Source of the DNA: Leucoraja erinacea
Lineage: Eukaryota
Assembly (NCBI RefSeq): GCF_028641065.1
Contig: NC_073390.1
Coordinates: forward strand, 43,214,001-43,278,000
Direction of reading: 5' to 3'
DNA length: 64,000 nucleotides
Each line of letters starts with the position of its first letter. Position 1 is the stretch's first letter. Below the pieces are notes generated by a model. That model did no database searches and was not told the DNA's origin. It worked only from the letters and a program-made list of their open reading frames with translations. The position numbers and the translations under genes were made by a program. Positions 1-64,000 of the stretch are shown piece by piece.

Positions 1-244
1 TCTGTGCTTATTTCTGATGTCATAATTTCCAATTCCAGTTGAAAACTACCACTTAAGAACTCAAGCTATGAATGAATATAGTGACTGTCAAAATTAGCAG
101 CTGAATTATCATGACGCATACTGCTTAAGCACATTCCTAGCACAAATTAAAATTCTTTTCTGGTGTAACATGAATTGGTGGGTCCCCTGTGGAGTATTGT
201 TTTAGATGTATTTTTAAGTCCTGGACTCCCGGAGTTACTCTTCT

Positions 245-860
245 TTCTATTGCTTACGTTCTTGTTCAGCGCCTCTACTTCCTGAGAAGGCTTAGAAAGT
301 TTGGCATGTCCCCTACAACGTTCACCAACTTCTACCACAGAGAGCATTTTATCGGGATGCGTCACAGCTTGATTTGGGAACAGATCCATCCAAGACAGCA
401 AGAAATTGCAGCAAATTGTTTGCAGCCCAGACCATCACTAAAACCAACCTCCCTTCAATTGACTCAATTTACACCTCACGCTAACCTCGGCAAAGCCAGC
501 AGCATTATCAAGGACGAGGCGTACCCTGGCCACTCCCTCTTCTCCCCACACCCATCAGGCAAAAGGTGTGAAAACACGCACCACCAGATTCAGGGATAGT
601 TTATTCCCAGCAATTAGCAGGTAACTGAATCATCCTATCACAACCAGGGGTCCACCTCTTTGATGACCCTCGGACTATCTTTGATCGGACGTTTCTGGAT
701 TTACCTTGCACTAAACGGTATTCCTTTATCATGTATCTGCATACTGTAAATGGCTCGGTTGTAATCATATATTGTCTTTCTGCTGACTGGTTAGCATGCA
801 ACAACGGCTTTTCGCTGAACCTCAGTACACGTAACAGTAAACTAAACTGAACTGAACTCA
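245..860 (+). mobile_element. Rex1/Babar-like LINE 3' fragment
   Basis: QRLYFLRRLRKFGMS...LTNFY-type peptide, GHSLFS.LPSGKR, and a (AACTG)n tail. Confidence 0.75.
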
Positions 861-1084
861 GTCCACATCATCCATCTGAACAAGACATTTGATTATCGTA
901 TGATTCTTAGATGGGCAGTATGTTATACGGTAATACCAACCAATTTAAATTTGTCCGAGTGCAAATGATGTCTTCTCTGACACAGAATATCTTGCAAACT
1001 TTTGCAACATTTTATCTGAAAGCTGGTGAGAATCCCTGAAAAAATACAATGGAGATGGTCTTTTCCCAGTTATGTGGCCCTGCC

Positions 1085-1725
1085 TTTATGGCAAACAACA
1101 CGCTCTTTACCAGAATGATGCAGGGAGAGATTGGACAGACTTGGATTGTTTTCTTTGGAACGACAAAGGTTGTTGGGAGACCTGATAGAAGTATCTAAAA
1201 TTATGAGAGGCATAAATAAGGTAGACAGTCAGAACCTTTTTTCCCAGGATAAAAAAAAAACAAATACTAGGAAACGTAGCTTTAAGGTGAGAGGGGCAAA
1301 GATTAAAGGAGATGTGAGGGGAGAGTTGAATTAAAGGAGATGTGTGAATCTTATTGAAACATAAGATTGTTAAGGGTTTGGACACGCTAGAAGCAGGAAA
1401 CATTTTCCCGATATTGGGGGAGTCCAGAACCAGGGGCCACAGTTTAAGAATAAGGGATAAGCCATTTAGAACGGAGATGAGGAAACACTTTTTCTCACAG
1501 AGAGTTGTGAGTCTGTGGCATTCTCAGAGGGCAGTGGAGGCCGGTTCTCTGGATGTTTTCAAGAGAGAGCTAGATAGGGCTCTTAAAGATAGCGGGGTCA
1601 GGGGATATGGGGAGAAGGCAGGAACGGGGTACTGATTGGGGATGATCAGCCATGATCACATTGAATGGCGGTGCTGGCTCGAAGAGCCAAATGGCCTACT
1701 CCTGCACCCATTGTCTATTGTCTAA
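1085..1725 (+). mobile_element. Two adjacent CR1 3' fragments
   Basis: RLGLFSLERQRLLGDLIEV and RTRGHSLRI...FFSQRVV peptides; ctattgt tail. Confidence 0.85.
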
Positions 1726-3039
1726 TGAGTTATTTACACAAAAAGTCGTGAGTGCCTGGAACATGTGGCCTGGGTGTGGTGGTCGAGGCAGATGCAATAG
1801 TGGCATTTAGGAGACATGGATATACTGGAAATGGAGGGATATGGATTATGAGCTGGCAGATAAGAGTTGGTCTTGGCATCATGTTCAGATTTTGTGAGCC
1901 AAAGGCCCTGTTTTTGTGCTGTACTGTTCTATGTTCAATGTTTGTATGAGGTGGTCCAGAGCTGCGGTAGCAATGTGGGTGGAAATGAAAATTGCACTGA
2001 GTTGCAGTAACATTGCATGACCCTGTCTTGCTTATGTTATCAAGGCCCTTTGCACCATCAGCAGTAACACCGACCACCCACACATCCGTCCATTCCAGAA
2101 GTGGAAAAGCTAAATATCCAACAGTTGATAAACTAACCACCTGCCAGAGGAACTGACTGGCTGTATATTCAGCGGTTGATGTTCAATTTCCTGCACGGTT
2201 TTCACCCTGTTACATTCACTATAAATCAAGCGGCAGGGAGGCCACAAACCGTGTCATTGATTTGATTCGGTCAACCTTCTTTACTTCTGCGTTTAATAAA
2301 ATGTCAATACGATGAAAGGTCCTCTTTTACTTTGTTTGAATTACTTGAATAACTAATCATATTTCATATTCAGTTGCTAACAAAACACAAACCAGATGTT
2401 CAGTCGATTTAATTTGTGCTGCCAGGTGCTCGAGATTGGAGGATTTAATATTTTTTCAAAAAAATCCCCAGGACTATCTGCATTAGGGAATTTGTGCTTA
2501 CAGTTTCAATATTTAGAGTTGATTTTGGCAGATAGTTTCAGATCCAACATCCGAGTCCATTTTCCCACTGAATGTTCTGTCTATAATCTCATAATGTGGA
2601 ACAGTTGGACAGCTGATGACAATCTTAGTACAAGAAGAACTTCTTCAGCAATATTACACTGCAAAATATAATAATGCCAGGGATATGTCCTGCTAGATGT
2701 TGACCTACAAAGTCATCAAATCTTCATGAATAAGTAGTTTTTATAACAAATTCAGTTTCTGTTTAACTTACGATGTGGAAACTTCACTAATCATTGCTTA
2801 TTGCATCTACCGCATCAAGCCACCGATGTTGCGACACATATCTATGAATACCACTCTATCTAAATGCAGAGAAAATATTAGTTCATTTTTGGAAACATAC
2901 GCGCATCCTCTTCACAGTTGAAGTGTACAAATATCCTAATCCACTGATTATTGACTACAACTGGCAAAACATGAATTGGCCTATCATGCAATGAAGGCAG
3001 GTGTCATGATAATCTGTACCATAAATGTAACTCTGATGC

Positions 3040-3245
3040 AAGAAGAAAAACGCTGGTGAAACTCAGAACGTCAGGCAGTATCTGTGGAGGGATGGATACA
3101 TGACTGATCAGTCTGAAGAGATGTCCCTTCCCAAATTGTCATCAGTCCACTCCTTCCACAGTTGCTGCCTGACCTACTGAGATCCTCAAGCACTTTGTTT
3201 TTCCCCCCCACAATATTCTAGTATCTACAGTTTCTAGCATCTACA
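3040..3245. mobile_element. Inverted pair of Penelope-derived terminal repeats (degenerate)
   Basis: Minus copy (gctgg...actcag...tcaggcagtatctg) abuts a plus copy starting cagtctgaaga. Confidence 0.65.
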
Positions 3246-3369
3246 TAACTCTGTCTGGTTTCAAACTTTCCGAGCCCGAATCTCCAAACGTCCCATTTTG
3301 TTATCTTTATTTCCTTCATCCAATCCTTCAGTGAACATGCAACATAGGATGAAGATAAAGCATTTTCCC

Positions 3370-3875
3370 CCCCAATCTGCATCTCCTGCCTGATGGTAGC
3401 AGCGAGAAGAGGGTATGGCCCAAATATTGGGAACCCTTGATGATAGGTGCCAACTCCTTGAGACAGTGCCCCATGCAGAAGCTTTCAATAGTGGCGAGGG
3501 TGTGCCCGCGATGAGTTATGCTGTGTCCACTACTCTCTGCAGACTCTCCCATTCCTGTGTGTTGTAACAGGCCACGATGTATCCAGTCAGGATACTTTCT
3601 ATAATGCATCTGTAGAGTTTCAGTGATGTGTCGAATCTCTTTAAACGTCTCAGAAAATAGAGGTGCAATTCACTTTCTCTGCGATTACATGGAGTCGTAG
3701 AGTCTTACAGCACGGAAATAGGCTCTTCGGCCCAACTTGCCCATGCTGACCAATGCTCCATCTACACTAGTCCCAGCTGCCCACATTTGGCCCATGTCCC
3801 TCTAAACCTTTCCTATCCATCTATATGCTGGGGCCAGGACAGGTCATTCTAGATGTTAACGCCAAGGGATAAAAC
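3370..3875 (-). mobile_element. Rex1/Babar-like fragment with a nested CR1 3' end (~3690-3825)
   Basis: GHTLFSLLPSGRR peptide; CR1 3' UTR inserted. Confidence 0.65.
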
Positions 3876-3991
3876 CCTGCGTTATCATATTAAATACTTT
3901 ATATTTGAACTTCTCGCCGTGCCCTTCAGTGGATTGCCCATTCATAGGTTACATGGAAAGCAGTGAACCGTCTTACCCTCATTGCTTGGAT

Positions 3992-4363
3992 CAGGGGTGG
4001 GGAACTTGCGGCCCTAAGGCCGTATGCGGCCTTCTAGGCCATTATGTGCAGCCCTTTGAATTAATCCAAATTTTGTAGAACAAATCCTTTTATTTTCATT
4101 AATATGTTTTTGTTCGTTTTTTAAATTTTTTATTTTAATCTTAAAATGAACATATTTAAAATACCAAAGAGTAAAAGAAGATTCAACAAAATGATCCTCC
4201 CTGACTGACGGCCACAATTAAAACATTAATAAGTCATGAGGGCTATATTAACAAAATAATGTACATTTTGAAGTATATCTAATTGAAGTTTCTTGGCTGC
4301 GGCCTTATTAGATTACAGCTAACTTAATGCGGCATTCCAACATGAAAAGGTTCCCCACCTCTG
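3992..4363. mobile_element. Non-autonomous hAT (Charlie-like) DNA transposon
   Basis: TIRs caggggtggggaac / gttccccacctctg. 8-bp flanks gcttggat / gcctggaa. Confidence 0.8.
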
Positions 4364-4819
4364 GCCTGGAAGCTTCACCAGAATCAGAATCTATTCTGTT
4401 CTTCTGCATTTTGTTATTTGAACATCACACCCAACAATTATCACATGGACATTGTTAGGCTGTGACCTAAATTTGGATTTCTAATCATTCCTCATTCTGA
4501 GATGATGGATTCCATACTGGTTGTCAGATAAATTGCTGAAGATAAATATCCAAAGATCTGCTTATATCTTTATCTTATGACAGAATCTTCAATTAAAATC
4601 ATACTCACTGTGATGTGTAAAGTTAGCTTGCATATCGTAATGAAAAAACATATTGACAGATAAAGTCGGTTCTGTCCCCTAATATTATCCTTATTCTCTG
4701 CAGCTGAGCTAGAAAACAGCACAATTAAAGAATGAACAGGCCATTGGAATGTTCTCTTAAAGATAACCTCTCTTCACCAGGGTTATAGCAGTTTTTACAG
4801 CATGACAACAAAGTCCCCT

Positions 4820-5530
4820 TCCACCGAGATACCTTCCTCTGGCTTCACATTTCACACCTCTTCGATGCTTATCTTCTTTTCAGCTTTCCACCAACCCTCA
4901 CCCCATCACCTGTATCCATCTATCACCCACAAGGCTTATTCCTGGACCCCATTTCTCTTCCAGCTTTTTCTTCCCCCCATCACAATCAGTCTGAAGAAAG
5001 GTCCCGACCCGAAACGTCACCTATTCATGTTCTCCAGAGATGCTGCCAGACACATTGAATTACTCCAGCACTTTGTGTCTTTTTTTATACAAACTAGCAA
5101 ATAGGTGCCAGGGTTATATCTACTCATTGATAGCAACTGAATGATTCTGATAATGGGGTTTGCTACTTTAGTTTTCATAAAAAATGTCAATTTCCTAGTA
5201 TCCTAATTTCCTCCCTCTAGTTTCACAATTCTCAACTCGCAACCTGTCTCATACCTTCGGCTTTTATCTCTGGCCTTTGTTCCAACCATCTGCCTATCAA
5301 CCCCGCCCCCACCCCCCTCGCCTGTATCCACTTATTACCAGCCACCCTTTGTCCTACCCCTCCCCTCTTCTCCCCTCAACCCCCCCCCCCCCCACAATCA
5401 GTCTGAAGAAGGGTCTTTGACCAAAAACATCATCTATGTTCTCCAAAAATGCTGCCTGACCTGCTGAGTTACTCTAGCACTTTGTGTCTTATTGTCTATT
5501 AACCAATGTCAGCAGTTCCTTGTTTCTACA
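4820..5530 (+). mobile_element. Two tandem long Penelope-derived terminal repeats with hammerhead cores at 4991-5018 and ~5403-5431
   Basis: Shared C-rich leader then cacaatcagtctgaagaa...ctccag...tgctgcc...tactc.agcactttgtgtc, twice. Confidence 0.75.
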
Positions 5531-6234
5531 TTCTTCCTCAATTTCCTTTGTCTCCTCCACTCCCTTACACCTCTTTGATTTTTTTTTCTCAAATGATCTG
5601 GAATGCTGACATTGAACCACTTGCTATCACCGGCATCCTTGCATGAAAAGTATCAGGGGTTTGGCAAACCTAAAATAGAAATGATAATGTTGAAAGCTGC
5701 TGGAGACATCCAGGACATGAATTAGAACGATGGACAGAATAAAACCGCAAGTAAAGAGATAAAGGAACTGTGGTTGCATCGATACAGCAGGGAAAAAGAT
5801 CAAATAACCTGAATAAAGACAGGCAGTGGGGGGAGAGATAAAAGGGGAAGCATTATAAGTCACAACCAAAGTACGATTCAAAATGCAGGGATAGAGCTGC
5901 AGTAGAAAAAGAAATCAATTTCATATTTTATTCTTCTCTTTAAGATATCCTTAAAGGTTACTTTAAAATACTCTAACATTCAATGTGCTGAAATCTTGTA
6001 TTCTCTTTTAACAGAACGACATACATATGGATGTTTCTATTGCAAGCAGTTACAGTAAGATATTGATATACCCAGTCGTTTTATATACTGGAAGGAAGGC
6101 AGTGATTCAGTAGCATTTTAAACCTGGTTCGAGGAGGCAGCCTAAGGATATTATGGAGTAACTGCAGAGAGCTTTGGAAAGCCAGTAAATAGCCAGTGGT
6201 CATGGCCCGTGCCAACACCAGTGTCCTATCCATG

Positions 6235-6392
6235 TACCAGGACTGGTACATGGATAGGACAGGTTTGGAGAGATGTGGGCCGAACACAGGCAGGTGGGAC
6301 TAGTGTAGCTGGGACATGTTGGCCGGTGTGGACAAGTTGGGCCGAAGGGCCTGTTTCCACGCTGTAATACTCTATGACTCTATGACTCTATG
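6235..6392 (+). mobile_element. CR1 3' end with (CTATGACT)n tail and a short 5' inversion
   Basis: ggtacatggatagg...gggccgaagggcctgtttcc...ctatgactctatgac. Its first bases are inverted at ~6223-6240. Confidence 0.8.
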
Positions 6393-6949
6393 ACCAGTGA
6401 CAGGTGGAAAAAGGGTTCAAATTCTGCGGGCAGATTGAAAGGAGTTAGGAAAGAGAGTAAGGAGCAGAACCTCAAAGGTGGTCATTCCCAGATTAGTCCC
6501 TGGGCCATGCACCAATGAAGGCGGGAATTGGAGGAAATACAGGTAATTGCATGGCTTAAGACATGACGTGGGAGGGGGAATGTTAGCTTGCTGGGGCACT
6601 GTGTTCACTTATGGGAAAGGAAGCTAAAGCCAATGTTCCTGAGGAGAGGTTTGCCATTGTGGTGCAGGGAGAGGAGGTTTAAACCAACTGTGCACAAGAG
6701 TTGTATCAGAAAGAAGCAAAACGTTAGGACATGGAATAGGAGAAAGAAATGCCATCAGAACACGAAATAGCATGTTGTGTTTAACAAGAGAGAGTACACT
6801 AAGGTTTGAAATAAAAACAGAAAATGTTAGTATGTAATTTAGCCATTGTAAATTGCCCCTAGTGAGTGGGGAGTGGATGAGAAAGTGGCACCACAATGAC
6901 CTAGTGGTCAATGGGTGATCCTTGGCATTGTGGTGTGGGAATGGGTGAT

Positions 6950-7540
6950 ACCTGGAGTATTGTGTGCAATTTTGGTCCCCTAATTTGAGGAAGGACATTC
7001 TTGCTATTGAGGGAGTGCAACATAGGTTTACAAGGTTAATTCCCAGGTTGGCAGGACTGTCATATGCTTAGAGAATGGAGCGGCTTGGCTTGTATACTCT
7101 GGAGTTTAGAGGGATGAGAGGGTATCTTATTGAAATATAAGATTATTAAGGGATTGGACATGCTAGAGGCAGGAAACATGTTGGGGGGGGGGGGTCCAGA
7201 ACTAGGGGTCACAGTTTAATTTTAAGAATAAGCCATTTAGAACGGAGATGAGAAAACACTTTTTCTCACAGAGAGTTGTGAGTCTGTGGAATTCTCTGCC
7301 TCAGAAGGCGGTGGAGGCCGGTTCTTTGGATACTTTCAAGAGAGAGCTAGATAGGGCTCTTAATGATAGTGGAGTCAAGGGACATGGGGAGAAGGTAGGA
7401 ACGGGGTACTGATTGGAGATGATCAGCAATGATCACATTGAATGGCCTACTCCTGCACCTATTGTCTTTTGTCTATTGACTATTGACTATTGGCATAAAC
7501 TCAGTGGGCCGAAGGGCCTGTTTCCATGCTGTATGACTCC
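6950..7540 (+). mobile_element. CR1 3' fragment nested in a SINE remnant
   Basis: ctggagtattgtgtgcaattttggtcccc through the ctattg tail. Confidence 0.85.
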
Positions 7541-7749
7541 AACATGCTGAAAACACCCAGTAGCTCGAGCAGTATCTGAGGGAAGAGAAAATTACTTCAC
7601 GTTTCGGGTCAGAGATACTTTATACTTTATGGATTGTCAAAACAATAGATTTTCCAAAAGCATGTGAACAGCAAAAGTCATAAGAGACTAAAACCAAAAA
7701 TCTGCTCATCGAGTGAGAGGGCATGGCTGAGGGACCAAAGGAATCTTTT

Positions 7750-7888
7750 ATGTTGTAGAAATAAGGAACTGCAGATGCTGGTTAAAACACAAAAGGACAC
7801 AAAGTGCTGGAGTAACTCAGCGGGTCAGGCAACATCTCTGGAGAACATGGACAGGCAACGCCTTGGGTCAGGATCCATCTTCAGACTA
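7750..7888 (-). mobile_element. Penelope-derived terminal repeat (degenerate hammerhead)
   Basis: Reverse complement of the family consensus, ending cttcagact. Confidence 0.7.
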
Positions 7889-8009
7889 ATTCAAATTTTA
7901 TGTGCATATGTGGGAATGTATGCATCTTTTGTTGAGACAAGGAAAGTGGTAAAATGAACAGGTGGAATCTTGATGAGTTTATAAGTAGAGACAGGGAACT
8001 CAAACAATA

Positions 8010-8490
8010 AGCACCGGTGAACCTCTACAATGCAATTATTTGACCACAAATGGAGGTACAGAATGTGTTCAGTTGGAAAGTCCTAATTTATAAAGGCTTT
8101 AGAGAGGGTACTAAGATTTACTAAAAATTATTCCAGTATTTAGTTATGGTGATAGAATGGCAAAGATGAATTTGCTCTCCTTGGCACAGCGAAGGTTACA
8201 AGTGGATCTAATACAGATATTTAAAATCATGAAGATGCAAACAGTGAAAGTTTTCCATTTGACACAAATAAAGGAATAAAGGATAAAGGAAAAAAAAACG
8301 ATTATATTCAGTTACTAATCAAGATCTGATATGCCCGCCCAGGTGTAGGAATGGTGCAGTTCAACTGTGGCACTCAAAAGGCAGCTGGATATGCATCAGA
8401 AATGAATGGATTTGCAGGGTTTTGGAGAGAGGGTGAGGGAATGGGACGAGCCAAAATCAGCATTGACTAGATGGGCTGAATGGCCGCTCT
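8010..8490 (+). mobile_element. Old degenerate CR1 3' fragment
   Basis: Recognisable CR1 RT C-terminus and a gatgggctgaatggcc end. Confidence 0.6.
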
Positions 8491-9394
8491 AAATATTTCT
8501 CATGAAACGTTTTCACTCGTCATATGTGACTTCAAATTCAGAATCTTCTCCTCCACCCAACTTCGCCTTAAATCTTATTTTCGTTTATTAGCTTCAGTTC
8601 AAACTGCTAATGTTTGTTTCATCAAAATAATTATCAAATAAGTATTTAAGTAGGCTTTGGTGTATCAGATACTGATGTATCCATTTTGCAAACTTTCCAG
8701 TTTCAATGAGCCAGAATCTGCTTTCATCGACAGAATATTAATGTTACCTAATAACTCGCGCAATGAAGTGTATTCGAGGGTCATTGTGTTGGGTTAAGTA
8801 AGTCTCTGGCAGACTTGGAGTTCTGAGAATAGCTGATGCATCAATGTCAATGAATAGAATACATCTGAGATTTAAATATGATCCAGTTACTAGAATACTG
8901 AAAACGAGACCTTTCATGCTTGACTTTTCACCCAGTACTTTGACAAAAGCCTCATTACTGCTAAAACAGGAATTCTCGATGAAGAAAAGAAAAGGTAAAG
9001 CACTCAGCAGGTCAGGTGAGGCATTCTATTGAAGGGTGATTCTTAAATTGTTAACGTGTTATCCTTGCTTTATAAAAATTCTCTGGAAATACAAAATATT
9101 TTTAGGACTTTCCGTTTTGTACCTGTTGGTAGCATTAAGTGACTCACCACACACGTCATATTATTTTGGATGTTAAGGGCCAATTAATGTCTTGGCAGTA
9201 GACTATCAAGAGTGTTTTATCAAACAGCCGATGTCTGAACTCCAGGCTTAGAAATACCTTCTTTATTCACAGGTTCTGATAATATTGTCCCACTACTTTT
9301 AACTTCCCATTGTGTAAAACCTAAACATTTTGTCTCTGGCAAAATCTCCAAGAGGTTTATTTAGGAAGTAGCATGAAGATTTTAGATTTGGTAT

Positions 9395-9630
9395 TTTAGT
9401 TTTAGAGATACGGCATGGAAACAGGCCCTTCAGCCCACCGAATCTGCACCGACCAGCGACCCCCGTACACTAGCACTATCCTACAAAGTAGGAACAATTT
9501 ACAATTTTTACCAAAGCCAATTAACCTACAAACCTGTTTGTCTTTGGAGTGTGAGAGAAAATCGGAGCATTCGGAGATAACTCACGCATTCAATAGGAGA
9601 ACGTGCAAACTCCGTACAGTCAGCATCCGA
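9395..9630 (-). mobile_element. HE1-like V-SINE (5' truncated)
   Basis: V-domain core and CR1-derived 3' end (gaagggcctgtttcc...tatctctaaa). Confidence 0.75.
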
Positions 9631-10529
9631 ATATCATATTCGGTTATAGCAGACAATCGGCAACATCGGACACCATCCCTTCCTCTCTCTCTCCCCCCCC
9701 CCCCCCCCCTCATAGTCCATTATGACACGGGTTTATTGGTTATAAAACAAACTCCCAGTGGGTGGATCCTCTAATCAGCAGATGGCCGTGCTGATAAATG
9801 TATATAAAATTATGAGAGGCATAGATAGGGTAGACAGTCAGAATGTTTTTTCCCCGGAGTAGAAATGTCAAAGATTAAAGAATATATCTTTAAGATGAGG
9901 GGGCAAAGCTTAAAGGTGATGTACAGGACACGGTATTTATATGGAGAGAGGTGGGTGTATGCAATTCAAAGCATAACAACTACATGTAAATGGAATACCA
10001 ATTAATTTGAGAAACAGTGAGAATTCTATTGTTTTCAAGACAAATAACTTTTGATGCTCCATCTTCTATTCTACTTCATGTGAAATATTGAAAAGTTAAA
10101 TGAGTTTCTAAATTCCCAAACATTATGGAATGCACTGTAATTGTATGTGGATAAATAGGTTTATAATAGAGAGAATGGAGATGAAGCAGATTTTGTAAGA
10201 ATAGGTGCATTAAAAGCTGTGATCAAAAGGATATTAACATTTTATTATTCATCAGATTAAACATTGCAGCCATCCCGAAGAATCTAATTCAAGATCATTC
10301 AAAGATAATATATGTTGAGGGACAGAACTCACAACCCAGTCCTTTACCTGATTTGTTGAAACACGTGCAGAGAATTCCAAAATTTCCTTCTGGCCATCAT
10401 CAATATTCTGCACTGTCCACGGATACATTAGGAATTTCCACATAATGTTCGCCAAGATCGATTCTATATTTAAAAAATCAGGTGAAAGTGACTACAGCTA
10501 AAGTTCACCAAAAAATCCAATTAAATGCA

Positions 10530-10800
10530 GAGGTGGCGCAATTGTGTAGCGAGCAGACCCTGGTTCAAACCTGACCCCCCGTGCTATGTGTGTGGAGTTT
10601 TCACAATATTGAATGACTGTGTGGGCTCATCAGGGTGCTCTGGTTTACTTCCACACCCCAAAATTGGTAGGTTACTTGGCCTCTGTAACTTGCCTCTACC
10701 TTGTTCGTGAATGTGGCAAGATTAAAATGGAATTAGCAGAAATGGGTGTTCGATGGTTATCGAGAACCGAAGGGTCTGGTTCAGTTCTGTATGACTCTAT
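10530..10800 (+). mobile_element. HE1-like V-SINE (degenerate)
   Basis: ggtggcgca...ggttcaaacc head and gtgtggagttt core. Confidence 0.65.
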
Positions 10801-11169
10801 CATCTAGTTATTCTTTATTTTTGCTTTTGGTCATCTTAATGGCACCATTTAGTTTATGCATTATTCCTGAGACCTTGCAGTTCTCTAACTCTACAATCTG
10901 AAAATCTGATTTTTATTGATATTTTGCTGGAAGATTTTATTTCTTCATTGGTTCAATTGTAACAAGGAAACGGTTTTGGGTGGAAGTTTGATCACCATCC
11001 TCAAAAAATACAGCATTCTGACTATCTGAATGCTGGCATTGACATTGAATTTATTGCCTTTGCTTTTGCAATATCTTGCAGTTAATGATGCTGTGTTGTT
11101 GCATCTGTATACTCCTGATGCTAAATGATGAACAGTTGTCACACATATCGTTGGTGGACTACCACTTTA

Positions 11170-12050
11170 CATTTGTGGGAGAGTCTAGGACCAGAGGCTA
11201 TAGTCTCAAAATAAAAGGACATACCATTAGAAAGGAGATGAGGAATTTTGTTAGTCAGATGGTGGTGAATCTGTGGAATTCATTGCCACAGACGGCTGTG
11301 GAGGCCAATGCAGTGGGTATTTTTAGGGCGCAGTGAGGGTGTCAGGGATTATGGGGAGATGGCAGGAGAATGGGGTTGTGAGGGAAAGATAGATCAGCCA
11401 TGATTGAATGGTGTGGTGGACTTGAAGGGCCGAATGGCCTAATTCTGCTCCTGTCGCTTGTGAAGTTGTAAACATATCACAGACACGAGGGGAACAGATA
11501 GGGTGAATGGACAGTCTTTTTCACAGGGTAGGGGAATCAAGAACTATTGAGCATAGGATTTAGGTGAAAGAGTAAAGATTGGAACCTGAGGGGCAACGTT
11601 TTCACAAATAGAGGGGTCGGTATATGGAACGAGCTGACAGAGAATATAGTTGAGGCAGGTACTATATATGGACACGTACATGCATGGGACAGGTTTAGAG
11701 TGCTGTGGACAAAAAAGGGGCAAATGTGACCCACTTAGATGGGGTATCTTGGTCAGCATGGATGAGTCGGGCTAAAGGGCCTTTTTCCATGCTGTATGAC
11801 TCTACGAGTGAGTGAGCTTGATGGATGGAGCTACCTGGTTGAACAGACGAGGGACATTCTGTTGCTTAGGCAAGATGCCGTAGGTGATAGTTGAGCCAGG
11901 TATGAAACAGAGTTTAGCAGTCACTTGGACAGGTACATAGGTAGGAAAGATTTAGAGGGATATGTGCCAAATTCAGGCAAACGGGACCAGCTTAGATGGG
12001 ACATTTTGGGCAGAATGGCATGTTACTCTGCTGTATGATTCTATGACTGT
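11170..12050 (+). mobile_element. Cluster of three CR1 3' fragments
   Basis: GESRTRGYSLKI peptide and repeated CR1 3' UTR ends. Confidence 0.75.
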
Positions 12051-12359
12051 GTGTTTATCTTGAGTGGGAAATATCTTCAATCATGATCCCAGTGTTGTCA
12101 CCAAGTGCAGCTCAGCTGAGGCTCAGAAAGACACCAAGGCAATAGGACCTCTGTTGGCCTGTTCTGCAGGAGGTATGACCTGGCTCAAGTAAGGGAGGTC
12201 ATCAGTCAAATGAATGCCAGACAAGATCCATGCTGTTCGTTTTCAATATTACTTACTCGGGTTAATTTAGCATTGCAGTGTTTAAAATGTAATTACCAAT
12301 TTGCAATATTTAAACTATTATTGTTTAACAGGAGCTAAGTGTTATTCACTGAAACTTTG

Positions 12360-12550
12360 AAAGGAAGAAGATGGAAAGGGGTGAGGATGTGAAAATGTGA
12401 CTGGTGGCAGGATCTCATTGAAGATGGCAGAGATGACGGAGAATGATGTGTTGGATGCGGAGGCTGGTGGGTTGGGACCAGGGTGACTCTATCCTTGTTC
12501 TGTCTGGGGGAGAGGGGAAGCAAGAGCAGAACTACAGGACATAGAGGAGA
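12360..12550 (-). mobile_element. Degenerate Penelope-like coding fragment
   Basis: Frameshifted reading resembling the PLE RT-EN linker (PRQNKDRVTLV...IQHIILRHL.HLQ.DPATSHIF). Confidence 0.6.
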
Positions 12551-12859
12551 CATGTGTGAGTGATCCAACTCCTCAATTCACTCATCCCTTCTCACCCAAA
12601 ACACTCCCTCCCCAGGTGAGTGCAGAGGCTGGGCCTAGTTTGCTGCAGAATCAAACAGGTGCCCGGTGCCTGGAGTCTGCATCTCCAGCTGGGCCCATGC
12701 TGGGACAGACATTGTAGGCCAGATATCCGTTAGTCCACCAATGAATATCTACAAGCTTACTCCCGAGAAGATAGGCACAAAAAACTCAGTGGGTCAAACA
12801 GCATCTCTGGAGAAAAGGCATAGCTGACATCTGCAGATCTTTGACAGAGGATTGGAAGC

Positions 12860-13143
12860 GTTCAGTGTTAATGCTGCTATTTCATAGCCCCAGAGACCCA
12901 GGTTTGATCATGATCTTGGATGCTGTCTGTGTGGAGTTTGCATGTTCTGCCTGTAATCAAGTGGGTTTCCTCCGGGTGCTCCGGTTTCCTCCACATCCCA
13001 AAGACGTCCAGGTTTGTAGGCTGTTAGGCCACTGTAAACTGCCCCTAGTGTGTAGAGAGTGGAATAACATAGAACTAGTGTGAACAAGTGATCGATGGTC
13101 GACTCTATAGGCCGAAGGGCCTGTTTCCATGCTGCATCTCTAA
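12860..13143 (+). mobile_element. HE1-like V-SINE
   Basis: tctgtgtggagtttgcatgttct...gggtttcctccgggtgctccggtttcctcc core. Confidence 0.8.
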
Positions 13144-14570
13144 AGAAAATATCAGATGGGCAAACATTAATAGAGAAAAAGTTATGCTTGAAGTGAATGT
13201 ACTAACACCAGAACTGAAAACAATTTAAATCATAATTTGTCTGAGGCTCACTGAGCTGATGGATTGCCACCTGCACCAATTTGCAGGTTTAAAATGAAAC
13301 TTTATGGCAGGGAAACATGATTAAGATTCAGTTTGAAAACTGAGACCATCTGAGCTATTTCCCCAGAGTTCGCAGGTAAATTCTTAGCAACATATTCACC
13401 AATTTACTGTCTTCACTCTGTACACCAGGAGTTTTGTCCAGCACTTCTTGCACTTATTTCTCTGGTCATTTTTTTCAATTTATAAAAAAACCCCTCTGTG
13501 TTTGGAAATCAAGAGGGTTGTAGATGGGCACATGGATATGTAGGGAATGGAGGGATATGGGTCACATGCAGGTGGCTGAGATTAGCTTAACTTGGCATCT
13601 TGTTCAGCATGGACATTGTGAGTCAAAGGGTCTGTTCCTATGTTGTACTGTTCCACATTCTATGTTCTATCTGCTGGCTCCACAGACAAAGTGAATACAC
13701 CTCATGTGCACTTCTCTTGATGTGAAATGATTTGTGATGTCCTGAGGTGCTATATTCACATCGATTTTAGATCAGAAAACGCACACCTCCAGATTCAGGG
13801 ACAGTTTCTTCCCAGCTGTTATCAGGCAACTGAACCATCCTGTCACACTAGAGTGCAGTTAGCAAGTCACAGCAGCTTTTTACTGTACCTCGGTACATGT
13901 AACAATAAGCTAAGTTAAACTAAAATGAAAAAAACCAAACCATAGACATAAAAAATCTGCAGATGCCAATTTACAATAAAGACACAGAAATGTCCCACAT
14001 CTCTTTTCCAGCTTTCTCCTCCCTTCCACAATCATCCACTGAGTTACTCCACCACTTTGTAACTTAAAACAAACCCTATAGTTAAGCTGAATTAACAATT
14101 CATTGCGAAGACTGAAAATCCCGATCACTGCTCGACGTGGTAAATTGCCTTCCACACTTCGTCATTGATGCATTACAGAAATAGTCCACCTGAGAATATC
14201 TACAACATTTGCAACATCTGCAACAGCGTTGACCTTTGACAGAGAATTGTACGTGCTGCTATCAGGCATCAAAGACACACATCAGGTGGGCAAACGTTGA
14301 CAGAACAGGTGGCCAACGAAACTTGCATTGTGAACCGAGAATAGTTGTGTAAGGGGGATGGAGATTGTAAGCAGTCTGGAGATCTGCACTCTGCTGGCAT
14401 CCAGTGGGAAGTTATTAGTTATTGTACCATGGCATTCTTCCAGGAAATGCTAAGTAATTTGCCCTTCTGCTGCTATGTGAGATACATTGATCAGATCATC
14501 AAATGTACCTGATTGCTGTCAACTGTTGTTAACTGATGTTATCTGATGCAAGTGAATTGGAAGTGGACTT

Positions 14571-14856
14571 CAGAGATGCAACACGAAAACAGGCCCTTCG
14601 ACCCACCGAATCTGTGCTGACCAATGATCACCCAGTACACTAGCGCTATCCTACACACTAGGGAAAAATGTACAATTTACAGAAGCCATTTCACCTACAA
14701 ACCTGTACATCTTTGGAGGTGGGAGGAAACCAGAGTACCCGGAGAAAACCCACACGGTCATAGCGGGAATGTGCAAACTCTGTACAGACAGCACCAGAGA
14801 TCCCGTGTCTCTGGCGCTGTAAGGCAGCAGGTTTACTGGTGCGCCACTGTGCCACC
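14571..14856 (-). mobile_element. HE1-like V-SINE
   Basis: tRNA-like head gtggcacagtggcgca on the minus strand, V core and CR1 tail. Confidence 0.8.
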
Positions 14857-15033
14857 ACAAATGAAAAAAATTAGTTCATTTTTTTTTTGGAAGGCTGAGG
14901 AATATTCTTTGGTCTGTACTTACTAAACATGCAGGTGAGCTTCCGAAACTCATCCCCCACAAAAAATATTTCTATAGTATTTACAAAAGCTTAGAATATT
15001 CAGTTCTGTGAAGTATTTATACATCCGTGCAGT

Positions 15034-15268
15034 GGCGGCACAGTGGCGCAGTTGGTAGAGTCACTGCCTCACAGTGCCAGAGAACTGGGTTTGATCCTGA
15101 CCTCGGATGCTATCTATGTGGAGTTTGCACATTCTTTGTGTGCCTACATGGGTTTCCTCCGGATGTTTTGATTTATCCCACATCCCAAAGATGTGGAGGT
15201 TTGTAGGTTAATTGCCCTCAGTATATGGGGAATATAGTTGAGAAAATGGGATAGCATAGAATGTGTGT
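15034..15268 (+). mobile_element. HE1-like V-SINE
   Basis: ggcggcacagtggcgcagttggtagag (A box) ... gggtttgatcc (B box) plus V core. Confidence 0.8.
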
Positions 15269-15544
15269 TGGCATATGAGAGTCAGCAATTATACCTTGGA
15301 TTTTTGGGAAAATACTGACCCCCCAAATCAAAACACTGGGCACATCCATGTGTTCCTGGCTGTCTATTAATCATTTCCCCTCAAAAAGCCAAAAATATAT
15401 ATTTTAAATAACAAAAAAATGTGAATTATGATTATGTTGCAGGCCAGAGTCTCTGATATTATATGTCCTGTTGTGATCTGTCTCTGACCAATTCCCAGAG
15501 AAACCTTGAATCTTTTTAAACATTGGGCTGACAAATATCTTTAC

Positions 15545-15800
15545 CTTTAGAAAGGAGATGAGGAGGAATTTCTTCAGTCAGAGGGTTGTCAATCTGTGGA
15601 ATTCTTTGCCACTGAACGTTGTGGAGGCCAAGTCAATGGATATGTTTAAAGGGGAGATTAATAGATTCTTGATTAGTATGGGTTTCAGGGTTTGCAGGGA
15701 GAAGGCAGGAGTATGGGGTTGAGAGAGAACGATAGATCTGCCATGATTAAATGGCGGTATAGAATTGATGGGCCGAAAGGCCTAATTCTGGTCCTACAAC
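15545..15800 (+). mobile_element. CR1 3' fragment
   Basis: gagatgaggaggaatttcttcagtcagagggttg...gatgggccgaaaggcctaattctg. Confidence 0.75.
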
Positions 15801-16702
15801 TCACAAAAAACAATTTCTTTGGTTCCCCAGTATTTATACCTTCACCTCCATACCCTCCATCTCAGACAAAATCACAAAGTTTAACTTGCCCGTTTCAATG
15901 ATAAATTAATTTTCTGACGCTAATTCCTCTACACAGCATCTTATCTATCTGATGAAGGGTCTTGGCCTAAAATGTTAACACTTACAGAGTATTTCCAGCA
16001 CCGTCTGCTTTTGCATCAGATTTTTGATTTGCACCTTCTATCACAGAGACCATCCATCTTCTGTGTTTATTGCCAAACTCGAGTTGTTGTCACCTCCAGG
16101 GTCAATTACCTCTGTCCCATTGACTTCGAGCTCTGTAAGCCTTAGTTACTACAGTCCCAACCTACCATTACTCCCGTCCTTATTAAATTAAATTAGTCTG
16201 CACGTTCTTTGTTGCATTTAATCCATGACTACACTCCTTAGTTTCTCCGTGATTCGCTCCAGACGTTGTGATCTTCTCACTGAATTTCCTACACTTCTGA
16301 CTTCAGTTTCTTTGCAATCTATGCAAACCTCTCCTTTGACTTCACAGTGACAGCTTCACCTGGCCAGATCTCAAGTTCTTGAGTTCCATCTCAAACTGCT
16401 GTCTCTCACCCTTCCCCTTTTCTATGAACATCAAGTTTAAAATCCATGCCTCGGTTAGATTTTAGACAGTTTTCTTAATTTTCTTCTGTTCTGTAATCAA
16501 TATGTTAATTACAATGTTGAAGTATTTAAATATGTTAAGCATCTTATATAAATATAAAACTAAATGGCACAAAATGGCTCAAATATATGCTGAGTAATGA
16601 TAACTAAGAAAAATGTGATTTGATGTTATATTGTTTTGTTAGTGTTTTACAAGTATAACGCAAGTAGACATCTAATTTTAATAAAGAAACCCATTATATA
16701 AA

Positions 16703-16820
16703 GTATGATTTACACCAAAGATAGAGTCTGAAGAAGGGTCTCGACCTGAAACGTCACCTATTCCTTTTCTCCAGAGATGCTGCCCGACTCCTTGAGTTAT
16801 TCCAGCTTTTTGTGTTTATC
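16703..16820 (+). mobile_element. Penelope-derived terminal repeat with hammerhead core (16728-16755)
   Basis: ctgaagaagggtctcgacctgaaacgtc. 13-bp TSD cccattatataaa at 16690-16702 and 16821-16833. A second, minus-strand degenerate copy follows at ~16840-16966. Confidence 0.8.
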
Positions 16821-17076
16821 CCCATTATATAAATACTTGGAGACACAACAAACTACAGAGGCTGGAATCTTGAGCAAAACAGAAAGTGCTGGTGGACCTT
16901 AGCGGGTCAGGCAGTATCTGCGGAGGGAATGGACAGAAGATGTTTTGGGTTGGGACCTTTCTTCAAATTCTACTACAGCTTGCCTTGAAGGATTGTGGTT
17001 AACGCCCAATAAAACAACATACGTTTATACATACTACATTAATCAAAAGATGAAGCTTCAAATTGTTTTTAGAAAT

Positions 17077-17082
17077 TTTATT
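17077..17082 (-). terminator. Candidate distal polyadenylation signal AATAAA
   Basis: tttatt on +, followed on the minus strand by GT/T-rich sequence (tgtagtatgta...tatgttgtttt). It sits at the edge of the repeat-poor block. Confidence 0.45.
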
Positions 17083-17548
17083 TATACAATAATAAAACTA
17101 TATACAGATATAAACACTGTAAATTGACAGTATAATACGGTACAGAGTTTTAAACTGCACTGTTTATCAGGCTCGGCAGCATTAGCAAAGACATCAACGT
17201 GTAGGACAACTGAATACACAATAACATCTTTTCATAAAAATTTTTAGATTTATAATGTGCTCTTATAGTTGAGAGTTGTTCAACGTGGGACTGGGAAATT
17301 GTGCATTTTGTATCTGCTGTTTGAATTCAATCAACATGCACTTCAGGTTAGAAGTACTATGCAAAGAACTTCTTTCTGCTTCCATGGAAAGGAAAATCAA
17401 GCAGGCCAGAGTACAGAACTAATTGCCAACCTGGAAGTTAGAATAGAATATTTGCTATATCGTTCCAATATTGCATTTTTATCCCACATCAGAAGACCGT
17501 TCCCTTGCTTCTGAAAATTAATATTTTATATTTTACCCCGTGTCAGTT

Positions 17549-17934
17549 NNNNNNNNNNNNNNNNNNNNNNNNNNNNNNNNNNNNNNNNNNNNNNNNNNNN
17601 NNNNNNNNNNNNNNNNNNNNNNNNNNNNNNNNNNNNNNNNNNNNNNNNNNNNNNNNNNNNNNNNNNNNNNNNNNNNNNNNNNNNNNNNNNNNNNNNNNNN
17701 NNNNNNNNNNNNNNNNNNNNNNNNNNNNNNNNNNNNNNNNNNNNNNNNNNNNNNNNNNNNNNNNNNNNNNNNNNNNNNNNNNNNNNNNNNNNNNNNNNNN
17801 NNNNNNNNNNNNNNNNNNNNNNNNNNNNNNNNNNNNNNNNNNNNNNNNNNNNNNNNNNNNNNNNNNNNNNNNNNNNNNNNNNNNNNNNNNNNNNNNNNNN
17901 NNNNNNNNNNNNNNNNNNNNNNNNNNNNNNNNNN
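17549..17934. other. Assembly gap (386 N)
   Basis: Run of N next to a GA-rich simple repeat. Confidence 1.
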
Positions 17935-17949
17935 TATACATACCGAACC

Positions 17950-18058
17950 AGAGAGAGACTGGCAGAGAGAGGAGAAAGAGAGGGAGAGGGAGACAGACAG
18001 ACAGGCAGAGAAAGGGAAGATGGAGAGAGAGATAGAGAGAGAAAGAGAGCGAGAGAGT
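17950..18058. repeat. Imperfect (GA)n/(GACA)n microsatellite
   Basis: Directly visible purine-rich repeat. Confidence 0.9.
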
Positions 18059-20231
18059 CTCCTGCAAAATCACAATTCAATAATGGCAGCCGCCTGTTAT
18101 GTTTTGAGGTCGTAATGGTTTACTATTTATACTGCAGTGGTGCATCAAACAGATCAGGAAAAGTAGAGTTTTGATTCATGGTCCCTATTGACAGTGGAAG
18201 TGCTGTAAACTTAACCAGGGTTCATGGTCTTGCTAACCAGTGGCTACTGTTGGCAAATGGTGTTAGTGAGTATGTGTTTGGGTGCATGTGTGTGTAAGTA
18301 GGGATGTATGTGAATGGAATGAGAAAGGTATTCGGGTTAGTTATGATTGAGATCCTTAATCAAACAGGCTGCTGCTACCTGGCCTTGCAGATGACTTCGC
18401 ACCATCTGGTATAGAATGCCAGGAGGTTGTGAGGATATACATTATACAATCTTTTATTACTAATTGCCATTTTTGGGAGAAACAGAGAATATTGGGAGGA
18501 TTTATTGCATACTAAATGGAAAATAAATATACTCTAAAGTAAAAAAAATCCTTCCATAAAATTCTGGAAATAAATTTAGCTTGATAAAATATCTAACAGG
18601 GACTCCAGTCACAGAGTACAAAAAACTAGATAACAATGAGGAACAGCCTGGACAAGTTAAAAAATATTATATTTATTAATGATATTAGGAAATGTTTGAG
18701 TCATGGTTGTTCAGACATAAATTTCACAGTCATTTGAGGGTATTATGCCTTTGCAAATAAAATTAAATGATTGTTTCTGCAAGTGACAAATGGCAGGGAA
18801 ATATTTGATGACAAAAATCATTTGACTTGTGAAAACAAAAACTTAGAAACATATACAGGCTGTGCAATATACCATGAACTTTGTTTGGGAAACGATCCTG
18901 AACAAATGCTTTTTGTGCACTTCAACAATCAAATGGTTTTTGGCAAATGTTCACTCAAACTATCTAATGTCGCTTACGTTAAGTAGCAATACTCAAATAC
19001 AACTTATCACTGGAAAATGAAAAGGGCAAATTACCTCAAACAGCACAGGAGAAACAATTTACAAGCAACAAACTGTCAGGGCACTTTTGACAGCCCTTAT
19101 TATTTTAATTTCCCCAGTTGTGTCACAATATTCATGTGAAATACACGCAATAAATCTCATGTTCTGCCTTCTTACAACAATTAAAGCCGCAATATGTCAT
19201 AAATTCAGTTTAAGTTCATGATATCTTGTAATTTAATTCAAAAAAATCCAAATTAGCAAAATTGTGAAGTTATAAAATTGGAGTAAAACGTTTTTAAGTA
19301 TTCATTCCCATTCTAATCCTTCTTACTTGTCAGATTTCATAAATAGCATGTCCATACTGAATGTATAAGGGATCACAACCGATGCTATACTGCATGCCGT
19401 CAACTATGAACAATTTTAAAACCTTCTACATACATTTTACAGATAATGTCACCAGGAGCTCTCAGAGCAGAATACTCATTTGCAAATATTTACAAAATAT
19501 GTAGATTTCTCATGTTGAGGTTCCTCGAGAATAAACCGAACCGGACTTTTCTTTGTGAACAAAATATTAAAAAAAATGTTTTTACAGGTGGTTACAGTTC
19601 TAATGTCTATTAGCGAATAGTAACTGCGCAGCATCTTTTCGATATTTAACACAACAGAAGCAATGTGCATGTGAATTACAGCAATTCCAAGGTAAATCAT
19701 TTACAGAAAGCACAGCACAATAAAGAACATTTCTGTTCCTTAATTTTTAATGTATTTCAAATCAAATTAGCATGTTGTTACCAAATGCAAACTTATGCAA
19801 AAAAGGTCCAGACTTTCCAAAAAAAAAAATCACTTAATGAAATTAAGTAAACAACTGCTTTACAAACCACAATCATTTATATGAGAATTAATTAATTGCT
19901 AGGAGTCTAGGGAAACCATAAAACTCAAAAGTTTTATTCTAAGTTTTAGAATAAAGCATCAAGTAATCAATGAGCATTATCCATTCGCATCATAAATTGC
20001 CTCGCATGTCGCAAAACTACTTGGAGAAATCTCTTCCTATTACTCATTTTTTTCCAGATTATTAATCAAAAGCTTTCTTGAGTAAAAAAATTCCAAATCA
20101 GTTCTGATACTCGTGCTTATTAGGAAATAGTTTAATAAACAGCAAATATCTATGCAGCACTAAGTTATTTAATTTAATTGATTTCATTTAGGTTTGCATG
20201 ATTTACAATGAACCATATGAAATCTGTTACA

Positions 20232-20329
20232 AGGTACACAAAATTGCTGGAGAAACTCAGCGGGTGCAGCAGCATCTATGGAGCGAAGAAAATAGGCGAC
20301 GTTTCGGGCCGAAACCCTCCTTCAGACTC
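20232..20329 (-). mobile_element. Penelope-derived terminal repeat inserted in sense in the putative NLGN1 3' UTR
   Basis: Minus strand reads ctgaaggagggtttcggcccgaaacgtcgcctat. TSD ctgttaca at 20224-20231 and 20330-20337. Same subfamily as 39133-39235. Confidence 0.85.
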
Positions 20330-21885
20330 CTGTTACACACTGCTTGTATACGTGGAGCAGATGATCAGGAGTAATTCAATGGCTGTCATATAAAGATGCC
20401 CGCAACTAATATTTATTTTAAAAGGGACAAACGATGAATTTTTAACATGCTTTCAGATAAACAAAAAGTGTTTTGGGGCATGCATAACAAAATCAAATGT
20501 TGTAAGTCATTTATACAACAGAAAATAAAAATAATTTGGCGAAAGTTCGTCTGGCAATTTTGATGTCCTCCTAAAAGTGGCAGTGGTGTTATATCCAATC
20601 AATGGTAACATGACATTAAGCAGGTTGTAAACTTTTCAATTCACATAACTAATTGAAAGAAGGATGGTTAATCACATTCTGCTATTTTGTTATACATTTT
20701 ATGCCAATGTTATTGCAAAATAATCTGAATTCAATATCCTTCCCAATGCATTCGCATTCTGAGAATTTCTGATCAACTTGTTATTTAATAAAACTAACTT
20801 TAACTTTACTTAAATCTTTATTTATTTTGGCATAGGGTCTCATTTCTCAACAGCACATTGTTAGAATGAACATACTGCTGTCAACCACACTGTCAATGAT
20901 ACTTGCGAACGAGAGCAAACTAGATTCCTTTTACTGCTGTTTGATAAGCTGGCACTAAATAATTAGAAAAGGACTGGAATTTGATGAAGAAAAATTACAA
21001 CACCGAAAATTCCCTTTTCTAGAATTTATGACTGTGTTTACGTCAACAATTATTCTAGCACATTTTTGTACAAAACTACTTTCTTTGATCTGTTTATTGA
21101 AACTACCAAGAACTTATTGATTGGATTTGCATCAAACTCTTCCTCAGGTTGTCATCTGATGAAGGAAGTGTTTTTAATACTAATTTTTATGGGGAAGCAA
21201 AGTATGTTCTTATCACAGCTTATTGAGCAGCACAGTCACAAAGCAGATAAATAATCATGCGCATCGTGCTAAAAATGTCCTGTCGCATGTTTGCCGAAAT
21301 TGTGTTGAAAGCACTTTGCAAAAAGCTGTTCATGGCAGTAATTGGTCTATTCTTCTGTCTCATTGAAAGAAAGCAGTCATATCCTTGTGCATGAATACTC
21401 TACACAAAACTTAACAGCATGTACTGAATGTACATTTCATTAGCAAATTTGAACAATGGCATTGTTCCAAAAAGAAAATAGACAGAATTTGTTTCATTCT
21501 AGGAACTTGCTCCTTGTGCATTTGTGCAGTCTTCAAAGTTATTGTTTTAAATCCTTCTTCATTAGTGCAACACATGCCTAACGGGACAACATTGCTTTTG
21601 GCACCAAAGCAGAACACGTAGTTCAAAGTCTTCAGAGAAAAATACTTCTCCTTTCCCAAGAGAACTGCAAAATATTGCCATCTACTAGAATTTTTTTAAT
21701 TGATCAGACGGGTCCAAACTTACTTGCCTTTTAGGAATTTATCCAACTGTATTAAAGACAATTACCACAGATTGTTTCCTCTTAATATTTAGTAATGGTC
21801 ATGCACCATGAACACCAATTCAAATATGATCTTCACTCGCAATCTCACACTTTTTGAGTTGTTGTTATCTTCAGATCTTGCCTGG

Positions 21886-22711
21886 CTATACCCTAGTGGT
21901 TGAATGTGAGTGGGGATGAGGATGAGGAAGGGTGTTGTTTTGTCCTCCTGTAAATGTGTTGAACGTGTGGAGCGGCTGCATACCAGGTATAGTATTTGGA
22001 ATCATAGTAATGGTCTTCGGTGTCATTAAAGGTATATCGTCTGGGGATCGCCTCATTGCTAATGTGTAATCCGGAGGGCAGGCTGTCCGCAGAACAACCT
22101 CGTGTGGATGGATGGAGTCACATTCGTGATCAAGATCAGTGTGCTTCATCTGCAGGGACATAATTTCTTCTTCTTGTGCATGAGTTAGGTCATTGGCGGT
22201 GTTGCGTTGAGGGCTGCATCTTCTGTGAACATCGTGCCTCCTTTTATCCTTCTTATAATACAACGCTGCAAAGGCAAGGATATTTAAGAACAAAAGGGAA
22301 GCTCCAACTGCAATGGTAACACTTAACTCCGTTGAGTAGTCCCTTTGATCAACCAAGAAAGGGCCCGCAGAATGCTTCTGGTCGTCTTGCTTGACAGTGG
22401 GAAAGACCGAGGTCACAGGACGTTTCGTGGTAACAGACCACTTCTTTGATGGTCTGTTTGTAATTTCAGACGGGACTTTAGTAGTTGTAGAAGTATACTG
22501 GGAAATGTCATTCAAACTATGTAAGTGAGGAACCAGCTCTAACCATAAGTTGACTTTATTGGCTCTGTAATGCTCTTTAACGCGCGGTTTCAGTCCAATG
22601 TGCAGGTAGAGTTGATCTTTCTGAGTATATCTTGACCAGGCAACCTCTTCAAAACGGTTTGGTTTGGTGTGGATAAATTTGGTATCCTGAGGGACCGGTT
22701 GATTTGGGTCA
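21886..22711 (-). CDS. NLGN1: Neuroligin-1 last coding exon (end of esterase-like domain, stalk, transmembrane helix, cytoplasmic tail with PDZ-binding motif)
   Basis: Acceptor ctctacag|T at 22712/22711. Reads (G)[25 protein letters not shown]...[25 protein letters not shown]...[14 protein letters not shown]...[11 protein letters not shown] stop at 21888-21886. The tail matches NLGN1, not NLGN2/3/4. Confidence 0.97.
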
Positions 22712-23324
22712 CTGTAGAGGGGAATACATTTGGATTTAACAGATCATGATGGAATCGCACAAAAAAGCAACAAAAGAATCATACATTTTCCAGATATTCT
22801 GTTGTTTTACTAATTAATCTTCCCTGCGTGGACTTGGAAATAAATATAACTGATGCTTTTTTGGAGAAATGATTGTTAATGAAGTGAACAGCAATGCTGA
22901 AAGTAAGTTGGCACTGTGTGGAAATTTATTTACAATCATATTTTCCCAGAAATAATTTTCATTTTTGTTCACACTCATATATAAAATTCCCTCCTTAGTT
23001 GTAAACTGGGATCAGCGAATCGGCAAAAACAAACCAATTCAAGTGTTGCAGTGCTCACATGTAAATATAAGCAATATGGCAAACAAGATCACAGAGCTGC
23101 AAGCACAATGTGCTATACAGTACATGGTGCAATGAACGATATGGTGGTAATAATGGAAATACAGCACAAACAAGGACTGGTAATCTAATAATTCTGGGTG
23201 CAAGGAAAGAAATAGAGGGAATAAAGTAAAGAAATTATGAAGGCAATGAAAGATTTGGCAATTAAAGAGTTAAAGAGAGATTTGAATAGCATTTAAACTA
23301 GGGACAAATGAGAGGCTACTACAT

Positions 23325-23458
23325 TATGTAGAAACCAGGATTTGCTGATGCTGGTTTACCAAAAAAGAGACACTAAGTGCTTGAGTAACTCAGCGAAACA
23401 AGCAGCATTTCAGGAGAACATGGATAAGAAACGTTTTGGGTCAGGACCCTTCTTCAGT
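23325..23458 (-). mobile_element. Penelope-derived terminal repeat
   Basis: Reverse complement of consensus; GAAA box changed to AAAA. Confidence 0.7.
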
Positions 23459-23564
23459 TACTACGTTGCTTGTGTATCAATGGCCACCAAATAGTGCGCA
23501 GAATATTGATGAACAAGCACGTTGGAAAATTACAGAAAGATGCACAGAATTCACACTATAAGAA

Positions 23565-23745
23565 ACTAGTTGAGGCAGGTTCAATGACAACATTTAAAAT
23601 ATATTTACACAGGTACATGGATGGGAAAGGTGCAGAGGGACACGGGCCAAATGCAGGCAAATGGGACTGGCTTGGATGGGGCATCGTGGTCGGGTATGGA
23701 CAAGTTGAGCCAAAGGACCAGTTTTCGGCTGCATCGCTCTGACTC
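23565..23745 (+). mobile_element. CR1 3' end fragment
   Basis: VEAGSMTTFKIYLHRYMDGKG peptide plus 3' UTR. Confidence 0.7.
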
Positions 23746-23870
23746 TAATATAAACTTGAAGAGAAAGAGAGAATGGGAGAATTCCTGAACATGGCAGGGA
23801 ACATTCTTGGTCAATTAACAAGAAAACAGTACAGGAACAGATTCTAGGTAATTAATGTGAAGGAATGCAA

Positions 23871-26490
23871 GAAAACATAGAAACATAGAAATAGAGAAAA
23901 TAGGTGCAGGAGAAAGCCATTCGGCCCTTCGAGCCAGCACCGCCATTCATTGTGATCATGGCTGATCGTCCCCAATCAATAACCCTTGCCTGCCTTCTCC
24001 CAATATCCCTTGATTCCACTAGCCCCTAGAGCTCTATCAAACTCTCTCGTAAATCCATCCAGTGATTTGGCCTCCACTGCCCTCTGTGGCAGGGAATACC
24101 ACAAATTCACAACTCTCTGGGTGAAAAAGTTTTTTCTTACCTCAGTCTTAAATGGCCTCCCCTTTATTCTAAGACTGTGTGTGGCCCCTGGTTCTGGACT
24201 CGCCCAACATTGGGAACATTTTTCCTGCATCTAGAATTGTCCAGTCCTTTTATAATTGTATATGTTTCTATAAGATCCCCCTCATCCTTCTAAACTCCAG
24301 TGAAGACAAGCCTAGTCTTTTCAATCTTTCCTCATATGACAGTCCCGCCATCCCAGTGATCAATCTCGTGAACCTACGCTGCACTGCCTCAATCACAAGG
24401 ATGTACTTCCTCAAATTAGGAGACCAAAACTGTACACAATACTCTAGATGTGGTCTTACCAGAGCCCTATGTGTGTTTATTGTTGTTTTATTGTATTGTA
24501 TTATATGTATGACTGCTGCAATTTCGTTCAGACTAAGTCTGAATGACAATAAAAGGCTATCTATCTATCTATCTATACAACTGAAGAAGAACCTCTTTAC
24601 TCCTATACTGAAATGCTCTTGTTATGAAGGCCAACATTCCATTAGCTTTCTTCACTGCCTGCTGTACCTGCACGCCAACCTTCAGTGACCGGTCTACAAG
24701 GACACCCAGATCTCGTTGCACCTCCCCCTTACCTAATCTAACCCCATTGAGATAATAATCGCCCCCTTGTTTTTGCCGCCAAAGTGGATAACCTCACATT
24801 TATCTATATTATACTGCATCTGCCACGCATCTGCCCACTCACTCAACCTGTCCAGGTCACCCTGCAACCCCCTAACATCCTCTTCACAGTTCACGCTGCC
24901 ACCCAGCTTTGTGTCATCCACCAACTTGCTGGTGTTGCTCCTAATTCCCTCTTCCAAATCATTAATATATATATGGTAAACAGTTGCGGCCCCAGCACCG
25001 AGCCTTGCGGCACTCCACTCGCCACTGCCTGTCATTCTGAAAAGGACCCGTTCACTCCTACTCTTTGCTTCCTGTCTGCCAACCAATTTTCTATCCATGT
25101 CAACACCCTACCCCCAATACCATGTGCTCTAATTTTAGTCTCCAGTCTCCTGTGCGGGACCTTCTCAAAGGCTTTCTGAAAGTCCAGATACACTACAACC
25201 ACTGTCTCCCCTTCATCCATTTTACTTGTCACATCCTCAAAAAATCCCAGAAGATTGGTCAAGCATGATTTCCCTTTCATAAATCCATGTTGACTTGGAC
25301 TAATCATTTTACTGCTATCCAAATGCCCCATTATTACCTCTTTAATAATTGACTCCAACATCTTTCCCACCACTGGTCAGGCTAACTGGTCTGTAATTCC
25401 CTGTTTTCTCTCTCGCTCCTTTCTTGAAAGGTGGGATAACATTAGCTATCCTCCAATCCACAGGAACTGATCCTGAATCTATTGAACATTGGAAAATGAT
25501 CACCAATGTGTCCCTAGAGCCACCTCCCTGAGGACCCTGGGATGCAGATCATCAGGCCCAGGGGATTTATCATCCTTCAGTCCCATTAGCCTACCCTATA
25601 CTATTTCTCACCTAATGAAAATGTATTTCAGTTCCTCTACACCCTTAGATCAGAGGATGTTGTAGTCCTCCAGTACATCTGGGAGATTGTTTGTGTCTTC
25701 CTTAGTGAAGACAGATCCGAAGTACCTGTTCAACTCTTCTGCCATTTCCTTGTTACCCATAATCATTTCACCCGTGTCTGCCTTCAAGGGACCCACATTT
25801 GACTTTGCTACTCTTTTTCCCTTAACATATCTAAAGAAGCTTTTACTGTCCTTCTTTATATTCCTGGCCAGCTTCCCTTCGTACTTCATCTTTTTAGCCC
25901 ATATTGTCAGTTTTGTTTCCTTCTGTTGTCCTATGAAAGTTTCCCGATCCTCTGGGTTCCGGCTACTCTTTGCTGTGTTATTAGAAAACTTTTCTTTTCG
26001 TTTTATTCTATCACTAACTTTTCTTGTCAGCCACGGTTGCCACCTACTCCCCTTAGATTCTTTCTTCCTTTTTGGAATGAAATGATCCTGCGTCTTCCGG
26101 ATTATGCCCAGAAATTCCTGCCATTGCTGTTCCACCGTCATTCCTGCTAGTATCCCTTTCCAGTCTACCTTGGGCAGCTTCTCTCTCATGCCTTCATAGT
26201 CCCCTTTGTTCAACTGCATCACTGACACTTCCGATTTAACCTTCTCCTTCTCAAATTGCAGATTAAAACTAATCATATTATGACCACTACCTCCAAGCGG
26301 TTCCTTTATCTCGAGTTCTCTTATCAAATTTGGTTCATTGGACAACACTAGTATTGCCTTTTCTCTGGTCGGCTCCATTACAAGCTGCTCTTAGAATCCA
26401 TCTCGGAGGCACTCTACAAACTCTCTTTCTTGAGGTCCTGAACCCACCTGATTTTCCCAGTCTACCTGCATATTGAAATCCCCCCAATAC
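23871..26490 (-). mobile_element. 5'-truncated, frameshifted CR1 LINE
   Basis: Successive ORF2 pieces ([33 protein letters not shown]) with a ctatgttt tail. Interrupted at ~24469-24575. Confidence 0.93.
24469..24575 (+). mobile_element. Short retroelement 3' tail with (CTAT)n, nested in CR1
   Basis: Non-CR1 insert ending gaatgacaataaaagg-(ctat)n. CR1 sequence resumes after it. Confidence 0.6.
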
Positions 26491-27374
26491 CACAGAAAAG
26501 ATCCTTGGAAGATAAAATAAAATAAATTTGAGGAAGTAGCGAACATTTTGCATCTACAGTGTCTCCAGAATACAGAATCTACTGGAACAGTAAATAAGAC
26601 AAGAATGATTTCTAATTGGATATGAATAAAGAGGAAGTAGTTTAAAGATTGTAGTCCTTGAGGGCGAAAAGGCACCTGATGGGATTGCATAAAAATTTGA
26701 TTTTTGTGGGAAGTATGGAATCTCCCGATCCAGGGACCATACTGTATCAACTGTCCTTGGATATGGAGGTGACATCAGAGGATCAAGTGGTATATTTTTG
26801 TTTGAAGAAAGCACAGAAATGTGACCATGCCAACTACGGGCCTATTAAGAGATCATCCGTTTTGTGGAAAACTTTGGGGCAATAATCCAGGACAATATTA
26901 AGTGTCGTTTACAAAGGTACGGGTTATAAATTAAAGTCTGCACAGATGTGTTCATGTAACAAAGAAGGATCAAAAGTTCAAAGGTATTTTATTGTCACAT
27001 GCACCAATTAAGGTACAGTGAAATGTGGTTAACCTGCATCTTCAAATGAAATTTGAAAACTAACGCAATAAGATTTTAACAAAATTATACCCCCAGGGTG
27101 TAAAGGTAATTAAGGATTGCAAAGCAGAGGTGAATGATTTTATTCCTCAGTAGAGGGAAGTATAAACAGTATTTCACTGAGCCGTGTTAGAATAAATGCT
27201 CTCCAGAGATTTTCTCCAGAGATGCTGCTTGACCCGTTGATTTACTTCAGCATTGTGTGTCTATCTTTAGAATAATTGCTATTCTTCATTAGCATCTTGC
27301 ACCTGTACTTCAAGTGCAAATTATACAACATTTAAAAATGTAACAAACGAATAAACTGGGTAATACATGGATAC

Positions 27375-27485
27375 GTGTAGGAAAGAACTGCAGATGCTGG
27401 TTTAAATCGAAGATAGACATAAATGCTGGAGTAACTCAGTGGGACAGGAATGGGTGACGTTTGGGGTCGAGACCCTTTTTCAGAC
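27375..27485 (-). mobile_element. Penelope-derived terminal repeat
   Basis: Reverse complement of consensus with an internal deletion. TSD tggatac at 27368-27374 and 27486-27492. Confidence 0.75.
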
Positions 27486-28197
27486 TGGATACATCGGATA
27501 AACTGATTTGAAATCTGATGCAGAGTGATATGTTTTGTGAGGAAACGCAATGTGTAGCAGCCTGCACAGTTCACGTAATTTTGAAGGGGGTCCAGGAACA
27601 GCGATGTCTGGTCCTGTGTGCAAGCAATCCCTACATTAAGCCAACTTGGGTCGTGGAAATTTGTCCATGTCAAAACTCCCAAAATTTGCTCTTGCAAAAT
27701 TTATGTGAAAAGGGTAAATACATAAACACAAAAAAAATTCCCGACTCCTATTTCTTGACATATGTGCAGATGATATTTATTTGCATTGGGGAAAATTGCG
27801 ATATGGAATGCAATGCCACCTTGTTGCGGGAGTTGCCTGTACACTAAAGAGTTAGTAAAGACAAACAAATCCTTTGCTTTGTAGACAGGAGTAGGCTAAA
27901 GAAAAGGAGGTATGATGACTCTTTATAAATCCAGATGTAAGGATTGAGCCAAAGTGCTGCACTGGGGAAAAAGTGGTTATTTCAGTAAAAGTAAATCACA
28001 TCAACAATAAGTAACATATCTGAATGAAATGAAAACATCATTGCTATCGTCTCTGGATTAGAAAGCAATATAACTAGACAGAGCATAGATACAGATAATA
28101 GTTAATCTTAGAAATACTGCATTTAATATCAACATTTATGAATGAACAATTTTTGGTAGCATTTGTAGTAGTATGGTAGTTCTTACCCTTGACTTAC

Positions 28198-28987
28198 CCT
28201 GTTTTTGCAAAGTTAGTCCAGTAGGTCATCACAACAGCACTGAGCATGACATCATTTTTGGAGAAATTACAAGGGAAAAGTTCAGTTGCACCAATCATTG
28301 GGACCCCAAAGACATAAGGAATTTCATCTCCGTGAGATGCATCAGCCCAAGCTGGCATCATGTCACTCTGGCAGTGATGATAAAAGGCATAGAAGAAAGT
28401 GGGTGAACCAAACCCTGAATGTAGGTCAGCTGTAGCCACTGCTGGTGCCACCCACTGATGGTCAGTAAACAAAGCCAGCAATGTTTTCCTCCGTGTTTCG
28501 GGATTATGCCGGTCCGCCCAATCTGTGTACATGAATTTGATGGTCTCCCTCAGGACATCCTTGCCTTCAGGATAACCATACAAGTTATCCACAAAATTAG
28601 ACACAGCAAAGTCGAAATCACTGGCTGAAACTCCATCCTCGTTGTCCACTATGCTTTCAACAAATTTATATCCCTCACCTTGATTTACTCCCAGCATGAT
28701 GTCATAATTAAGGAATTCCCCCTGTTCCATGAGAATCTGAGGATCATCTGGTATAACATCTCCGTCAATGACTGGTCCAAAGGCAATATGGTATCTTGCA
28801 GGTTGTATGTCTTGTTCAACAAGTTCCTTGTACTGTTTAGAACGTAAACATTCAATCAACTCAATGGTATCTATCATGTTGCAGCCAACTTTTGTGGCCA
28901 ACTGCCTTGCGAACTTTGCTGGCTGATAGCTGACTGCCCAGCTGGACAAAGCAGTACCACTTTGTGCTATTGCTCTCTGAAAAAGGC
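28198..28987 (-). CDS. NLGN1: Neuroligin-1 penultimate coding exon (790 bp, cholinesterase-like domain)
   Basis: Acceptor tccacag|GC at 28988/28987 and donor GG|gtaagt at 28198/28197. Reads [19 protein letters not shown]...[16 protein letters not shown]...[12 protein letters not shown]. Phases join with both flanking exons. Confidence 0.97.
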
Positions 28988-29109
28988 CTGTGGATAGATA
29001 TCACAAAAGGTACTAAGAAAGTCATCAAAGTTTATGATAACATTTAATTGTCACACTTTAATCAGAACTAGTGGTGGCACTTGATCATCAAAGTGGTTCA
29101 ATAGTATTG

Positions 29110-29338
29110 TTGAAACAAGGAACTGCAGATGCTTGTTTACACTCACAGGGACACAAGTGCTGGAGTAACTCAGCAGGTAAGGCGGCATCTCTGGAGAACA
29201 TGCAGAGGTGACGTTTCAGGTCAGACTGTCTGAATCAGTCTGAAGAAGATTTCCGTCCCGAAACGTCACCTATTCATGTTCTCCAGAGATGCTGCCTGAA
29301 CCGCTGAGTTACTCCAGCACTTTGTGTTCTTTGTGTAG
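29110..29338. mobile_element. Inverted pair of Penelope-derived terminal repeats
   Basis: Arms ~29150-29220 and ~29258-29326 are reverse complements. Flanks ttcaatagtatt / ttcaattgtatt resemble a TSD. Confidence 0.8.
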
Positions 29339-30235
29339 CTTCAATTGTATTTTTCCCTTTAAAACACAAAATTGCATAGTGATTTAATTAACTGCTCTTG
29401 AGAACACTCCAATTCACAGCACTTGAGGACACTAAAATTGAGATAAAATTGAGGTAAATCAGGAAAATTAAAGGATTTATAGTTATTTATACTTCACAAT
29501 ACTTTACACTTAATTTCACATTCAATTTTTGGATTATTTGGTGCATTCATTTAATGTTTGATGGTGACTATCAAATTTCCTGTCAGTTTTGGAATTGCTA
29601 ATCCCACCACAGTTGTAATGTCATAGCTAGGAATTGTTAAGCAAAAAGTTCCATATGCTACTACAATATATTTATGGTCACAGGTTATAATAGAATTCTG
29701 ACATTATCACACACATAAGCATTCTATTTTACCAGAGGACACAGCTTTGAATTATATCGTAACATATTTAAAATGCACAACATTTTTCATCCATGAATTC
29801 TGATGAGATTTTGTCACCTGTCTTTTCTCTTTGCAGGTGTTGAAGCATTTATCTCTTCATTCTTTTCTTACTTTATATTTTGGACAGCATATTAAGAATA
29901 GTAGCATATTAAGAATATGCTGTCCAATATAACAATGTTAAGAACATTATATTATGTATCAGCATATTAAGAACTAGCAAGATCTATAACCTACCACATT
30001 AACAAACCCATCATCACCTAATCCTTTGTCGTAAACAATGACAGAAGTGTTCTGTAAAATGTCATGATTATTTTCACTGTTTTAGTGCCTGTTACAAGAT
30101 TATTTAAAGCATTATAAATTATATACAGTAATAATAATTGTAAAGAGTACTTAACGTACTCATCGTTGTTCACCAGCTCCAACAACTGCTGAAAAGTATA
30201 TTATAGGAAAAAGGAAAAATTGTCTATAAAATAGA

Positions 30236-30841
30236 ATCATAGAGTCATAGAGTGATACAGTGTGGAAACAGGCCCTTCGGCCCAACTTGCCCACACTGGC
30301 CAACATGTCCCAGCTACACTAGTCCCACCTGTCTGCGCTTGGTCCATATCCCTCCAAACCTGTCCTTTCCATGTACCTGTCCACCTGTTTCTTAAACGTT
30401 GGGATAATCCCAGCCTCAACTACCTCCTCTGGCAGCTTGTTCCATACACCCACCACCCTTTGTATGAAAAAGTTACCCCTCAGATTCCTATTAAATCTTT
30501 TCCCCTTCACCTTGAACCTATGTCCTCTGGTCCTCGATTCCCCTACTCTAGGCAAGAGATTCTGTGCATCTATTCGATCTATTCCTCTCATGATTTTCTA
30601 CACCTCAAGAAGATCATCCCTCATCCTCCTGCGCTCCAAGGAATAGAGACCCAGCCTACTCAACCTCTCCCTATAACTCAGACCCTCTAGTCCTGGCAAC
30701 ATCCTCGTAAATCTTCTCTGAATCCTTTCAAGCTTGACAATATATTCTCTATAACATGGTGCCCAGAACTGAACACAATACTCTAAATGCAGTCTCACCA
30801 AAGTCTTACACAACTGCAACATAACCTCCCAACTTCTATAC
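30236..30841 (-). mobile_element. CR1 3' fragment (ctatgact-tailed subfamily)
   Basis: [15 protein letters not shown]...RRFTRMLPGL...GESRTRGHRFKV peptides. Confidence 0.9.
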
Positions 30842-32098
30842 CAAAGAAAATGTATTGGGGTATTATGCTTCAGAGTGAGCAATGGTAAAAAATAAAGAGT
30901 ATTTTACAGAGGAAACTGACCCTTCGGCCCAATGTGCCCACACTGACCAACATGTCTCATATACACTAGTCCCAAATAGGTTTTAAACTACAGGTATATG
31001 TTGACTACTCTTGAGTTTTAGCAAAACCTCAGGTTAAGGCAATTACTCAGTGCCAGTTTGCTGCAGAAGAGAAGCATTGCACATTTTTCAGCAAATAAGT
31101 GCACAGTATGGTTTTAAAAAATCTTCACAGGAGGATCCACCGAAACACCAATTAAAATGGATTTCTGAAAAACTAAATGAACTCTTTAACTCAAAATGTT
31201 TCAAGTGTAAAATATACTTGAGATTAGTTTTAAAACACAAAAATCCGTTGCACTTTAAAGAACATATTTCATTCATTAAGAATATGTTTAAACAAAGAGG
31301 AAACCAAGAGAATTATTTTGAACCTTGTAAGCCACCATCAAGTTAAACACATGAAAGAAGAAAACATTTCAGAAACGTTCTGTTTGACTTTGTCCATAAT
31401 AAATTATTTACATTTGCTAAACTACATAGTATCTCTAATATACACACATGATAAACATATTTCAATTGCTGAAAAACAATTAGCACTAAACTGCAATCTA
31501 CACATTAGGATAAAATGAAAAGCAGCTTCAGATCTTTTGACTCAACTTTTGCATTGTGTGACAATGGTTCTGTGCATCTGCATGACAGATGATAACTGAA
31601 GAAAGATGAAGTATTCAAAACTTAAAATACACAAATTGATTAGGACATCGATGGACTCCCTTTACAATGGTTTAAGGTGGGGTTCAATTCATAAAATAGC
31701 TTTCAATAAGTCAACAAAAATGTGATCATCAAACATTTTATCTGATCATTTTTGCAGCACTTTCAGCACTGTGCAGGAAGATTGTTGAAATAGACAGCAA
31801 GGATTTTGAGACAGGAGACTCCTTTCAAATGTTCCCATATATTTTGAAACATGTAAGCCTCAGCACAACAGGCTTGTGCCTTGCCTCTTTTGATATGGTG
31901 TATTCCATAGATAGTAAAATATGAAAAAGCAAGGAGTAAATTTGCCAGGTAATTATTGGTGAAAGCCACAAATTTGCATTTGCGTGACTCTTTCAGGAGA
32001 TTGTCTCCTAATTAAGTTTGTTGTTCAAATTTAAAATGTAAAGAAATCGCACAACATTAATGACAGTGAACAAACAGAACTGATTGGCAGGCAATGAG

Positions 32099-32824
32099 CA
32101 TGCAAAAGAGTGAGAGATGTATGTGGAGCAAGATGCAGAATAGAAATCTTATGAATGAATGGATGACCAGGTTGACTAGCTTCTACCTCAGAACTAATCT
32201 TCTCTTGTAGTGGTAGGCTAATGGGGTAAACAGATACTCACGCACATAAACATCTGCTTGTGACCTCGATGCTTTGACAATTTTGGATCATGCATGCAAA
32301 ACATTCAAACATTTTTCAAATGACAGCAAGCGGCTCATGCATTCTCAAACAAAAGATTTCTGAACCAGGCACTGAAATTTTTTTTCCTTCATTTTATTTG
32401 AAATTCTACAATCCAATAACATCACTGATGGAAGAATGAAAGTAGAGAGTGGAGTGGCATGACAAAAGGACTTTAATATATCTGCCATCATTAGTAATAT
32501 CATTGGCAGCATATATTTCAAGAGTGGGTTTATTTTGACAAACAACCACTTTATAAGAAGGGGAAATAACCAAAAGCATCAGCTACTTTGATGTGCTGGT
32601 GTGCTGTTCAGAAGTCCACTGGAAAATTTATTTTGCTGTTATTTATTAAGATCAATAGGCTAGAGAAAATGTGTCACTCAAAATGTGAGCATGCACATAA
32701 GAATTGACTCAGAATAAAAAAACATCTAATACAGCCAAAAAGATTGCTCTTTTCTGAGTTTCGGTCAACAATCATATATAAATATATACAGAGTGTCACA
32801 GGATACTAATGGCGGTGGCATGCA
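32099..32824 (-). promoter_or_regulatory. Cluster of six TGCATG (RBFOX-binding) motifs downstream of the splice-site-B donors
   Basis: catgca on + at 32099, 32289, 32293, 32336, 32690 and 32819. Confidence 0.6.
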
Positions 32825-32862
32825 GACACCAAAATTGTCAAAATTTTCAACCTGCTTAATAC

Positions 32863-33075
32863 CTTTGGTTGAATTGCTCCAACGGTTACCTTCAGAATAA
32901 TGGGACAAAGTCAACAAATTGACGCAAGAGCCACCAGCACCAGATCCAAAAACAGTTATTCTTAATGGATCGCCGCTGAAGAAAGCTATATTTTCACTAA
33001 TCCATCGTAAAGCTTGTATTTGATCAAGAAGCCCATAGTTTCCTTTCGCGGCTTGGTCCCCAGTGCTCAGGAATC
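32863..33075 (-). CDS. NLGN1: Neuroligin-1 exon containing splice site B (213 bp +B form; 186 bp -B form ends at 32890)
   Basis: Acceptor gccacag|GA at 33076/33075. Reads [25 protein letters not shown]...[30 protein letters not shown](G). Two donors 27 nt apart: G|gtaacc (32890) and G|gtatta (32863). Confidence 0.96.
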
Positions 33076-33159
33076 CTGTGGCAACAAAGCAGAAGCAGGG
33101 AAATTTAGGAGAAAACGTGAAAATTTTTAAAGTCAACACAGTGAATATTTGTCCGAAAA

Positions 33160-33630
33160 AGGGCACAAAGTGCTGGAGTAACTCAGCAGGTCAGGCAACA
33201 TCCCTGGAGAACACTTGGTGATGCTTTGGGTCGCGTCCCTTCTTCAGATTGATAGGGCCTCAACCCAAAAAAGGTCCCGACACAAAACATCACCTATCAA
33301 TGTCCTCTGGAGATGCTGCCTAATGCCCCTGTCCAACTTAGGAAACCTGAACGGAAACCTCTGGAGACTTTGCGCCACACCCAAGGTCTCCGTGCGGTTC
33401 CCGGAGGTTGCAGGTGGTCGCCGGAAGTTGCAGGTAACGGAAGCAGGTAGGGAGACTGACAAAAACCACCGGGAACCTCCGGGAACCGTACGGAAACCTT
33501 GGGTGGGGGACAAAGTCTCCAGAGGTTTCCGTTCAGGTTTTCTAAATGGGACAGGGGCATAACCCTCTGAGTTACTCCAGCACTTTGTGTCTTTTTTTGT
33601 CAACCAGCATCTGCAGTTCCTTGTTTCTCA
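33160..33630. mobile_element. Inverted pair of Penelope-derived terminal repeats with a nested MITE
   Basis: Minus copy 33160-33250. Plus copy ~33270-33630, split at gctgcc-taa by the MITE. Confidence 0.8.
33324..33559. mobile_element. PIF/Harbinger-type MITE (236 bp)
   Basis: About 85-bp terminal inverted repeats (tgcccctgtcc...ggacaggggca). TAA TSD at 33321-33323 and 33560-33562. Confidence 0.85.
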
Positions 33631-34869
33631 AGCATTTGTCAGACATATTTTAAGGATTGTATTATGTTGCTTTCAATAGTCTCATCCAAAGTTTTAGATG
33701 TTTCATCAATGCAGAAATGAAGAAATGAATAAACAAAGTGCTCCAAATCTAGTCGCTTTCTCATCAGGAAAACATTCCTCCTGTAATAAATAACTTTATT
33801 TTCTAGCATGAACTTATTTTCTAGTACCCAAAAAGCTCTACTCAGATCAGCATTCTGTGGAGGATAATGGTTTCTCCTGTTTATGCTCAGCTTTAATTGT
33901 TACAATTGTTCACACTGCATTCCTGTGTTCAATTTCCACTACAACAAATGATTATCATTTGCCAAAAGAGGAATTATCGATTTGCTTTTTTTCCCTTATC
34001 ATACAAAGCGGGGCATGTCCAATACCTCGAATGGTACAAAGCAAACAACCACTATCATAAAGCATTGGCAAAACTGTATAGCACTGACGCATTCACTTTC
34101 AACAGAAATAAAATGGGGGTGCTTTCATTCTGATTGAGTATATCAATTTGATGATTTCTATTATTTTGAATGTTTGAGAAGCAAAGTATTAAGTGGACAA
34201 ACATCATTGTTTTCTTGGATCAATAACATGCAGTTGAGATTGATTTACAAAATACTATGGAACATGCTCATTGTCAATTGTTAGTCCATCTTACATTGCA
34301 CCAAAATTATATTTCCATTAACTTCAATGCAACAAGAAAATAGCATTCAGTGTAATGTAGGCAGACAATTTCTCTGAGCCTGTTTTTAACAAGGGAAATA
34401 AGTGAAATTGTCCATTTTAGAGATAACATTAAAAAAGCATAGCTTCTAAATGATAAGAGAGCCCATTTGTTAAGTCATCAGTTGCCAAGGTCATTTAGAT
34501 AAGGACATCATTGAAGCAGGTTTTGGGTGAAGTTGTCAAGAATGTAGATTGGGATACTTGGGGAATACAGACTGAGATGTTCTGGCCCTGCCAAAAGTCT
34601 GAATGAAGCATAAAAGCATCTGGGATGCTGAATTTCAACTCGGACTGAACCTGAAGCTCAAACCATACCACATTGAAGAGGTGCCCAACACTTGGACACT
34701 ATAATATTCCAGGCTCTGAAGGAGGCAATGCAATCGTGTGATGGGGTGGAAGTTTGCTTGAGTCACAGCCAACTCCGTCTCAATGCAGGTGTGCTATCCA
34801 CATTGGACCACAGTAATAGTTCAGGGTTATCCGTGGGCTTGGCAAGCTCTCTACATCCTGAGTGAAGTC

Positions 34870-35335
34870 AAACCACAAGGAATTGCAGCAAATTGTCGAC
34901 GCAGCCCAGACCATCACACAAACCAACCTCCCTTCTATTGACTCCATTTATACCTCACGCTGCCTCGGCAAGGCCAACAGCATAATCAAGGACGAGTCAC
35001 ACCCTGGCCACTACCTCTTCTCCCCTCTCCCATCAGGCAAAAGGGTATAGAAGTGTGAAAACGCACACCACCAGATTTGGGGACAGTTTCTTCGCAGCTG
35101 TTATCAGACAACTGAATAATCCTACCACAACCAGGGAGCAGTGCTGAACTATCCTAGATCGGACTTTGCTGGGTTTACTATGCACTAAACGTTATTCCCT
35201 TATCATGTATCTGTACACTGTAAATGGCTCGATTGTAATCGTGTGTCGTCTTTTTGCTGACTGGTTAGCACGCAACAAAAGCTTTTCACTGTACTTTGGT
35301 ACACCTGACAATAAAATAAACTGAAACTGAAACTA
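34870..35335 (+). mobile_element. Rex1/Babar-like LINE 3' fragment
   Basis: Homologous to 400-860; ends aataaa-(actgaa)n. A shorter copy lies at ~13775-13922. Confidence 0.75.
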
Positions 35336-36439
35336 TTCAGAGTGGATATCGTTATACACATAGAAGCATATATGCAATCTTGGCAACTGTATATGCCTGT
35401 TGATTTTTATTCAAGCAGAAGATGAATTCTCTGATTAGAGAAGCCTCTGTTGTGCCATGAGTGTAGCGATGTGATGCAAACATTGAAATGTGGTGTATAT
35501 CAGTAGTTTCCTAGGGTGATTCAGAGTTTCCGCTGACTGAAACAATCTTAGTTTCCAGATTTCTTTGGCTGGCTGGAGGTAGCAACATGGTTCCTGATAA
35601 CTTACAGCCAGAATTCATTTATTGCTCTTTCTTCAAACATTTTTGAAAATACCTTCATACATCTCCTCCTGTATTAGGTTATGCTGGAAACCTGAAGGGC
35701 CAGTGTTAATTTTTAGCAACAAAATGAGGCAACCTTGTACTTATTGACTCTTACATGGTAGATGAATTTGACCTTTCTGCCCATGGATTTAAGGGAGTTC
35801 AGCTCCAACCTAAATACTAATAAATAGTGCAGATGCTGGGCATATGTTGGGCAGATGCCATGCAGTTTTGGTCTCCAAATTTGTAGAAGGACATTCTTGC
35901 TATTGAGGGAGTGCAGCGTAGGTTCGCAGAAAATTAATCTGCATTAGAGCATTGTATGAGGATGGACAACTCACACGGGCATTCTTTGTTCTCTCTCAGC
36001 ATGGAAGCTATTTTGCATAATATACTACATCTGCCATTAGTCCTCAATTGTGCATTGTGATCAGTTTTCCATTAAAAATCAATTAGAAAGCATTAAAATA
36101 ACATAAGCTAACCTAGACTGTATACAGGGTGAAGTAATCTTAAAATCATAATGGTTTAGGTTCGGGAAATTTGCGCATAGACAACATTGGCTGAATTGTG
36201 GCTAATGGTCTTCTGCCACCTACAATCACTGTCTGTGATCTACCCATTGCTACACACCTCCCCTGTGCCAGATGGGGGAGGCCTATGTTGCCGGCTTTCA
36301 ACACCCTGGAGCCCAGTAAGGAAGCCTGAAAGATGTCAGGGCTCAGGCAGCACAGTGCACAGCTCCCAATACTGGAACATACCCGATGTCAAGTCATCCA
36401 ACCTGGGGGTTGAACCTTGCCAGCTGTATTGATTCCATA

Positions 36440-36721
36440 AGAAAGGACACAAAATGCTGGAGTATCTGAGTATGTCAGGCAACATCTCTGGAGGACATGG
36501 ATAAGTGACGTCTTGGGTCGAGATCCTACTTCAGACTGATTGTGGTGGGACGTGCGACAGGTGAGAGGAGGCAGGACAAAGCCTGACAAGTGACAGGTGG
36601 ACACAGGTGAGAGGGGTTCTTGATAGGCAGATGGTTAGACAAAGGCCAGAGATGGTGTGAGCTAAGGATTGAAGAGTTGCGAGTTGTGAAGCTAGAGGAA
36701 GGAATGTAGGTGGAAGGGGAT

Positions 36722-36768
<47 letters not shown>

Positions 36769-36810
36769 AGAAATATGTGCGAGTCCAGTTGGGGCACAAG
36801 GGAGAAAGAG
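36440..36810 (-). mobile_element. Long Penelope-derived terminal repeat including a poly-G tract
   Basis: Reverse complement of the unit seen at 5205-5530. Confidence 0.75.
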
Positions 36811-38769
36811 GGGTAGATGAAAGGAGGGATTTAGTTAGTTCCCCCCCTTTCTTTTCCCCCTCTCTCTATTGCTAAGTCATTGACTTGTGTGTTTCAGTCT
36901 TCACACCACAGTCTGGGACATTCCACAGATTAAATAACTGAACAGTGGCAGCACCATTATAATCACTAGCAGGAGTCAATATGATTATGCCCAATAATCT
37001 CTTCAACATTTTATGGAAACCAAGATGTTTTCTGAGCAGAAAGGAGAAACAATTGGTGCTGTTAAATTCTGATGTAAATGAGTTGCATTCAATTTATTTC
37101 ATGGTCAAATTGGAATTGTATATCATTCTACAAGTATTTAAATTAAAATCAGTTGTTCTAGGGAACTCTCACAGTCTAATATGTTTGGCTTTATTTATGG
37201 AATAACGATATATAATGTGCATAATGGGGAAGTGATACACTGGGATTGCATTGAAATAGAATATATAAACTCACTTAATCCACTTCATGCCAGAAACCAT
37301 CCAATACCTAATTTAAGGATGTTACACTATTACAGTTACATCAGAATTTATTTTTCTTCTAATTACGTGGATTATTCATGAGATGACTACTTCATTCGAG
37401 CTTGTGTATGAAGCAATACAAGAAGAAATGGTACTAAAGTTCAATTTTACATAAAATGCCTGCAAATACAATTTTGACATTGAATCACTTTAAACAGTCC
37501 TTGCCGCAGTTTGGAACAAAAATAGCCCATTCTGCAAAATGTACATTGTGTCCAAAACTGATCTCAGCACAAAACGGCCATTCTGGGTATTCTGATGAAC
37601 ACCCACGCCTGCTGGTAATGTGGATCTCAGAACAGTCAGGTCAGATATTCTTAGTGATATACGTTAGGCAATTGATGTAATCAGATTTCTCCAAATAAAT
37701 TATCTTGGTTAAAATCTCAAATTTGTATAAAATCAATTTTACCCTAAAATACTTCGACATACAAAATAGTTATAACTGCTGCAAATCCATTTGATTGAAC
37801 ATTTTTAATCATTTGCATTCATAAAGATGCTGCCTGCTAACAAACCATTCTACCATTCCAATTCTAATTAGTATTGAGATATTACAGTTGACTGAACCAT
37901 GAACATATGTGGAAATTAAAACTATCAGTGGGAACATCAGGATAGTTGAAATTCAACAACATAATCTAAATACTGGTTTCAGGAATTTGCCATCTGCCTT
38001 TCAGAAATGATTCCAATTAAAACAGGTATTCGAAAAGGCATTCAGAGTCCTGTGGAACATATTATTCTAGAATCGTAAAGAGACATCTGTTCAAAATCCA
38101 TATTAAAAACCATGTAAACTCACTAACTCTTACTTATTAAAGAAAGCCAGGTTATATCATTTTTCTACCCAAATTAATTAGCAATAGTAAGTAGTGTTCT
38201 CCCAGATCTTTGACAATTCCATACTAGGTACCTTAATTAAAGAACAATTGGCTAGTGAAGTATTTGTATGTCTTGTATTAGGTGTCAACAGAGCTACTGT
38301 TTAAGTTAATGCGACTTCGAGAACACAGGTCATTTTCTCAATTGAAAAGCTTTATTTGCCTCTCCACTTGCAACAATAGCTTTTCAGGGATGTCAACACA
38401 ATTATCAAAGGTTTAAAATTCAAGTTGCAGTTGTAAATTATCTTTAATGAAGTCAAAGTTCCCATGGCACTTAACAGGCCCATCTGTTGAAAAACTATCA
38501 GAGCCAAAGGAGACATCAGGCTGGGTACCCAAAGTCTTGGTCAAGGAAGGATATTTTAACTCGGAAAAGTGGTGAGGTGTAGGGAATTAATGAAGGACTT
38601 CATGAAGTTCTGGCCCAATGACTGAAAATATGGCTCCCCTTGGTTAGCCTAGAGAGTGGAGAGGTGGAAAACACAATGGTTTGAGAGGCCTGCAGTCTTT
38701 GGAAGATGGAGTTAACATAGATGGGAAAGGCATACAATAAGGGATGATGTGCTCAACTATCTTAAATTA

Positions 38770-39235
38770 GATATCGGTGAGACCAAGCGGAGGTTGGGCG
38801 ATCGTTTCGCCGAACACCTCCGCTCGGTCCGCAATAACCAAGCTGACCTCCCGGTGGCTCAGCACTTCAACTCCCCCTCCCACTCCGCCTCCGACCTCTC
38901 TGTCCTGGGTCTCCTCCATGGCCACAGCGAGCAGCACCGGAAATTGGAGGAACAGCACCTCATATTCCGTTTGGGGAGTCTGCACCCCGGGGGCATGAAC
39001 ATCGAATTCTCCCAATTTTGTTAGTCCTTGCTGTCTCCTCCCCTTCCTCAGCCCCCCTGCTGTCTCCTCCCATCCCCCAGCCTTCTGGCTACTCCTCCTT
39101 TTCCCTTTCTTGTCCCCACCCACCCCCGCCCCCGATCAGTCTGAAGAAGGGTTTCGGCCCGAAACGTTGCCTATTTCCTTCGCTCCATAGATGCTGCTGC
39201 ACCCGCTGAGTTTCTCCAGCTTTTTTTTGTGTAAC
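38770..39235 (+). mobile_element. 5'-truncated Penelope-like retroelement: C-terminal GIY-YIG endonuclease region plus 3' repeat with hammerhead
   Basis: Frame reads IGETKRRLGDRFAEHLRSVRNNQADLPVAQHFNSPSH...RKLEEQHLIFRLGSLHPGGMNIEF. Perfect 13-bp TSD ctatcttaaatta at 38757-38769 and 39236-39248. Confidence 0.9.
39133..39176 (+). ncRNA. Minimal type I hammerhead ribozyme motif in the Penelope 3' repeat
   Basis: CTGAAGA-A-GGG-TTTCGG-CCC-GAAAC-GTT (core 39141-39168). Palindromic ACGT in place of helix III. Flanks can form an interrupted helix I. Confidence 0.7.
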
Positions 39236-40932
39236 CTATCTTAAATTATTATCGTTTCTAAACTGTTTTGCATTTCCATTTGTGCGTCAGCAACAGCACT
39301 GGAGATATGAACAGACTTCCATGAGCTACGTGCAAAATGTTGCTCTGCATTTAAATAAACAAATAAATCACATTATCAAATTAAACAAATCCAATTAAGG
39401 CAAGTATAACAAAGCAGGCGTTGATGCAACGACGTATATTGACCACAGTGATCCATTATGACCATAAGTCCTATAAATGTCTGCAGCTTGAGAATGTTTG
39501 CCCAAGAGTTCATGAACAAAGTTTTTCATGTTCGGTTTGCTGGCAAAACAACACACAGAAGTGGCAGAACAACTGTAGGCAACCATTAGCATAACCTTTG
39601 GGGCAACATATGGAACAGTAATTTATAGAAATCAGTTTACATCTGTGAGTGAGTAAGCAAGCAGGCAGTCTCAGAGCTTCAGCAAAGTACAGTTGGAACG
39701 GGAACAAAAATCAGAGTGCTGGTCGTACTTAGCAGCTAATGCAGCATTTCTGGAGACCTGATAGACAATAGATAATAGACGATAGAAGTATATAAAATCA
39801 TGAGAGGCATAGTTAGGGTAGACAGCCAGAACCTATTTTACAGGATGGAATAATCAAATACTAGAGGGCATAACATTAAGGTGAGAGGGGTAAATTTGTG
39901 TTAGGCAGGTTTTTTTACACTGACGACTGGTAAGTGATGGAACACGATGTGGGGGGGGGGGGGGGGGGGGCGGTGCTGGGTACTGGAACAGGGCACTGAT
40001 TGGGGATGATCAGTCATGATCACATTGAATGGCGGTGCTGGCTCGATGGGCCGAATTGCCTACTCCTGCACCTATTGTCTTATTGTCTATTGTCTATTGA
40101 AACCTCTGTGGAAATGTTCATTCTGCCAGTATGTGTTTCTGAATGTGGGAGAGGGATCCCCTGTGGAGTGCAATCAGTGCTGAGAACATCACACCATGAT
40201 CACTCAGCAGTGTAGGGAAGGTCAAAGGAAATATAGTTACATGGGAATCTGGGAATCCACAGTTAGGGAGGCAGATGGGCATTACTGCAGTCACAGATAT
40301 GCTTCCAGGATGGTTTTAACACAGCATGCAATGCCCGCTGACTGGCATGTATGTGGACTTGGTGAGTAAGGAATTTTAATGAGATAAGTGCAAAATGTAG
40401 CTCTGTATTTAAATATACAAATAAATCACACTAATAATACAAATCAAACTAAGTTGATGGAGAGCTACTAAACTAAGTTAATTAAGTTCAGTATAGAGAA
40501 GCAGGTGATCGTTCAATGTTGCACAATAACCATTGTGATCTATTATGACAATATCAATGGTAATGTCTGCAGCTTGAGAAAGGTTGGGCCAGAGTTCATG
40601 AGCTGGAGTTTGAGATTTGGACACTGTGACACAGCAGGGAGGGGAACATTAGTTGGACGCCATTCCAAAAGGCAGAATTAGTCAGTCAAGATGAACATGA
40701 GGTTTTGACTGTAACTGAGAGGGGGCTATGGCAATCTCAAAAATAGTATTGGACAAGTTCAGTCCTTGCCCTTGAGCGACAGTTGTGTAATTCCTATAGA
40801 GTTTGGACAAGAAGGAACTGTGGGGTCGAAAATTTAACTGATCATAACATCGTGGAAGAAAGGGGCTTTTAAGTAGGGGAGTGAATAGAAATGTAATACT
40901 GATAGGAGACAATATTGATGGCAGGTAAGATA

Positions 40933-41137
40933 CCTAAGATAGACACAAAGTCCTGGAGTAACTCAGCGGGTCAGGCAACATCTCTGGAGAACATGGATGG
41001 GAAATGATTCGGGTCGCAACCCTTCTTTAGACCCGAAACGTCAACCTTCCTTTTCTCTCTGCCTAACCCGCTGAGTTACTCCAGCACTTTGTGTCTGTCT
41101 TTGGAATAAACAAGCATCTATAGTTCTTTCCTATACA
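40933..41137. mobile_element. Inverted pair of Penelope-derived terminal repeats
   Basis: Arms join within the hammerhead. Perfect 12-bp TSD gcaggtaagata at 40921-40932 and 41138-41149. Confidence 0.85.
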
Positions 41138-42169
41138 GCAGGTAAGATATTGTTATTTACAGAGAGGAGTATGTTTCCGGAAAGCTTTACTTCCTGCATG
41201 GTGGTAGAGTAAGCACATGGCCTTAGAGCTGGAGTGGAACTTGGAGTGGGAAGTTGGAATGGGCAGGGAAGATCCACTTGTTCTGGTCCATGTGGGAAAT
41301 AAATAGAATAACAGGGCAAAGAAGAAGTTTCTGTAGACATTACATGAGCAGCATAGGTCCAAATGTAGAATTGGAATTGCAAAGATGATAATCACCAGTT
41401 TACTAACCGACAATTGGCGTACGATCAATGAATTTAGATTATCACATTAGTAGCTCAAAGATTTTTGTGGAAAGAATGAGCTTCAATATCAGCATTGGGG
41501 AATAAGAGAATAGTTGGGACAAGCTTCACTTGAAACAGACTGAGACTGGTTTCTTTGAACATTGAATAACCAGAAAAAGCTTTAAACTAAATAATGTAAT
41601 GGAGAGCTGGAGAGAAAGAACAAGGTGATTATACAGGGTTATGAAATGGGTAATGATAACTGGAATCTGCCAGCATACCACCAAGTGAACAGACATAAGA
41701 GTATACATCTCCAATTAGGATCAGGAATAGAGGAAATGGTAGAAACGAGTAAATTAATGTATACGGCACTTACAAAAATATAAATGAATCAATGGCATTT
41801 TTTTTTAAAATAAACGGGAAACAGCAACTTGAAAGTAAATCAGCCTTAAAAGAATTTAGGAAGGAGATTCAAGGGATTCAGATTATATATATTGTCAAAA
41901 AGAACAGGGCTGGGGACTTCGAAATCTGAACTTCACACATCACAAAGTGCCACACAAGGCAAAACAGGATGGCTTACAGCAAATACTAAGAAGAAAATAT
42001 AATAGAAAAACCCAGAACAATATAGAAAATGTAGGAATGAAACTAAAAGAAAACGTAGGAAAAGCACAGAGATGACATGAACACATATTTGCCAGTAAAA
42101 TTACAGAAAATTCCATGTTTGTTTGTATGTATATCGGGAGCAAGAGGATAATGAAGTAAAGAATATTGC

Positions 42170-42340
42170 TTGGAGATACAAGGAACTGCAGAAGCTGAAA
42201 TCTTGAACAAAACACAAAATGCTGGAGGAATTCAGCAGGTCAGGCAGCATTGAAGGAGGGAATGGACGGGCAATGATGCTTCCTGATCCGAAATGTTGCC
42301 AGTCCATTTGCCCCACAGATGCTGCCTGACCCGCTGAGTT
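42170..42340. mobile_element. Inverted pair of Penelope-derived terminal repeats (degenerate)
   Basis: tcagcaggtcaggcagcat ... atgctgcctgacccgctgag. Confidence 0.65.
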
Positions 42341-42485
42341 GCAGTATAGGTTATTGGGAACCAGACTATATACAGTAGCTTCTGTGTCAATGTAGAAGAT
42401 GTCGGCAAATGCCTGTATCGCAGCTGTCTTCACAAAAGGGGGATGCTGCTGGTGGTTCAGTTTAGGTAAACAAGTGTGAAACATT

Positions 42486-42890
42486 CATCATTCATTCATC
42501 ATCGTTGAAAACATTAGCGACGCAGTGGTGCTGGTTTCCAACGGGAACGGTGACGGACGCACCACACATCTCGGTCCTCCAGTTCCTGCGGACTTCCGCT
42601 GCTGGAAGTATAGGATTTTGGTGTATGTGTGTTCTTTATCATCATTCCTTATAATGCTGTTTACGGCAGTGATCGCAATTTCTACTGAAGTGAGGATGGC
42701 CGCTGGCTCGCTGGAAGCTCATCCGCCCTTTGACAGGTCTTGTTTTTGGTCCTGCTGGGGGTCCACAGCCCTCTCCTCACCTGGCAAACCAGGTGGGGGA
42801 GACGGTTTAGTCGCTAAATATCCGATCATGCAACAGGTAGCACGGGATTACATGGTACCCGTGGAGGGGGGGAACTCCCCCGACCTGACC
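42486..42890 (-). mobile_element. Putative short non-autonomous RTE-like element (5' UTR joined to 3' end)
   Basis: TSD-like tgaaacatt (42477-42485) and tgaaatatt (42891-42899). (GAT/GAAT)n tail; hairpin-rich 5' part. The family call is tentative. Confidence 0.45.
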
Positions 42891-43411
42891 TGAAATATTG
42901 GAGATGATAAACATTATAAAAGAGGAAGCACAATGGGGGATTAGCATCTCTGAAAATTGATGAATTGCTGGGTCTGCATGTAACATATTCCTGGTTGTTA
43001 AAAGAAGGAAAGAACCGCCTTGTAGCTGCTGTAATTCTCCACAGACTCGCCTAGCGTTCAAGGCTCCAGGGGATTGGAGAAATGCTAATGCTGTACAGTT
43101 GTATAAAAGACATAAAATAATAAAATAAGTATTTGCCAACCAATTACTTTAAATTCAGGGTGGACAAATTACTGTAAATCATTCTAAGGTTCAGTAAAAC
43201 CCTTCACAATAATGCAGAAATTATGTGGAGACGGTGACTTTGTCGAGAGGCAAGAGTCAAGAGTTTTTAATTGCCATATGTACCAAAAACTGAACAATAA
43301 AATTGTGACTTGCAGCAGTGTAACAGGTCTGTAAACATAGTACTCATGGATAACATAGATTAATCTGCATGGCCAGACGTGAATGCCCAAGATCTGGTTC
43401 TCAGAAGATTG

Positions 43412-43802
43412 GATCTTATAGAAACATATAAAATTCTTAAAAGGATTGGACAGGCTAGATGCAGGAAAAATGTTCCCTGATGTTGTGGGAGTCCAGAAGC
43501 AGGAGATACAGTTTAAGAATAAGGGGTTGGCCATTTAGGACTGAGATGAGGAAAAACTTCAACACCAAGAGAGTTGTGAATCTATGGAATTCTCTGCCAC
43601 AAAAGGCAGTGGAGGCCAATTCATTGGATGTTTTCAAGAGAGAGTTAGATTTAGCTCTTAGGGCTAAAGGAATCAAGGGATATGGGGAAAAAAAGCAGGA
43701 ACGGGATACTGTTTTTTGATGATGAGCCCAGATCATATTGAATGACGGTGCTGGCTTGAAGGGCCAAATGGCCAACTCCTGCACCTATGTTTCTATGTTT
43801 CT
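43412..43802 (+). mobile_element. CR1 3' fragment inserted into one arm of an inverted duplication
   Basis: gatcttatagaaacatataa through the ctatgtttctatgtttct tail. Confidence 0.88.
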
Positions 43803-44849
43803 AACCTCCTAGTTCATCGAAGGCTTCTTGTTGGGGAATATTCGAATAAATAAAAGAAAATTAAATGAATTAAAAAAAAGATTTGTGCAAATGAAAGACA
43901 CAATGTTCCTAGCATAACCAAGACGGTTCATAGTTTGTACATGACTTGGTGTTTGTAGTGTTCAAGAGTAGAAGACCAGGTCATGTTCAAGAACTCCACA
44001 ATGGACCTGAATGAATATGCCTCAGTTGTTTTCCAGCTTCATAAGGAAATGTTTTAAGGAGTCCGTTCCCCAACAAGAAGCCTTCGATGAACTAGGAGGT
44101 TCACAATCTTCTGAGAACCAGATCTTGGGCATTCAAGCCTGGTGATGCAGATTCATACAAGAAGTCCAGATACTACACCTCAAATATTGAGGTAATAATG
44201 GAGTCTGTGGATATTACGAAAATTGACCATGTGCCTGGATGGAGGAAAACTATAGACTGAAGAAAATACAGATGGTCTTGGCTGTTGAGCAGAACAGTTA
44301 ATCCAGGGAATTGTGAGGCAATGCACTTGTTGTGACCATAAGGCAAAGGAATGCAAAATAAACAAGAATACAGAGAGGGTTGGAAGAAGGAAGGGACCTA
44401 GAAATGTTCATCTAAAGATTCTTAACAATTGCAGAATATGCCTATAATATGTTTTAAAAAAGACCACACACAATGCTTACCTTGGATAATCTCTTTATTA
44501 TCAGAGGTGTAGCTTATTAGAGGGCAGTCACTTAAGGCAAACTGGTCCCATGAATCCCTGCCACCAGGCATTGTGACTATCATAGAAAACAAAATGGCTC
44601 AGTTCACTGCCTTGGACCTGATAATGAAGCTTTTCACCACCAACTTCAGGCTTCAAATCAAAATTCTTTGTTTTGGAGGCATTTGACCTCAATAGGAATT
44701 AACTAGGGACGATAGCACACTGCACAAGTTGTCATTACAAAATAAGGTGTAGAAGCCTTAGGGTATGGCAATGCACAGAGCATTGCTATGTGCCTTCGCA
44801 TGGAAAATCTAACTAATAACAACTAAGATTTTCACTGAGGTGACACTGA

Positions 44850-45090
44850 AGCAGCACAATGTCACAGCTCTAACAACTCAGGTTAAATCTTGGCCTCCTA
44901 TGTTGTCTGCATGGAGTTTGAACGTCCTGTTTGCCCCGCGGCAGTTTCCTCTGGGCATTCTACTTTCCTCCAACATCCCAAAGATGTGCGGGTTGATAGA
45001 TTAACTGGCCACTGAAAATTGCTCCTGGTGTGTAGGCGGGTGGTAGAATCTGGGGAGAGTTGATAGGAATGTGGAGAGAATAGATTACAA
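44850..45090 (+). mobile_element. V-SINE (degenerate)
   Basis: tctgcatggagtttg...tttcctccaacatcccaaagatgtgcggg. Confidence 0.6.
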
Positions 45091-45147
45091 GAAAAATGAC
45101 AAGGCATATGTTACAAGATACAAGGAATTGTAAATTATTTCACAAGA

Positions 45148-45294
45148 AAAAGGACACAAAGCGCTGGAGTAACTCAACAGGTCAGGCAGCATCTCTGGAG
45201 GACATATGTTGGGAGACTCTACCTGACCCGTTGAGTTACTCCAGCACTTTGTGTCTGATTTGTAAACTGGCATCTGCAGTTCCTTGTGTGCACA
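45148..45294. mobile_element. Inverted pair of Penelope-derived terminal repeats lacking the ribozyme core
   Basis: gacacaaagcgctggagtaactcaacaggtcagg ... cctgacccgttgagttactccagcactttgtgtc. Confidence 0.75.
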
Positions 45295-45399
45295 ACTTAT
45301 CTCTTGTAATCTATTCCTTGCAAATAGTTTCCAAGAAAAAGTTAGTTCAACCCACAAACTCAATGGGCTGAAAAGGTGACGCTCTAAGTCATAGCATTG

Positions 45400-45710
45400 A
45401 TCCAGAACAAGGGGTCACAGTTTAAGGATAAGGGGGAAATCTTTTAGGACCGAGATGAGAAAACCATTTTTCACACAGAGAGTGGTGAATCTCTGGAATT
45501 CTCTGCCACAGAAGGTAGTTGAGGCCAGTTCATTGGCTATATTTAAGAGGGAGTTAGATGTGACCCTTGTGGCTAAAGGGATCAGGGGGTATGCAGAGAA
45601 GGCAGGTACAGGATACTGAGTTGAATGATCAGCCATGATCATATCGAATGGTGGTGCAGGCTCGAAGGGCCGAATGGCCTACTCCTGCACCTATTTTCTA
45701 TGTTTCTATA
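45400..45710 (+). mobile_element. CR1 3' fragment, same subfamily as the 53-56 kb copy
   Basis: Near-identical to the reverse complement of 53270-53580. Confidence 0.88.
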
Positions 45711-45745
45711 AGAAGTTCGGGAAACAATGATGTGATTCCTTTTAA

Positions 45746-46752
45746 AGTAGGTATGTTACAATACTTACCTTCAGCGACGCTGTAATTCTGCCACTGGCCG
45801 TGTGCGCGATTTTGCCGTGTTTGAAGGGGGGAGGGGGGAGGGGTTAAAACGGAGTTTTTTCCCCGACCTGGTCCTGAATTATATTTTGTTGGAGTGCAAG
45901 ATGTTGCTAAAGAATCGTTCCTACGACCGTTCTGTGTGATTTAAAAGAAAATTCACCCGACAAGTTAATCGCTGGAATGATTTTAAAATCAGCTTCAGAA
46001 GCCGTCAATGCCGACAACGGGGACGGATTTTATGGAGGGCCAGGTAAAAGAAAGTAGTTTATTTTTATGTATAAAAGTGTTTCTTAAGATGTATTTAATT
46101 CACATTTTAAGTTGCGAAATGGTGATTTTTTCCCACGAAGAACCGGCAGTGTATTTGCTGCCGATATGGGGGACTAAATTCACTGCAGCCTGAACGTTCC
46201 AAATGGTCCCGTTCCAGAAAACATTAAATTCCTTCCATTGGCCTATAAACCCATGACACTGAGATTTAAAAATTATGTTGTATTCTGAATTCTTGTGTGA
46301 ATGTTATTTGGACACTTAGGTTATTTAAAAATATTCATCTATTCTTAAGAAATGGATAGATATTTAGATCTATTAATTCAATTTTGTAATTAGCTACAGT
46401 TAGGTAACTAACTAATTATATGCTTTAATTTCAAGTCATCTAAGTAAGATTGTTTCATATTTGTTTCAGAATGCTTCAATCTAGAATAACTGAAAATTTC
46501 TTTCAGTTCTCTTATATTTTAAGAAAGTTATCGGCTTTTAAATGTTCTCGATCACAGCTTTTGTGTTAAGTCAATGAAAAAACAATAGGGAACAAGATGC
46601 CAATTTCCGAGTATGAAAATGGCCATAGCTTTTTTAATACTGAAGATATGAAAGTGAATTAGGTGTCAAATTAAACTTCTTTTTATGCTTTATCTGATGG
46701 GGTAAATTAAAGACTTGATTTTTAAAATCTCAAAATTTTGCAACATTGCAAT
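45746..46752. mobile_element. Possible non-autonomous Kolobok-like DNA transposon (~1 kb)
   Basis: TTAA on both sides. Imperfect termini agtaggtatgttacaa / ttgcaacattgcaat. CpG-rich left end, AT-rich right part. Confidence 0.45.
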
Positions 46753-47282
46753 TTAAAGGAGGATTTAATTAAAAAATTGATTATAATTTGATTTTAAAAA
46801 AAGCAGAAATAAAGGCACAGTATTATTTAGGAAACATCATTTACTCTGTTGAAATGGTGCTTCGAGACATGTTGTGGAGAAGTAATTTATGGAAAAATAT
46901 ATTTTTTGATGGGTCCACTTGCCTTGAACTTAGATTGCACTATGTTTTGTTCAGCATAAGCATGGTTCTGTTCAGTGCCGATGCCAAATCAACCTCTGTA
47001 AAGAAATGCCAAAATCCACTGAAAAACAGCATTTGTGTAGTGTACACTCAGAAGCAAGGCTCTGTGTAATTCCTGCCAGGTCCTTAATCATTTAGCATTG
47101 CACCCGACATTGAGCTGTGCAGTAATGAGAGAAGGGCACAGACCTTGAAATGTACACTTACTATAATAGCCACACAACAACAACATACACTCCTTTGAGG
47201 AGACAAGCTGAAGGGGTGGGAAAAGTTTGCATATTCATTAAAGGATGTATAAATCATGGTCTACAAGGTGTATACAAGATAA

Positions 47283-47475
47283 GCCACAGATGTCTGTGGA
47301 GGCCAAGTCAATGGATATTTTTAAAGTGGAGATTGACAAATTGTTAATTAGTAAGGGTGTCAGGGGTTATGGGAAGAAGGCAGGAGAATGGAATTGAGAG
47401 GGAAAGATAGATCAGCCATGATTGAATGGCAAAGTAGACTTGATGGGCCGAATGGCCCAATTCTGCTCCTTGAAC
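47283..47475 (+). mobile_element. CR1 3' end
   Basis: gtggaggccaagtcaatggat...gatgggccgaatggcc. Confidence 0.75.
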
Positions 47476-47662
47476 TTTTGAAGAGGAAAGTCCAGGGGAC
47501 CAGGGCAGGTGTGGCTCAATTTGAAGCCTCTGTGATCTCACAATGGAGGAATGTGGAAATATCACAGCCTCTGAAAATAAATCGAGATGATCAACACACT
47601 TTTTACAGCTGCAGAGTGAACTTCCACACGAGCAACGCATTCTCCATAGAGGTTTCGCAAAG

Positions 47663-47962
47663 GGGCAGCACAGTGGCACAACTGGTGGAGCTGCTGCTTT
47701 GCCGCACCAGAGACCCAGGTTCAATCCAGACCTGAAGTGCTGTCTGTTCTCTCTGTGACCTCGTAGATTTCATCCGGGTGCTCCGGTTTCCTCCCACGTG
47801 CCAAAGACGTGCAGGTTTGTGGGTTAATTGGCCTCTGTAAAATTGCCCCTTACGTGTAGAGACAGAATGAAAAAATAAGATAACATTGAACTAGTGTGAA
47901 CGGGTCAGCATGGGGTTGGCAGGCCAAAGGGCCTGTTGCCATGCTGTATCTCTAAACTAAAT
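47663..47962 (+). mobile_element. HE1-like V-SINE
   Basis: Head ggcagcacagtggc...ggttcaatcc, V core, tail tatctctaaactaa. Confidence 0.8.
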
Positions 47963-48316
47963 TAAAGTCTGAGTTCCTTAAATGTGGTGCCATTCATCAG
48001 GAAATGCAGAAATGTCAGAGCAAACCACTTACGTAATTAGAACAGGGATTCACTTATTCATTTGTCTGCTATACTCAATGCAAGTAACAAGCAAAGCAGA
48101 TGTGAAGGAATTTCATGCATCATCTGAGTTCCCTGCCTGTGTTAATGATTGGACTGTCGCAAGGGAAGTTCCTGAGTGAAGTGTCTTCCTATCAGGGAGT
48201 CCCTCGTACTTTGTGTCAACATTGTTTTTCTTCTCTGATCAATTATAACACGGGGCTGTGGATGCTGAGCAGGGACATCCCCTGGCATCTGCCTTCTTCC
48301 TCCTGCTTTTACTATC

Positions 48317-48595
48317 AGTCACAGAGTTACACAGCATGGAAACAGGCCCTTCAGCCCGACTCCTCCATGCTGCCCAGAATGTCCCATTTGCCCGCATTTG
48401 GCTCATATCCCTCCAAACCTGTCCAAATGTTGTAATGCGTACATGCTTCAACCACCTCCTCTGGCAGCTCATTCCATATATTCACCACCCTCTGAGTGAA
48501 AATGTTGCACCTCAGGTTCCTATTGAATCTTTCCCTGCTCAATTTAAATCTATGTCTTCTGGTTTTTGACTCCCTTCCCCTGGGCAAAAGACAGA
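48317..48595 (-). mobile_element. CR1 3' fragment
   Basis: ESKTRRHRFKL...FTQRVVNIWNELPEEVVEA peptide. Confidence 0.8.
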
Positions 48596-48711
48596 AGTTC
48601 TCTGGAAGCAGAATCTTCACTGATAGGTACACTATTTGTTTGCCCAGTGGTCCTTCATCCACACTGATTGGCCAAGCATGGTCATCGTGATGCTTTGAGA
48701 GTAGAACATCA

Positions 48712-48892
48712 TGAGTAACTCAGCGGGTCAGACAAAATCTTGGAGGACATAGTTATGCTATGTTCAGGAACTAGAATTTTCTTCAGAGTCTAAGGAAATG
48801 TCACCTATCCCTATCCTGAGACACTGCTTGACCCGCTAAATTACTGTGTGTTCGATACAAGATTCCAGCATCTGCAGTTCCTTTTGCCTCCA
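48712..48892. mobile_element. Degenerate inverted pair of Penelope-derived repeats
   Basis: gagtaactcagcgggtcag ... tgacccgct...ccagcatctgcagttcc. Confidence 0.6.
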
Positions 48893-49424
48893 CGATGCTT
48901 CCAGTACTGGAGAGTTGCCAGTGGCATCATTATGGAGGCATTCAGCGCAGTAGATAAATGCTGGGGAGATTACTTCCTGCTAGGTTAATATTGGAAGATG
49001 TTTGAACAACCTGTTGTGAGTTCTGAAGATGGCTAATCAAATCTCACAATATCAGCACTATTCCCTGTGAAATAGAAAAGCGAAACAAACTGATCCAACG
49101 TGCGTGCCCCTAGTTCTATGGGGGTTGTTCCATAGCAGTCAGTGAGGATCTTTGATTTCTAATTTACACTGGCATTGCTGGGAAAGGATATTATGCAAAT
49201 AATCAAGTCAGTGGGTAGCAGGAGAATTAGCGGACAGGTCATATGGAAATGAGAGAGAATATGTCTACAAGGAAATCAGTTGGGGGTGAGGGTTTGCTGG
49301 GATTGTTCAGTGAGCTGGCATTGACCTGATGAACTGAATAAGCTTCTGCTGTGTTGTGAAGAAAGATGGCATGAGACCTGAAATGTCATCTCTGTTGAGT
49401 ATTATCAGCTTTGAATATTACCAC

Positions 49425-50058
49425 CACCAGGTGGCGCCTGTAATGGCTGCCTCGCCAGTGGTCTGTCTTGTCCCTTCTCTGTTTTTATTATTTTAAGTAT
49501 ATCTTGAATGTTTGTTTTCATGTTTCTTGGTATGTTTTTTGTGAGGCATGCGGGGGGTGGAAACCTTTTCAGTCACTTACCTCGACGGAGATGCGATTTT
49601 TCTCTGTGTCGCATCTCGGCCCCCCCCCCTTTGCGGCCTACAACGTGGAGTGGTGCGGCCTTTCCTGGAGACTGGCCTGGAGCTTCAGACGTGGGTGCGG
49701 CGCAAACTTACCATCGCGGAGCCTGGGATGTTTTGCCGAGGATCACCAGTGTTCCGATCCGTCACGATGTTGGAGTTTTGATCATCCCGACGAGACGGTT
49801 GAACAGCGGACCGTCGGCAATGGCCCCGGTTCAAAGGCTCCGACCACGGTGAACAAAGGAGGAAGTTGACTGGACTTTATTGCCTTCCATCGCAGTGAGG
49901 AACGTTGATTCCACTGTGATGGACGTTTATGTTAAACTTTATTTTATGTGCTGTGTGCGTTTTTGCTTTTTACTTGGTATGGCTGTATGGTAACTCAAAT
50001 TTCACTGTACCTTAATTGGTACATGTGACAATTAAATTGAATCTTGAATCTTGAATCT
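49425..50058 (+). mobile_element. Non-coding GC-rich retroelement with a Rex/Babar-like 3' end and (TTGAATC)n tail
   Basis: Ends tttcactgtaccttaattggtacatgtgacaattaaa-(ttgaatc)3. The same tail occurs inverted at ~26985-27025. CpGs retained. Confidence 0.6.
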
Positions 50059-50282
50059 TTTTCTGCTTTCTTTGAACATTTGATGTAGAACTTGTTTCAC
50101 AACAAATGCTCTTTGAAAATGACAAATAGAAAAATCAAATTTATATTGTCTTGTTTACCCACTCAAAAATGTGATGATTTGAATATTTAAATCAGGTTCC
50201 TCACATTAGTTTTCCCCCCAAGTTTGAAATTTACCATCCACTCAATACTAGTTTTAATGACACAACTGCCTAACTCATAGTC

Positions 50283-50552
50283 TTTTAGCTTAGAGAAACA
50301 GTGCGGAAACAGGCCCTATGGCCCACTGAGTCCGTGCCGACCAGCGATCCCCGCATATTAGCACTATCCTACACATACTCGGGACAATTTACAATTTTTT
50401 CCGAAGCCAATTAACCTACAAACCTGTACATCTTTGGAGTGTGGGAGGAAACCGGAGATCCCGTAGAAAACCCAAGCAGGTAACGGGGAGAACATACAAA
50501 CTCTGTACAGACAAGCACTGTAGTCTGGATGAAACCCGAGTCTCTGGTGCTG
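50283..50552 (-). mobile_element. HE1-like V-SINE
   Basis: Homologous to 9395-9630 and 14571-14856. Confidence 0.8.
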
Positions 50553-51414
50553 TCGTCTTAAAAGTAATACATTCTTTTATATTTGGTTATAAAATATAAC
50601 AGCCAGGAAAAGCGAGAGTTGGAGCAAACAAATTTCCTGAGGCACAATAGGTGTGTTTAATTGCAAAATGCAACTGGCATCTGTGGCCTGTCGGTTTTCT
50701 ACAGAAATGGCCTGAAGCCCAATTTCCAGTTAGGCTGCAGTTGATGCTGTCAACTGTGCATTTGTGACACATATTTCATGCTAAATTTCTAGCAGAACAC
50801 AAATTTCAATTCTCAAAAATCTCAGGATAAACAACAGGGCCTGAAAACAGTCACTTCTGTCACCAAGGCCCTGGGAAAGTTGATAGTAAATTTCCATTCT
50901 TTTAATTGCACAATCAATAACAAATCATTCCAATGTATATTAACACTCTGATGTTGTATAATTTCCAGCAAAATAGTAATAAAACTAAATGGAAACACAA
51001 TAGTACATTTAATCCTAACTCTTCAAAACAACATACAAAGATTGTTTCGCTGATTCTTGGGACTGGATATAGCTGCCAAGATTGGCATTTATTTCTCATT
51101 CCATTTACTCTCATTGGCTCCTTCTTAAAATGCAGCTGTGAAGGTAGTGATGATCACAATTTTTAGGATTTTAATGACACCAATTAGCAAAGATTAAATT
51201 GTGAAGAAATTTAAGGAAACAAATTACTTCACATTGACATTTGGCATACGATCATGATGGACTTGCTGTATTAATGCTAGATTTCAAGCCGTCTCGTGCA
51301 ATCACATTTGGAACTGCAATCACGTAGCAACAAAACACAGGCTCACTCATCTGACATGTGGGGCCAAACAACAGTTGGAGGGAATATGTCAAGCAAGCTC
51401 CACTCCAGTTAGCA

Positions 51415-52716
51415 TCTATCTATATATAATTAAAATTCTGATCTTGTGCTCTTCCGGTTTTGCATTATTTTCTATTTTCTATTAACAGACCGTGAGTAAG
51501 GTGTTTTTCACCACCTTGTCACCATTCTCCTGTGCTACAAGGGCAACAAGTTTTGTCCTAATCGATGGTATATTTTTAAAGTTATTAAGGTTTAAAAATC
51601 TTTAAAACCACGCATGCGCAGATTGGTCACCTCTCCTGTTAGTCACCACCACCACGCAGATTGGTCTCCTCTCCTGTCATCCGCCGGAACAGCGATGCCC
51701 CTTCTTGCACCATCGCTGCACTGATTGGCCGGGTCCGCTGTCAGTCACAGGCACGCCCGCCTCGCCCAGCAAGGAGACTATAAAGGTGAAGGAGCGGAGT
51801 GAGCATCACTAACTCTCTGCCGGTTGGAGCTGTATCTGCCTCCGTGGTGCCGGGCGGGCGAGTGGCCGAGCCCACTTCACGGCCTCCGTGGTGCCCAGCC
51901 GTGGGCGGCGTCGACCGCTTCGTCCGACCCGGGCTTCTACCCGCGAGGTTCTACGCGGCGATCCAGGAGGCATCGAGACCGCAGCGGCGAGGCCTCGCGA
52001 CGTTGAGACCTCGCAGCGATGGAGTCGAGGCGGCAGTGGGGCTTCGCCGCGGCGGTGAGGCCTCGCGACGATGGGCCATGGCTGCAGTGAGGCCTCGCGG
52101 CCATGGGGCCGTGGCTGCGGTGAGGTCTCGCTGCGGTGGGGTCGAGGCAGCAGTGGGGCCTCGGGGCGGTGGCTGGGCCTTGCCAAATTTCAAAATCCGC
52201 GGAGAAATCTATCTCTTCCTCTTTTTTCATTTTTTTCCTGTGTCATGTCTGGTGGGGGAGGAGGGGGAATAGAGGGAGAGGAGGAGGGAGTGGGGGAGGT
52301 AGGGAATGGGGAATAGACGGAGAGGAGGAGGGAGTGGGGGAGGTGAAGAGGGATGGTAGGGGGGGGTAGGGGAGTGAGGAGTGGGGGAGGTGGGGGATAG
52401 AGGGATAGGAGGGGAGTAGGGAGGGAAGAGGAGTTATGGATGGAGGGAGGGAGTGACTGAGGGTAGAGGAAAGGAGAGGGAGGGAGAGGTGAGGGATGGA
52501 TTGAGGGAGGGTAGGAGGAGTGGGGAAAGAAGAGGGAGAGTGAAGAGGAGGGGGAGGAAGTGCTGGGGATGTGGGGGAATGAGCTGCGCCTACGCAGTTT
52601 GGGCTAAGTGTGAGTAATGGAATATTGCGTTGGGGGAACGGGTTGAGTTGGGGGAACGGGTGAGTGGTGGAATATTGCGTTGGGGGAACCGACCAATGGG
52701 TCTGCACTTAGTCTAG
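51415..52716 (+). mobile_element. Non-autonomous Helitron (~1.3 kb)
   Basis: A|TC start (tctatctatatataat). Subterminal hairpin gaccaa...ttagtc, then CTAG|T. No TSD. Internal GC-rich minisatellite, polypurine tract and a duplicated ggaatattgcgttgggggaac. Confidence 0.8.
51960..52175. repeat. GC-rich minisatellite with palindromic units (gaggcctcgcg)
   Basis: Repeated gcggtgaggcctcgcg / gtcgaggcggcagtggggc units. Confidence 0.75.
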
Positions 52717-52777
52717 TTCCCACTGAAATTAGCTGTGCTTCCACTTCAATGGGTGGTCCTAGTTCCACTACAAGTGG

Positions 52778-53090
52778 TTTTAGTTTTAGAGATACAACAA
52801 GGAAATAGTCCCTATGGCCTACCGATTCCACACTGACCATAGATCACCTGTTCACACTAGTTCTATGTTATCCTACTTTCTCATCCACTCGCCACACACT
52901 AGGGGCAATTTACAAAGACCAGTCAACCTACAAACCTCACTTCTTTGGGATGTGGGAGGAAACCGAAGCACCCGGTGGAAACCCATGTGGTCACAGGGAG
53001 AACAACTCCATACGGGCAGCACCGAGATCAGAGTTGAACCTGGATCTCTGGTGCTGTGAGACAGTAGTTCTCCCAGCTGCACCACTGTGC
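52778..53090 (-). mobile_element. HE1-like V-SINE
   Basis: Full head-core-tail arrangement on the minus strand. Confidence 0.8.
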
Positions 53091-53256
53091 TACGCTAAGC
53101 TTGCATCATCCTAATATTCAAGCCGTAGACAACACAAAGCATGGACATTTCTGATTACTCTTTCTGACCTCCTGTTATTGGAATAATTCATATCTGGCCT
53201 CTGGTGATATTTTCACTCCTAGTGGGACGGCGAAAATATGCAATGGAGTGTGTGAC

Positions 53257-53802
53257 ATAGAAACATACATAGAAACATAGAAATTAGGTGCAGGAGTAGG
53301 CCATTCGGCCCTTCGAGCCTGCACCGCCATTCAATATGATCATGGCTGATCATCCAACTCAGTATCCCGTACCTGCCTTCTCTCCATACCCCCTGATCCC
53401 CTTAGCCACAAGGGCCACATCTAACTCCCTCTTAAATATAGCCAATGAACTGGCCTCAACTACCCTCTGTGGCAGAGAGTTCCAGAGATTCACCACTCTC
53501 TGTGTGAAAAAAGTTCTTCTCATCTCGGTTTTAAAGGATTTCCCCCTTATCCTTAAGCTGTGACCCCTTGTCCTGGACTTCCCCAACATCGGGAACAATC
53601 TTCCTGCATCTAGCCTGTCCAACCCCTTAAGAATTTTGTAAGTTTCTATAAGATCCCCTCTCAATCTTCTAAATTCTAGAGAGTATAAACCAAGTCTATC
53701 CAGTCTTTCTTCATAAGACAGTCCTGACATCCCAGGAATCAGTCTGGTGAACCGTCTCTGCACTCCCTCTATGGCAATAATGTCCTTCCTCAGATTTGGA
53801 GA

Positions 53803-53861
<59 letters not shown>

Positions 53862-56195
53862 AGAACTGTACGCAATACTCCAGGTGTGGTTTCACCAAGA
53901 CCCTGTACAACTGCAGTAGAACCTCACTGCTCCTATACTCAAATCCTTTTGCAATGAAAGCTAACATACCATTCGCTTTCTTTACTGCCTGCTGCACCTG
54001 CATGCCTACCTTCAATGACTGGTGTACCATGACACCCAGGTCTCGCTGCATCTTCCCCTTTCCCAATCGGCCACCATTTAGATAATAGTCTGCTTTCCCG
54101 TTTTTGCCACCAAAATGGATAACCTCACATTTATCCACATTATAGTCCATCTGCCAAACATTTGCCCACTCACCCAGCCTATCCAAGTCACCTTGCAGTC
54201 TCCTAGCATCCTCCTCACAGCTAACACTGCCCCCCAGCTTAGTGTCATCCGCAAACTTGGAGATATTGCCTTCAATTCCCTCATCCAGATCATTAATATA
54301 TATTGTAAATAGCTGGGGTCCCAGTACTGAGCCTTGGGGTACCCCACTAGTCACTGCCTGCCATTGTCAAAAGGACCCGTTTACTCCTACTCTTTGCTTC
54401 CTGTTTGCCAGCCAGTTCTCTATCCACATCAATACTGAACCCCCAATGCCTTGTGCTTTAAGTTTGTATACTAATCTCTTATGTGGGACCTTGTCGAAAG
54501 CCTTCTGGAAGTCCAGATACACCACATCCACTGGTTCTCCTCTATCCACGCTACCCGTTACATCCTCGAAAAATTCTATAAGATTCGTCAGACATGATTT
54601 ACCTTTCGTAAATCCATGCTGACTTTGTCCAATGATTTCACCACTTTCCAAATGTGCTGCTATCCCATCTTTAATAACTGACTCTAGCAGTTTCCCCACT
54701 ACCGATGTTAGACTAACTGGTCTGTAATTCCCCATTTTCTCTCTCCCTCCCTTCTTAAAAAGTGGGGTTACGTTTGCTACCCGCCAATCTTCAGGAACTA
54801 CTCCAGAATCTAAAGAGTTTTGAAAGATTATTACTAATGCATCCACTATTTCTGGAGCTACTTCCTTAAGTACTCTGGGATGCAGCCTATCTGGCCCTGG
54901 GGATTTATCGGCCTTTAATGCATTCAATTTACCCAACACCACTTCCCGGCTAACCTGGATTTCACTCAATTCCTCCAACTCCTTTGACCCGCGGTCCCCT
55001 GCTATTTCCGGCAAATTATTTATGTCTTCCTTAGTGCAGACGGAACCAAAGTAGTTATTCAATTGGTCCGCCATATCCTTGTTCCCCATGATCAACTCAC
55101 CTGTTTCTGACTGCAAGGGACCTACATTTGTTTTAACTAATCTCTTTCTTTTCACATATCTATAAAACATTTTGCAGTCAGTTTTTATGTTCCCTGCCAG
55201 TTTTCTTTCATAATCTATTTTTCCTTTCCTAATTAAGCCCTTTGTCCTCCTCTGCTGGTCTTTGAATTTCTCCCAGTCCTCCGGTATGCTGCTTTTTCTG
55301 GCTAATTTGTACGCATCATCCTTCGCTTTGATACTATCCCTGATTTCCCTTGTTATCCATGGATGTACTAACTTCCCTGATTTATTCTTTTGCCAAACTG
55401 GGATGAACAATTTTTGTAGTTTACCCATGCAGTCTTTAAATGTCTTCCATTGCATATCCACCGTCAACCCTTTTAGAATTAATTGCCAGTCAATCTTGGC
55501 CAATTCACGTCTCATACTCTCAAAGTTATCTTTCTTTAAGTTCAGAACCATTGTTTCTGAATTAACAATGTCACTCTCCATCCTAATGAAGAACTCAACC
55601 ATATTATGGTCACTCTTGCCCAAGGGGGCACGTACAACAAGATTGCTAACTAACCCTTCCTCATTACTCAATACCCAGTCTAAAATAGCCTGCTCTCTCG
55701 TTGGTTCCTCTACATGTTGATTTAGATAACTATCCCGCATACATTCCAAGAAATCCTCTTCCTCAGCACCCCTGCCAATTTGATTCACCCAATCTATATG
55801 TAGATTGAAGTCACCCATTATAACTGTTTTGCCTTTGTCGCATGCATTTCTAATTTCCTGTTTGATACCATCTCCAACTTCACTACTACTGTTAGGTGGC
55901 CTGTACACAACACCCACCAGCGTTTTCTGCCCCTTAATGTTTTGCAGCTCTACCCATACCGATTCCACATCCTCCAAACTAATGTCCTTCCTTTCCATTG
56001 CATTAATCCCCTCTCTAATCAGTAACGCTACCCCACCTCTGTTTCCTTTCTGTCTATCCCTCCTGAATATTGAATATCCCTGGATGTTCAGCTCCCAGCC
56101 TTGGTCACCCTGGAGCCATGTCTCCGTGATCCCAACTATATCATAGTCATTAATAGCTATCTGCACATTCAACTCATCCACATTATTACGAATGC
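53257..56195 (-). mobile_element. Nearly complete ORF2 of a CR1-clade LINE (APE endonuclease plus reverse transcriptase), young copy
   Basis: ORFs 56217-54367 (GITETW, MGDFN, SDH, YRPVSLTS, LDFQKAFDKV) and 54354-53359 (GVPQGSVLGP, FADD) are in the same frame, separated by one TGA. (TATGTTTC)n-like 3' tail at ~53257-53285. Confidence 0.95.
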
Positions 56196-58478
56196 TGCTA
56201 ACCAAACATATAACCATTTTATAAATTATGGAATTGAAAATTAAAATAAACCATAAAGGAAAACTTTATTGGATGTGTTAAGAATTTCTTTTGAAAGGAA
56301 ACATATATTGAAGTTGATTGTTTTAACACAGGTTTTATAAATAACAAGTGATGATGTAATTTTAGCCGATTTACATATTTCTTACATTTGTTGGCAAGCA
56401 TGGTCCTTTCATGATTGACATGGAGTATTTTGAGAATGTTGATAAAACTTTCCAATCTTTAAAATCTCCAAGTCATATCTGCTTAACTGAGTCAAAATGT
56501 TGGGTTATATGAACTTGCGAAGAAGTGTTAATAATGTCAGATTCATTTGTGCGATACCTCGGTCAGCCGAAACATGATCCTAGTTTCCCGGAAAGAATTC
56601 CCAATATTAGACAATACGTATCGGCTTGGTTGATTAAAGCTGTCATTTTTTTTTCTCCTGGTTCGGTCAATATCTATCTACTCCCATGGCTCCTGTTTTA
56701 GTTTGAACCAGACTCAAGCCATAAACAATGCTTGCATTTCAATATTCAGTTTATCACTGAGCTCAGTCTTTTAAACACCTCTTCTCAGGCACAAGAAAAT
56801 GTTATTTCTAGTTTTTCAGGTGCTTGGGCAGGGTGAGGGCACTTGGTCCAATGCTTTATTTTCTGATCACCACTTTGAAACATTGTCTTTTTCCCCACAG
56901 ATGTAGCTTAGTCAGGTCTTTCCAGGGATTGTTTGCATTTTTCTCATATCTACAGTATTTTGCATTCAGATATCTAAGCTGGCCCAGCATCTTTCTTTTC
57001 TTCAAGTATTTGTCTAGTTTTTCCATAAAACCTGTAAGGGTCTCTGCCTTAACTATTACTTGTAATAAATCATACTGTGCTTCAAAAACTCAATGTGGAA
57101 CAAAAGCTCTCCGAATCTTTGCGCTGCAGAATTAGTTTTTAGATTTAATGACATTGTGGCACAGGAAAGATGATGTTCCAATTCAGTGATTTATAATTTT
57201 AGTAATTAAATATTATAGTTTAATTAAATATATTAAATGTTTTAGTTCTTCCTTCTACAGTCAAAAAACACTCACGAATTTCCTAAGATCCATAATTTTC
57301 CAGAAGAAAATGTATGCCCTGATCTTTTTAAAACCTTTTAGAAACAGTATAATGGATAATCTAAAAAATGCACACAACATAATTTAATACCAAACAAGTG
57401 TTTTGTATCAACTGACCATCGTTTAATTCTCTAGAAATTTGTGCTTCTGTTTCGAAGAGCACAAAAAAAAGTGACCTTGTCATGGATCTAAGGTCACACT
57501 CTCCTGCTCTTGCAGTCCATATGCAATGAATGCTCCTCATCCAAATATCATGCTGTATTTCATTTCCATATTTTGGCTGACTTGTCACTGGGGATCAACA
57601 AGAATCACTGCCAATCTGATGGACAGGTGCTGCAAACCAGCTGCAGGTGACTGCCTCCAGGGGTGATCGAGAAGACCTTGTCAGTTCATGACTCTTCCAC
57701 TGGAATCACATTAGCTTGGTCTGAATCCTATAATCCCATTCTAAGGGCCCGGATCATCAATTTATTTTTATTTGAAGCGTATTATATGTCATGCACCTGA
57801 ATTTAGAATAAGATCACTTGGTCTTCTAAAATGTATCCATAAATGTTTGCTCGATGTAGAAATAGCTGTGTGATTTGCTGCCAATTTAGTTTGTTTCTGA
57901 ATATCCAATGCACATTTAGATCATTGACAAAGACATGTAAAACATCTTCTCTTCAGTGAGGTAAAAAATGAGTGCAAGAAAGTTATATTTGTATTGAGTT
58001 TAAGGGATAAGAATAATTAACAAGTAACCTAATGAAATAATTCTGTACAGCTTTTGTTTCAAGAGACAAAGAATATTATTTGAATAACAAACAGTCCATA
58101 TGATGGTTCCCAATGCACTGCTCAACAATGCAATTTTATGTCGTTAGTTAATGAAGCACATTGTGGAATATGTGCAAATGTAATTCCTTCAGTTGTCACG
58201 TACTGTTTGCTAATTACATCAGGGCCGCTCAAGAGGAAGAAATAAACTGTATATCTCAAATACATTTGTAGGATGGGTGGTTGAGGAAAATGCAGGATAT
58301 AAAATGAAAAGCAAGCAAACAGTTCCAAAATAAATAAAATGAAAGGTGATCTCTGAGTCAAAATTGCTCAGTATTCATTCTCCATGGTAACTGTCGCGAC
58401 AGTTGAAGCTTCCGGCATGAGGTGGTCAAACTCAGATAACCAATTACCAAAGTTTCTACTAAAAGATGCATTCAAGTA

Positions 58479-58638
58479 TAAATGTTTAAGAACGAACTGC
58501 AGATGCTGGAAAAATTGAGGGTAGACAAAATTGCTGGAGAAACTCAGACTGAAGAAGGGTCTCGACTCGAAACGTCACCTATTCCTTCGCTCCATATATG
58601 CTGCCTCACCTGCTGAGTTTCTCCAGCATTTTTGTCTA
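58479..58638. mobile_element. Inverted pair of Penelope-derived repeats with an intact plus-strand hammerhead core (58549-58576)
   Basis: ctgaagaagggtctcgactcgaaacgtc. TSD cattcaagta at 58469-58478 and 58639-58648. Confidence 0.85.
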
Positions 58639-61272
58639 CATTCAAGTAGGAAGTAGGCATTAAAAAAAAACAATTGGATCAGTCCTGACAGTGAAGATGA
58701 TGCCCATCATGGTATTTACAAGATAATGGATATAGCTTGCATTTTAATTTATTTCCTTCTCATTGGGTAAAATGTTTACCAAAATTCATAATTCCCATCC
58801 TAACCAAGAAATTGAATACATTTGTGAGACCCCCCCCCTCAAATTGCCACTAATAACTTTAAAACTCACAGGACTTTAAAATAATAAATAGCATGAAGCA
58901 TTTTTTTCTTTTATCTGAATATTCTTCACAGTAAATCTGCTCATGAAAAGTTTGTATTAAACTTAAATCAGCGAATCACTATAAAAATACCTTTAATAAT
59001 GACAAAAATCGTCAAAACTTGATTAATCCACTTGGTTAAGGCTTGGAAAGTCAAAGACTAAAATGCAAATCTAACATTGTTACTTTATTTCTGATGGTGA
59101 CTTTTGAAATCTGCAGTTAATTAGCAAGAAAATGTAGTCTGCATGATTTTTATATTGAGGTGAATGTATACCAAACAGATGTGGGTGGAATACGTAGCTT
59201 ATTTAATAATATTAATTGCAGCAAACTGAAACTAGATTGGTTTCCATGCCAAACTGAATCCCACACAGAATGCTTACTCTTTTCAAAGAGTATTTTGACA
59301 AATAGTCTACAAGAACAACTAGATGCATAATACTGTGGTCAGCATGGTGTTAAATTAATTGAAGTGAATCAAATCAACTAAATTGTAAGGGATGTTTTAA
59401 CTGCATTCACCAGAATCTTCTCATTTCTCAAAGCACTCCAATGTTGTTCCTGTGAAGCAGGAAGCAAACTTGCCTCAAATTTGTGGCATGCTTCCTTGAA
59501 AATATTAGGTCCTAAAGGCAACTGCTGGCACCATCTTCAAAGAACTAAGGAGAATGAGAGTTCAACTCTGACCATTACAAAGAGATTATGGGCCCCTTTA
59601 CTCGGTTCTCTCGCCCCTTTTCCTGATTACAATGCATTGCTGAATCCTCTCCTGGCAACCATCTTGATATCAAAGACCATTACTTTCATCCTTGGCATAG
59701 GGAAGTTCTTCAGAAACTATTTTTTTCTACAATAATATTGTTTAATCTAAATAAATTAAAAATTAATAATAAGTGTTAGCTGGTGCCAAAAGATGCAAAT
59801 TTTTTTTTTTTTAAATGCAGTTTTTTACTAAATTTGCAGATGATTTCAAGGTAATTTCAAGGATCCTTAACATTTTGCTTTAGCCCACTTGCTCACTTGT
59901 TGCTTGTTGTCAGTTTTACATGTGCAACGGACTGAGAAGGAAGGGAGGACGTGCAGAAGGGAGACAAAACTGCCAGCATCATGCAGACAATTTAAATTGA
60001 TAGTGATAATGAAAATCCACCGTTCTATCTTCTGGGAATTTTTTTTAACTTATCTCACTTTTTGCTGTGCGGAATATGTTACAATTGCTAGAAACAACGC
60101 TGACACTTCAAGATATTTTACATCCGGTTCTACTTAACAATTCTTTATATGCAGAAATACCAGTAATAATAGAGTGTTATGACAGGAATTTTCTAATGGT
60201 TTATTTTTTGGCAATGAAACTTAAAAAAAAATTGTCTATGGAGCTGCAAAGTCAATTAAATAATTAAACAATCATCCTTCTGATTTAATTGGATTTTCTG
60301 GGGTTGCGTTTGCCTCAGAGGACTCATGACTGATTATTCTCCTCATCTGTATACATTTATTTCACATGGACAACTTTAAATAATGTAATCATCCATAAAG
60401 ATTCCAAAGCTTAACTATTGTAGTGCTTCAGGATCAAGATCGTCCAACATACTTGGGACGAGAGTTCTTTAAAACAAAAGAGCTAGTAATTAATACAGCA
60501 GAACTTATTTATTGCCTCTGGCTAAAGGAATTATTCAGTTCCTGCAACAAGGATGAAAAAGATACTTAATAGAAACCATTAGGCGTTTCTGTATAACAAG
60601 TACAGTATATTCTTCCCTTGGCTTCCCATTCTAATACTAATCTGGATCTATTTCTGATTCCCTGGTGCTGGTTGTTGCTTTTAGTTTCTACATAATGCAT
60701 GGTCTTTTGAGATGAGTCTTTCTAATCTTCCTGCATAATAGGATGTAGTGTACATTAATTTTATGAATGGACATTTGTTCCTTTTCAGGATATAGAATCT
60801 CATCCAAATACCTGTCTTATTCTGTAGGATTTTACAAGGAACTGCATTGGACTGAATGTATATCCTGCAGTGTTTTTCCTGCCTGAGTGACCCTGTTTGA
60901 TTAGTCTCATTTCCAACTCTCCCTTCAGCTATTTACCAATGTACTGCAATCATAGTTAAATCAAGCGACTGGACCATATTTAATATTCTTTCACATCTCC
61001 TAGTTTGTATTTCACAATAGTTAAAATAAAGTCACTGCAACTCATATATGAAATAGATCTGACAGCTATTTCGCAATAGTGCATTGATCATAAATTTAAA
61101 TAAAATCATTTTATTTTAATCATCGCCCCTCCAACAATCATACTTATGGAACAATTTTCAGATCAACCTCAATTATTTTATATTTGTTCCACAATAATGG
61201 TCCATCCATAAGCTAGGGCACAATTCACCTCTATTCGATTGCAGACATTCAACGTATTCTATTGTACTGTGC

Positions 61273-61537
61273 AGAAAAAAACTGCAGATGCTGTTTTAAA
61301 TCGTAGGTAGACACAAAATGCTGGAGTAACTCAGCAGGGCAGGCAGCATCTCTGGAGAGAAGGAATGGGTCAAGACCCTTCTTCAGACTGACTGACTTCA
61401 GACTAGTAAATAGCTAAAGGGAGAGTTGGAAATTAGACTAATCAAACAGGATCACTCAGGCGGGAAAAACACTGCAGGATATACATTCAGTCCCGTGCAG
61501 TCTGAAGAAGGGTCTTACCCGAAATGTCACCCATTCC
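61273..61537. mobile_element. Inverted pair of Penelope-derived repeats enclosing a 96-bp inverted copy of local DNA
   Basis: TSD-like ttctattgtactgtgc (61257-61272) and ttctatggaactgtgc (61538-61553). Insert 61406-61501 is the reverse complement of 60841-60936. Confidence 0.85.
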
Positions 61538-61577
61538 TTCTATGGAACTGTGCTCTATAATGTTTGGGAATGGGGTT

Positions 61578-62177
61578 GATAGTTGGGATGTAATGTTAAA
61601 ATTGTACAAGGCATTGGTGAGGCCAATTCTGGACTATGCCATACAATTTTGGTCGCCAAATTATAGGAAAGATGTCAACAAAATAGAGAGAGTACAGAGG
61701 AGATTTACTACAATGTTGCCTGGGTTTCAGCAACTAAGTTACAGAGAAAGGTTGAATAAGTTAGGTCTTTTTTCTTTGGAGCGCAGAAGGTTTTGGGGGG
61801 ACTTGATAGAGGTCTTTAAAATGATAGACAGAGTTGACGTGGATAAGCTTTTTCCATTGAGAGTAGGGAAGATTCAAACCAGAGGACATGATTTGAGAAT
61901 TAAGGGACAGAAGTTTAGGGGTAACATGAGGGGGAACTTCTTTACTCAGAGAGTGGTAGCTGTGTGGAATGAGCTGCCAGTGGAAGTGGTGGAGGCAGGT
62001 TCGATTTTATCATTTAAAAATAAATTGGATAGGTACATGGATGGGAAAGAAATGGAGGGTTATGGTCTGAGTGCAGGTAGATGGGATTAGGGGAGAATAA
62101 GTGTTCGGCATGGACTGGAAGGGCCGAGATGGCCTGTTTCCGTGCTGTAATTGTTATATGGTTATATATGGTTATAT
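61578..62177 (+). mobile_element. CR1 3' fragment with ggttatat tail
   Basis: LKLYKALVRPILDYAIQFWSP...FFTQRVVAVWNELP peptide. Confidence 0.9.
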
Positions 62178-62349
62178 GATCGGGAAAGAGTGTTCAGCCA
62201 TGATTGAATGGAGGAGTAGATTTGGTGGTCCGAATTGTCTAAATCTGTTCCTAGAACCCATGAATGCTGTTAACTATATTCTGCATTCTGTATCTTCACC
62301 TTTGCTCTGTCTATGGTACTTGAGTTTAACTTGATCGTATTTATGTATA

Positions 62350-62656
62350 AAGGTCCACCAACGATTTTCTAGCAACTGGTGTACCGGCATCTCCTTTAAA
62401 CTGGACAAAATGACGAGGGCGCACTTGAAATCTTCCCCGAAGTACCCCCGAAAAAGTGGCGCCTCGGCCAGGTGAGACGGCCAATCTCGACCTCATTGGC
62501 ACTTCCACGGCGATCTGTTCCCATTACGGGCTTCCATCGTCAACTTTGCTGCCGGTATCTCAGCACCCTGAAGCTGTGACCTCTCATGGTCCATGAAAAT
62601 AGATAATCCTGCAAGGCTCTGTGACGACAGGTGCCAGAAAATCGGTGGTGGACCCG
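62350..62656. mobile_element. Tc1/mariner (pogo/Tigger-like) MITE nested in a Rex-like tail
   Basis: About 25-bp TIRs aaggtccaccaacgattttctagca / tgccagaaaatcggtggtggacccg. TA TSD at 62348-62349 and 62657-62658. Confidence 0.8.
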
Positions 62657-63904
62657 TAGCATTATCTGATCTAATTTGATAGCATGCAACACAAAGTTTT
62701 TCACTGTACCTGTACATGTGATAATAATAAATCTAAACTCAAGCTTAAAATCAATTAGTATATTCCATGTCTGTACAGATTAAACTATTATTTTTTGATT
62801 TGTACATATTTGCAAAATATCAATACATGAATACTTGCTGCTTAATTTTTTTCCCCACAGTAGGAGCACTGAATAACCCATATCTGACAGTCTTACCAAC
62901 AATATTTCAATGCCATTATAATCAATTTTCCAAGCCAATTATTTTATCTTAACAAAACAAATCCAAATGCATGAACAGGGGCTAAATTAAACAAATCATA
63001 AATGGATTTGATTTGCATTTTTAAATGATCTAATCTGTATTAAAGGTCAAGGACAATTTGAGTAGAGGAACAAGTGGCATAATATATTCTGTAAGACCTT
63101 CCTTTAAAGTAATGCTAATCATGTACTCAGTAATATTTTGGACCTTCATTGTCCGTGGACTGGTTTGTGCAGAACATAGACAAATAGCAACAGAAATCCA
63201 ACCTCAATCTGTACAAAAATAGGACAGTATCACACAAAAATGTGCATCAGCAGCATCACTGATTAATGTGACTGTTCCCATTTTGAGCTCATATTAATCT
63301 AATCTGTTCAAAATCTTGGCCAGGTTCTATCACTGTCATCGACCTCTTTGCAGCATATCAGTAAAACGGCATTCCAGTCATGGAGATATGGTGATAAATT
63401 CTGATAAGGAACATCTGAAATACCACTTTATTTCCACTGATGTGAAGTAAACAAATTACCAGCAGGACATGTTATGAAAGCCAAGAGTAAACAAGTTAAG
63501 GCTCAGGCCAAATATTTCTTCTTAGATAAAGATCGTATCAATGCTACTCAATTACTTGCAGTGTGAAGAAACACGCAAGCCACAAGTTGAGATGATATAA
63601 TGATATCGTTTTTCTAAATTACATTAAGACTCAGAACTTATTTCATGTTGGAGGATGAAAACGACAGTGGCCTGAATGGGTCTCTCAAGAGGATCAGTTG
63701 AATCTGTCCGAGGGATCACAGTCTCTTAATTATATTTCAATTTTGTTCCCTCTTCCCCTACACTTTAAAAAAAATATTTTGGGGGTCTAAAAGGTTATCT
63801 CAAATGCTCAGATGGCTCCAGAGTTGAAGGGCAAGGGCCCTGGGCAAAGTAATGTAAACGTGTTTGAGACAGAACAAATGATCTGGACGAGGGAATTGCA
63901 TGCA

Positions 63905-64000
63905 ACATCTCCAAGTTTGCGGATGACACTAAGCTGGGGGGCAGTGTTAGCTGTGAGGAGGATGCTAGGAGGCTGCAAGGTGACTTGGTTGGGTGAGTGG
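63905..64000 (+). mobile_element. Start of a CR1 RT fragment running off the window
   Basis: NISKFADDTKLGGSVSCEEDARRLQGDL. Confidence 0.85.

Follow-up and report, generated by a model that had tools for sequence, protein, structure and literature searches.

The 98-bp insert in the likely 3' UTR of the neuroligin gene NLGN1 is very probably an inert passenger, namely a recent and short pLTR copy of a Penelope-like element (PLE) which carries a likely sporadic G at position 9 of its hammerhead-like core and, by prediction, leaves the NLGN1 mRNA uncut. All positions refer to the window, by which we mean the whole stretch of 64,000 nucleotides that was analysed. The insert occupies 20329-20232 on the minus (mRNA) strand of NLGN1, where it reads CUGAAGGAGGGUUUCGGCCCGAAACGUC, and it starts 1,556 nt downstream of the stop codon (21888-21886). 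It is bracketed by an 8-bp duplication (20337-20330 and 20231-20224, minus strand):

20232..20329, minus strand: 98-bp insert from a Penelope-like element, a short terminal piece of the pLTR that stops at the 3' end usual for the family, without the 35-nt tail (sequence; 94.7% identity over 94 bp to both pLTRs of the long family locus L155; 3' end and optional tail common across loci)
20330..20337, minus strand: target-site duplication, upstream copy (sequence; 106-base skip in empty sites, with 8 ambiguous letters)
20224..20231, minus strand: target-site duplication, downstream copy (sequence; empty-site comparison)

The first-pass annotation had described a young 98-bp copy with an 8-bp duplication on the mRNA strand, and both the sequence and the empty sites in relatives bear this out. 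Organisms A, D and E are empty at the site, their sequences skipping from 20223 to 20330. The skip omits exactly 106 bases, i.e. 98 + 8, so that insert and duplication are both real. Organism C is filled, as its contigs run 24-27 bases from the flank into the insert with no skip (on both sides in X8 and on one side in X9). The flanks differ from the window by about 0.5% in C, 1.5% in D, 2.6% in E and 2.8% in A; the insert is thus not conserved at the orthologous site, being present in the closest relative C only, and judged from these sequences the insertion probably postdates the split from organism D. A cluster of differences from the window at 19949-19955, common to organisms C and D and in part to E, is either a derived change or an error of the assembly at this place. 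The initial G of the insert matches neither the family master nor the duplication. A cap-derived origin of this G was rejected, since the first 100 listed of 2,584 copies with a non-C before AGT contained, as read by eye, G in 31, A in 40 and T in 29 cases (p = 0.31 against an assumed base composition).

NLGN1 is identified as the host gene by its exon at 29000-28197, for which neuroligin-1 chains give 570 bits and NLGN2/3/4 at most 537, and the last exon encodes a neuroligin C-terminus. The relevant parts of the gene are:

21886..22711, minus strand: protein-coding portion of the final NLGN1 exon; last letter of the acceptor AG at 22712, stop at 21888-21886 (sequence; RNA-like contigs stop at 22712, intron depth zero)
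17060..21885, minus strand: likely long 3' UTR (RNA-like contigs down to at least 18200; distal end placed by the AATAAA at 17082)

Contigs from runs X1 and X3 of organism A covered nearly all of 18200-22712 and ended at the acceptor, with zero depth at 22753-22900, and an X1 contig carried 144 extra letters that do not fit the intron. None of the runs is registered as RNA; X1, X3 and X5 were taken as RNA by inference, the automatic guess for X3 being probably DNA. Since the X1 and X3 contigs are spliced at the acceptor and cross the site, a long UTR across the insert site is likely, and the earlier placement of the insert in the NLGN1 3' UTR is supported at that strength by these RNA-like contigs of a relative, which run from the last exon past the site. 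Run X5 of organism B, which probably belongs to the same species or to one very close to it (2 differences from the window in about 1,700 unique bases), gave seven short contigs flanking the insert on both sides, none of which bridges it or falls on the coding part; a search for RNA contigs bridging the filled site found none. The poly(A) run X14 of organism D (6% of the run) had almost zero reads on unique UTR or exon. AATAAA signals lie upstream of the insert at 21098, 20826 and 20417, and some transcripts may end there, before the insert.

It had also been proposed that the insert is the sole transposon in the putative UTR. Scanning 15000-22760 against 156/157 fetched loci and the rest of the window revealed no other repeats within 16970-20208 or above 20337, which agrees with this proposal for all but the 386 bases at 17549-17934 that are N and were excluded. 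In the 4.8-kb UTR, 0.025 sense copies are expected by chance. Two older family copies lie head to tail at 16706-16969, just beyond the likely distal poly(A) signal; the one at 16724-16815 runs antisense to the insert in the UTR, to which it is 79% alike, and pairing between the two is possible only in read-through RNA.

The hammerhead-like core of the insert was compared with a standard core in another copy within the window:

20318..20325, minus strand: first core box, C3-U4-G5-A6-A7-G8-G9 plus an extra A before helix II; G9 at 20319 in place of the family A (sequence, comparison with 39141, genome counts)
20306..20317, minus strand: helix II, 4 bp on a UUCG loop; the fourth pair is U-G here and U-A in the older subfamily (sequence; older-subfamily copies)
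20298..20305, minus strand: second core box GAAA, loopless palindromic ACGU (no monomeric helix III) and C17 (sequence)
38770..39235, plus strand: comparison copy, a 5'-truncated Penelope-like element (GIY-YIG ORF end, pyrimidine tract, standard core at 39141) with a 13-bp duplication, antisense in an NLGN1 intron (99.1% to the L155 pLTRs over 467 bp)

Position A9 is required for hammerhead catalysis. The putative cut position would lie between 20298 and 20297 under the usual numbering convention. Numbering of the cut site in PLE hammerheads was also drawn from PMC4209133, which describes an extra base between 9 and 10.1 as a trait of minimal PLE hammerheads. The two core differences from the 39141 copy are as first described: 20319 is G where that copy has A, and 20298 is C where it has U, giving GUC rather than GUU. 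GUC is a subfamily trait, found in 6/30 standard-core loci and 10/30 G9 loci. The insertion had been thought to truncate the 5' side of helix I as well. Upstream tract has indeed been lost; however, the contiguous helix I is 2 bp in the insert and already 2 bp in both the 39141 copy and full-length L155, so the truncation removes little of it. If the core is read in the alternative register (CUGA-AG-GA), an extra base is inserted after A6; an insertion there gave low activity in a natural hammerhead variant tested in PMC3088659, and the CUGA turn adjoining position 9 is treated in PMC9901934. Our literature search on the effect of A9G returned nothing relevant.

The Rfam scan of the window gave no hammerhead family match at E<=1 among 11 weak matches, and the motif is recognised through its core alone. 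The insert has the GAAA box, helix II with G10.1-C11.1, the extra base 9a and the palindromic 15.2-16.2 of minimal PLE hammerheads. Its CUGANGA box, intact in the family master, is broken by the G at 9, and helix I has 2 contiguous bp in the insert and in full-length copies instead of 4-5 bp. There is neither a stable helix III nor a tandem partner: loop 3 is absent and the window's mRNA strand holds no second intact core, all six intact cores of the window being opposite to the NLGN1 mRNA strand. On its sequence the core is best called a degenerate remnant of a minimal PLE hammerhead. Other family members in the window form fold-back (inverted) pairs at 45153-45255 and 58520-58639, the former yielding spurious microRNA-family matches in Rfam.

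Folding predictions suggest that the core is sequestered in the NLGN1 transcript:

20268..20344, minus strand: predicted long imperfect hairpin between the upstream host flank with the first core box and the insert interior; masks the hammerhead fold (ViennaRNA)

The 100-nt segment 20355-20256 was predicted at -31.0 kcal/mol, and freeing the core and forming helix II would cost 10.1 kcal/mol with G9 and 10.7 with A9. The corresponding median was 7.0 for 30 standard copies (2/30 as high) and 10.0 for 30 G9 copies; these values describe secondary structure without the tertiary core, and standard copies score poorly as well. The hairpin might instead act non-catalytically, by altering poly(A) site choice, stability or localisation. 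The 77-nt predicted structure, with its segment at -31 kcal/mol, is found some 70 nt downstream from the AATAAA signal at 20417, in a UTR otherwise without detected repeats. However, such a role follows from prediction, and since the flank is older than the insert (it aligns in the relatives) the pairing between them is likely due to chance, so that we regard this effect as very unlikely.

Next to be considered is whether the G at position 9 has itself been selected. The standard 26-nt core occurs exactly 22,732 times in the genome (2.19 Gb), on both strands alike (11,318 plus, 11,414 minus; p = 0.53), and the 3'-anchored family pattern has 39,293 matches. G9 occurs in 93 otherwise exact cores (0.41%), which is less than the neighbouring changes A6G (145) and A7G (294). 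Because it is rarer than these, G9 looks sporadic, and the sequence counts point to a mutation that is likely recurrent and at background frequency. Counting against this, more diverged copies had G9 in 3/100, as read by eye in the first 100 listed of the 39,293 matches. A distinct G9 subfamily was rejected: besides the 93 copies genome-wide, G9 was seen in 1/100 of the insert's own subfamily (first 100 listed of 612 matches), and exact matches to the 42-nt G form number only two, in the NLGN1 insert and on one other contig.

Copy orientation was scored over 631 kb in three neuroligin genes (341 kb of NLGN1, 100 of about 142 kb of the second and 190 kb of the third). Family copies numbered 108 sense and 130 antisense (p = 0.17) and intact cores 8 and 16 (p = 0.15), the intact share being 7% against 12% (p = 0.28). 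This antisense lean is not significant, although weak selection against intact sense copies may be at work. The NLGN1 introns hold 4 sense and 7 antisense intact cores, and intact sense cores are thus tolerated in NLGN1 pre-mRNA, introns being different from UTRs. These data bear on the idea that the copy was weakly active at insertion and that G9 was then selected for silencing the cleavage of NLGN1 mRNA. The sole change that the insert does not share with its subfamily does strike a conserved core position, and the 16 to 8 lean of intact cores, not significant, is in the direction this idea would need. On the other hand, G9 is genome-wide rarer than the neighbouring A-to-G changes, four intact sense cores persist in the NLGN1 introns, and the predicted fold is equally unfavourable with A9; we consider such silencing highly improbable. 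The related claim that the single core change made the motif inactive did not hold up either, as the parent motif is reportedly inactive as a monomer or without protein (see below) and G9 stands at background frequency.

The preferred reading, an inert passenger, is consistent with what the family looks like elsewhere in the genome. Among the seven long candidates fetched, L155 has 540-bp direct repeats, 99.3% identical and both containing the motif, around a 743-codon frame with matches to RVT_1 (E 2.5e-6) and GIY-YIG (E 0.005), both slightly below the Pfam cut-offs. The insert matches both repeats equally well, at the identity given above. L155 and L151 carry a CX2-5CxxC linker between RT and EN, which according to PMC8557442 marks the Neptune and Nematis clades. 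By sequence, the insert is assigned to the pLTR end of an EN+ Penelope-like element with a Neptune/Nematis-type linker, the clade being assigned via the linker and to the two clades jointly. The stretch L155:1290-5972 (G000:C3:73182700-73188700) represents a full pLTR-ORF-pLTR element; in L154, L155 and L157 the 5' part and the RT-EN part are in separate frames. Family copies end at one fixed 3' site or about 35 nt beyond, and head-to-head pairs (adjacent inverted truncated copies) are found among the loci. An optional 30-40 bp tail and adjacent inverted truncated copies typify EN+ PLEs in the description of PMC8557442, and the tail is explained by an internal start of reverse transcription in PMC11167929. 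In the 39141 copy, the last 82 residues of the ORF have 100% matches at many sites of the genome (150 of the 94,466 candidates were scored), and copies with long open frames are present in the genome.

With regard to 5' ends, 30 loci (L158-L187) started just upstream of the core in 14 cases (about two of which may be diverged long copies), further upstream in 8, inside the core in 6, below it in 2 and at the cut site in none; by eye, about 44/100 of the first 100 listed of the 39,293 matches began just upstream of the core. The clustered ends (14/30) lie no more than about 9 nt upstream of the CUGA box, at TCAGT. We take TCAGT to resemble an initiator motif, and the cluster may mark the start of the element's RNA. 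A spliced form with a better helix I was unsupported, as 30 loci with the insert's first bases share no upstream exon-like sequence besides inverted element pieces. At 39022-39140 the comparison copy has about 117 nt of almost pure pyrimidines with a CAG end abutting the core, which, by analogy with the intron end of the D. virilis element, resembles a splice acceptor. Absence of this tract from the UTR copy may be the reason why the latter is tolerated in sense orientation. The NLGN1 introns also contain large minus-strand LINE fragments with endonuclease and RT frames (53362-56265 and 24271-26774), presumably CR1-like.

Published work on relatives of the motif suggests that cleavage needs more than the insert provides. 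The monomeric minimal PLE hammerhead of Schistosoma showed undetectable cleavage and its dimers low activity only, as reported in PMC4209133, and the Anolis PLE motif cleaved only with the element's protein, with zero reads ending at its site, according to PMC11167929. Family sequence is abundant in the poly(A) run of organism D, at about 1,000-fold depth per strand (6% of the run); a pile-up of read ends was not listed among 5,547 family reads, which is weak evidence as the library was fragmented. Such abundance would suit a stub that acts as an attenuated and conditional cleavage element, in which the Penelope protein, or ACGU pairing in trans with family transcripts, occasionally removes the distal UTR and the poly(A) tail. 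The insert has the sense orientation, the GUC triplet and helix II in place, the genome has copies with long open frames, and protein assistance of a PLE hammerhead has been observed in vitro (PMC11167929). Against this, the core is damaged in either register (for the A6a register as judged from PMC3088659), helix I has 2 bp, the hairpin competes, an intermolecular helix III would have 4 bp, and co-folding two copies gives pairings other than the hammerhead. The absent read-end pile-up points weakly the same way, and because the insert is lacking from three relatives it has no conserved role. Conditional cleavage is in our judgement extremely unlikely.

The first-pass annotation had left two branches open, an inactivated remnant tolerated in the mRNA and an attenuated cleaving element. 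The former fits our data as far as an inactive and tolerated remnant is concerned; the latter is unsupported, with helix III absent, helix I of 2 bp, a core that is predicted to be masked whether position 9 is G or A, and three relatives empty at the site. As an inert passenger, the insert would have arisen when uncleaved RNA was copied through target-primed reverse transcription that began at the internal start site of the element. It would then be carried in long-UTR NLGN1 transcripts, where its RNA would stay uncut for want of a dimer partner and of downstream element RNA, and owing to the competing hairpin.

Taken by sequence, the insert appears to derive from and to work like the minimal pLTR hammerheads of metazoan PLEs. 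It resembles the minimal type I motifs of Cervera and De la Pena 2014 (PMC4209133) in the conserved boxes, the extra base between 9 and 10.1, G10.1-C11.1 and the loopless palindromic 15.2-16.2, and the skate family shares with the metazoan PLE hammerheads described there the motif in both pLTRs and thousands of single truncated copies per genome. Helix I has 2 contiguous bp here, as in D. virilis, compared to 4-5 in other PLE hammerheads of the same paper, and the skate copy differs from these in its 4-bp helix II and G9. Cartilaginous fish are not named among PLE hammerhead hosts in the part of PMC4209133 available to us, and a literature search for a hammerhead-bearing Penelope in shark or skate found nothing, although paper supplements may list cartilaginous fish. 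PAc, an Anolis element of the Poseidon group (Frangieh et al. 2024, PMC11167929), likewise has its 3' ends fixed at two sites some 35 nt from each other, and copies that come from uncleaved RNA; in the skate family 0/30 loci start at the cut site. Unlike PAc, the skate family has a Neptune/Nematis-type Cys linker, and its motif lies upstream of the apparent start codon, whereas that of PAc overlaps the start codon.

The discontinuous hammerhead of mammalian Clec2 genes (PMC6155905) is likewise found in a 3' UTR on the mRNA strand. However, in Clec2 the motifs belong to type III, have full helices and are common to mammals, whereas the skate stub is lineage-restricted, without helix III and changed in its core. 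Vertebrate non-LTR retrozymes, as described in bioRxiv 10.64898/2026.07.22.740005, are also PLE-derived, hammerhead-bearing repeats, and the few exonic Xenopus PLE-derived copies reported there tend toward 3' UTRs. As tandem units, retrozymes provide a dimer partner, in contrast to the skate insert, which is a single copy with a target-site duplication.

A most improbable generalisation, with large consequences if it were true, is that the Penelope stubs of host 3' UTRs serve as latent cut sites, which are cleaved in the presence of the element's protein or of a partner transcript. The NLGN1 mRNA would lose about 3 kb of distal UTR together with its poly(A) tail, transposon activity would be tied to synaptic mRNA turnover in one skate lineage, and more than 22,000 exact cores would constitute a large source of lineage-specific mRNA cleavage; the NLGN1 locus, with filled and empty alleles in close relatives, would then be a clean test case. 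The most likely reading, in which the insert is one further recent transposon stub in a long UTR, matters little for the gene, and the insert is usable as a presence/absence marker among related skates.
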